A model generated the notes under the pieces. The model worked only from the letters and a program-made list of their open reading frames with translations, was not told where the DNA came from and made no database searches. This document shows, piece by piece, positions 1-64,000 of a stretch of DNA of 64,000 nt (positions are counted from its first letter, which is position 1; each line of letters begins with the position of its first letter). The position numbers and the translations under genes are program-made. This stretch comes from Chiloscyllium plagiosum (lineage: Eukaryota): assembly GCF_004010195.1 (NCBI RefSeq), contig NC_057718.1, forward strand, positions 96,788,138 through 96,852,137. Reading direction: 5' to 3'.

Positions 1-384
1 CTTGTGGGCAGCCACATCATGCAAGTTATACAAGAACCCTGTAACGATGTAGGAAAAGTATCTGAGCAGCAGTGCAAACCTCTAGCTTGGCATCTGGCAA
101 CACTTTGCACCTGCCACAGACGCTATTGTTTTAATGACCAGCAGCCAAATGAGCCCTGACATCAACAGAACCCAGAGCCCATTTATTACATGTCCAAAGA
201 ACCATAATGTATCCATCGGTGGTAGATTGGGAGTTAGGTAAAAACAATGACTGCAGATGCTGGAAACCAGATTCTGGATTAGAGTGGTGCTGGAAAAGCA
301 CAGCAGTTCAGGCAGCATCCGAGGAGCAGGAAAATCAACATTTCAGGCAAAAGCCCTTCATCAGGAATGATGGAGTTAACTTAC

Positions 385-476
385 TGTGGCTGGCACACAA
401 TCCAGTTGCCTCGCTCCATGATTTGATACAAGTATCCCGTCAATTCCATGCTTAGCAGCTTCTCTGGCATCATCAG
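385..476 (-). CDS. HAO1: HAO1 coding exon 5
   Basis: Acceptor tttag|CT. Encodes (A)[30 protein letters not shown], with the alpha-hydroxy acid oxidase SNHG-x-RQ catalytic His motif. Donor ACA|GTAAGT; 92 nt. Confidence 0.95.
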
Positions 477-2450
477 CTAAAGTTACAAAGACCTGGCAGT
501 TAGTAACAGTAACTAAAATAGTTTCTCGTGAAAATGAAATAACAGCATCTGTACAAACATTCAGGAGGGACTGAACAAACTGCGAGAGTGTAGGTTTCTC
601 CAAACACGTCAAGTCCTGGGAGGGAGACGTGCATCTTAACACTTGCACGATGCCTTGCTTTTATTAACATTCTGCTCTACATTCTGAAAGAGGTGCTATA
701 GGTAGCATGGTTACAACCCCAAGGTGTCAGCCAGGTTCTCTTTGTACTCTGATACTTCCATTTATCTTAATTAAGAAACCCTTCCACTGAAATGTTTTTG
801 TATCGTTTTAAGTTATTAATATGATTACAGTAATAATGTGCATTTAATTTAATTACTTCACCATGTCAAAGGAGCATGATTGATTGCTGAACTTGTAAAA
901 GAATAATAAAATTCCGCACTAAGATGGATCATTAGACTTTGTCTGCAACACGTGCTTTTTGCATCAGTATCATGCTACGTTTTCGTTCCAAATTATTTTG
1001 TCCTTTAAAATGTAACATTTTTCTTTTACAGTCAGGGCCTAAACCTTTTCATTTGTTGCAAGTGAAGAATGAAATTGAAGGGGCAGAACGCCGAGCGGAA
1101 ACTCGAGACATTGGCCACCATGCTGGTTTGCAGTTACCACTCACCTCCACCCCCAATTCCCACCTCCACTGACTCCCCCAGCTCACCCCACTTTCCCAGA
1201 GGCAGGGTGGGAACCGAAAGGGCCACCCGCTCATGGTTGGCCAATTCCAGCCAAGGTAACGGGCCATTCACAGGAATTGTCCAGTCAGCCCGCAGGCCTC
1301 CCCTACCCACCAGAGACTAGGCCGGCCGCCCGGAAGAGGCCTCCCAACCATGATCCAATGCTTCAGGCTGAGGCATTGAGCTCCTCCCCTCCCTCCCATT
1401 CTGCTTGGTCACCTTGCAACCACATGTTGCCTCCTAATCTTCATCTCTCCACAAATATCAACCTGGCTACGGAGGCCTTTGTTTTTCATATTGAAAAGAG
1501 GAGATATTTCAGGTACCCTCTCTTTCCCCCATTCTTTTGTATTTCCTTTTTTTATCTAAACTTCAGGCTTCAACTCCTTCCAAGTTGAAGATGCTGCTTC
1601 TGGCCCTGAGAACCCACCCTCCATCCTTAATGAGATGAGAACAGGAGTAGGCCATTCAGTCTATTGAGCCTGCTCCACCATTCAATACGAATAATTCAAT
1701 TGAACACTTCAATGATTTTGACTCGTCCCATCACCATAAGCCTGTACATCACTGGTGGTGTCTACTTTAAACATACTCAATGACTGCTCTTCGAAAACCC
1801 TCTGTGCTGGAGAATGCCAAAGGGTCACAACCTTCTGAAATTCTCCTCATCTCAGATCTAAGTGGCAATCCCCTCAATTTTTTAAAAAACATGCCCTTGA
1901 CTCTAGACTCCCTCACCAGGGGAAACATCTTAGCTACATCTACGTCCTGGCTATCAGGTGATGTACTGCGTAGGGTTTGATGAGATCACCTCTCAATTTT
2001 TGAAACTCGAAAGAGTACAAGCCCAGTTGCCCAATCTCTCGTCATAAGACTGTCCCACATCCCAGAAACAAGTCTGATGAACCTGGCTTTTGAGCACTAA
2101 TTGGGCAATCTAGGAAAAAAAAATCACATGACTGTTTCCTATCAGTCCCCCTTCTATTTGACTCTGAACTCTCTTCCCCCACACCCCCAGATACCCAAAC
2201 TCTTACCCATAGTCTTTTATCCAAATACAATGACTGAATTGTGACCAAACAATAAGACAACTAGCAATACTAGACTGGGCTGTAAGGGGTGGATGATTTC
2301 ATGACTGTATACACTTCTCACATTCAGACAAACTTACCAAGCTGAGCAAAACATCACAAAAGGTATTCCAGCTCACCAAGGCAGGAGGCAAAACAAAATT
2401 AGGGCATGTTTCAAGCCAGAAGTGAAGAGTGCTGTTAGATCGCTACTCAC

Positions 2451-2623
2451 CTCTCAAGATTCCTTTGAGAACGATGGGCAGTTTAGTCAGCTCCCGCAGC
2501 CAGTCAATGTCCTCCCATTTTATAGAGGAGTCGATAGCATCAGCTGTGTACACAGCCAACCCACTGTCATCTCCATAGTCCTTTTTGGAAAATGCCAGAT
2601 CGAGTGTCTCAAAGTTTGCCATC
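2451..2623 (-). CDS. HAO1: HAO1 coding exon 4
   Basis: Acceptor ttttcag|G. Encodes [57 protein letters not shown], including the FMN-binding KG lysine. Donor G|GTGAGT; 173 nt. Confidence 0.95.
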
Positions 2624-2786
2624 CTGAAAACAAAACAGCTCATGTCAGGAAGCTTTTGGCTTCAGCCATTGATGGAGTACTTGAGAGGCAGGCAGATTGG
2701 AATTCAGTCATTTGACCCTTTACCTCTCCCTCAGCATTTTGTACTTGTGGATGTTCTATCTTGTTAACCTCAATTTCTAGCCATTT

Positions 2787-3128
2787 CATAGAATCCCTGC
2801 AGCCCGGAAGCAGGCTGTTTGGCCAATCAAGTTCACACTGACCCTCCAAACAGCATCCCTTCCAGACCCATCCCCCTACCCCATAATACTGCATTTCCCA
2901 TGGCTCATCCACCTAACCTGGACATCCCTGCGCAATCTAGCATGGTCAATTCACCTAACCTGCACATCTCTGGACTGTGGGAGGAAACTGGAGCACCTAG
3001 AGGGCACCCACACAGACATGGGGCAAATGTGCAAACACCACACAGACAGTCACCCGAGGGTAGAATCGAACCCAAGTCCCTGGTGCTGTGAAGCAACAGT
3101 GCTAACCACTGAGCCACTGTGCCACTCC
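2787..3128 (-). mobile_element. HE1/V-SINE-type tRNA-derived SINE
   Basis: A-box/B-box head gtggctcagtggttagcactg...ggttcgatt, central gtgtggggtttgcacat-type domain, CR1-like tail. Confidence 0.85.
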
Positions 3129-3199
3129 ATGCTACTACTTATGAATGCTCTATCTTGTTAATCTCAAATTCCAGCTATTTCCCCCTACTTCTTAACATT

Positions 3200-3410
3200 A
3201 AAAAATCACACAAAACCAGGTTATAGTCCAACAGGTTTATTTGGCAGCACTAGCTTTCGGAGCGCTGCTCCTTCATCAGGTGGTTGTCGATAGTGGCACT
3301 GATGAAGGAGTGACACTCTGAAAGCTAGGGCTTCCAAATAAACCTGTTGGACTATAAGATGGTGTTGTGTGATTCTTAACTTTGTCCAACAGCGGCACCT
3401 CCAAATCATG
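3200..3410. mobile_element. Penelope-derived short palindromic element (family B)
   Basis: Inverted arms ttatagtccaacaggtttatttgg / ccaaataaacctgttggactataa, each carrying a hammerhead core. Similar copies at about 27270-27450, 33365-33730, 50525-50700, 54445-54710 and 63290-63585. Confidence 0.8.
3248..3282 (-). ncRNA. Minimal type I hammerhead ribozyme motif (Penelope-derived, family B)
   Basis: Minus strand reads CAC-CTGATGA-A-GGAGC-AGC-GCTCC-GAA-AGCT-A-GTG. Intact CUGAUGA/GAAA core, 5-bp stem II, palindromic AGCU stem III, CUA cleavage triplet and CAC/GUG stem I. Confidence 0.75.
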
Positions 3411-3867
3411 ATTACTTCTTAATAGCCTTCCTTCCCCGAATACATTTTGCCCTTTTAAACGCCATCATTATGAAATTGCAAACCTTAATGACAAGAAACC
3501 TGTAATATTCTGTCAGAGATGATGGTGCAGTGCTAATGTTACTGAGGCCTAGGATAATGCTTTGGTGGGCCATTGGTTCAAAGCCCACTACAGCAGTTGG
3601 TGTTACTGCAATCCAATTCAGAAATCTGGAATATATAAGGATAGTGTCAGTAATGGCGACTATATACCTGGTTAGACTCCACTTGGAATACTGTGAGCAG
3701 ATCTAAGCTCCACACCTTCGGAAGGATATACTGGGCTTGGAAAAAGTACAATATAGGTTTACAAGAATTGTACCTGAACTTTATCAGTTATGAAGTTGGA
3801 TTATATAAATTAGGCCTGCTTTCTCCCAAATTTAGAACATTATGTGGTTATCGGATCGAAGTTTAGG

Positions 3868-4232
3868 TTAGATTAGATTCCTTACAGTGTGGAAACAGGC
3901 CCTTCGGCTCAACAAGTCCACACCGACCCTCCGAAGAGTAACCCACTTCCCTCTGACCAATGCACCTAACGCTCTGGGTAATTTAGCATGGACAATCCAC
4001 CTGACCTGCGCATCTTTGGACGGTGGGAGGAAACCGGAGCACCTGGAGGAAACCCACGTCGGCACGGGGAGAATGTGCAAACTCCACACAGACATGAGTG
4101 TCACATGTGCAAACTCCACACAAACACGGGAAGAATGTGCAAACTCCACACAGACAGTTGCCTGAGGTGGGAATCAAACCTGGGACCCTGGTGCTGTGAG
4201 GCAGCAGTGCTAACCACTGAGGCACCATGCCA
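3868..4232 (-). mobile_element. HE1-type SINE inserted in a CR1 remnant (3660-4590)
   Basis: Full head/core/tail with an internal triplication of tgtgcaaactccacaca and a (TCTAA)n tail. Confidence 0.85.
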
Positions 4233-4702
4233 CAGTCATCAGATTGAAGTCTTCAAGATATTAACAAGGAACAACAAGAGATAAAGATAAACCAGTTCCA
4301 TTGGATGGGGATTCTAGAACAAGGCAGTATTGTCTAAAAATTAGGGTCAAACTGTTCAGGAGGGATGTCGGAAGCACTTCTACACACAAAGGGTGGGAGA
4401 GGTTTGGAGCTCTCTTCCACATTTGGCAGTGGGTGCTGCATCAATTGTTAATTTTAGATGAGAGATAGATAATTTATTTTGTTCAGCAAAGGTATTAAGA
4501 CAGGTAGATGAAGTTAGACCATGGATCAGCCGTGATCTCATTGAGTGGCAGAACAGACTTGAGGGGCTGAATGGCCACTCCTGTTCCTACATTCGTAAAA
4601 TTATGATCATCTGTTGTTCAAAACCCAGAATATTCTTTAGGGAAGACAGTCTGTCATCGTGATCTGGTCTGGCTTGACATGAGATGCAGACACACCCAGT
4701 GT

Positions 4703-4980
4703 GGGCAGTTTAGTGGCTCAGTGGTTAGCACTGCTGCCTCACAGCACCAGGGACCCGGGTTGATTCCCGCCTCGGGCGACTGTGTCTGTGTGGAGTTTGC
4801 ACATTCTCCCCGTGTCTGTGTGGGTTTCCTCCAGGTGCTCCGGTTTCCTCCAAAGATGTGCAGGTCAGATGAATTGGCTGTGCTAGATTGTCCCATAGTG
4901 TTCAGGGATGTATAGGTTAGGTGTATTAGTCAGGGGTAAAATGTAGAGCAATGGGTCTGGGTGGGTTACTCTTCGGAGTA
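4703..4980 (+). mobile_element. HE1-type SINE
   Basis: gtggctcagtggttagcactgctgcctcacagcaccagggacccggg...gtgtggagtttgcacattctcccc. Confidence 0.85.
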
Positions 4981-5740
4981 GGCACAGTGTGTACTGTCCC
5001 TGCCTCTGGGCCAGAAGAATGGAATTCAATCATGACTTGACCAAACAGATCAAGTTCGATTTGCAAATGCTTTGGACACACACTGTGCAAGATCTCTTTC
5101 GTATAACTAAGTTATGTTATTATAGAATAACTCTACATTTCTAAGCATTGGCCAATCCTTCTCATGCTTTTTGTGAAATTTGACGTGGCCAATAATTTAA
5201 AATGGAGTATTGACATCACTAAACATTGAGACAACATTTGGAATTCTATGGCAAGGGGTGGGTGTGTCAGCCTGGGATGGAAAGCAGTCAGAGCCTGTCC
5301 CATCACTGTGACTAGGGTAGTTTTTGTCTGTGCAGGTTCGATGGGCCTTTTCTGTACTGCACGTTTCTACATGTGAATCCATAACTCAAGGCTACAACTG
5401 GCACGTGCATGTGCACTTTGAAAAATGGTCACAGGACTTGAAAACATTAACTTTGTTCCTCTCTCCGCAGATGCTGCCAGGAATTCACCAGCAATTTCTG
5501 TTTCTGCCACTGGAGGGAGTTGGTTGGCTCAGTTGGCTGGAACACTGGTATGGGTTTGAATGGTGCTGCTAATAACGTTGGGCGTTCAATAATCCCCTCG
5601 AACTGGGTGGATCTAAGCTCCGCTTCCTGCAGTGGAAATGAAGAGATGGGTTTGCCTTTTTACTGAGGAAGAATCGGTGACTGATGGGAGATTAATGGTG
5701 CACCACCATTTCCTTTCTGACTTCAAATGCATCATATTAC

Positions 5741-5996
5741 CTCAAGTGAGGGGGCAGTTTGAACTTGTTCCGCATATCCGCCAAACGCTTCCCCAGGTAG
5801 GGAGTGTCAACGGTTAGGAAGACTCCGCAGTAGCCAGCCTTCTCCGCTCTCCTCACCAGGGATTTAGTCAGCTCCCGATCCTTGTAGATGTACAACTGCA
5901 GCCAACGTGTCGCACTGGGCACTGCCTCAGCCACTTCCTCAATGCTGGAAGTCGCCCAGGTACTGAGCATCATGCCTGTGCCTAGCCTTCCACAGG
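5741..5996 (-). CDS. HAO1: HAO1 coding exon 3
   Basis: Acceptor acag|CC. Encodes (A)[84 protein letters not shown](R). Donor AG|GTAAT; 256 nt. Confidence 0.96.
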
Positions 5997-6767
5997 CTGT
6001 TCAGCCGGGTGCACATGTCAAAGAAAAATGTCATTTGTTAGCCTCAGATTGAAAACATATTTCTCATATTAATATTCAATCTACAAACGGGAATTCTAAT
6101 TGAAAATAACAGCCCCCAAGCACACCATCACTCCCTAGTCAGGCTCTCTTTGGAACATGTGGAGTTTTGCAATAGTCTATTTTCAAAAGAATATTTGCTC
6201 ATTTTGTAACGGATTGATCTGGGATGATCAGGATTAACATGTACCTAAATACGTTCTCATAAAGCATTCCTTCCACATAGTTCCCACATGGTCAGGCTAT
6301 TACTTAAATTCAGCCATGGAATGTGTCCACAATGGAACATCACACAGGCTAACTCAGTTCAAGACGATTGTCATTTTTCTAACATACTCTAACAACTTTT
6401 ACACAGACCTATGTTGGAATGGTTTCAAGCAGATGAATCAGATTGGGTGATATGAACTTTAATTGGCAACTCAACTGGCCATTTCCAAGGCACAGAGAGA
6501 CGGAGGAGGGGGTGAACACAGATAGATCGAGCAATGTCATACCGAGTACCTGCAGTGTACTGTGGGCCAACAGCAGCAGCCAATGTTATATTCAACCACA
6601 ATCTAAATCTAATTCTGAATCTTTGTCCCAGGGAAGGTAAGGAGGTGTAATAAATGTTGGTGCTGCTCACATCCCTTGAGAAAATCATTAAAAATTCAAT
6701 CCTTTAAAATTTCATAGCATTAAAAAAAACTTACACTTATATAATGCATTTGATTATTTCCTATAAC

Positions 6768-7010
6768 ATTAGATTACATTACAGTGTGGAAACAGGCCCT
6801 TCGGCCCAACAAGTCCACACAGACCCGCCGAAGCGCAACCCACCCATACCCCTGCATTTACCCCTTACCTAATACTATGGGCAATTTAGCATGGGCAATT
6901 CACCTGACCTGCACATCTTTGGATTGTGGGAGGAAACCGGAGCACCTGGAGGAAACCCACGCAGACACAGGGAGAACGTGCAAACTCCACACAGTCAGTC
7001 GCCTAAGGCT
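6768..7010 (-). mobile_element. HE1-type SINE, head truncated
   Basis: Tail acagtgtggaaacaggcccttcggcccaacaagtccac plus core. Confidence 0.85.
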
Positions 7011-9314
7011 AACACAAAATACTGTGATAAAAGAATGTATAGTATACACGGGGGTCAGTTAGCTTGGATGAATGTTTTGCAATACAGAGTGACACCAACA
7101 ATGTGGGTTCAGTTCCTGCACTGGCTGAGTTTACTATAGGGACCCTCCTTCTGAACTTCTCTCCTCTCTTGAGGTGTCGTGGCCCCCAGATTCAACCAAC
7201 ACCAATCATTTCTCTGTCTCTAATGAGAAAGCAGCCTATAGTATGGCAAGTTTACGGCAACTTTACCTTTACCCTTTATAATATACATTTACATTTTTGG
7301 AGTTTGGATTTCAAAACATTAGCAAGTGGTGTTAGCTATTTCTATGACAGGTTTACTTTTTTTGAAATGTACACGGTCAGAGAGTCCTCCTGGAACAGTG
7401 ATTAAATCCAACATTTTGTCACACAGCAGGTAATCCTTATGGTATTAATGGAAAGATGTTTAAACTGTTGCGCTTACTACAGGTAGGCTAAAAATGTAAG
7501 GTCAATAGTTTTGTTTTCAGTTCGGAAGAATCTCGGTTTAAGTTTTCTTTTTAAATTCAGTTCAGAAGACACCAGTGTTGAGTATCAAAGTAAGTTTAGT
7601 TGCTCTTCTGGGAGGATTGATTCAGGCGAGTTCAGGGGATTATTTACCTCAGCAGAAGAGTTTAGTTTGCGATAACATCCAAAACCAGAATAGTTTGGTT
7701 GGAAAAGGAAAGCTTATTGGAAATAAAAATGTTGATGCACTCAGGTTTGTGGAAACATTCAGGTCATTGGAAAGGTCTCATCAAATTGTCTTCACAGTCA
7801 AAAACTAAGGAACAGTCAAGAATCAGTGACGTAGAAACCTAAACGTTGAGATAGGAGTGTAATTTTGCTGGGTTTAAGTTTCCATTAAGGACACTGTCAG
7901 GATATAGATTGAACATCTTTTTTACTGTGTGTTTTAGATCCTGCTAACTGTCCCATTCATTTGATTTGTTTTTTTTTAATTCCCTCTTTGGCGTAATAAA
8001 CTTCTGCTTGAGCAGTGGAGTTTAAAACTAGAGGGCATATTTTTAAGGGTGAGTGGAGAAAGATTCAAAAGGGATCTGAGAAGCAACTGTTTCATACAAA
8101 GGGTGGTTCGTATGTGGAATGAGCTGCCAGAGGAAGTGGTAGATGCAGGTATAGTTACAACACTTAAAAGACATTTGGACAGGCACATGTTTATTTATCC
8201 ATTTGTGTGACGTGGACTTTGCTGACTGGCCAACATTTATTGCCCATCCTTACTCACCTTTGAGAAGGTGACAGTGAGCAGTTTAGAGGGATATGGGCCA
8301 AACGCAGGCAAACGCAGGGACTAGGTTAGTTTGGAAAAGGTGCTCAGCATGGATGAGTTGGACCGAAAGGCCTGTTTCTATGCTGTATGACTCCATGACT
8401 CTATAATATCTGCGTCTTTGTGTGCATTTGTTCCAGTGACAAAGTACCACCCCAAAAAACCAAACAAAAACTAAATATGATCCATCAAGCCAGGTTGCAA
8501 TCTGGGATCTGATTTGTTCAACAATACCATTAACTCGGATCAGAATGTGACTGAAAGCTTTTACTATTGTATGAGAAACAGCTAATTTGAATGTGCAGGA
8601 AATTCACATAAATAGCAACGAGGCCATAACAACATTGTTTTTTGTGAGTTGTTGTTATTAAAAGAATAAATATTGACCAGGACATCATTCTTACTCTTCT
8701 CCAGTCCATTGCAGCACCATCCAAGAATCTCTATACAGATACCAGAATTCTACCAGACTCAGCCAGCTGAAGTAGCAATTCTTTATAAGAAGCTTTATGC
8801 ATTGTTAAAGTGTTGTGGGTGCAACCAACTGCTTGGAATTTTTTTCTCTCTCTCTCTCTTTCCCTGGTTTCTGTCTCCACCCATCTGCCCACTTCTTTCC
8901 ACGATCCTTCTGTCATCAGTATAAATACCACCTTTAACTAAATACCTTCAGTCCTGAAGCAAGGTCACTGAACTCAAAACATTGACTCTGTTTTCTCTCC
9001 ACAGGTGCTAGCAGACCTGCTGAGTTTCTTTAGTGATTTCTGTTTTATTTTTGTTTGTCTTGGAAATTTGTGTCTACTTAAATTGCAACTGTCTGATTTT
9101 CTGAGCCATTAGGTGCGATTGACAAGAAAATAATAATTATACACTGAAGGAAAAGCATCTGAGGTGGAGGACAGAGTATTATAATATCTTTGACCTGTCT
9201 TTGCATTTCTCGATCCCACATCCATTCTCATAGATGGCAACTACATCTTTTAAAAAATTTATTCACATGATGTTGGCATCGTGGGCTAGGCCAGCTAGTG
9301 GTTCCCTTAAGGAG

Positions 9315-9850
9315 TCATAGAGTCATCCACAGAAACAGACCCTTCAGTCCAATATAATCCCAAACAAAACTAGTCCCACCTGCCCGCTCCTGACCTATAT
9401 CCCTCAAAACCTTTCCTATTCATGTACTTATCTGAACGCCTTTTAAACGTTTTAATTGTGCCCGCGTCCAGCACTTCCTCAGGGAATTATTTCCACACGC
9501 AAACCCCCCTCTGTATAAAACATGTGCCTCTCACGTCTTTTTCAAATCTCTCTCCTCTCACCTTAAAAATGTGCCCCCTAGTCTTGAAATCCCCCATCCT
9601 GGGGAAAAGAGCTTCCATTAACCCTATGTATACCCCTCACTATTTTATAAACCTCTATAAGGTCACCTCTCAATCTCTTATGCTACAGTGAAAAAATTGA
9701 AAGCTTATCCAGCCTTTCTTTATAACTCAAACCTTCCATACCCGGCAACATCCTGGTAAATCTCTTCTGAACTCTCTCCAGCTTAATAATATCTTTCCTG
9801 TAACTGGGCAACCAGAACTGGACACGGTATTCCAGAAGAGGCCTCACCAA
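9315..9850 (-). mobile_element. CR1 LINE 3' fragment
   Basis: Same CR1 3' motifs (ctggacacggtattccaga = LEYRVQ on the minus strand) and tail. Confidence 0.8.
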
Positions 9851-9854
9851 GGTC

Positions 9855-10710
9855 CCTCCTTGAGAAGGTGGTGGTGTGTTGCTTTCCTGAATTGCTACAG
9901 TCTATTTGGTGGAGATACACCCAATGGGTAGGAGGTTCCGGCACGACACTGAAGGAATGGTGATCTTTTCCAAGTCAGAATAGCGTGTGGCTTGGAGAGA
10001 AGATTGCAGGTGGTGGCACTCCCATGCATCTGCTTTATCTTGTCCTATCAGGTTTTAGGAGTTGCCGTTTTGGAAAGTGTTATCAAATGAGAGTAACTAA
10101 GTTGCTGCAAGACATGTTATAGATGGTATACACTGCTGCCACTGTGCATTGCTGGAAGTTTGAGTGAACATTTAAGATGGTAGTTGGAAAGCCAATCAAA
10201 TGGGCTGCTTTGTGCTGGATGATATTGATCTTCATAAGTGTTGTTGGAGATGTTTTCATCCAGGCAATTGGAGAGCATTTCATCAAGTTCCTGACCTGTG
10301 CCTTGAAGATGGTAAACAGACTTTGGGTAAAGCATGAAACATGATTGACACCACATTCACAAGCATCCAATCCCTCCACCATTGACGCTCAGTAGCAACA
10401 GTTTACAAGAAGGCACTGCAGAAATTCACCAAAGATCCTTCAACAGCACTCTCCAAACCCATGACCACTTCCATCTGGAAGGACAAGGGCAGCAGATACA
10501 TACAAACACCACCACCACCTGCAAGTTCCCCTCCAAACTACCTACCATCCTGTGGATCAAAATCCTGGAATTCCCTCCTTAACAGCACACTGGGTCTATT
10601 TACAACAGGCGGGGTGCAGTGGTTCAAGAAGGCAGCTCAGTACCACCTTCTTAAGGGCAACTAGAGATGGGCATTAAATGCTGGCCCAGCCAGCGACACA
10701 CAAAGCCCAC
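9855..10710. mobile_element. Two inverted L2/CR1-group LINE 3' fragments
   Basis: KAQVRNLMKCSPIAWM...IQHKAAHLIG on minus strand. Tail gggcaactagagatgggcattaaatgctggcc on +. Related copies at about 48985-49385, 57100-57330 and 61040-61330. Confidence 0.6.
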
Positions 10711-10865
10711 AAATAAATATTTTTAAAAATTGTAGTAAAAGTTTGAAAATACAAAATCTTGCTTTGCAATCATTGCATTCATCATGTGGGGGAATTTGTA
10801 TCTACTTTGAAAGGTATCTGCCCCTATGTAGATCATATGACCTAACAGTTGTTTTATATCAAGTC

Positions 10866-11175
10866 TAGATTAGATTCGCTACAGTATGGAAACAGGCCCT
10901 TCAGCCCAACAAGTCCACATTGACCCTCCAAAGTGTAACCCACCCAGACCCATTCCCCTACCCCCTACTAATGCACCTAACACCATGGGCAATTTAGCAT
11001 GGCCAATTCACCGAACCTGCACATCTTTGGATTGTGGGAGGAAACTGGAGAACACCCACACAGACACAGGGAGAAGGTGCAAGCTCCACACAGGTAAACA
11101 CCCAAGGCGGGAATCAAACCCAGGTCCCTGGCACTGTGAGGCAGCAGTGCTCACCACTGAGCCACGGTGCCTCCC
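10866..11175 (-). mobile_element. HE1-type SINE
   Basis: Same head/core/tail consensus. Confidence 0.85.
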
Positions 11176-11938
11176 CATGCTGCATAAGTCAGATTCTCAG
11201 AGGATTTGACAGAGTAAGGTTGCTTCCTCATGACATAGGGTCTTGGGCCAGAGAGTAGATTCTCAGTGGAAGAGGTCACCCATTTAAGACAGCGATGCGA
11301 GAAAAGTTTTCTCTCAGTGGGTCGTGAATTTATGGACTTCTTTACTCCTGAGCGCTGTGGAGGCTGTGAACAGTTGAGTGTATTCAGGGCTGAGATAGAC
11401 AATAAGGGAATCAAGGGTCATAGGGAAAAGGCAAGGAACTAATCTAATCTAATCTAATCTAATCTAATCTAATCTAAACTGGATTGGAGGGTCAGCCATT
11501 GAATGACAGAGTGGACACCATGGGCTGAATGGCTTCCTTCTGCTCCTATCACTTATACTTTTGGAAGAAAGTCAACACAATAATAACTTTCAAAATAGGA
11601 ATTGGATGAACAGCAGAAAGGGAAGTAGGTTACAGAGCCTACAGGAAAGAGCAAGTAAGTGAAATTGACTCACAGAGGCAGCAGAGGGATGGTGGAGCCA
11701 ATAGCCTCCTTCTGCATTTTAGGATTCAATGATTGGGCAGATGCCATCATTCATGGTGTGAGAGAGCCACCTCCTGGTTCAATACAAGTCTCACAGTCAG
11801 GATCACTTTTACATTTACAATTAGATGTTACAGTTAGCAAGGCTGTGATTAAAATACCTTTTTAAAGGACAGTCCATATTGAAGTGTGAACTTAACATTA
11901 GAGTTAAGTTTAACTGTCCTTCATTAACATATTAATTT

Positions 11939-12432
11939 GTGTCTTATCCGTGTGTGCATTTGTATCTGTGTGTGAGTTATCTGTGTGTGTTATCATTGTG
12001 TGTGTGTGCATCTGTGTTTGTATGTGCACGGGTGTTTCTGTGATTGTGTGTCTGTGTAAGTGTGTGCACATGCATGTGTGTGTGTGTGCGTGCATGTGCC
12101 TGTGTGTGTATGTGACTGTGTGCGTGTGTCTGCATGTGTGTGTGTGCATGCATGTACATGCATGCATGTCTGTGTGTGTCTGTGTGTCTGTGTCTGCGTG
12201 TATGTGTGTCTATGTGAGTGTGTGTGTATGTATGTGTGTCTGTGTGAGTGTGTCTGTATGAGTGTCTGTGAGTGTGTGTGCCTGCGTGAGTGTGAGTCTG
12301 TGTGTGTGTCTGTCTGATGATGTGTGTGTGTTCGTGTCTGTGTGTCCATGTCTGTCTGTTCATGTCTGTCTGTATGTGTATGTGTGTGTCTGTATGGGTG
12401 CATGTGTGTGTGTGTGGATGCATGTGTGTGTG
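11939..12432. repeat. Degenerate (TG)n microsatellite
   Basis: About 490 bp of interrupted TG dinucleotides. Confidence 0.95.
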
Positions 12433-13577
12433 AAGTGGGCCAGCGGAGTTAACATCTGGCTCGGACGACAGTCTGTGTGGAGTTTGCACATTCTCCCCGT
12501 GTCTGTGTGGGTTTCCCCCGGGTGCTCCAGTTTCCAAAGATGTACAGGTCAGGTGAATTGGCCATGGTAAATTGCCCATAGTGTTAGGTGCATTAGTCAG
12601 AGGGAAATGGGTCTGAGTGGGTTACTCTTTGGAGTGTCAGTGTGGACTTGTTGGGCCGAAGGGCCTGTTTCCATATTGTACAGAATCTAGTCAAACCTTA
12701 TGGTTACAAAGCTGAAATAACAATTCTTTTATTTTTAATTAGCCAAATGAAAGCAAGCATCGCATGCAACGATAATATTCCTAGTTTCTTCGAAAATGAA
12801 CTGAGACTCATATGCAGACTATGGAGGAGGATTTTAATCCTTTTTTAATTCCTACAGAGGGTGTGGGTCCAAGCCAGCATTTATTGCCCATCCTAATTGC
12901 CCTTGAGAAGGTGGTGGTAATCTGTATGTCTGTTGTATTTGATACAGCAAAAAGCTTTCTCTGAGAGTACTCAAGCACGTACGTAATCTACTCAACTGAC
13001 ACATTTTGTAACAAAAGGAAATTCTTTTCTGAGGTGTGTTATTAGTATACATTCCTGGTTTCACAGAGGATTAGTGATCTTTCCACACTAAGACACAGTT
13101 AGGAAATTTTTCTGTTGAACCATTACTGCAAAGTCCTGCATAATGTTGTATTTAATGAGTAAAGAGACATAATTAATGGCCCAATTTATGGTTACATTTC
13201 AGGCGGTGCTCAATGATTGAAAATATTTTTTTTTTAAGAGCCAGCCTTGGGTTATGCAATGTCATTCAACTGCAGACATGACATTGAGGCAGTTACGTTT
13301 GTACTGAATAATGGTACAATACGGTACCAGCCAGCTCGTTCTCCTGTGGGATCCGAAAATTGGAACATAAAGAGACAGGAGAAGGGGGAGGTCATTTAGC
13401 TCAGTAAGTCTGCTTCACTGCTCAACAGTTTGAACCCAAGCCAACCTTGTGACCACGGACACTCACTCACACTTATAACTGCTGCTTGAGTCCTTGCTAT
13501 GGCAATGAGCAGACTTTCAGCCCCAGAGAAACCAAACTGCTAAAAGAGGCTGCAGGTCCCACATCATTAAGTTCGGT

Positions 13578-13890
13578 CCCCTACAGTATGGAAACAGGCC
13601 ATTTGGCCCAACAAGTCCACACAACCCTCTGAAGTGTAACCTACCCAGACCCACTCCTCTACGTTTACCCCTGACTAATGCACCTAACACTATGGGCAAT
13701 TTAGCATGGCTAATCCACCCAACCTGCTCATCTTCAGATTGTGGGAGGAAACCAGAGCACCTGGAGGAAGCCCACGCAGACATGGGGAGAATGTGCAAAC
13801 TCCACACAGTCGCCTCAGGCAGGAATTGAACCCAGTTCACTGGCGCTGTGAGGCAGCAGTGCTAACCACTGAGCCACTGTGCCACCCCAG
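13578..13890 (-). mobile_element. HE1-type SINE
   Basis: Same consensus. An oppositely oriented partial copy lies at 12463-12690. Confidence 0.85.
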
Positions 13891-14052
13891 AACTGGCATG
13901 GGTTGGTGGGTTTAATTGTGATTTCCCTTGAAATAATTGCACAGATGCCAGTATCCCATCACAATTCACCCTTCATTTACATGTACGACACTGATCCAGC
14001 TCCCTCAGAGCCAGCTCTCAGAGTGAACAGAACCTCAGACATTCCTGTTTGT

Positions 14053-14370
14053 TTTTTTTTATTTATTTTTTTCTTTCTTTTTTTTTCTTTTTTTTGTGCA
14101 GGTGTGAGACACAGTGAAAGACACAAAGTGCACGAATCTTTATTCAAATTCCACCACCAGGAAGATAGGAAAACACCTGGGTGGCCAGTGACAAACACTG
14201 TCCTTCACATCAAAGGGCAGTGCTGTGTGATCAAAACAGTGAAGGGGAGGGTAGGGACTAAATCAAAATAGAATTGGAGGGAGAAATGATGCACTCCACT
14301 CCCTGCGGCGCCCACCTCTCCCTGAACAACTCCAAGGTGTTGGTCGACACCGCGTGCTCCTTCTCCAAGG
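14053..14370 (-). mobile_element. Tx1/L1-clade LINE 3' end, 5'-truncated, with poly(A) and 16-bp TSD
   Basis: Minus strand SLEKEHAVSTNTLELFRERWAPQGVECIISPSNSILI*, with an FxxRW C-terminus as in Tx1 ORF2. AATAAA and an A-rich tail follow. TSD agacattcctgtttgt at 14037-14052 and 14371-14386. Confidence 0.75.
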
Positions 14371-15481
14371 AGACATTCCTGTTTGTATCTGTCAGCCAGG
14401 GCTCCCTGATTGGACCAGGTTAACAGCCCCAATCAGGAAACTCAGATTCTATGATGTCCAAAAACAGAGGGTTCTGAAAAAGCTCAGCAGGTCTCGCAGT
14501 ACCTGTGAAGAGAACTCCAAGTTAACATTTCAGATCTAGTGACCCTTCCTCAGAAATGAAGGAAAATGTCAGTTTATATACAAAATATAGGGTTGGGGCA
14601 TGGTGGGAGATTGTGGGCAGGAAGAAAACAATAGGTGGGGATAGAAGCCAAAGAGAGAGAAGAACAGTTGGACAGACAAAGGAGTGGTTAACGATCTGGC
14701 TAGGAGGGTGACTAGCTATTAATGGAGACTGATAGTGGCCAACAATTGGAAGTGTGTAATCTCATTTACTCCATTTTCACCTTACCCGTAACTCTTCATT
14801 ATATTTTCTGGCTTAACATTAGTTTCAGCTTTCTTTTATGGGTTCGGGCCTAAAAATTGTCTCCCTTTTAAGAGCCTCACCAAGTCCCATTTAATCAGCA
14901 AATGGATGGGCTTTCCTTCTCTCAGAGGGTTATGAATCTTTCGAATCCTCTACACAAGAGCACTGCGGAGGCAGGGTCATTGAACACAGAAAAGGTTGAG
15001 ATGGAATTTTTGAACTATGGGCAAGTCAAGGGTTACGGAGAGCTGGCACTTAAATGGAGTCAAGGGGAAGACTGGAATGGTGGAGCAGAATCAAAGTAGC
15101 ATATGGACTACTCCAATCCTATTTCTTATACACTTATTTTATTAAATGGGTATTACAGAAACTCACCCTCTGCAGGACAATCTATGACGAGTTTTGAGGG
15201 TGGGCCTGGTAACCTGAGCATGACTTTTTTTTTGAAAACGAGTACAAACAATGGTGCAGAAACTTCATGTGTGCTGGGAGTCATTAGTGCTGGAAATTCC
15301 ATGAGATCTTTGGCTGTTACGGGTGAACCGCGCTGGAAACAATTTCCCGCCAATCAAGGTAGGCCCTGAGATTCAGCAAATTTCCCATTGGATCGTTGAC
15401 AATGTATGAAGGAAATGATTATGTAATGAGCATTGCAATGCAAGTCACTTTGAAAAGAACTCAGCTGACAACAAAAATTAC

Positions 15482-15633
15482 CTTTCACAGTCGCCACTTC
15501 ACCTTCTGGATGTGCCATCCTTTGCATGGCAGTGGCAGATACACAAATGGGCATGTTGATTCTCTGACCCAAGACAGTCACCGACAAATCCACTTTTGAC
15601 ACGTCCCTGAGCACCCTGGGACATAGACTCCAT
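15482..15633 (-). CDS. HAO1: HAO1 coding exon 2
   Basis: Acceptor ttcttag|A. Encodes (R)[50 protein letters not shown]. Donor G|GTAATT; 152 nt, phases fit exons 1 and 3. Confidence 0.95.
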
Positions 15634-16019
15634 CTAAGAAGACAGATAGGAGAATTAGAATCCATGTGCAGTTCTGGTCCATGGCATAACGATTTGCTAC
15701 ACCAGAGGATAATTGGCATCAGCCGTTGGCCTCCCATTTTGGGAGGTCGCCAATGGTTTTCCTCAGGGAACTGGAATCGAGCAGTTGCCAAGATCAGTTA
15801 ACATGAGTTCAAATCCCATCATACCTGGAGAGTGAGTAATAAATAAACTGTAAAATAAAATGCAGATGACCCAGAGTGTTGCAGAACATGGTTGGCTCCT
15901 TTAAGGAAGGAAATCTACCAGCCTGACCTGTTCTGGCCTACATGTGACTCTGCACTCACAACAACGTGGTTAACTCTTGATTACCCTAGGAAATGGCCAA
16001 ATATGCCATTCAGTTAGGG

Positions 16020-17432
16020 TCATAGAGTCTTAGAGATGTACAGCATGGAAACCGACCCCAATTTGTCCATGCCGACCAGGTATCTCAACCCAATCTAGTC
16101 CCACCTGCCAGCATCCAGCCCATATTCCTCCAAACCCTTCCTATTCAGATACCCAACCAGATGCCTCTTAAATGTTGCAATTGTACTAGCCTCCACCACT
16201 TCTTCTGGCAGCTCATTCCATACATGTACCACTCTCTTCGTGAAAAGGTTACCCCTTAAGTCTCTTTTATATCTTCTCCCCTCTCACCCTAAACCTATAG
16301 CCTCTAGTTCTGGACTCCCCAAACCCAGGAAAAAGACATTGCCTATTTATCCTATCCATGCCCTTCATGATTTTGTAAACCTCTGTAAGGTCACCCATCA
16401 GCCTCCAATGCTCCAGGGAAAACAGCCCCAGCCTATTCAACCTCTCCCTATAGCTCAAACCCTCGAACCTGGCAACATCCTTGTAGATCTTTTCTGAACC
16501 CTTTCAAGTTTCACAATATCTTTCCAATACCAAGGAGACCAGAACTACGCACAATATTCCAAAAGTGGCCTAACCAATTACCTGTACAGCTGCAACATGA
16601 CCTTCTAACTCCTGTACTCAATACTCTGACCAACAAAGGAAAGCATACCAAACGCTTTCTTCACTATTGTATCTACCTGTGACTCTACTATCAAGGAGCT
16701 ATGAACCTGCACTCCAAGGTCTCTTTGTTCAGCAACACTCCCTAGGACCTTACCATAAAGTGTATAAATCCTGCCGAGATTTGCTTTCCCAAAATGCAGC
16801 ACCTTGCATTTATCTAAAATAAACTCCATCTGCCACTCCTCAGCCCATTGGCCCATCTGATCAAGATCCTGTTGTAATCTGAGGTAACCTTCTTCACTGT
16901 CCACTCCACCTCCAATTTTGGTCTCATCTGCAAACTTACTAACCATACCTCTTGTCCTTACATCCAAATCATTTATATAAATTAAGAAAAGTAGAGGACC
17001 CAGCACCGATCCTTGTGGCACTCCACTGGTCATAGGCCTCCAGTCTGAAAAGCAACCTCCACCACCACCCTCTGTCTTCTACCTTTGAGCCAGTTCTGTA
17101 TCCAAATGGTTAGTTCTCCCTGTATTCCATGAGATCTAACCTTGCTCACCATTCTCCCATGGGGAACCTTGTTGAACGCCTTACTGAAGTCCATATAGAT
17201 CACGTCTACCACTTTCCCCTCATCAAACATCTTCAAAAAACTCAAGTTTGTGAGACATGACTTCCCACGCACAAAGCCATGTTGACCATCCCTAATCAGT
17301 CCTTGCCTTTCCAAATACATGTACATCCTGTCCCTCAGGATTCCCTCCAACAACTTGCCCACCACCGAGGTCAGGCTCACCGGTCTATAGTTCCCTGGCT
17401 TGTCCTTACCACCTTTCTTAAACAGTGGCACC
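16020..17432 (-). mobile_element. CR1 (HER1-like) LINE, 5'-truncated, RT region
   Basis: PLFKKGGKDKPGNYRPVSLTSVVGKLLE, QHGFVRGKSCLTNL, SGVPQGSVLGPLLFLIYINDL, KFADETK, ERLNRLGLFSLE. 3' tail with (TCTATGAC)-like repeat. Confidence 0.95.
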
Positions 17433-18294
17433 CGGTGGCTGAACCAGCCTCTCAGAGGCAATCACAGTAGGGAGTAAATGCTTGTCTTGCCAGTGTAGCC
17501 CAGACGCTGCCAATGAACACTGGCTAAAAAAAAAAACTAATGGGAAGCACCCAAGAATTGGAAGGATGCCAATTCTTCCTTAGACATTTCTGAGAATTAG
17601 TTTTGTTGTCACATGAGTACAGTGAAAAGTTTACAAGTCGCTACCAATGGTGCCATCTTAGGTACAAAGGTACCTGGGTACAGATTCTTAGGGAAAAGTA
17701 AATAGAAAAATAAAGGAGTAAAAAGTTCAGAATAACTACAGCAGTGGAGTGGAGTATCCCTGTACCTCCAGCAGCTACTGAGCATTCTGCTGGGCCTGGG
17801 TTTCCAAAGCAACCACCAACCTGTCCATGGAGCAGGGCAGATGCATAAATATTGGAACACAGTACTGATCCTCCAATCTTCAATCCAGTTTCCTCAGCAT
17901 CTCTGGTAAACCTGCCTGAGGTTCCTGTAACTGTCTGTGCATTTGCAGAAAGACACAGGGTCATTGTCTACTTTGAGGTGAGCAGATGATGCTCCAGCCA
18001 CCACCCTATTTTTAATTTTTTGTAATTATCTCTCTGCCTCAATTAATCAGATTATAGGTCATCCCTTCACCTGTTATTCAGCTGTTGACACTTTACTCAC
18101 ACAGTCTGACACTCTTGATCACCCGCGGAGACCTATTATTCGGCCTGTCGACACTCCACTCACACCAGTTGTATGATCTTCTGGTCTCTCTGCCTATAAA
18201 TTCTACATGCTTTTCTTCTTTTTACCTGACAAAGGGGAAGTGCTCCGTAAGCTTGTGATTTCAAATAAACCTGTTGGACTACAGAACGTAGAAC

Positions 18295-19005
18295 ATCACA
18301 GCTCAGTATAGGCCCTTTGGCTCTTGATGTTGCACCGCCATGTGAAATCAATCTGAAGCCCATCTAACCTGCGCTATTCCATTTTCATCCATATTCTATC
18401 CAATGACCATTTAAATGCCCTTAAGTTTGGCGAGGCTACTACTGTTGCAGGCAGGGCGTTCCACACCCTTCTTACTCTCTGAGTAAAGAACATCCCTCTG
18501 AAATCTGTCCTATATCTATCACCCCTCAATATAAAGCTATGTGCCCTCATGTTAGCCTTCACCATCTGAGGAAAAAAGGTCCTCACTGTCCACCCTATCT
18601 AATCCTCTAATCATCTTGTATGTCTCTATTAAGTCACTTCTTAACCTCCTTCCCTCTAATGAAAACAGCCTCAAATCCCTCATAAGACCTTCCCTCCATT
18701 CCAGGCAACATCCTGGTAAATCTCCTCTGCACCCTTTCCAACGCTTCCACATCCTTCCTATAACGCGGTGACCAGAGCTATACACAATACTGCAAGTGCA
18801 GCCGCACCAGAGTTTTGTACAGCTGTAGCATGATCTCATGGCTCTGAAGCTCAACCCTTGCATCAATAAAAGCTAACACAACTTATACCTTCTTAACAAC
18901 CCTATCAACCATGGTGGCAACTTTCAGGGATCCTTGTACACGGATGCCAAAATCTCTCTGCTCATCCACACTACCAAGAATGTTACCATTAGCCCAGTAC
19001 TCTGT
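18295..19005 (-). mobile_element. CR1 LINE 3' fragment
   Basis: LRLFSLEGRRLRSDLIETYKMIRGLDRVDSE; FFTQRVRRVWNALP. Confidence 0.9.
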
Positions 19006-19924
19006 ATAACCCGGTGTCGTGTGACTTCTGACATTGTCCACCCCAGTCCAACCCTGGGCACCTCAACATCAGAATGCCAGCGACCTGGGGTGTTTTCTCC
19101 TTGACCAGCTGTGGAGATGTGAATGTGACGTGTTCACCAGAATGTGTTCCTCCTCTGGAAGTGAATGACAGATGGTTGGAACCCGACCCACCAGACGTCT
19201 CAAAATGGATTGTTTCTGCTTCCGAAACCAATTGTTAAGACTGAGTTAGGCTTCCCAAGTCAGCCTGCTCACCTGCACCAGGAGAGGGTTTGCTCTATTA
19301 AAGGAAAAATACAGGTGAAGGCACATTCTGCACAACCAACATGCTGTCCACCTGAGAGTTTTGCAGCCAATTGCCTTAAAACCCTGCAGTCAACCAATAT
19401 TTAAAATAGAGACAGATAGGTTCTTGATTTGCCCAGGGGATCAAAGGTTATGGTGAGAAAACAGGAGAATAGGGTTGAGAAAGATGTCAGCCATGATTGA
19501 GTGGTGGAGCCGATTCGATGGGCCGAATGGCCTAATTTCTGCTCCTATGTTTTATGGTCTAATAAAGCAACAGCTGCATTGGAGAGAATGATTACTTGCA
19601 TGAAGATTTTATTTGATGATTGTTGCTAGACCATCTCTCAGCACATCCTGTTTACAATTCCATAATAAAAATAACATTACAATATTTGAATTGAAGAGAA
19701 AATAGTTTCAGTCCAAAGAGCCGTGGTTACAAACGATAGCTTCAGATCTCCTATCCAAGTGGAGATGGGTCCATTTGTTTGGGTCAATGAGCAGGCAAGG
19801 GAAGCCTATTTAATTTTACTTTTTTTTGGACTGTGTTACATCCCCTATTGGTGAAGTGTATGGAAGCAAAGGGAGCTGCAAGTATCCCTGATAATAACTG
19901 CCTCAAAGATTGATGGATATCATT

Positions 19925-20610
19925 AAATATGCCAAGTCTCAGGTCTGATGCTACATTTTGGGAAGGCAAATCAGGGCAGGATTCATACACTTAATGGTAA
20001 GGTCCTGGGGAGTGTTGCTGAACAAAGAGACCTTGGAGTGCAGGTTCATAGCTCCTTGAAAGTGGAGTTGCAGGTAGATAGGATAGTGAAGAAGGCGTTT
20101 AGGAGTTGTACAGGTCATTGGTAAGGCCACTTTTGGAATATTGTGTGTAATTCTGGTCTCCTTCCAATCGGAAGGATGTTGTGAAACTTGAAAGGATTCA
20201 GAAAAGATTTACAAGGATGTTGCCAGGGTTGGACGATTTGAGCTACAAGGAGAAGCTGAATAGGCTGGGGCTGTTTTCCCTGGAGTGTTGGAGGCTGAGG
20301 GGTGACCTTATAGATGTTTATAAAATCTTGAGGTGTATGGATAGCATAAATAAACAAAGTCTTTTCCCATGGTTAATGAAGTCCAGAACTAGAGCACATG
20401 GGTGAGAAGGGAAAGATTTAAAAGGGACTGAAGGGGCAACATTTTCACTCAGAGGGTGGTACGTGTATGGAATGTGCTGCTAGAGGAAGTGGTGGAGGCT
20501 GGTACAATTACAACATTTAAAGGGCATCTGGATAGTTACCTGTATAGGAAGGGTTGAGAGGGATATGGGCCAAGTGCTGGCAAATGGGACTAGATCATTT
20601 TAGGATATCT
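19925..20610 (+). mobile_element. CR1 LINE 3' fragment
   Basis: KLERIQKRFTRMLPGLDDLSYKEKLNRLGLFSLE; same family as 16020-17432. Confidence 0.9.
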
Positions 20611-21409
20611 GAGAGGCATAGAGTCACAGAGACATACAGCATGGAAACAGACCCTTCAGTCCAACTCGTCTATGGTCCAAGAGCAGGGGGGAACATGACT
20701 TGGATAGCATCTTTTCAGGCAGCACGGATACAAAGGGCCAAATAGCCTCCTTCTGTGGGCATTTCTATGGTGATGCCTTTGAGGAACTATCTCATTGTTG
20801 CAGTGGGACTATTAAAAACACTGAAGGCTGGCAATATAGTTTGATATTTGGTTGAGCAATGAGTTCAAGAGAACTATTAATTTTGACATTAAGTAACAGT
20901 TCCTTCAAGTGTGGCGTTTTGTCTGGGTCAGAAGGGAGACTCCATTTTGGTCTATAAACCCACATTGTTAGGCTGTCATATGCTGTTAGATCGATGTCTT
21001 CATTGTTCTTCACAAGGGAGTAGTGCAGGCTGGAACAAGCAGTGTTTATCTAGGAGGGGGATTGTGTAACATTTCAGGTCAATAGCCTCGTCAAAAGTAC
21101 TGAACAGTTCTTGCTAGCCCCCAACTTAAACATGTAGTCCGTCATCAGAGAGGGCAGTCCCACCACCTGCTGCTCCATCTCCTCCATGTGCAATCCTCTT
21201 CAGATAGCACTATTCCACTTCATACATCAATGCTACCGTAACAGTTCAGACTCTGTAGGCTATACCAAAGCGATCACCCTAACCGAGTCAGGCACCCAGA
21301 GCATTGTTTTAAGAGACTAGTCGCATGCCTGGTCATTATCCCAGTGATTATGCAGAGGGCTGCTGGGGAAACAGAAAAGTGTCATTGACCATTGATTAGA
21401 GAGGTTAAA

Positions 21410-22570
21410 CAATACTTACTACCCACACCTCCACTTCTTGCCTTTAAATCACCACCAAATCTCAAACAGACCATTGTTTGCAGCAAACTGCCCAGTCTAC
21501 AGGACAACATTGATCACGACACTGTCACAGCAGACGATGCAAGACGTTTCAGAATGTCAACACGGATACCACCATTACACATGGGGACACCACCCACCAT
21601 GTACATGGCAGGTACTCATGTGACTCAGCCAACATTGTCCATCTCATACACTGCAGGCAGGGATGCCCTCAGACATGGTATATTGGTGAGACTGAGCAGA
21701 GGCTACGACAATGGATGAATGGACACCACACAACAATCACCAGGCAGGAGTGTTCCTTCCCAGTCGGGGCACAATTCAGTGGTCCAGGGCATTCAACGTC
21801 AGACCTTCGGGTGACCATCCTCCAAGGCAAATTTAGGTTTAGACGACAACACAAAGTGGCTTAGCAGAGGCTGATAGCAAAGTTCAATACCCATGGGGAT
21901 GGCCTCAACCAGGACCTTAGGTTCACGTCACACTACAGATGACCTCACTGCACTACACAGTCACACACACACAGATCTGCTCTCAAAAACAAGCTCTCTC
22001 GCATACACTCACACATACACCTCCCACATTCACACCCATACCATCTCATAGACTTATACCCCATTACACACACACACACTCACACCCACATGCACACATT
22101 CACTCAGTCACCCCTGCACACACACATGGAAAAGTTTGTGGGGTGAATGTGTACTTGCAGAATTGTATTTTATTTTGCTCAAAAACTGCATAAATCCCTG
22201 TAAGATTCCGTAAATCCCACTTTAGAAATAGAATCAGTCTGACCTAACAATCTGACACAGACAGACTTTAACCTCACACCTTCAATCTGAGCATTATCTG
22301 AGCTGAGATGGCACCTATCGTTAAATCTACCTTGAAAATGTAATTTTAAAATAGTGCTGGGATTTACTTCTGAAGGAACCAAAACTAACATGATCATTCT
22401 GAAAGATAAAAGACTTCAGCTAAAGTTGTTTAACACTGCATTCCATAGCACAGCAATCCTGTTGCTATAAATTCTGTGTCTTATGATAAGTCATCTCCAC
22501 AACCACCTGAAGAATGAGATTTTTAATTTGATCCACCCTAGTCCAATACCGGCACCTCCAAATTCTCCAA
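21410..22570 (+). mobile_element. Penelope-like retroelement, GIY-YIG endonuclease region and 3' end
   Basis: PPLLAFKSPPNLKQTIV and WYIGETEQRLRQWMNGHHTTI (GIY-YIG). The tail ends in ttgctataaattctgtgtctt...caaccacctgaaga, shared with the family B palindromic elements. Confidence 0.85.
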
Positions 22571-22679
22571 ATTCACTCAATCATTCCTTATCAAGTGATA
22601 GAGTGGCTGGTTGGTGAAGGATGAGAGATGAGCTGTGCCACACTATGGCAGTGATCATTGGTAACTCTTGTATACATGG

Positions 22680-23320
22680 TGTTATGGATCAGGCCAGACA
22701 CCTGCAAAACATTTTAAGAAGATAGCCTAGACCCTAACTTTTCTTTATTTTTAAAGGTAGATGTGAAGTGGGTGTTCTAGAAGCGACTCATCAAACTACT
22801 CAACGTTAAGCAAAACACAGTTTATTTAAACCCTGTAATTAAAATACAACCAAAGAAAGAGGAATTTAGCATAACTTAACTCTATTGGAAAACTTAACAG
22901 AATAATAGATTCAGTAACTATTACTAATTAACTGTTCCAATACAGTAACATCCCATACACACAACCCTTAGCAAAAGCGAAAAGGAAAATTCAGCCACAG
23001 ATTCTCACATGCAGTTCTCCAACCCAGGAGGAAAAGAAATCAAGAGAAAATTCAGAGACAATAACAGCCAGGAGACAGACACTGAAGCTTTGAACTCTGT
23101 TGAGACCCCAGTAGCTTCTGATGCTACTGAAGAAACCAAAACCTAGAAATCTGGATCACTGTGGGAGCCAGATACACCCACTAGAGCTGTCTTAAAAAAC
23201 CTAAGGCCTCCCAAACTGTTTACGCAAGTCTTCGTTAGTCAGCTCAGCACCTCTGCCTTACAACCTTTCTTCACAAAAGAAAACAGGACAAAATAACCTC
23301 TGAAAGTGACAGCATCATCA
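22680..23320. mobile_element. Possible solo LTR
   Basis: Begins TGTTATG and ends CATCATCA; about 640 bp, non-coding, with an internal poly(A)-signal-like TTTATT. No clear TSD. Confidence 0.35.
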
Positions 23321-23947
23321 TGATGCAATGGAATCTCTCCTCATTAAGAAATGTAGTTGGTTGCTTTTATGGGACTCTGATAGTTTCAGAAGAGCAGACA
23401 ACAACCTTTGGTTACAAGGGAAATCAATCACTGAGGCAATTCTCAAAACCCTCTCGTCCTGACCAATAGCACTCACTAGGAACATATATAGTTGGAGACC
23501 TTGGTTTTAGTGGCCCTAGAGTATGGGCCATTGTTAAAATTAGATTAGATTCCCTACAGTGTGGAAACAGGGCATTTGGCACAACCAGTCCACACCAACC
23601 CTTCAAAGAGTAACCCACCCAGACCCATACCCTTACATTTACCACTGACTAATGGACCTAACCTACATATCCCTGAACACTATGGGCACTATCGGAGTCA
23701 CTACCGGATTCGAAACATTGACTCTGTTTCTCTCTAGATACACCTGTTGAGTTTCTCTGACACTTTCCGTCTTTATTTTGGATTTCCATTGTCCACAGAA
23801 TTTTGCTCATTTTGTTCATGAAACAGAATTCTGTCCTTGCCCTGCTCCTATGTACCTCTGATCAAACATCAATGCAAACTGAAGGAACAGCACCACATCC
23901 TTCAGATAGTCACTTCACAGCGCTCTGTCTGGAGTTAGACACAGTTC

Positions 23948-24269
23948 TTACATTACATTTACATTACATTACAGTACATTACAGTGTGGAAACAGGCCCT
24001 TCGGCCCAACAAGTCCACACCGACCCGCCGAAGCGCAACCCACCCATACCCCTACATTTACCCCTTACTTAACACTACGGGCAATTTAGCATGGCCAATT
24101 CACCTGACCTGCACATCTTTGGACTGTGGGAGGAAACCGGAGCACCCGGAGGAAACCCACGCAGACACGGGGAGAACGTGCAAACTCCACACAGTCAGTC
24201 GCCTGAGGCGGGAAATGAACCTGGATCTCCGGCGCTGTGAGGCAGCAGTGCTAACCACTGTGCCACCGT
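23948..24269 (-). mobile_element. Young HE1-type SINE
   Basis: Highly similar to the copies at 35557 and 59663; (TGTAA)n tail. Confidence 0.9.
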
Positions 24270-24779
24270 AGGCTAAAGGGCTAAAGGGATCAAAGGCTGT
24301 GGAGAGAACATGGGAACCAAGTTCAATGATCAGCTGTGATCATTCTGAAAGGTGGAGCAAGCTCAATAGGCAGAATTCCTGCTTGTATTTCCTATGTTTC
24401 TGCATTTATAAGTTCTGGAGAAGTGTCTTACTGGACTTGAAACGTTAATCTGTTTCTCCCTCCACAGATGCTGCCAGACCTGCTGAGTTTCACCAGCAAT
24501 CTCTGTGTTGGTTAAATGATCCTTCTACATGTCAATACAATGCCAGCTCCACTGTCAGTGTTATCATCTTCGTGCCACTCTGTGAGTTGTTTGAAAGATT
24601 CACACCAGCACAGCACGAAATTCCCTTTCAGGGAGAAGGGTACAGAGCACTTTAGATTTTCTAGAAAACCAGGTGGGGGCTGGACCACAGAAGTTGCTGG
24701 ATGAGAGTATTACACCTTTTATAGAAAACACACCACTTTCATCATAGCAAGCCCCTCCAAACACAGCGTAATGATGACC

Positions 24780-25010
24780 CAATGAACCACCTTTACGACA
24801 CTGGTCAAGGGATAGATATTGACTGAGGAAACCTTCTCTGCTCTTTGAAATAATCGACTGGGAGTCTTCCCCTGAGTGGGCAGGGAGGCAGGGGCAGCAT
24901 CAGTGACAGTGCAGCACTCCCTCTGCACTGCACCGGGCTGCCCGTTCCTGGTCGGCCCAAAGTCTCTGGAATAGTTCTCGACCTGCAACTCTCTGAACTG
25001 GAGGCAACAG
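24780..25010 (-). mobile_element. DeuSINE-type (AmnSINE1/SacSINE1-related) SINE remnant in HAO1 intron 1
   Basis: Minus strand gtgcagtgcagagggagtgctgcactgtc resembles the Deu central domain. A similar remnant lies at about 60120-60380. Confidence 0.5.
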
Positions 25011-25964
25011 CGAACTGGACCAGATCGGTTCCAAAGGCTGTCGACAACTTAATAAAGTCCGAGGGGAGAACGTTCAAGCAGTTGGGGGAGGGGATCGCTG
25101 GCAAGAAAGCATGAGGGCAGAAAGACAACCATCTGAGACAAGGTCAAGAGCTCAAGCAGTAGTACCGAGCAATATTGTGGGAATGATGTTCCAGCCATCA
25201 ACACTCCCAGGAGCAACGCCAATGAAACAATATTTGTTTGAAGTTTGAGGTAGCATGAGCAAAGGAGCAGGAAGCAAAATTGCTTTAACAATATTTTGGA
25301 AAAGCTGGATTGAGGGCGGAATCCTGAGAGGAGCAGCCGTTGGGCTGCAGTTGTGTCAGCATTTCAGAGTTTTAATTTACTCTTCCTTTCTCACGGTGCT
25401 TGTATTTTATTCACAATTGCAGGATCAACTAAATTTACTTTTATTGTCCTTAGCTAAATGTTCATTTGTCTCCCGTAGCTGGATGCTTGAAAAGGGCCAA
25501 AGTCAGCCACCAAACGGAGTTAAGACCCTTCAGTACGTGACTTGTAATTCCAGCTAAACTATTGGACAAAGTGGTCAGCAATGCACAAATTGGGGGCAAT
25601 TGCAACCAAACCATTTTAATGTCTGCACATGAAATTATTCCAGCCAGTATCTTACCAAGGCTTCAAACATGAAACAGGTAGTACCAAAGTTGAAGTTCAG
25701 AACAATGTCAATAATTAGTACGGAGCACCCACTGCTGTGTAAAAACTGTGATTTCTAACCAACCCATAAAATATCAAGAGAGGCTACAAATCAATGTATA
25801 CGTTTACATGCCCAAACAGACAGACTCAAAATGCAAATTGTTTTATCCATTCAATCTTTCCTGATGTTTAGTTTTTTTAAGAAAATTGCCTTAGGTTTAA
25901 CAGAATTTCGAAACGCTAACATTGACAAAATCAATCAAGATGATCAAGAACTTCTAAAAAATAC

Positions 25965-26101
25965 CTTGAGAAAGCAGCCACGTTGTCCCTTAATGTCTGT
26001 TGTTCATCTGCTCCTGAACGGTAATAATCATATACTGCTTTCGGAAGAATCTCCTTTGCATGTTGCTCGAAATCATTAATGCACACTGGTTTGCTCAGCA
26101 T
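25965..26101 (-). CDS. HAO1: Hydroxyacid oxidase 1 (glycolate oxidase), coding exon 1
   Basis: ATG at 26101 gives [45 protein letters not shown](R), matching the HAO1 N-terminus (human MLPRLICINDYEQHAK...YDYYRSGA). Donor AG|GTAT at 25965/25964; 137 nt, phase 2. Confidence 0.95.
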
Positions 26102-26181
26102 TCTTCTCAATTGGGCTTGTGGTACAGGCAAATACAGTCTGCCTGGACACGACAATACACTGCACTCTGTCCTCCTACATA

Positions 26182-26194
26182 GTTAACGTTTAAC
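26182..26194. promoter_or_regulatory. HNF1-like palindromic site in the HAO1 proximal promoter
   Basis: GTTAACGTTTAAC vs HNF1 consensus GTTAATNATTAAC (2 mismatches), about 80 bp upstream of the ATG of a liver-expressed gene. Confidence 0.55.
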
Positions 26195-26612
26195 TCTCAG
26201 GTTGACAGTGGAGTACATCATTGCTTATTGACATGCCAACGCAAAAGAGAAGCAAGCATACGTTCACCTACAGTTGCAAAAAACTTATGTAGACACATTC
26301 TGAGTAGGTAGTCCATTCAAGAGCCCCAAGCACTGGCCTCTGTTAGGTTTAAGACACCGTTGATTGCAAAGGCAAGAGGAAATTGATTTTACAGGTCTGT
26401 GATCAACATCCTGGGGTTACCATTGACCAGAAACCAGACTGGACTAACCACCACCTGTGGCTACAAGAACAAGACAGAGGGACCACGACCGTTGACATGA
26501 CATTTTAATGCCGTGGAGCAAGGAAGCCAATGTGCTGTAGCCAATTTTGCATACAAAATAGGTGGAAAGGCAAGTTGTGAGAGAGACACAAACAGTTTAG
26601 ACAGAGATTGGT

Positions 26613-27088
26613 CCGCCGGCGCCCTGGGGTTGTTCCGGGGGGGGGGCGCCGCGGGGGGTGGGGTGCGTTATTTCTCCCTCCGGCTCTGTTTTGATTTGGT
26701 CCCTGCCCTCCCCTTCACTGTTTTGGTCGCACGCGCTGCCCTTTGATGTGGGGGGCGGTGTTTGTCGCTGGCCACCCGGGTGTTTTCCTATCTTCCTGGC
26801 GGTGGAATTTGAATAAAGATTCGTGCACTTTGTGTCTTTCACTGTGTCTCACACCTGCACGCACACACCATGGGTGCTGGGGAAAAAATAAGCACTACCG
26901 CACTTAGGTGGTAGTGTGGGGGTTAAAAAAAAATATATAAAACAAAAAAAAAAGGATGGTAAGGGCACTGCTTGTCACTGGCCACAAAAAAAAGAAGGGC
27001 TTATGCCCGAAACGTCGATTCTCCTGTTCCCTGGATGCTGCCTGACCTGCTGCGCTTTTCCAGCAACACATTTTCAGCACAAAAAAAA
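26613..27088 (+). mobile_element. Composite Tx1-type retrocopy with A-to-G hypermutated 5' part and 15-bp TSD
   Basis: Homologous to 14053-14370. Followed by further A-tailed segments, including a family A Penelope fragment. TSD tagacagagattggt at 26598-26612 and 27089-27103. Confidence 0.8.
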
Positions 27089-28962
27089 TAGACAGAGATT
27101 GGTTAAGTAAGGGGGATAAGGTTGGCAAAGGACGTATAATGTGAGAAAATATGAAGTTGTTCATTTTGGAAGGGAGAATAAAGGGACATAAATGTAGCAC
27201 CCAGAAAATGTTGATTAAAATAGAGTGACCAAAGAAAATCTTCCCATCTTCTCATAAATCAGAATTCACACAACATTTTGCCCGGTTATAATCCAACAGG
27301 TTTATTCAAAAACACACGTTTTCAGAGGAACACTGATGAACGAGCAACACTCCAATAGCATCTGATTTCAAATAAACCTGTTGAACTATGACCTAGTGTT
27401 GTGTGACTTCTGACCTTGCCCACCCCAGTCCAACACCAGCCCCTCCACATCACATCTTCTCATATTCACATGAAAGTCACCCATGGTGCTCGGTTTAGTT
27501 TTGAATCTGCAATAGTAATAGATGGAGATATAATTTGAAAAGTGTCCTGTGTAGGAGAGACTACACATTAATGTAAGCCCACATCCACCAGCCAGAATAC
27601 CAACTTGACTCAAAGTGAAACAGATTTCAATTTTGAACAAAATAAATCTTCTCCAAATCTATTGAGATGGGCATCACTCCGTTGTGTCTACAACAGATAA
27701 AACAAGATATAAGAAAGTAAAAGGTATTGGGAGGTATTCAATTCCAGTTCTCTTCAGACAATTAAAGGATTTTCTTCACTAAATGTATTCCAAGGTTCTA
27801 GACGGGAAATAAGTTGAACAGGCATTTAATCTTTTTATTGACTCATCAGATTCAATGGCGTTTCTTGTGAAGAAAAATGGAAACAATGCCCTGCCAGTAG
27901 CAGTGGTGGACTCTCCCTCATTATGGGCATTTAAGCGGGCATTGGATAGCCATATGGAGGATAGTGGACTAGTGTAGGTTAGGTGGGCTTGGATCGGCGC
28001 AACATCGAGGGCCGAAGGGCCTGTACTGCGCTGTATTCTTCTATGTTCTATGATAAAGAATGCACTTTCCTTGACAGCTTACCTCATCTCTCACAAAGCT
28101 TAACGCATGGAAGCTCAAACAAAAATTGCGGTAAAAGCTCAGCAAGTCGGGCTGTGGAGAGAAGTCAGAGTTAACATTTCGGGTCAAGTTACCCTTCCTC
28201 AGACACATAAAGGACTTTTTTTCATTAATTCACACGCTAGGTCAGCATTTATTGCCCATCCCTAATTGCCCAGAGGGGAGGTTAAAAGTCAACCACATTG
28301 TGGTGGGTCTGGAGTCACATGTAGGCCAGACTGGGTAAGGATGGTAGTTTCCTTCTCTCAAGGACATTAGTGTTCCAGATGGGTTTGTAAAACAATTGAC
28401 AACAGCTTCATAATGATCATTGAACTCTTCATTCCAGACTTGTATTGATAACTAATTCTATCACCTGCTATGGCAGAATAAAACTTATTCAAGTACTGCT
28501 TTTGCAGCCACTGAGAGAACCGTGGTTAAAGAATTCACCTCAAAGACAAAGGTTTCTGGAGAGCAGAAATTGCCATCACAATGCTGGGATGGCATGGTGG
28601 CTCAGTGGTTAGCACTGCTGTCTCACAGCGCCAGGTTTGATTCCAGCCTCGGGCAACTGTCTGTGTGGAGTTTGTACATTCTCCCCGTGTCTGTGTGGGT
28701 TCCCTCCAGGTGCTCCGGTTTCTTCCCACAGTCCAAAGATGTGCAGGTTAGGTGAATAGGCTATGCTAAACTGGCCAGCATCCTTTCCAAGAAACCAACT
28801 GCTATACAGTCAGTTTAAAGTCTGGTGGGAGTGTTAGCAGAGGGGCAGGTAACTGGTAGAGTGGGTAGGTGGGGAAGTGAGTGCAGTCTTGCAGAGTGAA
28901 TGGGATATCAGTTCTGGAGTTATTCAAGAGTTGGACTAGGTGCTTTTAGTCTAGAATTCATC

Positions 28963-29595
28963 ATAGATTCCCTACAACATGGAAGCTAGGCCATTCAGCC
29001 CATTGAGTCCACACCAACCCTTTGAGGAGCATCCCACCTGGACACACCCCATTTCTGTAACCCTGCTTTTCCCATAACTAATCCACCTAGCCTGCACAAC
29101 CCTGGACACTATGGAGCAATTTAGCATGGCCAAATCACCTAACCTGCACATTGGGGCGGCACGGTGGCTCAGTGGTTAGCACTGCTGGCCAGGTTCGATT
29201 CTAGCCTCGGGCGACTATCTGTGTGGAGTTTGCACATTCTCCCCGTGTCTGTGTGGGTTTCCTCCGGGTGCTCCGGTTTTCTCCCAAATTCCAAAGATGT
29301 GCAGGTCAGGACAATTGGCCATGCTAAATTGTCCCATAGTGGTTCGGTGCATTAGTCAGAGGGAAAATGGGTCTGGGTGGGTTACTCTTCAGAGGGTCGG
29401 TGTGGACTTGTAGGGCCGATTTCCACACTGTAGGTTATCTAATCTAATCTAATCTTTGGACTGTGGGAGGAAACCCACGCAGACACGGGGAGAATGTGCA
29501 AACTCCACACGGACAGTTGCCTGAGGATGGAATTGAACCCGGGTCTCTGGCACTGTGAGGCAGCAGTGCTAACCACTGAGCCACCGTGCTGCCCC
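28963..29595. mobile_element. HE1 SINE (+, about 29153-29455) nested inside an opposite-strand HE1 SINE
   Basis: Host minus-strand copy is split at aacctgcaca|...|tctttggactgtgggagg. The insert has its own head and (TCTAA)n tail. Confidence 0.8.
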
Positions 29596-30039
29596 AACTC
29601 CTGGATCGGCATTCAGGTTAAGTGCATCAGAACTGTCCAGGTAGGTGCATGTTGGAACAGCTTGGGCCAGTGCACTGAAGGGTTCTTGTGGTGCAGTAGT
29701 AGTGTTGCTATCTATGATCCAAGAGGCTTGGGTTCAAATCGCATCTGCTCCAGGATTAGAAAATATTTGACCAAGTGCACTGCTACTTCTGGAGCACGGA
29801 TTTTCAGTATTAATTATCCTAGTTTTGAGGGGGCAGGTGATGCTCAGAAACGCCTGCATTTGCAACTTCCCCTCCGAACCAGGCACCATCCTAATTTAGA
29901 ACTATATCACCGCTGTTTTTCACCATTGCTGGATGGAGATTCTGGACTCCCTCCCCACAGCCCTGTCAATGTACTATCCCCATTACACTGCAGCGGTTCT
30001 AGAAGATGGCTCTCCACCATCTTGTCCAAGTCAACCAGA

Positions 30040-30460
30040 GATATTCATGGCCAATACGAGACTCCCCAAGCAGGTGCTCTCCTCCCAGCTCCAAAACGGC
30101 AGGTGAGCTACAGGTGGGACAGAGGACGCGCTTCAGGCATACCCACAAGGCCTCACCGGGGAAGTGTGGCACTCCCACAGACACCCGGGAATCACTGGCC
30201 CGACACCATCCAAAATGGAGGAGCAGCATCCAGGAAGGTGTCGTGCACTTCGAGACTTGACATAGAGAAAAAAGAAGCCGAGGGGAAATAGGGAAAGGAG
30301 CTGCCAAACCAATGCCTCACCCACCCCTTCCCATGACCACCTTCTGTCCCAAGTGTAACACGGCCTGCGGTAGCTGCATTGGTCTATACAGCCTCCTATG
30401 GACTCACCCTGAAAATGGCACAGAGTTATCCCCGTCTGCGATGGGCCACTGATGATGACA
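30040..30460 (+). mobile_element. RTE-clade LINE 3' end
   Basis: MANTRLPKQVLSSQL...GQRTRFRHTHKAS...WRSSIQEGVVHFE and a C-terminal CPKCNTACGSCIGLYSLLWTH zinc-finger-like end. Confidence 0.75.
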
Positions 30461-30550
30461 ATCCATTATGACAGACGATTCAAAGGTTTTAAGCAGCACC
30501 TTTTGAGGGGTAAGGAGGCAGAAGAAGTCTAGAGGAAGATATCGCAGGGC

Positions 30551-31265
30551 CTAAGGTCCTGGGCTAATGGTCGGATACTTGGTAGTGTGGATGAGCAGAG
30601 GGATCTTGGTGTCCATGTACACAAATCTTTGAAAGTTGCCACCCAGGTAAATAGTGCGGTGAAGAAGGCATATGCCGTACTGGCTTTTATTGGTAGAGGA
30701 ATTGAGTTCCCGAGTCCTGAGATCATGTTGCAGTTGCATAAGACTCTGGTGCAGCCGCATCTGGAGTATTGTGTGCAGTCTTGGTCGCCATATTATAGGA
30801 AGGATGTGGAGGCACTGGAACAGGTGCAGAGGAGGTTTACCAGGATGTTGCCTGGTATAGTAGAAAGATCGTATGAGGAAAGGCTGAGGCACTTGGGGTT
30901 GTTTTCATTGGAGAAAAGAAGGTTTAGGGGTGACTTGACAGAGGTGTACAAGATGATTAGGGGTTTAGATAGGGCCGACAGTGAGAATCTTTTTCCTCGT
31001 ATGGAGTCAGCTATTACAAGGTGGCATAGCTTTAAATTAAGGGGGGGTAGGTATAGGACAGATGTTAGGGGTAGGTTCTTTACTCAGCGAGTCGTGAGTT
31101 CATGGAATGCCCTGCCAGTAGCAGTGGTGGACTCTCCCTCATTATGGGCATTTAAGCGGGCATTGGATAGGCATATGGAGGATAGTGTAGGTTAGGTGGG
31201 CTTGGATCGGCGCAACATCGAGAGCCGAAGGGCCTGTACTGCGCTGTATTCTTCTATGTTCTATG
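30551..31265 (+). mobile_element. Young CR1 LINE 3' end with uninterrupted 202-aa ORF2 C-terminus
   Basis: EQRDLGVHVHKSLK...HLEYCVQSWSPYYRKDVEALEQVQRRFTRMLPG...FFTQRVVSSWNALP. (TTCTATG)n tail; near-identical tail copy at 27884-28052. Confidence 0.92.
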
Positions 31266-31726
31266 TAAGGCCTCACACAACTCTGGGCATGACCACCAAA
31301 AGAGAACAAGTTAACAACGGGGATGTCAAAGAGACCAAGATGTGCAGATGTGTGAGGCTGGAAGGGAGTACAGAGATCAGGAGGGCTGAGGCTCTGGAAA
31401 GCAGACGCAACATTTTGGTAGAAAGGTTGTCACACTGAGAGCGAGACAATGCCAATCTGCAAGTATAGGAGTGAGGGGGTGGGGAGGGGAGTGGAGGGTG
31501 CAGTGTGGTGCGAGTTAAGAGGCAGGTGTGTTCACTCAGGGTACAAACTGGAACACCAGCCTGGCTGCACAGGGATGCTCATGCCTGGGGAGCAAAGTCA
31601 CGGACGAGGGCTTCCACAGCCGATGAGCCGAGATAGGGTGAAGCCGGCTGACTTGGACAACCCGCTTCATCCTCATGCATTGTACATACAAATCAAGCTG
31701 GACAGAAAAGGTACAAAAGGCATGCA

Positions 31727-31732
31727 TTTATT
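31727..31732 (-). promoter_or_regulatory. Candidate TMX4 polyadenylation signal (AATAAA), implying a 3' UTR of about 3.3 kb
   Basis: TTTATT on + strand at the distal end of a largely non-repetitive AT-rich stretch downstream of the TMX4 stop codon. Assignment is inference. Confidence 0.45.
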
Positions 31733-34124
31733 GCATCTTCTGTTAACAAACTGACACTTCTATAAAGACTCGCATTGTAAAAATTGCGTGGTCGCCTCCC
31801 TCGCAAAAACTGAACACAACTCGCCATGTCACATCCCTTCTGCCTTCTCGCGAGTGTAGCTATTGACTGAACCTAAAACTCGAGTGAAAGATGTCTGTGC
31901 AATTTAACATCGTGGTGCACACCATGTCCGTCTCGCCTGACTTTGCAACCTTCTGAAGCAGCGAGCTGCTCTGAGCTTCAAGTAAATCCTTCAATTAACA
32001 CGGCACAGTGCAAAGAAAGGGAATTTTACAAGAGCCTTTCAGAACGAACCACCGGTTTCATAGACAAGTGTTGCAGTCGAGAATCTCAAACTAAAACCTT
32101 AACGTGTGCCCACTGTGACACACGGGTGTAGACAGACATAAGGGCGGCAAAGTGGTGAACACTGCTGCCTCTCAGCGCCAGGGACCCGGGTTCGACTCCC
32201 GCCTCGGGCGATTGTGTGGAGCTTCCACATTCTCCCCAGTGTCTGCGTGGGATTACTCCGGTTTCCTCCCACAGCCCAAAGCTGTGCAGGTTAGGGTGCT
32301 AAATTGCCGATATTATTCAGGGGATGTGTGGGTCGGGTGCACTAGCCAGGGGAACGTAGATGGAAAGGATAGGGGAATGGGTCCGGGTGGGATATTCTTC
32401 GGAGGATCGGTGTGGACTTGATGGACCAAATGTCCCCACACCGTCGGGATTCAATGAAGTTCTCGCATGCCTCACACTAAATTGTAAACAAGACCGGCCA
32501 AACTACGGGCAAAGCAATAAATACAAAATTAGGCAGGTACTTCTGCATTCAACTCACAAACAAAGTAGAGAGATCCACCTTCAACATCATTCACATAAAA
32601 TACAAAAGGTAAATTTTAAAATACAATCTTCCATACCCCCGCAGTAATACAAATCCAAAAAAAATATTTTTTACAAAAATAGTGAAAAATTCTGCACTGC
32701 AGGCCTGAACTTTTCATCAGGGGATACTGAACGGTTATGTACAAATGGCGGAACCTGTTAAATCTAACAGAAATGCATGTATCATTGTGGCCGTGCAGTT
32801 GTCAATATATTGCTCAGAGTATCAAAATAAAAGTCAACTGTTTCAAAACAGTAGTTACAATATAATCCCCCAAAACACTGTACAGTTATAAATCTGTCCC
32901 CTATCCAAGCGACAATCTTTTCAACTTTTCCCAAATTGTACTGGAAAACTTAATATTGCAGTGTATTGCTGTATTTTAAAAGACATCTCGACAAACGTTG
33001 CTGAAATCAAAAGCCCGGTGTCCATTTCTGTGGAGAGTCAAGATCCCTCGAATATAAAAGGAATCCATTTGTTTCTAACCCAGGTTGGAGCTGGGGTGTG
33101 AGGGCCCTGTGTGAGTCAAATCCGGCCATCCCATAACATTGCACCAGCAGACAAAACATGTGCAGGTTTACAAAGGATGGTAGGTTAAGGGGGTTTGGCA
33201 TAATTCCAGGAAGAGGCTTTTCCCCAAGAACGCACAAGATTCGGACAGTAATCCACACGTTTTGATCAGCGGCCACGTTATGGTAAGGAGAGCACAACAG
33301 TGTTCCGAGCCGATTTCTCTCCTGCTATTCGAAAGGCAAGGCATTAACCCTTATGTTAAAAGACAGAAGTCACATGACACTAGGCTGTAGTCCAACATCA
33401 GTCGGGGCGAAGCTGAAAGAGCTCAGCAGGTCAGACAGCATCACAGGAGCAGGAAAATCAAACGGGTCCTGAAACATTGACTCCCCGCATGACCTGCGGT
33501 GCTTTTCCAGCTTCACATTACTGACTCGGATCTCCAGCATCTGCAGTCCTCACTGTGTCTTCTAGTCCAATATGTTTAGTTGAAATCACAAGCTTTCGGA
33601 ACGTTCAGAGGGATGAGGGTGCAGCGCTCTGAAAACTTGTGATTTCAAATAAACCTGTTGGACTGTAGCCTGGTGGCATCTGACTTCTGACTGTGTAAAC
33701 CCCAGTCCAACACCGGCACCTACAAATCATGTTCACAGAGTAAAAGGGAACAAGTGATTAGGTGCATGTGTTTGGTGGTGGTGGTGGGGGGGGGTGGCAG
33801 GTCACTCAGTATCACTCCAAGTGTTCACTCGGCACGGCAGACAGCGATTTGGACCTTTCCACTCACGTAAATATCAAAACCAGCACCAAGACACACAGAC
33901 AGACAACTCCTGCCCTCCTTCAGTGCGGGCACACTCACTCCCCCTCATGATACTTTTGAGGCCATCTTGAAAAACGTCTGCCAACAGCCGCGATAGTAAA
34001 TCCCACTGTTTGAATCCGATGCAGCAAGTGTTTGACTCCGTGCTCCTGAATGGAGTATACACTAAAAATGGCAAGTCAAAACATGCCAACCTTTACCTGG
34101 AAGTAGAACTCCTATTCAAAACAT

Positions 34125-34132
34125 GAGGGAGG

Positions 34133-34165
<33 letters not shown>

Positions 34166-34260
34166 AGAGGGAGAGGGAGAGAAAGAGAAAGAGGGAGAGA
34201 GAGGGAGAGAAAGAGAAAGAGGGAGAGAAGAGAAAGAAAGAAAGAAAAAAAAAACACACA
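34125..34260. repeat. Polypurine (GA)n tract in the putative TMX4 3' UTR
   Basis: About 130 nt of almost only G and A. Confidence 0.9.
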
Positions 34261-35014
34261 CAGTGACAGACACAGAAACTTGCAGCACGATCTGCAGATT
34301 GCTAACTTGCAGATCCATCTTCAATCCTGTAGGAACTGCAAATATTTGGGCTCTTCTTCCAGCTAGTCAGTCAAAGCAAGCATATCAAGAATGGCTTAAA
34401 ATTTAACTGGATGCTTTTTTCAGAGGGTTAGCTTTGAAGATGAACTTCAACAGATCAAATGACATTTTCTTGTCTCGATTGTTCTTAAGGGCTAAAATGA
34501 AAATGGTTCCATGTCATAGAAGGGAGAGAGAGCGCGAGAGGGCAGGAGTAAGAAAATGAGCAGGAGAGAGAGGAAGTGAGGGGGGGGGAGAGAAAGAGAG
34601 CGAGCACGCGTGCAACCAGGGCACTACCCATTTTGGCCAAGGTTCCAGTATGAAGTTAGCAGGCGGCACTATTTGCTTTAGAGATAACCTCTGCTCACAG
34701 AAACTTGGAGCACCGCTGCCCTTTTTTTCATACAAAGTACAAAATGTGAAAACATTCATTAACCTACAAAAACCACTGTCTTTTTTTTTTGGAAAAAAAA
34801 AGGTTACAGGCAGAGCCTGCACATTATATTCAGTTAACAATAGATCAAGATTGTCATAGCCGATAAATCTGTCACAAAGAGGAAAGAAAAGTGAATCCAA
34901 ACAAACCAAATTTCAAAATCCAAGACAAAACAAAATAGGGACAGAAAGTCCACAGAAGCACAATTCTTTGGTCGGAGTCCGAGCTAGTGGCATACGTGCC
35001 TGTAAAAGGAGAGC

Positions 35015-35235
35015 TTAGGAATCTTCCGGGATGATTCGTTTGCGGAGCCCCCCGTCTGTGTCGTTGTCAGACGGCGGCTGATCTTCCTCAAAAGCCGACT
35101 CGTCTCCTGAGGGCTTGGCGTCTAGAGGGTTGTCTTCATCCTCAGCTCCTGAGCCGTGCGGTTCCCACTCGGAGGGATCCAGTTCCCTCTTCTCCAGCTC
35201 CTCGGAGTCCTCATCTTCCGCTTCCAACATCTCTG
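35015..35235 (-). CDS. TMX4: TMX4 terminal exon 8 (acidic cytosolic tail)
   Basis: Branch-like ctgac, then tcag|cag|ag acceptor in phase 1. Encodes (A)EMLEAEDEDSEELEKRELDP...DNDTDGGLRKRIIPEDS followed by TAA at 35015-35017. The acidic tail ending in LR(K/Q)R is typical of TMX4. Confidence 0.85.
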
Positions 35236-35556
35236 CTGATTCAGAAAGGTCAGTCAAACACACAATGGTCACTGGACTGCCCCCCCCCCCACCCCCTCCT
35301 TGCCCTTCAGCCCCCTCCTCAGTAGGTCACTAACTCCCCATTGTCATCAGAAGTCACACGATATCAGGTTATAGTCCGACAGATTCACTTAAAATCACAA
35401 GCTTTTGAAGCACTGCCCCTTCATCAGGTGAAGTGGAGGGAGGGCACAGGCACAGAATATAGTGGCAGAGAGGTGATGGCAAGGTAGAACAAAGAAAATT
35501 ACAGCACGCAAACAGGCCCTTTGGCCCTCCAAGCCTGTACTGATCCAGATCCTCTG

Positions 35557-35850
35557 GGGGCAGCACGGTGGCACAGTGATTAGCACTGCTGCCTCACAGC
35601 ACCAGAGATCCGGGTTCAATTCCCGCACAATTCCCCTGTTTCTGTGTGGGTTTCCTCCGGGTGCTCCGGTTTCCTCCCACAGTCCAAAGATGTGCAGGTC
35701 AGGTGAATTGGCCATGCTAAACTGCCTGTAGTGTTGGGTGAAGGGGTAAATGTGGGGGAGTGGGTCTGGGTGGGTTGCGCTTCGGCGGGTCGGTGTGGAC
35801 TTGTTGGGCCGAAGGGCCTGCTTCCACACTGTAAGTAACCTAATCTAATC
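35557..35850 (+). mobile_element. Young HE1-type SINE
   Basis: gggcagcacggtggcacagtgattagcactgctgcc...gggccgaagggcctgcttccacactgtaagtaacctaatctaatc. Confidence 0.9.
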
Positions 35851-35854
35851 TCTA

Positions 35855-36290
35855 TTTAAACCTGACACCGAGTTTCTAAGGATCTGTATCCCTTTGCTCC
35901 GTGCCCATTCATATATCTAGCGAGATACATCTTAAATGATGCTCTCGTGCCTATCCCTACCACCTCCGCTGGCGTGTTCCAGGCACCCACCACCCTCTGC
36001 GTAAAGAACTTTTCACGCATATCTCCCTTAAACATTTCCCCTCTCATTTTGAACTCGTGACCCCTAGTAATCGAGTCCTCTACTCTGGGAAAATGTTTCT
36101 TGCTACCCACCCTGTCGACACCTCTCATGATTTTGTAGGCCTCAATCAGGTCCCCCCCCCCCACCCCACACAACCTTTGTCTTTCCAATTAAAATAATCC
36201 TAATCTACTCAACCTCTCTTCATAGTGAGTGCCCTCCATACCAGGCAACATCCTGGTGAACTTCCCTCTGAACCCCCTCCAAAGCATCCA
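35855..36290 (-). mobile_element. CR1 LINE 3' fragment
   Basis: DLIEAYKIMRGVDRV...FFTQRVVGAWN. Confidence 0.85.
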
Positions 36291-36404
36291 CGATTCCAGG
36301 TATTTAAGTAATGTCGACAGATACATACAAAAACCGAGGGTAGACTGTCAGCAGGCTGAATCACAAGACTTCGTAGGTAATCAAGAGCGCTAACAGATTA
36401 GTGG

Positions 36405-36647
36405 GCGACCGCTGTATCCGCAGGTCCGGTTACTGTGGTTTCAGATACCCGCGGTTTACCGCGGCCCAACCATAGCACATTTGTAAATCCCAGAACCAGG
36501 GACCAGGGGTTGCCGGGCAGGTACATTTCCCATTTAAATGAATAGGTTCACGTCTATCCGCGGTTTCAGGCTGCCGTGGTACGCCTTGGAACCAACCCCC
36601 TCCATGGGGACGGGACGGGAGGGGGGTGGGGTGGGGAAACGACTGTA
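36405..36647. mobile_element. Tigger/pogo-type MITE remnant (MER44/Tigger7-like)
   Basis: tatccgc...gtggtttcagatacccgcggtttaccgcggccc and ctatccgcggtttcaggc...cttggaaccaacccc...gactg-TA resemble Tigger7/MER44 subterminal sequence as recalled. Confidence 0.55.
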
Positions 36648-37719
36648 ATAGAAACGGTGCGAATACATTATTGACGGCTGAATAACCAGTACAAGAATAA
36701 TCAATGAGCTGATTAATTACGGGCAGAGAAATAATGACAAATCATTGAAAATAAGATGGGGCTAGAGACTAACTAACTGGCTGGGTTAACATGATTGGTA
36801 TCAGAGTCGCATGATAAGGGTCTAACAAAGTAGCAAATAATCCAAACCTGTGCAAACTAATTCAGGCAGAAAATTAATCACAAGTGATCAAGGTAATGGG
36901 GTCATTTGACTACCTGTTTGACCCCCACCATGCAACAGATACCCAACATGTTATCCCAGCCAACCGGTTGTCTCGAGCACCATCTTATTTTTGATAGCTG
37001 CTGATTATCTCTCTGCCTTAATTAATTGGTTCATAGCTCATCCCTTCACCGGTGTCGACACTTCACTCTCACTACTTGTACTTAGCTGTTGATACTCTTA
37101 ACCACCTGGAACTACCTTGCCATTGCCTCTCCACCTATATACGCTGTGCCTGTGCACCTCCCTCCACTTCACCTGAAGAGGCAATGCTCCGAAAGCTTGT
37201 GACTTTAAATAAACCTGTTGGACTGTAACCTGGTGTCATGTGACTTTTGACTTTGTCCGCCCCAGTCCAACACCGGCTCCTCCACTGCAAAGTAGTGACC
37301 AATCTCCAAATCACTGTTTACTCCTTGAACTGTTGTTCACAGGGTATACAGCGAGAGAAAGCTCTTTACTGGAACCAGCAGTCTTTGCCTGCCAATGGAC
37401 AAAGGATTCAACTCATGCGGGCACAGACATGCACTGTATTACTCCAGAGTGCAGGACACTACCACTTCTGGAGAGCAACATTAGCAACATCCTGTTCCAG
37501 CTTCTGGTAACAGCAAGGACAGTTATCAACGGCAGACAGATGTTTGTTGATTCGAAGAACACATGTCTGGACATAGACAATACAGATCAAAATCATATAA
37601 TCGCGCTCTTCACAAGGAAAAAGTCCATTGGTCATTCCCACCCTCCCATCACTGGGGCAGCCGGATGGATATCAAAACTAGCCCCGACAATTCAAAGAGA
37701 ACAAGCCAGTAAAATCAGT

Positions 37720-38191
37720 AAGATGATGTGAAACTTGAAAGGGTTCAGAAAAGATTTCCAAGGATGTCGCCAGGGTTGGAGGGTTTGAGCTATTATAGGG
37801 AGAGGCTGAACAGGCTGGGGCTATTTTCCCTGGAGCGTTGGAAGCTGAGGGGCTTGGATAGGGTAAATAGGCAAAGTCTGGGGTGGGTGGGGGTGTCCAG
37901 AACTAGAGGGCATAGGTTTAGAGTGAGAAGGGAAAGATATAAAAGAGACCTAAGGGGCAACTTTTTCACACAGAGGGTGGTACGGGTATGGAATGAGCTG
38001 CCAGAGGAAGTGGTGCAAGTTGGTTGCAATTACAGTATTTAAAAGGGATCTGGATGGGTAGATGAATAGGAAGGGTTTGGAGGGATATGGGCCAAATGCT
38101 GGCAAATGTGACTAGAATTTAGGATATCTGGTCGGCATGGACGAGTTGGACCGAAGGGATGTGTTTCCATGCTGTACATCTCTATGACTCT
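37720..38191 (+). mobile_element. CR1 LINE 3' fragment
   Basis: KLERVQKRFPRM...NFFTQRVVRVWNELPEEVV, plus CR1 tail. Confidence 0.9.
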
Positions 38192-38644
38192 GGATGTAGG
38201 TTTGCTCGCTGAGCTGGAAGGCTCATTTTCAGACATTTTGTCACCATATTAGGCAACACCATCAGTGAGCCTCCGGATGAAGCACTGGTGGCATGGTCCA
38301 CTTTCTATTTGTGTGTTTAGGTTTCCTTGGGTTGGTGATGTAATTTCTTGTGGTGACGTCATTTCCTGGGGTCATGCCATTTCCTGTTCTTTTTCTCGGA
38401 TTCAAGTCAATGTATTTGTTGATAGAGTTCCGGTTGGAATGCCATGCTTCTCGGAATTCTCACACATGTCTCTGTTTGGCTTGTCCTTGTCCTAATAGAA
38501 AGCAGGACATACCACCATCTGGAAGCTCACTGATGATGTCACCTAGCATGGTGATGAAACGTCTGGAAATGAACCTTCCAGCTCAACGAGCAACCCTACA
38601 TCCAGGACCTCAACCTGAGCTAAAAATCTTCTCAAAATGCGCTA
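38192..38644. mobile_element. Penelope-derived inverted-repeat element (family C) with 14-bp TSD
   Basis: Inverted arms ggatgtaggtttgctcgctgagctggaagg / ccttccagctcaacgagcaaccctacatcc. Flanked by atctctatgactct at 38178-38191 and 38645-38658. Confidence 0.75.
38527..38566 (+). ncRNA. Minimal hammerhead ribozyme motif (family C)
   Basis: TCA-CTGATGA-T-GTCACC-TAGCAT-GGTGAT-GAA-ACGT-C-TGG. Confidence 0.65.
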
Positions 38645-39339
38645 ATCTCTATGACTCTAACTACATCATTACAACAACAAGTTGTAGATGTGTACCGTAC
38701 CTTTAAGAGAGAGTGAAAGCTGATGAGGACTTAACAAGCATAGAGTGAACAATTGTAAAATGTAACATTTAGGCTGTGAAACAATTAGCTGAGCTGTTGC
38801 TATGTTACATAACAAATTCGAATTTGGCCAGTCAGTTTAAATTATACCCCAAGATACCAAAACCCAATCGAATTTGAATTTTACTGTTTTGACAACATCA
38901 AACCAATGAGACAATCCGATGTTTTGGGGGTATCAAAATTGGCCATTTTGAAGAGTTAGCCAGAGTTGCAAAGAGCAACAACAAACACAGACGGCCTGTG
39001 GAATCGCTGTCTGAAAGGTACCTGTTCATGTGAAATCTGTGCAGCAAAAAGACCGAAGAGAAGACCCAGAAACATCCACAGAGGAGAATCGACACAGCTG
39101 ACTGATTTTGAAAGTTGAATGTTTTGTAAATTCTAATCAGGAGGTTTTATCATATCAGTATATTGCTGTAGCGTGGGAGATAGATAAATCGTTAAGACAA
39201 AGGAGGTTTACAGCTGTTGGTTAATGTTCTCTTTTTTTCTTGGAGTTAAAGAATAAATTGTTAATTTTTTCTCTAATTAGTGGGATTTGGTAGTTCTTGG
39301 TCACTGATATTTTTACAGATTACGAGGCGAGGTGAGCTA

Positions 39340-40248
39340 TGTCAGGTTTAGGTTAGCAGAAGAGTTAAACTAGTGTCACAGCACAGAGTTAAAGTTAGCA
39401 GAAGGGTTTAACCCTGTGCTGTGACACTAGTTTAAATTAGCAGAAGGGTTTACCGTGTGCTGTAACACTAGATTTTTTTTAAGATTACTTACAGTGTGGA
39501 ACAGGCCCTTCGGCCCAACAAGTCACAGAGGGTTTACCCCATGTCGCAACACCAGTTTAAATCAGCAGAATGGTTTACCCCATGTCGCAACACCAGTTTA
39601 AATTAGCAGAATGGTTTACCCCATGTCGTAACACCAGTTTAAATTAGCAGAAGGGTTTACCCTGTGCTGTGGCACTAGTTTAAATTAGCAGGAGGGTTTA
39701 CCCTGTGCCGTGACACCAGTTTAAATTAGCAGAAGGGTTTACCCTGAGCTTTGGCACTAGTTTAAATTAACAGAAGGGTTTACCGCGTGCTGTAACACTA
39801 GATTTTTTTTAAGATTACTTACAGTGTGGAACAGGCCCTACGGCCCAACAAGTCAAAGAGGGTTTACCCAGGATCGTAACACTAGTTTAAATCAGCAGAA
39901 GGGTTTACCCTGTGCCGTGACACTAGTTTAAATTAGCAGAAGGGTTTAACCATGTGCCGTGACACTAGTTTAAAATCAGCAGAAGGGTTTACCCCATGTC
40001 GCAACACCAGTTTAAATTAGCAGAAGGGTTTACCCTGTGCCGTGACACTAGTTTAAATTAGCAGAAGGGTTTAACCCTGTGCCGTGACACAAGTTTAAAT
40101 CAGAAGGGTTTAACCATGTGCCGTGACACTAGTTTAAAATCAGAAGGGTTTACCCCATGTCGCAACACCAGTTTAAATTAGCAGAAGGGTTTACCCTGTG
40201 CTGTGGCACTGGTTTAAATCAGCAGAAGGGTTTACCCCGTGATGTAAC
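39340..40248. repeat. Minisatellite with unit of about 41 bp
   Basis: About 20 copies of gtttaaattagcagaagggtttaccctgtgccgtgacacta and variants. Two embedded HE1-tail fragments. Confidence 0.95.
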
Positions 40249-40399
40249 ACATTTACAAAGCACAGAACCATAATAATTCAACCAGAGGTAAGATAACTGT
40301 ATTAGCAAAAGAAAAAAGAGAAAGGGAAAGAGAAATAAACAATTGTCACAGCAGAAGACACCTCACTCTGGAACAGTTAAAAAGACAACACCCTTAACA

Positions 40400-41460
40400 T
40401 TTGAAAGAAAAGGTTTCCAGATTTTTGCAAATTTGTTAGAGATGCCAAGTTAGGATAATCTAATCTTCTCTAATTTAAGAAAGTATAATACATCTCTAAC
40501 CCAGTGTGTATTTGTAGGCAGAGTTAGATATTTCCAATTTAACAAATCAATCTTCGGGCCAATAGGGTAGTGAATGCTATCGTATCTTTTTTCGAGGAAA
40601 CAAGATTAGGTAAAGAGGGTGACACCCCAAACAAAGCGGTAATAGCATTAGGAGTAAGATTCTCATCAGATATCTTCGATACAGTGTCAAAGATATCAGT
40701 CCAATATCTACTCGTGCAGGAATTGTGTCAGATAGAACGGGTTCAGATTGGTTTCACAGGTCAACGCAATATCGAGGGCCAAAGGACCTGTACTGCGTTG
40801 TGATGTCCTATGTCCTATCTACTTAAAGAAGGACAAAGCCAGAACATGTACACACAATTTACTGGAGTTTGCTCACACCGATTATAGGACAGACACATCT
40901 CCTGAAATATTTCTGCAACTCGAGCTTTGGTGTAGTGGGTGTGGGGGAGAATCTTGCATTAAGTAAAACCATGTTTTGCACAGACAGAAGATCTGTGCAC
41001 TCTTTGTAAAATCTCATCCCATACATCACTCGGAATTAACTCTTCCAAATGTGCCTCCCAGATGGTGTTAATAGAGTCAAGAGAATCTGAACATACTTTA
41101 TGGATTAGCGACTTTTGAGAAGATTTGTAGCTCACGCTCATGATAAATATAAGTTAGCTCGCTGAGCTGGAAGCTGTGTTTTCAGACGTTTCGTCACCAT
41201 ACTCGGTCACATCATCAGTGAGAGTCTCCGGTGATGATGTGACCTAGAATGGTGACGAAACGTCTGAAAACAAACCTTCAAGCTCAGCGAGCTAACTTAC
41301 ATACATACTTTATGCCCCCTTTAATGAAGAAAGCAGTTCCATAAAGACGTCAAAATCAGAATCATTAGGAAGGGCAGTGAAAATCTGAAATGAACTACAG
41401 ACAAAAACAGCAAACTTGGAGGTTTCTAAAGAACTGGCATTTAGGAAGTGAAAACGTTTC
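40400..41460 (-). mobile_element. L1-clade LINE ORF2 C-terminal remnant
   Basis: Minus strand WEAHLEELIPSDVWDEILQRVHRSSVCAKHG, CPIIGVSK...HVLALSF (zinc knuckle region), YWTDIFDTVSKI, LLNWK, LKLEKIR, IWKPFL. Probably extends to about 42350. Confidence 0.7.
41182..41221 (-). ncRNA. Minimal hammerhead ribozyme motif (family C) in palindrome 41151-41298
   Basis: Minus strand TCA-CTGATGA-T-GTGACC-GAGTAT-GGTGAC-GAA-ACGT-C-TGA, with one stem II mismatch. Confidence 0.6.
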
Positions 41461-41467
41461 ACCTAAC

Positions 41468-41845
41468 TATAGAATCATAGAGATGTACAGCATGAAAACA
41501 GACCCTTTGGTCCAACCCATCCATGCTGACCAGATATCCCAACCCAATCTAGTCCCACCTGCCAGCACCTGGCCCAGATCCCTCCAAACCCTTCCTATTC
41601 ATAAACCTATCCAGATGCCTCTTAAATGTTGCAATTGTACCAGCCTCCACCACTTCCTCTGGCAGCTCATTCCATACCCGTACCACCCTCTGTGTGAAAA
41701 AGTTGCCCCTTAGGTCTCTTTTATATCTTTCCCCTCTCACCCTAAACCTATGCCCTCTGATACTGGACTCCCCCACCCCAGGGAAAAGACTTTGCCTATT
41801 TACCCTATCCATGCCCCTCATAATTTTGTAAACCTCTATAAGGTC
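41468..41845 (-). mobile_element. CR1 LINE 3' fragment nested in an L1 remnant
   Basis: MRGMDRVNRQSLFPGVGES...NFFTQRVVRVWNELPEEVVEAGTIATFKRHLD. Confidence 0.9.
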
Positions 41846-43348
41846 AAAGATGCAAAAACATTATCAACAGGTAAATCTTTCACAGTTTTTATTCCTAACT
41901 TAGCCCAACCAGAAAAGGCACTATCCACTAAAGATGGAGAAAAATATGATTTACCACCAACCTTTGTCGAAAATGACAGAAAGCCAAAGTGATGTCTAAA
42001 CCAAAACCAAATTTTCAGACAAAACAGTTAAATTATTCGTGTAAACAGAGGTTGAAGGAAGGAGAGGTGAATGCAGTAAATCCTTCAGTGTTACCAGACG
42101 GGTGCAAGTTACCTCAATAGTCAACCAATGTGGGACAGAATCAAGACTTACAGTGCGAGACAAAACACACAGTAACGGATCTTTGTCTTTCCTTAAATAT
42201 AATCCTTAAAGTTTTCCAACTGCAGGCTAAAACTGTATCTGTGTTTCCGAGTGAGATATGAACCACAGGAGAAACAAACAGATTTTTTGGAATGCACAAA
42301 AACAAAATTTATCCTAATCCAGCATTTCCGCAAGGCAAAATCAAACAACACACAAACATAATGTCAAGTGTGGGGAATCACCTCAGGGGATCTCCCACCC
42401 ACAGCTTCTAACCTCATAGTTCAGGAGCCCCACACCACCCGGTTCTACCTCTTTCCCAAGATCCACAAGCCTGACCACCCTGACCGACCTATCATCTCAG
42501 CCTGCTCTTGCCCCACCGAGTTCAACTCCATACCTCGACACTGTCCTATCCCCCGGTCCAGGAACTCCCCACATACGTTCAGGACACCACCCATGCCCTC
42601 CACCTCCTCCAAGACTTCCGTTTCCCTGGCCCCCAAACGCCTCATCTTCACCATGGACATCCAACCCCTCTACACCTCCATCCACCATGACCAGGGCCTC
42701 AAGCCCCCCCGTTTCTTCCTCTCCCGATGTCCCCACCAGTATCCCTTCCACTGACGCTCTCATTCGTTTGGCTGAACTGGTCCTCACCCTGAACAATTTC
42801 TCCTTCGAGTCCTCCCACTTCCTCTAGACCAAAGAGATAGCCAAAGGGACCCGTACGGGCCCCAGCTATGCCTGTCTCTTTGTTGGCTATGTTGAACAGC
42901 TCATCTTCCGTAGTTACACCGGCACCACTCCCCACCTCTTCCTCCGCTTCACTGCTGACTGCATTGGCGCCACTCGTGCTCCCGCGAGGAGGTTGAGCAG
43001 TTCATCAACTTCACCAACACATTCTACCCCGACCTTAAATTCATCTGGACCATCTCTGACTCCTCCTCTCCCCACCCCCCCTTCCTGGACCTCTCCATCT
43101 ACGGTGACGAACCACGGACATTTTCTACAAACCCACCGACTCCCACAGCGACCTAGATGACACTTCCCCCCAACCCCGCTTCCACCGCATCTGTTCCTTG
43201 GATGACCAATTCCACCTTAGAAAATCCCAGATGGCCTCCTTCTTTAGAGACCACAATTTCGCCTCCCACATGGTTGATGATGCCCTCCAGCGCATCTCAT
43301 CTATTTCCCGCCACTCCACCCTCTAACCCCACCCCTCCAACCACAACA

Positions 43349-43860
43349 NNNNNNNNNNNNNNNNNNNNNNNNNNNNNNNNNNNNNNNNNNNNNNNNNNNN
43401 NNNNNNNNNNNNNNNNNNNNNNNNNNNNNNNNNNNNNNNNNNNNNNNNNNNNNNNNNNNNNNNNNNNNNNNNNNNNNNNNNNNNNNNNNNNNNNNNNNNN
43501 NNNNNNNNNNNNNNNNNNNNNNNNNNNNNNNNNNNNNNNNNNNNNNNNNNNNNNNNNNNNNNNNNNNNNNNNNNNNNNNNNNNNNNNNNNNNNNNNNNNN
43601 NNNNNNNNNNNNNNNNNNNNNNNNNNNNNNNNNNNNNNNNNNNNNNNNNNNNNNNNNNNNNNNNNNNNNNNNNNNNNNNNNNNNNNNNNNNNNNNNNNNN
43701 NNNNNNNNNNNNNNNNNNNNNNNNNNNNNNNNNNNNNNNNNNNNNNNNNNNNNNNNNNNNNNNNNNNNNNNNNNNNNNNNNNNNNNNNNNNNNNNNNNNN
43801 NNNNNNNNNNNNNNNNNNNNNNNNNNNNNNNNNNNNNNNNNNNNNNNNNNNNNNNNNNNN
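43349..43860. other. Assembly gap
   Basis: Run of N. Confidence 1.
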
Positions 43861-43914
43861 ACAGCCCCACCCCCCTCACATTTATCTCTCCACCCCCGGA
43901 GCTCCCAGCCTCAT

Positions 43915-43947
43915 TCCTGATGAAGGGGCTTTTGCCCGAAACGTCGA
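43915..43947 (+). ncRNA. Minimal hammerhead ribozyme motif (family A) downstream of the Penelope RT remnant
   Basis: TC-CTGATGA-AG-GGGC-TTTT-GCCC-GAA-ACGT-C-GA. Confidence 0.65.
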
Positions 43948-44313
43948 CTCTCCTGCTTCTCGGATGCTGCCTGACCTGCTTTGCTTTTCCAGCACCACAC
44001 TCTCGACTCTAATCTCCAGCATCTGCAGTCCTCACTTTCTCCTACACTAAACCAACGAACCTATCTGGCACGGTTAAAATTCACCGTAGAAGAGAAAACT
44101 GATCAGTAAATGATTTAGTATAATCACATGTACCTAGGTACAGTGAAAAGTTTTGTTCAGCGTGCAGTACAGTCAGATTATACCATACAAGGATCACAGG
44201 TTGATGGAACAAAGAGGAATACAGTGATATGGCTACAGAGAAGGTACACAGAGAGCGAGATCAACATTAGATTTGAAGGTTGAGAGGTCTAAGTTAATTT
44301 GCAAATCTCTTAC

Positions 44314-44377
44314 CTGTTACCTCATATTTTTGTTGCCTTTTGGGTGGACATATACAGTCGGCAATTAGGACTAGAAA
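44314..44377 (-). CDS. TMX4: TMX4 exon 7
   Basis: Not in the ORF track. attccag|TTT... encodes FLVLIADCICPPKRQQKYEVT plus 1 nt. Donor G|GTAAGA; 64 nt. Continues the TM helix and the juxtamembrane Cys/basic patch. Confidence 0.9.
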
Positions 44378-44756
44378 CTGGAATAATACAAAAACAGATT
44401 GATGGTGAGCAGGAAATTTAAAGAAGTGCGCATTGTATCCACTTGGACAGTCTTTTTTACAGCACTAACTCTGAGAAAGCGCATCAAAAAAAATCTTTAA
44501 CCAAGAATAAATGCAAAGCATATCCTGAAAAAGCAGATTGAAAAATATCAAGATGTGACATCAAAAAACAGACTGCACATCGAAGAGGGGGAACCAAGTT
44601 AAAGTGTTTCATTTACAACCCAAACAGAATTCAAAACGTTTAAGCCGTCCAAAAGATCCCATTCTTCCGGTAGTTTGTTAGCACAGTACCGCCTGAAGGA
44701 AATAATCACATGGCCAATCTCACCAATTTATAAAGACCTTTAGTGAGATGGGGAAA

Positions 44757-45075
44757 CTGGGATGGTACGGTGGTTAGCACTGCTGCCTCACAGCGTCAGG
44801 GACCCGGGTTCGATCCCAGCCTGTCTGTGTGGAGTTTGCACATTCTCCCCGTGGGTTTCCTCCTCCCACAGTTCAAAGATGTGTAGGTTAGGGTGGATTG
44901 GCCATGCTAAATTGCCCCTAGTATCCAATGATGTGCAGGTGAGGTGGGCTAGCCATGGGAAATGCAGGGTTACATTGCTTAGACAAGGTGGTGGGTCTGG
45001 ACAGGATGCTCTTCGGAGGGTCGGTGCGGATTCAATGGGCTGAATGGCCTGCTTCCGTACTGTACGGACTCTATG
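44757..45075 (+). mobile_element. HE1-type SINE
   Basis: Same consensus; a diverged copy also lies at 32141-32450, within the putative TMX4 3' UTR. Confidence 0.8.
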
Positions 45076-45334
45076 AAAATGATTTTCAGCCCAGTGTTGC
45101 CAATTTCACCATGTAACACCTGTTATTGAGATTACCGCTGTGTCCCTAACACACCTGCTCCCCTCCCCTCTCCCTACAATCAGACTGCCCTCCCCCCGTA
45201 AAACCCTTCAGTGTGTCAGGGTCGAGCTTAGACCATGAGTGCAGGCTGGGACTCAGCATTCAGCAGTGTGGCAGCGAGGAAAACAAAATGGCATTCAAAA
45301 AGAAACTCAACCGGGTAATTCAACAAAAATCACA

Positions 45335-45890
45335 TGACAAAGAGAGAGAGCACGAGCAAAAAGAGAGTGCCCGTGCACAAGAATGAGAGACAGAGCAAGA
45401 GAGACAGAGTGAGAGACAGAACGCTAGACAGAGCGAGCGCACATGAGAGAGTGAGAGCACACAAGACAGACAGTGTGCAAGAGAGTGCACGAGAGAGAGA
45501 ACTCAAGAGAGAGACATCGTGCAAGAGAGAGAACGCAAGAGAGCACGAGAGAGAGAGAGAAAGACAGAGCGTAAGTGAGAGACACACACAGAGCACAAGA
45601 GAGACAGAATGCAAGAGAGAGAGAGACACAATGCAACAGAGACAGACAGGCCGAGTGAGACAGTGAGACAGAGCAAGCGCACAAGAGAGAGAGACAGTGC
45701 GCAAGGGAGACAGAACGCGAGACAGCGTGAGGGAGAGAGAGTGTGTGAGAGAGAGAGAGAGACAGAGAGAAGGACAGAGTGTAAGTGAGAGAAAGAGAGA
45801 GAGAGAGCCACAGTGCAACAGAGAGAGAAAGACAGACCGAGTGAGTGAGAGAGACACAGAGAGAGAGAGAAAGAGAGAGACAGAGAGGTT
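45335..45890. repeat. Degenerate (GA)n-rich repeat
   Basis: Interrupted GA/CA dinucleotide tract. Confidence 0.9.
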
Positions 45891-46980
45891 TTCAGGGAAG
45901 GAATTCCCTAGTGGTCAGAGTTATATTATGTGTGAATAACTACAGTTCTTTTGCAAGTTTCAAATCACAGCCTCAGAAAAAGCCAGTTAGACCGGAGATG
46001 AGGAAAGCCCTTTCAATCAAACAGGGTTGGGGATCCCTGGAATTTTCTCGAGGGAACACTGAGGATGCTCAGTTGTTGAGTAAATTCGCTAGGGGAAGAC
46101 AATGGCCTTGTGGGATTATCACTGGGCTGTTCATCCAGAGAGCCAGGGAATGTCTCTGGGGACCTGGGGTCAAATTCAATCAACAAGAAATCTGGAATGA
46201 AGATGCTAAATGATGACCATGAACCCATTGTTGATTGTTGGGAAAACCCATCTGGATCACTAATGTCCTTCAGGGAAGGAAACTGCTATCCTTACCTGGT
46301 CTGGCCTACATGTGACTCCAGACCCATGGTGATGTGATTGACAGTTACCTGCCCTCTGGGCAATTAGGGATGGCCAGTAGATGCTGGTCAAGCCATTGAT
46401 GTCCACATGGTAAATACAGGGATAGGGTGGGATGCTCTTCGACCTGATGGACTGAATGGCCTCTTTCCACACTGTAGAGATTCTTTGGATCCTATTGGCT
46501 GGTTCCCTCAGGCACGTCCATACACCAGGACAGTAACACTGAGCTCTGCCGAAAATAACCTCAAGGATCACGATCGAGCCACAGGGAGGCGCTGTGGCAG
46601 CACCATGCCCGCTTCACTATTCAGGATCACCACCAGAGGGCATGAGAGCGGACTGAGTTTTCCCGAAGAGCCATGAGCCAATTGGCCGCACAGCAAGATC
46701 CCACAAACCAAACTGTGGCAAAGACCAGATGAGCTCATTTCTGATTCCCCCTCAACAATGCAAGTCTCCCGCTTCCGGCACGTGAAGCAGACTATCAGAG
46801 TGACAGAGCGTGAGGAGAGGATGGGGGAGAGAGAGAGCATGGGGGTGGGGCGCACAAGAAAGAGGGTGAGACAATAGAGAGACAGAGACAGTTAATGATA
46901 GAGAGATAGTTACAGATACAGTGGGATACCGAGTGATACAGGTACAGAGGGAGGGAGAGAGGGATTCAGAGTGATGAGGG

Positions 46981-47100
46981 ATACAGAGTGATAGAGGTAC
47001 AGAGAGAGGGATATAGAGTGATAGAGGTACAGAGAGAGGGATACAGAGTGATAGAGGTACAGAGAGAGGGATATAGAGTGATAGAGGTACAGAGAGAGGG
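46981..47100. repeat. 30-bp tandem repeat x4 (exact 60-bp dimer x2)
   Basis: ata(c/t)agagtgatagaggtacagagagaggg, with c and t alternating. Confidence 0.95.
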
Positions 47101-47422
47101 AGAGAGAGAGAGAATGTGATAAGGCAGCACCTGGTCTGCTCAGACAGTTACAAAATAGAGGTGATGGGGAAATGGGGGGCTTTGTCACACTGAGAACAGA
47201 CACACAGGAAAGGCACAGCGATGATTCAAAAAGCAGCTTTCATTTGACCTCTCCCCTTCCCCCCGGCCTGATTTATTTCACCCAACCCACTACCTTTCAT
47301 ACTTCAAAAAAAATTTCAATTTATAACCTGCGCCACCAATCAACCGTACTCGATGAGTCTCAGCCACTCACGCATTAAACACCCCATTTCAATTCGACAT
47401 TTGTAGGTATGCACTGACTTAC

Positions 47423-47524
47423 CAGGCCGAGAATGAGGCCTGCCATTAGCGTAGCAACCGCAAAGATAACATATGAACCCCACGCTGGTATGCCCAGTGT
47501 TTCAGTCAAGTAACCGTGTATTTG
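47423..47524 (-). CDS. TMX4: TMX4 exon 6 (transmembrane helix)
   Basis: Acceptor ctttcag|CAA. Encodes QIHGYLTETLGIPAWGSYVIFAVATLMAGLILGL. Donor CTG|GTAAGT; 102 nt, phase 0-0. Confidence 0.93.
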
Positions 47525-50398
47525 CTGAAAGATCAAGAGAGAGATACGACAGGTCGAGAAACTGATTGAAAATTTACACAGAAGATGCTTATTACTCTGT
47601 ACAAACAACTGTAAACAAGAGCGAGCATAATATTGTAGCCTAACATTTAATCAGAAACTGTCACTAACTTTCCACTCTCTAACACAAGCGTTTAACTTAC
47701 ACCAGTGCCCTTCGACAGAGTTCCATCATCTGAACCTTTTCAAATACAACAGAGCTGTACTTTAAAACCAGTGCTGACTGGTTCAGTGAAACCAGGTTTT
47801 TTTTTAGTTTTGAGGAAAGGGGCAAGGGGTTAAAGGGAATGTGAGGAAATTTGTCTCAGCTAGAGCGCATCTGGAACTTACTGCCTGTGAGGATGGTAAA
47901 GACAGAAGCCTTCTTAACATTGAGGACGTGTTTGGATGTGCACTTGCAATGCCAAAGTATACAAGGCTGTGGGTCAAATGCGGGAAGATGGGATTCGGAG
48001 AGTTAGGTGGGTGTTTTTGACTGGCACAGACTAAAATGGCTGAAGGGCTTTTCTCTGAGCTATAGAGCTCTAGTGACACTAAATATAGTGGAAACACTGT
48101 ACAGATAAGCTTTTTAGGATATTTATTATCTAAAAGCAACTTTAAATATCAAGATAGCCATGGGAAATGCACGGGTTACACAGGTGGGTCTAGGTGGGAT
48201 GGTCTTTGGAGGAGTAGTGTGGACTCAATGGATTGAATGGCCTGCTTCCACACTGCAGGGATCCTATGATTCTCCATCATTCTGTGATAAAACAGTGCGC
48301 ATTTTGAAATGCTTATCTATTTAGGATTGTTTAAAATTAAATTTGCGATTAATATAAAAGAAATACAACGTATCATTCTAATGCCAACACAGTTAAATGT
48401 TAAAATTACACCAGGTTGGCCACATTCCATCTAGTGGCACAGGTTGGTCAGTGCAGGCATAACCACCAGCACTGACCACCTTCCACCAGCAGGTGGTGCC
48501 CAAAGCCTCAGAACAGGAGAGACAGGGGCACTGGGAGGTTTTAAAAAGGGGGACAGATGGAGGACAGGATTGGGAACAGAGGGAGCAAGGGCAGCAGCAA
48601 CCAGAGGACGGTCGGGAAGCTTCCGGACAGAGAGGAGGAAATGGGGCAAAGGTTTTGAAAGCGGGGCACAGGGCGGCACGTCTGAGGCAAACAACGTGGA
48701 ACTGACACTCTTGACACTAAACAAATATAGTGTCAGAGTTTTGTTCATAAAGCTGAAACATAGAACCAGTTCTGGTCACACCATCCGAAATGTTAACTCT
48801 TGGCTTCTCTCTATAGACGCTGCCAGACCTGCTGAGCTTTTCCGGCAACTTCTGCTTTTCTTTCTCATTTCCATTTCTTTCGGGTTTTTAACACTGAGCC
48901 AGTCAACTTTAAATGGGCACTGACAGAAATCTGTTCAGATTGCCAACATCCTCTTTACAATCTTGTTAGTTTCAAAGCGATCGGTACACCTTCTGGTATA
49001 ATCTGGCATTGCATCCACTCCCACCAACACCAGCAGCAGTGCGTATCACCTACAAGATGCACGGCAGAAATTCACCAAAGATCCTCCGACAGCTACTTCC
49101 AAACGCACAATGACTTCCATCTAGAAGGACCAGGGCAGCAGATACATGGGAGCACCCCCACCTTCAAGTTCCCCTCCAAGCCAATCACCATCCTGACTTG
49201 GGAATTCCTTCACTATCGCTGGGTCAAAATCCTGGAATTTCCTCCATAAGGACATTGTGGGTCAACCCAGAGCAGGTGGACTGCAGCGGTTCAATAAGGC
49301 AGCTCACCCCCACCTTCTCAAGGGGCAACTAGGGACAGGCAATAAATGCTGGGCCCAGCCAGCAACACCCCCATCCCGCAAAACAAATACATTTTTGAAA
49401 ATTACACAGTTCTTGGCACATCCCGTTGAACACCAGAATGTTTATGCACAAGCTGCCTCACAACCCATCAACATATCCTTCTATTCCTTACCGCGCCCCC
49501 CCACCCCGCCAATGTCTGCTTACTCCTCTAAAAACGGAAAACCGTGTCATGTTTCTGAACTGCTTCTCATGGGAACGATTTCCACATTCTCCGGCACAAA
49601 AGGAATTTCTCTGGAACTCCCTGCTGGATTTACTCATGACTACCTTGCAATTAAAAGGCCTCTTATTTCGGTCTCACGTACACACACAAAAAAATCAAAG
49701 TGAGACAGCATGGAAACAGACCCTTCGACCCAACTAGTCCATGCTGACCATAATCCCAAACTAAAGTAGCCACACCTGCTCCTGGTCCGTATCCCTCCAA
49801 ACATCCCCAATTCATGCTCCTGGCCTGTATCGCTCCAAAAATTCCCAATTCATGCTCTTATCCAAATGTCTTTTAAACTGTAACCGCATCCACCACTTTC
49901 TCTGGAAGTCTATTCCAACACACAAATCACTGTGTAGAAAATAAGTTGCCCCTTATGTTGTTTTTAAATCTTTCTTTTCCCACCTAGTCTTGAAACCACT
50001 CCCGTACCCTCGAAGACATTGTCTCCAAAAGGAATAAAGGCTCCCACTCACAGTGGACATCCTCTGATAGTTGGGTTGGTAGGGCCATCAGCCACACTCA
50101 AAAGTAGCCTGAGGCGAAAAGAAGGTACAAAAACCTATTCCAGTTTTTGCAAATTCAGACAGGGAACAATGCTGCCCCAAAACGAGACGACACCAAGCAG
50201 CTTCCAGAACGGGCACATAGGCCTTAGCTCAGCATCTCGCTTGGGAACTGGCAACTCCAACAATGTCTCCCGTGCTTGGTCTAATCTTCCTTGTCAGAAG
50301 TCACACGACACCAGGTTATGGGACGAAGTGAGGACTGCAGATGCTGGAGAGGCACAGTCAAAAAGTGTGGGGCTGGAAAAGCAGAGCAGGTCAGGAGA

Positions 50399-50432
50399 GT
50401 CGACGTTTCGGGCATAAGCCCTTCATCAGGAA
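50399..50432 (-). ncRNA. Minimal hammerhead ribozyme motif (family A)
   Basis: Minus strand TC-CTGATGA-A-GGGC-TTAT-GCCC-GAA-ACGT-C-GA with a GUC triplet. An inverted partner core lies on + at 50437-50464. Confidence 0.7.
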
Positions 50433-51534
50433 TGTACTGATGAAGGGCTTTTGCCTGAAACGTCAATTCTCCTGCTCCTCAGATGCTGCCTGACCTGCTG
50501 TGCTTTTCCAGCACCACACGTTTTGACACCAGATTATAGTCCAACAGGTTGATTTGAAATCACAAGCGCTCGACAGGAGCTTCCCCGATGAAGGAGCAGC
50601 GTTCCGAAAGCTTGTCATTTCAAATAAACCTGTCAGACTATACTCTGGTGTCGTGTGACCTCTGACCTTGTCCACCCCAGACCAACACCGGCTCCTCTGC
50701 ACCGTCATCTTCCTCGAGCCATTCCCGAGTTCCCTCCTGCACCGGACGGGGCACGTCCGAGGCGTGCCACAACAATCCCCTCGGTGCCCGCCTGGCACTG
50801 ACCCATTCCCGACACTCACTTCACCCAGCTGGTGGCAAGAACAAAAACCAAAATCCCTGGCCACAGCAGTGGGCACTGGTGTCCTGGATTTCCCAGTCTG
50901 CCAGCAACTGGCCACATGGGGCACCAAAAACACCACAGAGTCACACAACTCAGAAATAGACCCTTCGGTCCAACCAGTCCATGTTGACCCTAAACCCAGC
51001 CAAACAACAAGTCGACCCAATGGCAGCGAGTCCACGGTCTGATTAACTGCTGTTAAACTTAGTGTCAGGAAATTACAGCTCGTTGCTCAGTTGTGTTCAG
51101 CTTTTCTTGTGGCACATGGGTAGTGTCCCTCTCTCTGAACTGGGAGGCACAGGTTCAAGTCACACCTGCTTCAAAGGGGTAATGTAACGTCTCTGAACAA
51201 GTTGTCTAGAACACTGTTTATTGTCGCACTTTCAGCCAGTGACCAATTCCGAGATACAGACTCCACAGATCAAAAGGTGCAGGCTAGATGGACAGATCGG
51301 TCTCTCTCTCTCTCTGCTGGTGTTTGCAAAAGTGCACACTGTGGCCCCCTGCTGGTGCCTCCCATTCCGACAGCCTCAAGGCCCCTTTTGAAATCTTCCT
51401 TCTCTTCTTCTAACAGTTGCCAAGGTCTAACTGAGATCGAGACACGACTCAATCCGATCGCTGTCCTAAAAAATAAATGCCCGTGGAAATTTCTGACTGC
51501 AGGTAAAACTTAGATTGTGGTCGAGAGTGGCAAG

Positions 51535-52385
51535 TGACAGATCACCAATCTGTCCCAGACTGCCCCCGTTGAAGCGATGGTCAAGAAGGGACAACGCCCC
51601 TCCTTCCTCAGGACGCTAAAGAAATTCAGCATGTCCGCAAGGACCCTCACCAACTTGTACAGATGCAGCACAGAAAGCATCCTATCTGGGTGTATCACAG
51701 CTTGGTACAGCAATTGCTCTGCCCAGGACTGTAAGTAACTACAGAGAGTTGTGAACACAGCCCAGTCCATCACACAAACCAACTCCATCTACAATACTCG
51801 CTACCTCAGAAAGACAGCCAACATCATCAAAGACCCCTCCGACCCCGGATATAATCTCTTTCAACCTCTTGCATCAGGCAGAAAAATACAAACGCTCAAA
51901 CACACGTACCAACAGCTCCTTACCCGCTGTTACTAAACTTTTGACTGGACCTCTCAAAATTTCAAATTTAATGTTGATCTCGCTCTCTGTGCACATTCTC
52001 TGCAGCTGTAACACTGTGTTCCCCGCTCTGTTCAATTAGGAGAAAGTGAGGACTGCAGATGCTGGAGATCAGAGTCAAGAGTGTGATGCTGGGAAAGCAC
52101 AGCCAAGTCAGGCAGCATCCGAGGAGCAGGACAATTGACATTTCAGGCATGAGCCCTTCATCAGGAACATTGGGATGAAGGGCTTTTGCCTGAAACGTCG
52201 ACTCCTCCTGCTCCTCGGATGCTGCCTGACTGCAGTGCTTTTCCAGCACCACACTCTCGACTCTGATCTATTAGCTTTACGCACCGTGTATGGCATGACC
52301 GGCCTGTACCACGTGCAAAACAACAAAAAATAACTTGTCATTGTACCTGGGTACATGTGACAATAATAAATCAAATCAAACCAAA
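51535..52385 (+). mobile_element. Rex1/Babar-type LINE 3' end (tail interrupted by a Penelope palindrome)
   Basis: FLRTLKKFSMSARTLTNLYRCSTESILSGCITAWYSNCSAQD...LQRVVNTAQSI...IIKDPSDPGYNLFQPLASG; tail aataaatcaaatcaaa. Confidence 0.75.
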
Positions 52386-52618
52386 ACGCCGATGATTCCA
52401 CCGGGAACCTCCCTTGCTCTGCCGCTCTGGGATCACAGCAGTTTTCAAACTCCCAAATCAGACATTTGAGCAGCACATTATAAACCCTGTGCTAAAGTTA
52501 CCGTTTTGTAAATCATAGAATCCCTACAGTGTGCAAACAGGCCATTTGGTCCCATACCGACGCTCCAAAGAGTAACCCACCCAGCCCCATTCCCCTACAT
52601 TTACCCATGACTAATGTA

Positions 52619-52829
52619 GCTGAAAATGTGTTGCTGGAAAAGCGCAGCAGGTCAGGCAGCACCCAAGGAACAGGAGAATCGACGTTTCGGGCATAAGCCC
52701 TTCCTGAAGAAGGACTAATGCCCGAAACGTCGATTCTCCTGCTCCTTGGATGCTGCCTGACCTGCTGCGCTTTTCCAGCATACCATTTTCAGCTCTGATC
52801 TCCAGCATCTGCAGTCCTCACTTTCTCCT
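52619..52829. mobile_element. Penelope-derived palindromic element (family A) with 14-bp TSD, inserted in an HE1 SINE
   Basis: Inverted arms gctggaaaagcgcagcaggtcaggcagc / gctgcctgacctgctgcgcttttccagc. Flanked by ccatgactaatgta at 52605-52618 and 52830-52843. Similar copies at 50325-50520 and 52038-52270. Confidence 0.8.
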
Positions 52830-54282
52830 CCATGACTAATGTACCTAGTCTACACATCCCTGAACACTATGGTTAATTTAGCATGACCAATTCACCTGAC
52901 TGCACATCTTTGGATCGTGGAAGGAAATCGGAGCACCCGGAGGAAACCCACACAGACACGGGGAGAAACTCCACACAGACAGTCACCAGAGCCTGGAATT
53001 GAACCCGGGTCCCTGGCGCTATGAGGCAGCCGTGCTAACCACTGAGCCACCGTGCCGCCTCCATCCCTCGCGGTATTGGAGCAGCGGGAGGACTTGAACC
53101 CAGGTCTCCGGGTTCAAAGGGAGTGGTGTTTCTGCTGAATCACAAAAGCTCCAATTGCAATCTCTTTACTGTGAATCGGTTTTAGCAGCTACATTGACAC
53201 TAATCTCACAGAAAGCTCAAACTCTAACAGGACTAGACAGGATAAATGCAACAAGGATGCTCCTGATGACAAGGGAGTCCAGATCCGGGGGGCGGAGGGG
53301 CTCACAGACTATGGATACAGGGGCAGGCCATTTCAGAATGTCTTCACCCAGAGAGCAGCAAGCCTGTGGAATTCTCTGTCACAGAAAGCAGTTGAGGCCA
53401 AAACCTTGAATGCTTTCAAGAAGGACTTAGATACAGTTCTTAAAGTTAAAGGGATCAAAGGGTGTGGAGCAGGAACTGGGGTGCGAGTTGGATGATCAGC
53501 CATGATCGAAGGGCTGAACGGCCTCCTCCTGCTCCCATTTTGTGTTTCCGTTGAAAGAGACAAAAATTCAGAAGTTTGAAGAAACCAGACAGGGGGAGGG
53601 GGAACTGAAAGAAGGACCCATTGCATCAAAGAAAAAGCTGCCTGTCAATTATTCCACCCACAAATTAAATTCAAAAAAGATTTGCTGTTTCGACTTGTGC
53701 ATTTCAAAGGCACACTCACGCTCTTAAAAAATTTAGAATCCACGTTATTGACAGATCTTAAGAAAGCCAATTGAGAATCCCAACTGTGGAATTTAACCAG
53801 GGTGTGCTTACTCAATATCATCCCTTCAGGCAATGCTCTAGAGGCATCCAAACTGCATTGATTTTCATAATGCATTCTCTTGATATGAAGCATTAAATCA
53901 AAGATGTGTTGAAGAGATGAAAGAGCTCTAAGAGATGGGCCAGTTTCTCTGTCTCTCTCTGCAGTTTAGTTCCATCGCACAGGTCTGTACCGGGGAGTGC
54001 AGAATCCAATCTTTGGATATGAAAGATAAACTGGACATCATTGTACTAACCAAATTTCTAACGTCACCATTTTCCGCAAAGATCGACCGTGACGCTAAGA
54101 CACAAACATTCACGCCACATTGCGGGAGGTTTTTAAGCAGAGGGCTACCTTACAACAAAGACAGAGTCCATTCTCCCTCCATCAGTTACAAAACCAATGG
54201 GCCTCAGCATCAGGCCCAGTGGGGTGAATTCATCAACTTTTCGAGATTGTCAGATTCTGTTTTATTCTTAATAATTCATTCA

Positions 54283-54965
54283 GAGTCATAGAGATGTACA
54301 GCACAGAAACAGACCCTTCGGTCCAACTCTTCCATGCCGACCAGATATCCCAAATTAATCTAGTCCCATTTGCCAGCATTTGGCCCATATCCCTCTAAAC
54401 CCTTTCTATTCATGTACCCATCCAGATGCCTTTTCAATGTCAGACATGATGTGCAGTAGCCAGTGTTGGACTAGGGTGGACAAAGTTAAAAACCACACAA
54501 TATCTGGTTATAGTCCAACAGGTTTATTTGGAAGCACTAGCTTTCGGAGCACTGCACGTTTGTGAGGTAACCAGTGGGGCTAGATCACAGCATATTGAAT
54601 TTATAATACAAGATAACACTAGCTACAGGATGAAGGAGCGACGCTCCGAAAGCTAGTGCTTCCACATAAACCTGTTGGACTATAACCTGATGTTGTGGGA
54701 TTTTTAACTTTTAAATGTTACAAATGTACCAGCCTCCACCACTTCCTCTGGCAGCTCATTCCACACACACACCATCTTCTGTGTGAAAAAGTTGCCCCTT
54801 AGGTCCCCTTTATACCTTCCCCCCTCACCCTAAACCTATGCCCTCTAGTTCTGGACTCCCCCACCCCAGGGAAAAGACTTTGTCTATTTGTCCTATCCAT
54901 GCCCCTCATGATTTTATAATCCTCTGTGAGGTCCTGAGCCTCCGCGCTCCAAGCAAAACAGCTCC
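54283..54965 (-). mobile_element. CR1 3' fragment interrupted by a Penelope palindrome
   Basis: YKIMRGMDRTNRQSLFPGVGESRTRGHRFRVRGE, plus tail; insert at about 54441-54710. Confidence 0.85.
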
Positions 54966-55931
54966 AGCCTATTGAGAGATTTCTGGTGCTCAAGCAAGGG
55001 ATAATAAAGATTTGAACGAAAAGGATTTTAACATAAGATATCAGAATCCCAATGAGAGAGACTCTTTCCAGGCTGACCCGTTTCTTCATCTGCTTGGATG
55101 CAGGAGTCATGAGAAAAATGGAGAAAGGCCATTCAGTCCATCTAGTCTGTGCTGCTATTCAATTAGATCACAGTTGGGTCTCTGTTGCTCGGTGTAGCCC
55201 CATTACCCACCACTAGCACAGAAAAGCTTATTAATCTCAGAATCATTAGGGTACCAATGGAGATGGTTGAGCCCATCTTCCCTGCACATCCCAGATTGAT
55301 CAACTGAGCCCTTCTTTCAACTATCGGCCGATACGCCCATTCTCCTGCTCCTCGGATGCTGCCTGACGTGCTGTGCTTTCTCAGCACCACTCTAATCTTG
55401 ACTGCCAGAGGAAGTGGTGGAGGCTGGTACAGTTACAACATTTAAAAGGCATCTGGATGGGTACAGGAATAGGAAGAGTTTAGAGGGATATGGGCCAAAT
55501 ACTGGCAAATGGGACTTGATTAATTTAGGATATCTGGTCGGCATGGACAAGGTGGACCGAAGGGTCTGCTTCCGTGCTGTGCGTCGCTATGACTCCCAAA
55601 TACCTCTGCGCTGCAGCTTTCTGCAGGCTTTCTCCATTTAAATAACATTCAGCGAGATCTTTCCTGTTTTAGAATAGAAAGCGCAGATAGTGTCACTGCA
55701 AACAGACAGCAGGATGCAAGGACGGGAAGAAAAAGACATCAGCCAGGGTTCCATACAATCCTCCAGCAAGGTTTGGAAGGATATGCTTGTTCAGGTTTGT
55801 GAAGCACACAGTGAAGACTTGCCTGGAGACAGGGCAACACAGTTAACAGAATGAGAGAGTTGGAGGGTTAAAGTGAGAGGACAGTACGTCAACAGATGTT
55901 TCAGAAGGTTTCACAGGTGATCCCAATAGAT

Positions 55932-56282
55932 TGGCACGGTGGCTCAGCGGTTAGCACTGCTGCCTCACAGCGCCAGGGACCCAGGTTCGATTCCAGCCTC
56001 GGGCGACCGTCTGTGTGGAGTTTGCACATTCTCCCCGTGTCTGCGTGGGTTTCCTCCATGCGCTCCGCTTTCCTCCCACAGTCCAAACATGTGCAGGTTA
56101 TGGTGGATTGGCCATGGGAAATTGCCCCATAGTGTCCAAGGATGCACAGGCCAGGTCGATTAGCCATGGGAAATGCAGAATTACAGGGATAGGAAGGTGG
56201 GTCTGGGTGGGATACTCTTCAGAGGGCTGGTGTGGACCCGATTGGCTGAATGGCCTGCTCCCACACTGTGGGGATTCCATGA
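55932..56282 (+). mobile_element. HE1-type SINE
   Basis: Full head/core/tail. Confidence 0.85.
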
Positions 56283-56894
56283 TAATCGCACGGATTGGAT
56301 GTGGAAGACACGGATAACATATTTCTGCTGCAGGTTGAATCCAGGTAGAAAACAGAAGGCCTGCAGTTAAAAATCAGAGTTGGGCCATTTCACAGTGAGA
56401 TCTTTATGCCTGAGACATAACCTACAAGATGGTGGAAATTCCTCTCACTCGCTCCAGCAAAACATTGCTGTGACAATTGAACTGAGACCTTGCTGCTTTA
56501 CATCGTGGTGGGACATGGGCACCGCTGGCTGTGTCAGTATTTATTGCCCGTCCCTAGTTGCCCCGGAGAAGGTGGGGGAGAGCTGCCCTTTCTTGAACCG
56601 CTGCAGTCCATGGATGAGGGGGCAGAGGAGATTCACCAGGGAATGAAGCATCTCAGCCACGCAGAGGCGCTGGGTAAGCTCAAGTTGTTTTCTTTCAAGC
56701 AGAGAAGCGTGACTGGGGAACTGTGTAAGATTACGTGGGACATGGACAGGCTGAACAGTGGGCAGCTTGTCCCTGTTAGTCGAATAACGGGCGGAATCAC
56801 TTTAAGATGAAAGGCAGGCGGTTTATTGGGAATTTAAGGAAAAGGATTTTCACTCAGAGGGCAGTGGGAGTCTAGAACGCACTATCTGGGGGGG

Positions 56895-56994
56895 GGGGTA
56901 GAGAAGGGAAACTTAATTTTTAAAACCTGCACAGATGAAATAGAGGGGTAGAGAAGGGAAACTTAATTTTTAAAACCTGCACAGATGAAATAGA
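56895..56994. repeat. Exact 50-bp tandem duplication
   Basis: ggggtagagaagggaaacttaatttttaaaacctgcacagatgaaataga occurs twice. Confidence 0.9.
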
Positions 56995-57399
56995 ACATTC
57001 AACACTATGGGCCAAGTGCTGGAAAGTGGGTAAAGAGTAGATAGGTCAGCACAGACTCAATGGACTGAAGGGCCTCTCCTATAGTGTATGTCTCAATGTG
57101 TTGTAGGTTGACCCACAATTTCACAAGGGAGGGAGTTCCAGGATTCTGACCCAGTGACACTGAAGGGACGACCGATATATTTCCAGGTCAGGATGGGGAG
57201 TGGTCTGAGGGGGACCTACAGGGGTCAGTGTTCCCATATACCTGCCACCCTTGTCCTTCTAGATGGCAGTCGTCATACATCCAGAAGGTGCTGGCTAAGG
57301 AGCCTTGGTGAATTTCTGCAGTGCATGATGGGGGAAAAGAGGGCAAGTAAACGTGGCCAATGTGCAGACCAACCTCGATCTGACAGAAGGTCAGACCGT

Positions 57400-57925
57400 A
57401 CACAAAGACCTCTTCTGGAATATTGTCTCCAGTTCTGGTCACCCTGTTACAGGAAAGATATTAGTTAGCGAGAGAAGGTTCAGAAGAGATCTACAAGGAT
57501 GTTGCCAGGAGTGAAGGGATTGAGCTATAAGGAAAGGCTTTGACTTTTTTCCACTGGGAGTTGAGGAGGGACCTCAGAGATTTATACAATCATGAGGGGT
57601 ATAGAGAAGGTGAATGGCAGGTGTCTTTACTCCAGGGTGGGGACTCCAAGGCCATGGGGTATATTTTTTAAGGTGAGAGGATAGACATTTACAAAAAAAA
57701 GATACGAGGGGCAAGTTCTTTTCACAGTGAGTGGTTCGTGTGAGGAATGGCCTTCGAAAGGAAGTGTTGGATGTGGGTACAGTTACAGCATTTAAAAGAC
57801 ATTGAGATAATTACATGTAGAGGAAATGTTTGGAGGGATATGGGCCAGGAGCAGGCAGGTGGGATTATGGTCAGCATGGACTGGTTTGACCGAAGGGTCT
57901 GTTTCCCTGCTGTCTGACTCTACGA
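57400..57925 (+). mobile_element. Degenerate CR1 3' fragment
   Basis: RPLLEYCLQFWSPCYRKDI and CR1 tail. Confidence 0.8.
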
Positions 57926-58795
57926 CTGAATCTCTCCTGGATCCTATCGGCGAGGACAATATGTGCACCCTCATCCTACGTTTGTTTACGACTCCTAGGC
58001 TCCGGTATCATTCAGGGACCTCCCTTGCGGATTCAATTAAAAGAAAGACATTACAAAATACAACTTGCTGACCTTATTAAGGTTCCCGAGGACTCTGCGC
58101 CTCAGAGAAGCCACTATTCACACATCGCCTCAGACCCAGTGAGATCAAACACAAACTCATTTGACAAAACCATCAGAATAAAACAGGGGAAGGAATTCTG
58201 AAGGAAATATTTAAACCTGCGCATCAGAACATCAAAGGAGCATTTGCACCGAATTTTAGTCAGCCCCAGGGTAACCAGTGGTAAATCAGTGCACTACTTA
58301 TTTTTTTAAACTATGCTCACATTAAAGCAAATGCTGGAAACCTGAAACAAAACCAGAGAACGCTGGTGGAACTCAGCAGGTATGGCATCATCCGTGGGGA
58401 GAGAGAGAGACAGAGTTAACACTTTGAGTCCAGTTTGACTCTCTTTCAGAACTGAATACTTCCCTGTGAAGGTGGTGGATTCAACCTCTTTTGAAGAAGA
58501 GTAACATTGGGCTCAAAATGCTAACGGTGTTTGTCCCTCTGCACCGTCTGAGTTCCTCCAACATTTCGTCTACAGTACACTTGTCCTTTACATTTTGCCC
58601 AAGAGTCAAAACGTCGGCTCATTTCTGGTGCAAATTTAAGATTGGTGGACACTGGCAGGTAGCTACGTGCAGCCCGAGCTATGACAGACAGGTATCGGTC
58701 TGCAAGAACATTCCACTCTCGCAATCACAATATCCCCCCCGTAAGGAACAGACAACAAAATGTGATCATTCTTCCATACCGTCGCTGGCACTCAC

Positions 58796-58841
58796 CCTGA
58801 TCCAGACAGAGAGTCGGAAAAGACCAGCCATCCCAGACATT
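58796..58841 (-). CDS. TMX4: TMX4 exon 5
   Basis: Acceptor cctttcag|A. Encodes MSGMAGLFRLSVWIR (MSGMAGLF is TMX4-typical). Donor AGG|GTGAGT; 46 nt. Confidence 0.93.
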
Positions 58842-59297
58842 CTGAAAGGAAGACGAGGAAAGAACAGAACAAGTAAATTAATTGGCAGGAATGAATCAAC
58901 CCCGCTCCTCCGTCTGCTAACAAACTCTGCTTCAGGGCAGGGCGACAGTGTTGGAATGGGTCGGCTATGGGCCAAATGGCCTCTTCCTGTGGTACTTGAT
59001 GCTAATCCATTAGAGGGCAAGGTGACGGGAGGACCCTCCTCTAAAATGGAGAGGAAAAAATTGCCTTGACACGGTTACTGTCCTGGCACTGCCTCAGGAT
59101 TTAAGTGTCCCCTACAAGCAATGAGGTTGGTTTGGAAGGTGTAGGTGACACTCCAATGTACCCAGTTTGCCAATGGGATCCAAGCCTCATCCACAAGGCT
59201 AGCACCTGTTCTCCCTGAGAAGATGATGGTGAGCTGCACCACTTTAATGTGCTGTAGCCTACTGGAGGAACAGGATTAACATATAAACTTGAAAAAG

Positions 59298-59980
59298 TGG
59301 CAGCACAGTGTCTCAGTGTCTTGCACTGCAGCCTCACAGCGCCAGGGACCCAGGTTCGATTCCAGCCTCGGGCGACTGTCTATGTGGAGTTTGCACATTC
59401 TCCCAGTGTCTGCGTGGGTTTCCTCCGGGTGCTCCGGTTTCCTCCTGCAATCCAAAGACGTGCAGGTAAGGGTGGACTGACGTGGGAAAGTGCCCATAGT
59501 GTTCAGGGATGTTTAAGTTAGGTGGACCATGCGTGGACAATGCCAGGGTACAGGGATAGGGATAGGGGTAGGAGTGTGAGTCTGGGAGCAGTGCTCTTCG
59601 GAGAGTTGGTGTGGACTTGTTGGGCCAAATGGCCTGTTTCCACACTGTCGGGATTCTATTCTATTAGATTAGATTAGATTAGATTACAGTGTGGAAACAG
59701 GCCCTTCGGCCCAACAAGTCCACACCAACCCGCCGAAGCGCAACCCACCCATTCCCGTACATTTACCCCTTACCTAACACTACGGGCAATTTAGCATGGC
59801 TAATTTACCTGACCTGCACATCTTTGGACTGTGGGAGGAAACCGGAGCACCCGGAGGAAACCCACGCAGACACGGGGAGAATGTGCAAACTCCACACAGT
59901 CAGTCGCCTGAGGCGGGAATTGAACCCGGGTCTCTGGCGCTGTGAGGCAGCAGTGCTAACCACTGTGCCACCGTGTCGCC
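59298..59980. mobile_element. Tail-to-tail pair of HE1 SINEs (+ 59298-59660; - 59663-59980)
   Basis: Two full copies in inverted orientation joined at their (TCTAA)/(TTCTA) tails. Confidence 0.88.
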
Positions 59981-60429
59981 CATATTCTATGAAACACAAC
60001 TATCCAAAGGGATGTTCAAGAATTGACGCTGTAATTAACTAATTAGCTGTTGCTCAGGGTGACAGGGACAGGAGGACCTCCTCACTAACCCCTCTTCAGA
60101 CAAGGAGCACAGGGTCAACAATTCATCTCAATGTCAGCACCTCTGACGGTGCCGCATTCCCCCAATAGCGCAGTACCTGCTCTACGAGCTAAACAGACTG
60201 TCGAGGTCTCACGTCCAACTCCAGTCTGGACTAAGCCAGCAAAGCATCAGGGCTCACTCCCCGATCGGCCTGATTTGTGTGGAGTGGAGGAAGTGCAACC
60301 CATAACAAGCAGGGCTTGAACGTACGTTTCTCTGGAAATAATGCGGCACATCTGACTCAGTGGCGTTAGCACCAAGTGGGCTGCCAGTGTCAAGTATTTA
60401 TTTCTGCGAGCAAGAAATGAAGTCATTAC

Positions 60430-60558
60430 ACAACAGAAGACGGAGATTTCCACCCGCTAATCGACTCAACAGCCTCCCACTTCTTCTCCTTAATGAAACT
60501 CCGGAAATCCTCCAGCATCCTTGCTCCGTGATATTTCCGAAAGACGCCTTCTTTGGCA
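60430..60558 (-). CDS. TMX4: TMX4 exon 4
   Basis: Acceptor ttgtcag|T. Encodes AKEGVFRKYHGARMLEDFRSFIKEKKWEAVESISGWKSPSSV(V) (cf. human AKDGIFRRYRG...EKKWQSVEPLTGWKSP). Donor GT|GTAATG; 129 nt. Confidence 0.93.
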
Positions 60559-61749
60559 CTGACAAGAGGGAAACAACGACAAAGGGTGGGTTTGAAATAT
60601 GAAGCTCGGTCCATTGAAAAAAGAAACAGTCAAGCAATTTCCAGTCATGCAGAAAACCATAACTAAAGTGCGGGCAGGGGGCTCAAAGTGCAGCAGCTGA
60701 TTGTGTACAAATGAGCAAAACGATAAATAATGGAGAGTTCGCATTATGAATGTTCACACTGCGTTCACCAATCCTGCCTTCCCTGTGGTCAGGAAAGCTG
60801 CTGATCCATGAACTCTACCTCACCCCTGGGAACGTGGAGCAACCACCACGAGAGGATTCGGCCATTTTATCCCCAGGAACAGGGAGCATTGGTATGTCAA
60901 CAGAACTGGCTCACCCTCTACAGTCTATGACAACTGTCACAAATGTCTGCCTTGACAGAAGGGGAAAACACTGATGGCTTCAGCCAGATCTGTTGCAAAT
61001 CACTTCAGACCAATGGGTCTTTTATGTAATCTCAAGAGATTCTGGCTGGGCCCAGCATTTGATGCCCATCTTCTCCTTGCTCTTGAGAAGGTTTGGAATG
61101 AGCTGCCTTCTTGAACCGCTGGTGTCCACCTGCTGTGGGTTGACCCACAATGCCCTCAGGGAGGGAATTCCAGGATTTTGACCCAGCGACATTGAAGGAG
61201 CGGCAATATATTTCCAACTCAGGAATGTGAGGGGCTTGGAGGGGAACTTGTAGGTGGTGGCGTTTGCAAGTACCTGCCACCCTTATCTTTCCAGATGGAA
61301 GTGGTTGTGGATTTGGAAGATGCTAAGTAAAGTGGTCACTTATTCTCTCAGGTAAAACGGACGCATGCAGGGAATGGGAGTAGGGAGAGGAGGCATTGAT
61401 GTCAGAGGAGTGCCCAATAACAAGAACCTTGCTTCAGATATATTTAAAATCAAACAATACAGAAGATTTTTATAACACTCCTCTGGAGCAGGTGGGACTT
61501 GAACCTGGACATCCTGGCTCAGGAGGTGGGGACACTACCACTGTACCACAAGGGTCCCTATGAATTTTACTGCACTCTTACACAATAAGCACGAGGCCAC
61601 CGAGCTGAAAGGACGAGTCGGTTTAAGAATACGGGGATCAAGGGAAACTATCGGAGTGCCTGGAAAAGCGGATAACAGCGTAAATTCTACTCGAGTCAAT
61701 GAACGTTCCAGCCCCACGCAAGGACAAGAAAGGCAATCACTGTACTCAC

Positions 61750-61795
61750 TGGTAAATGGTTGGCAAAGTGGTGACAAAGAAGCGGCCGCTCAAAC
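61750..61795 (-). CDS. TMX4: Thioredoxin-related transmembrane protein 4, exon 3
   Basis: Not in the ORF track. atcag|GT TTG AGC GGC CGC TTC TTT GTC ACC ACT TTG CCA ACC ATT TAC CA|gtgagt = (G)LSGRFFVTTLPTIY(H), the TMX1/TMX4 thioredoxin-fold cis-Pro segment; 46 nt. Confidence 0.92.
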
Positions 61796-62069
61796 CTGAT
61801 TTGAAGGAAAAAGAAAAATTAGACGGTCACTGTATTTCGGTTTCACCCCCTAACAACTATCGAGGTCAGAGAAGACAATACCGGGATTCCTTTATGACTG
61901 CACTTTCCGTCCTGTGGACCCCTCTATGAGTCATGAGTTGGGTGCTTATAGGTTCAAGTGATGTGACTGGTGCCTGAACACATACACGACAAGCGCGATG
62001 GCAAGGGGTTGGTCAATTCAGTCCCAGTCCTTGTCCACAGCACCTGCATGCTGTGTCTCCAATGCAATG

Positions 62070-62435
62070 GTCCCTTATAGAGGTTTATAAAACCATGAGG
62101 GGCATGGATAGAATAAACAGACAAGGTCTTTTCCCTGGGGTGGAGGAGTCCAGAACCAAAGGGCATAGGTTTAGGGTGAGAGGGGAATAAAAGTGACCTC
62201 TGGGGCAACTTTTTCCACACAGAGTGTGGTACGTGTATGGAATGAGCTGCCAGAGGAAGTGGTAAAGGCTGGTTTAATTGCAACATTTACAAGGCATCTT
62301 TGATGAGTAGGAAGGGCTTAGAGGGATATGGACCAAGTGCTGGCAAATGGGACTAGATTAATTTAGGATATCTGGTCAGCATGGACAAATTGAACCAAAG
62401 GGTCTGTTTCTGTGCTCTAAGTCTCTGCAACTCTT
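62070..62435 (+). mobile_element. CR1 3' fragment
   Basis: Nucleotide match to the CR1 copies at 19925 and 37720. Confidence 0.85.
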
Positions 62436-63149
62436 GAGTCAAGATACATTTACAAAAATAAATACAATGGCGTTGTAAGTGAAGATACAGGAATACAATT
62501 ACGTGTGGCAGTGCTGCAGTTAGAGTCGCACCTCAAGGATGGTCATGTCACAGGACCAATTCCCATGAAATCATCCCGCTTCAGGGTCAGAAAACATTCA
62601 GATCATTCAACCGATGATGTCCACAACACTAGGTGGCGCAACTGTACACAGACTCAGCAGGAACTCCAGCCACGAAATAAAAACCAAAAGAAAATGTGGA
62701 CGCTGGAAATCAGAAACAGAAGTTGCTGGAAAAGCTCAGCAGGTCCGGCAGCATCGGTGGAGAGAAATCAGACTTAATGTTTCGTGTCCGCTGTTCTGAG
62801 GGAGGCTCACTCTGCTTTCTCTCTCCACAGACCCTGCCGGACCCGCTGAGCTTTTCCAGCAACTTCTGTTTTTGTGTGTATCCCTGGGCACACTCGCATA
62901 TCCAACTGCAGTAGCTGCAACTTTGACTGAACCCTTGAAGTGACTGCTCTGAAGCGACTGGTGGCCGCTAATCCCAAACTGAGCCGCTTTCTTCAAAGAA
63001 TCACACGCTTTGAGTGTCTTTTTGGCCGGGGGGGAGGGGGGGGGGGGGTGGTGTGCAGAGTTAGCATGTTGGCATCAACAACTGAACAGGCCAATAGCCT
63101 ACTCTACAGCCAGAGTCTCAAGTCAAAGCACTGTTGTTAACAGCATGGA

Positions 63150-63772
63150 ATCAAACAGCACAGAAACAGACCCTTCGGTCCAACTCATCCATGCCGACCC
63201 AGAGATCCGAACCTAATCTAGTTCCACTTGCTAGCACTTGGCCCATATCACTCTAAACCCTTCCTATTCATACACCCATCTTTTAAGTGTTATGATGTGG
63301 AGCTGCTGGTGTTGGACTGGGGTGGACAATGTTAAAAATCACACAACACCAGGTTATAGTCCAACAGGTTTAATTGGAAGCACTAGCTTTTGGAGAGCTG
63401 CTCCTTCATCAGGTGGTTGTGGAGGACACAATTGTTAGACACAGAATTGCACACAATTTTGCTATAAATTCTGTGTCTTACAATTGTGTCCTCCACAACC
63501 ACCTGATGAAGGAGCGGCGCTCCAAGAACTATGCTTCCAAATAAACCTGTTGGACTATAACCTGGTGCTGTGCGATCTTTCACTTTTAAATGTTGTAATT
63601 GTACCAGCCTCCACCACATCCTCTGGCAGCTCATTCCATACCCGTACCACCCTCTGTGTGAAAAAAGTCACCCATTAGGTCCCTTTTAAACCTTTCCCCT
63701 CTCACCCTAAACCGATACCATCTAGTTTTGGACTCCCCTAGTCTGGGGAAAAGACCTTGGCTATTTACCCTT
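63150..63772 (-). mobile_element. CR1 3' fragment interrupted by a Penelope palindrome
   Basis: CR1 tail and the accagcctccaccac...catacccgtaccacc block; insert at about 63291-63583. Confidence 0.85.
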
Positions 63773-64000
63773 TCTGCTGCATGCTTCCTCCTACAAATCA
63801 ACATTTCATTTTCTGAACAGCGTCTGTATCCACAAGCATTAAAAGAAAGCTTCTCGAAAATGCAGAGTCCGATTCAAACCCAAGTTTAAAAGATGTTAGT
63901 GTTTCCGCCTCTCTCTCTCTCTCTTCAAAAGGGCTGATTAGTAAGTTTAGGATCTTCAGCATCAAACCTACAGATGGCTTTCCCAACTTCTCGCAGAGCA

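What the first reader, a model, noticed from the sequence alone, without database searches (positions are those of the whole stretch)
26613..26780. Retrocopy with A-to-G hypermutation: candidate ADAR-edited RNA fixed in the genome just upstream of HAO1
Seen: a hand alignment of 26613-26860 (+) with the sister Tx1-type copy at 14053-14370 (-) shows about 25 A>G differences in about 170 nt. Only about 6 As are retained there and other changes are few. Examples: accaacacc>gccggcgcc, cagggagtggagtgcat>cggggggtggggtgcgt, atttag>atttgg (stop lost), gtgaaggacagtg>gtggggggcggtg. In the next 80 nt no A>G change is seen. Many changes are outside CpG context, so CpG decay does not explain them. The A version keeps the FRERW motif and the stop codon, and a third fragment at 26971-26985 (cttgtcactggccac) also has A, so A is probably ancestral. 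Established: ADAR hyper-edits dsRNA and reverse transcriptase reads inosine as G; APOBEC editing instead leaves G>A. Inference: a hyper-edited LINE transcript was retrotransposed in the germline.
Basis: partly seen in the sequence, partly recalled or inferred. Interest (0 to 1): 0.85.

Follow-up and report, generated by a model that had tools for sequence, protein, structure and literature searches.

The report
RNA-edited LINE copy written into DNA
One short copy of a very common jumping gene carries a dense one-sided burst of A-to-G changes, best explained by the cell's RNA-editing enzyme ADAR altering the RNA before it was copied back into the genome; it is a neat molecular fossil of a process known from retroviruses.

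Summary
The insert at 26613-27088 lies between an exact 15-nt target-site duplication. Its first part is a 5'-truncated LINE 3' end. Against 86 other copies of the family, 24 of its 27 substitutions are A>G (family pool: 68 of 837). Twenty-three of them fall in 26615-26767, where 23 of 30 family-A sites read G. In the next 141 nt, 1 of 31 do. T>C is 0 of 45 and 1 of 42.

A 28-mer of the normal version occurs 5,275 times in the genome at up to 2 mismatches. The G version occurs once, plus one weakly changed copy.

The best reading (about 0.75) is an ADAR-hyperedited LINE RNA that was reverse transcribed and integrated. Four points remain weak:
- No dsRNA partner was found.
- There is no 5'-G depletion.
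- The edited fraction is unusually high.
- The read check gave no verdict on an assembly artefact.

The principle is known from hyperedited retroviral proviruses. I found no LINE case in print. I rate it a new member of a known kind, of moderate interest.

The parts
26598..26612 (+). Left copy of the 15-nt target-site duplication (TAGACAGAGATTGGT).
   Evidence: Identical to 27089-27103. It lies in an older dispersed repeat (40 matches scored of 665 candidates, one of them the window's own locus; the others 78-86% identical).
26613..26780 (+). Hyperedited zone of a 5'-truncated LINE 3' end, covering the last ~29 codons of ORF2, the former stop codon and the proximal 3' UTR. It holds 23 A>G at 26615-26767.
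   Evidence: GC rises from 52% in the 14-kb copy to 69%, and CpG count from 2 to 15.
26781..26921 (+). Unedited remainder of the same LINE tail.
   Evidence: 1 A>G among 31 family-A sites and 1 T>C among 42. It is 97-98.6% identical to the nearest family copies.
26922..26954 (+). A-rich tail of the LINE piece and a short junction.
   Evidence: Read directly. Family tails end in similar A-rich runs.
26955..26995 (+). Short unedited piece of the same LINE family, homologous to 26753-26777 but with A where the zone has G, followed by an A run.
   Evidence: Similar short internal LINE pieces followed by A runs occur in stacks at other loci.
26996..27088 (+). About 85-nt internal piece of a very abundant SINE-like repeat, followed by A8.
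   Evidence: Depth of millions, and loose ends on both sides at about 26992-26994 and 27070-27078 in all four runs. Sequence read.
27089..27103 (+). Right copy of the target-site duplication.
14096..14370 (-). Its A-rich tail is at 14053-14095, and its own 16-nt target-site duplication is at 14371-14386 and 14037-14052.
   Evidence: It is 97-98% identical to many genome copies. It carries 2 G>A, 1 C>T and 1 C>G against the family majority.

Best explanation
A sense-strand RNA of an abundant, young LINE family was deaminated at most adenosines over at least 153 nt, covering the ORF2 end and the proximal 3' UTR. The most likely enzyme is an ADAR acting on a double-stranded region formed with an antisense or inverted copy of the same family. 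The LINE reverse transcriptase then read each inosine as G during target-primed reverse transcription. The cDNA was 5'-truncated and integrated, together with two other short RNA-derived pieces, between one 15-nt target-site duplication.

Shown:
- The direction of the changes (A ancestral).
- The strand asymmetry.
- The clustering with a sharp 3' edge.
- The retrotransposition hallmarks.
- The uniqueness of the copy.
- The presence of ADAR-family genes.

Inferred:
- That the deaminase was ADAR.
- That a dsRNA partner existed.
- That the event was germline.
- That the three pieces entered in one event by template switching.
For: Substitution spectrum:
- 24 of 27 substitutions are A>G, against 68 of 837 in 86 family copies (binomial p = 1.6e-23).
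- 23 of 30 family-A sites are changed in the zone, against 1 of 31 in the next 141 nt.
- T>C is 0 of 45 and 1 of 42.
- There are no G>A changes.

Ancestral state: the nearest relatives by the unedited part have A at the 23 sites, apart from one G, three T and a few gaps among 15 copies.

Uniqueness: the G-version 25-mer and 28-mer at up to 2 mismatches occur 1 and 2 times in 3.56 Gb. The normal 28-mer occurs 5,275 times. No G-rich subfamily therefore exists.

Retrotransposition hallmarks: an exact 15-nt target-site duplication, A-rich tails and 5' truncation.

Neighbour context: the six adenines kept as A in the zone all have 5' C or G and 3' T or C, the contexts ADAR likes least. The 3'-purine test gives one-sided p = 0.026.

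Feasibility: A_deamin exons are found at six loci of this genome.

Against: - No 5'-G depletion: 7 of 9 GA sites are edited.
- The changed fraction is high. It is 23 of 30 overall, and 11 of 12 in the first 55 nt with the twelfth changed to C. This is above the roughly 50-60% plateau I recall for ADAR on perfect duplexes (recalled, not from a call).
- No long intramolecular duplex is predicted. The unedited family RNA gives only local hairpins (z = -2.85). In a 1.1-kb fold the 166-nt zone makes 20 pairs upstream and 16 downstream.
- An antisense family copy would also be expected to pair with the unedited tail, so the sharp 3' edge is unexplained unless the partner lacked the tail or the reverse transcriptase switched templates there.
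- Human L1 RNA was reported unedited by ADAR1 over more than 2.5 kb (PMC5224506, passages read).
Confidence: 0.75

Rival explanations
1. Reverse-transcriptase hypermutation without editing. During first-strand synthesis the LINE reverse transcriptase repeatedly placed C opposite template A, for example under a skewed dNTP pool.
For: It would also give sense-strand A>G only in the retrocopy. It needs no dsRNA partner, and none was found. The very high changed fraction and the absence of 5'-G depletion are not typical of ADAR.
Against: The sharp switch from 23 of 30 to 1 of 31 within one cDNA is hard to get from a pool effect. U:G mispairing, which gives T>C, is the easier error, yet T>C is 0 of 45. 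The kept adenines sit in ADAR-disfavoured contexts.
Confidence: 0.08
2. Assembly or base-calling artefact: the true locus carries the ordinary A version.
For: No independent confirmation was obtained. At the sites listed in 26653-26667, the one contig of the best-holding run X1 reads A at three of four sites. Run X15 has zero depth in 26629-26659. The stretch contains a 10-G run and is very GC-rich.
Against: An artefact would have to change 23 of 30 adenines and none of 45 thymines, stay in register, stop abruptly, and affect only one of more than 5,000 near-identical copies. Holes also occur in single-copy flanks of the same runs, and the tool states that a hole proves nothing. GC-rich dropout in short-read contigs is an ordinary explanation (my knowledge).
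Confidence: 0.07
3. Mutation of the DNA after insertion, by GC-biased gene conversion, transcription-associated asymmetry, or polymerase-eta-type A:T mutagenesis.
For: The change raises GC from 52% to 69%. The locus lies near or in a transcribed gene on the other strand.
Against: GC-biased conversion would give T>C as often as A>G (0 of 45 against 23 of 30), and it needs a G-rich donor that does not exist. Only 6 of 23 changed adenines have a 5' A or T, the polymerase-eta WA context. The rest of the copy is only 1-3% diverged, so there was no time for 15% divergence. ADAR acting on the cDNA strand of an RNA:DNA hybrid would give T>C on this strand, which is not seen (inference from strand logic).
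Confidence: 0.04
4. Two-template chimera, a variant of the best explanation. The reverse transcriptase copied an unedited LINE tail and then jumped, in the region near 26770-26780, onto a second, hyperedited LINE RNA. In that case the edit boundary is a template-switch point, not the end of a duplex.
For: The insert already contains three different RNA-derived pieces inside one target-site duplication. Stacks of short LINE pieces are common for this family. Many stacked units begin near this very point.
Against: No junction scar is visible. The alignment to family copies is colinear across the boundary. The variant is not needed if the duplex simply ended there.
Confidence: 0.15

Closest known systems
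ADAR-linked A-to-G hyperediting in retroviruses (RAV-1, avian leukosis virus; HTLV-2 and STLV-3 in culture), as summarised in PMC8586724 (passages read).
   Same: Edited RNA is copied by a reverse transcriptase, so that inosine becomes G in DNA. The A>G changes are clustered and strand-specific.
   Different: Here the template is a non-LTR (LINE) RNA copied by target-primed reverse transcription, and the product sits in a chromosome assembly. It is a 5'-truncated dead copy, not a provirus.
APOBEC3-edited retroelements fixed in vertebrate genomes (Knisbacher and Levanon, PMC4866542, passage read; Zaranek et al., PMC2873906, passages read).
   Same: A deaminase footprint frozen in a genomic retroelement copy. 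It is detected by clustered, one-directional, strand-biased mismatches against the family.
   Different: Those are G>A changes made on the cDNA. Here the changes are A>G made on the RNA. In the passage read, that screen filtered for G-to-A and against A-to-G mismatches.
Transcriptome-level ADAR hyperediting of repeat-derived dsRNA, such as inverted Alu, B1/B2 and L1 (reviews PMC9148063 and PMC8586724, passages read).
   Same: Dense A-to-I conversion in repeat RNA.
   Different: Those edits stay in RNA. Here they appear to have been written back into DNA.
ADAR1 restriction of human L1 (PMC5224506, passages read).
   Same: ADAR meets LINE ribonucleoprotein.
   Different: That study found no editing in more than 2.5 kb of L1 RNA and an editing-independent effect. 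The present copy implies that heavy editing of a LINE RNA can happen and still permits integration.
Chimeric retrocopies made by LINE template switching, and the Tx1 landing-site stacks noted earlier in this genome (e1-8020005, e1-8019521).
   Same: Several RNA-derived pieces with A runs lie inside one target-site duplication. A landing motif recurs after the tails.
   Different: None of those notes mentions an editing footprint.

Membership tests
ADAR hyperediting footprint | Clustered A>G with A ancestral. | tested here: met
   23 of 30 family-A sites in 26615-26767. The family has A in 59-76 of 76 copies at each site.
ADAR hyperediting footprint | Strand asymmetry: no matching T>C excess. 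| tested here: met
   T>C is 0 of 45 in the zone.
ADAR hyperediting footprint | Depletion of G at the 5' neighbour of edited sites. | tested here: not met
   7 of 9 GA sites are edited. 5' neighbours of edited sites: C 10, G 7, A 3, T 3. Power is low at near-saturation.
ADAR hyperediting footprint | 3' neighbour preference (G favoured, U disfavoured). | tested here: inconclusive
   All 6 kept adenines have a 3' T or C. 12 of 23 edited sites have a 3' purine. One-sided p = 0.026.
ADAR hyperediting footprint | A double-stranded RNA substrate covering the edited zone. | tested here: inconclusive
   Only local hairpins are predicted.
ADAR hyperediting footprint | The host encodes ADAR. | tested here: met
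   PF02137 exons over the cut-off at six loci. ADAR was not told apart from ADAT1 or ADAD.
ADAR hyperediting footprint | Inosine or A-to-G mismatches seen in RNA of this family. | not tested
   No RNA runs were laid.
Target-primed non-LTR retrocopy | Target-site duplication, A-rich 3' tail, variable 5' truncation. | tested here: met
   Exact 15-nt duplication. A-rich tails. Family copies start at many different points.
Tx1-clade LINE | Reverse transcriptase and endonuclease domains grouping with Tx1. | not testable with these tools
   The longer copies read N (withheld) in L082, L087 and L089. Only the last 246 aa are visible. They give zf-RVT at 24.6 bits, below the 27.5 cut-off.
Tx1-clade LINE | Sequence-specific landing site with stacked insertions. 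| tested here: met
   ACAGGAG or ACAGGAA follows 40 of 87 tails within 230 nt, against 7 of 88 control segments. Head-to-tail stacks occur in many loci. The two window copies sit at related but not identical sites.
APOBEC-edited retroelement | Clustered G>A with G ancestral. | tested here: not met
   0 G>A in the G copy. The 14-kb copy has only 2 G>A.

The most novel reading that the evidence does not exclude
In this cartilaginous-fish-like genome, LINE RNAs can be edited to near saturation in the germline and still complete retrotransposition. RNA editing would then occasionally write a ready-made GC-rich, CpG-dense block into DNA in a single step. Here that block is 153 nt, with GC rising from 52% to 69% and CpG from 2 to 15. 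If a genome-wide screen showed this to be recurrent across LINE and SINE families, it would be an RNA-editing counterpart of APOBEC-driven retroelement diversification. It would also give a direct readout of past germline ADAR activity.
Probability: 0.15. Interest if true: 0.7.

Novelty: new member of a known kind. Interest (0 to 1): 0.5.

Why it matters
This is a rare fossil in which an RNA modification appears to have become heritable DNA sequence.

If real, it shows three things:
- A LINE RNA met heavy A-to-I editing.
- The LINE reverse transcriptase read through an inosine-rich template.
- A hyperedited RNA escaped retention or cleavage long enough to integrate.

It also gives a simple recipe for measuring how often this happens: per-copy substitution spectra in young, high-copy families. 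In six full-text searches I found no description of an ADAR-edited LINE copy in a genome. Subscription journals are mostly outside that library, so this is weak evidence of absence.

Tried and rejected
Read-level check. Four runs were laid at 90% likeness. Paralogous copies dominate, with depths up to millions. At the sites listed in 26653-26667, the one contig of X1 reads A at three of four sites, and X15 has zero depth in 26629-26659. The raw-read run X19 was sampled at about 0.5x. This gives no verdict on artefact, polymorphism or presence in the related species (X9).

G-rich subfamily or gene-conversion donor: rejected.

'Long-tail subfamily' reading of 26861-26985. I first took 26955-26985 as part of a longer tail. 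One search shows that such pieces are stacked or template-switched units following a recurring landing motif, so I dropped that reading.

Intramolecular duplex: not found.

LINE classification by reverse transcriptase: stopped, because the longer copies are withheld as N. I did not try another route. The homologue search gave one unnamed 622-aa relative and one weak hit.

Pre-insertion state from paralogues of the host repeat. 

Earlier-findings look-ups by place (near), by words and by sequence returned nothing.

The review by Knisbacher and Levanon 2015 (doi 10.1111/nyas.12713) is not held. I know only its abstract, from recall, and it may bear on novelty.

Full report
**What is at the coordinates**

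The window comes from a 3.56-Gb, 101,977-contig genome. Earlier notes of this scan call it a cartilaginous fish; I did not test that.

The stretch 26613-27088 is bracketed by an exact 15-nt direct repeat at 26598-26612 and 27089-27103. This is a target-site duplication inside an older dispersed repeat. The insert has three parts:
- 26613-26921 plus an A-rich run: the 3' end of a LINE.
- 26955-26985 plus A8: a short second piece of the same LINE.
- 26996-27080 plus A8: an internal piece of an extremely abundant SINE-like repeat. In other copies that repeat continues on both sides, as the loose ends show.

Only the outer duplication is present. The three pieces therefore most likely entered in one target-primed reverse transcription with template switches (inference).

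**The comparator and the family**

The copy at 14096-14370 (-) is an ordinary 5'-truncated member with its own 16-nt duplication. The family is young and very abundant:
- Dozens of copies are 97-98% identical to it.
- A 28-mer of the normal version occurs 5,275 times at up to 2 mismatches.
- Copies start at many different 5' points and extend upstream into an open frame, as expected for a LINE.
- The visible last 246 residues end in ...ELSRERWAPQGVECIISPSNSILI* and give a sub-threshold zf-RVT match.
- Longer copies are withheld, so the clade was not tested on the reverse transcriptase.

**Checking the observation**

I polarised the differences against 50 family copies, then against 86 copies drawn from 80 loci after dropping 6 overlapping loci and the window's own locus.
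- The G copy has 27 substitutions, of which 24 are A>G. The 86 family copies together have 68 A>G among 837 substitutions.
- Twenty-three A>G lie in 26615-26767, which is 23 of 30 family-A sites. In 26781-26921 only 1 of 31 family-A sites is G (26861, where 6 of 76 family copies also have G).
- T>C is 0 of 45 in the zone and 1 of 42 downstream.
- The statistics are extreme: zone against downstream p = 1.1e-9, and spectrum against family p = 1.6e-23.
- The copies closest to the G copy in its unedited part (97-98.6% identical over 141 nt) have A at the 23 sites, apart from one G, three T and a few gaps among 15 copies.

A is therefore ancestral.

- 26755 and 26778 are G in the family. The 14-kb copy changed G>A there.
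- 26705 G travels with a minor family haplotype, and 26628 G occurs in 7 of 76 copies. This leaves 21-23 edits.

The remaining differences in the zone are one A>C, one C>T at a polymorphic site, and deletions of 2 nt and 1 nt. The stop codon is lost (TAG to TGG).

**Is it a subfamily?**

No. A DNA search with the G version finds nothing better than 87% identity, which is ordinary family members (40 of 657 candidates scored). Whole-genome pattern searches with two G-version stretches at up to 2 mismatches find only the window itself, or the window plus one copy on another contig. That other copy has only 5 A>G among 14 substitutions, scattered.

**Mechanism**

The changes are confined to adenines of the sense strand. 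They end abruptly, and they sit in a copy that otherwise differs from its relatives by 1-3%.
- A strand-blind DNA process such as GC-biased conversion would give T>C as well, and would need a donor that does not exist.
- Polymerase-eta-type mutagenesis prefers WA, but only 6 of 23 sites have a 5' A or T.
- APOBEC would give G>A (none seen).
- ADAR acting on the cDNA strand of an RNA:DNA hybrid would give T>C on this strand.

What remains is modification of the RNA template before reverse transcription, or misincorporation opposite A by the reverse transcriptase.

In favour of ADAR:
- The six adenines that stayed A all have a 5' C or G and a 3' T or C, its least liked contexts (one-sided p = 0.026 for the 3' side).
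- The genome carries A_deamin exons at six loci.
- ADAR-linked A-to-G hyperediting of retroviruses is on record (PMC8586724, passages).

Against ADAR:
- GA sites are not spared (7 of 9 edited).
- The edited fraction is higher than I recall for ADAR on perfect duplexes.
- I found no duplex. Folding gives only local hairpins.
- An antisense family copy should also cover the unedited tail.

The edge near 26770-26780 coincides with a point where many stacked units of this family begin. A template switch from an unedited to an edited RNA is therefore a live variant.

**Artefact?**

The read check did not decide this. Paralogues swamp the repeat. At the sites listed in 26653-26667, the one contig of the best-holding run reads A at three of four sites. 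Another run has no depth in 26629-26659. The raw-read run was sampled at about half-fold coverage.

I still rate an artefact as unlikely. It would have to convert three quarters of the adenines and no thymine, in register, in one of more than five thousand near-identical copies. The locus nevertheless needs direct confirmation.

**Context**

FMN_dh exons of a hydroxyacid-oxidase-like gene lie on the minus strand at 15480-15635, 5704-6000, 2446-2571 and 367-483. The edited copy is about 11 kb to the 5' side of the first detected exon and on the opposite strand. The ordinary copy is in an intron. The genome holds other FMN_dh loci on contigs C12, C15 and C91482, and I did not determine which one is HAO1.

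**Known or new**

The principle is known: inosine is read as G by a reverse transcriptase and fixed in DNA. Deaminase footprints in genomic retroelements are well studied for APOBEC (PMC4866542, PMC2873906; passages). A study of human L1 found no ADAR1 editing of L1 RNA (PMC5224506, passages). Six full-text searches found no ADAR-edited LINE copy described in a genome. One possibly relevant review is not held.

I file this as a new member of a known kind. It is a single, clean example, of moderate interest, whose value would rise if a genome-wide screen showed recurrence.

Noticed in passing
L002, L009, L012, L041, L044, L048, L060 and others (e.g. L060:1-2671); window 26922-27088: Tails of this LINE family pile up head to tail in stacks with spacings of roughly 215 to 450 nt, mixed with short internal LINE pieces that end in A runs. 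A landing motif (T/A)AAACAGGAG(A/T)T recurs after the tails: 40 of 87 tails against 7 of 88 control segments. This matches the Tx1 landing-site arrays noted earlier in this genome.
   Followed up: partly
L039 (G000:C32:39151698-39151870): A second family copy has 5 A>G among 14 substitutions. Four of them are at sites that are also changed in the window copy (26621, 26657, 26751, 26752). It may be a lightly edited copy, or chance.
   Followed up: partly
L018:926-1591 (-), L087:1382-2450 (-): A long open frame runs antisense through the ORF2 end and 3' UTR of the LINE. It is 221 aa in several copies and longer in L087. It may simply reflect GC-rich sequence, but an antisense transcript here would supply the dsRNA partner.
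   Followed up: no
window 26613-26780: The A>G burst created a CpG-dense, 69% GC block. It has 15 CpG, against 2 in the homologous part of the ordinary copy. Almost all of these CpGs are still intact, which fits a recent insertion.
   Followed up: partly
window 26643 and 26731-26732: Within the edited zone the copy also lost 2 nt (producing a 10-G run) and 1 nt, and has one A>C. These could be reverse-transcriptase slips on an inosine-rich template, or homopolymer length errors of the assembly.
   Followed up: no
window 367-15635 (-): Four exons of an FMN-dependent dehydrogenase (hydroxyacid-oxidase-like) gene. The match at 5704-6000 contains one TAA and the match at 367-483 another, probably intron edges.
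   Followed up: no
window 26996-27080 and 14460-14540 (-): Pieces of an extremely abundant SINE-like repeat, with read depth in the millions (for 26996-27080). The resemblance of the 14-kb piece was seen by eye only.
   Followed up: no
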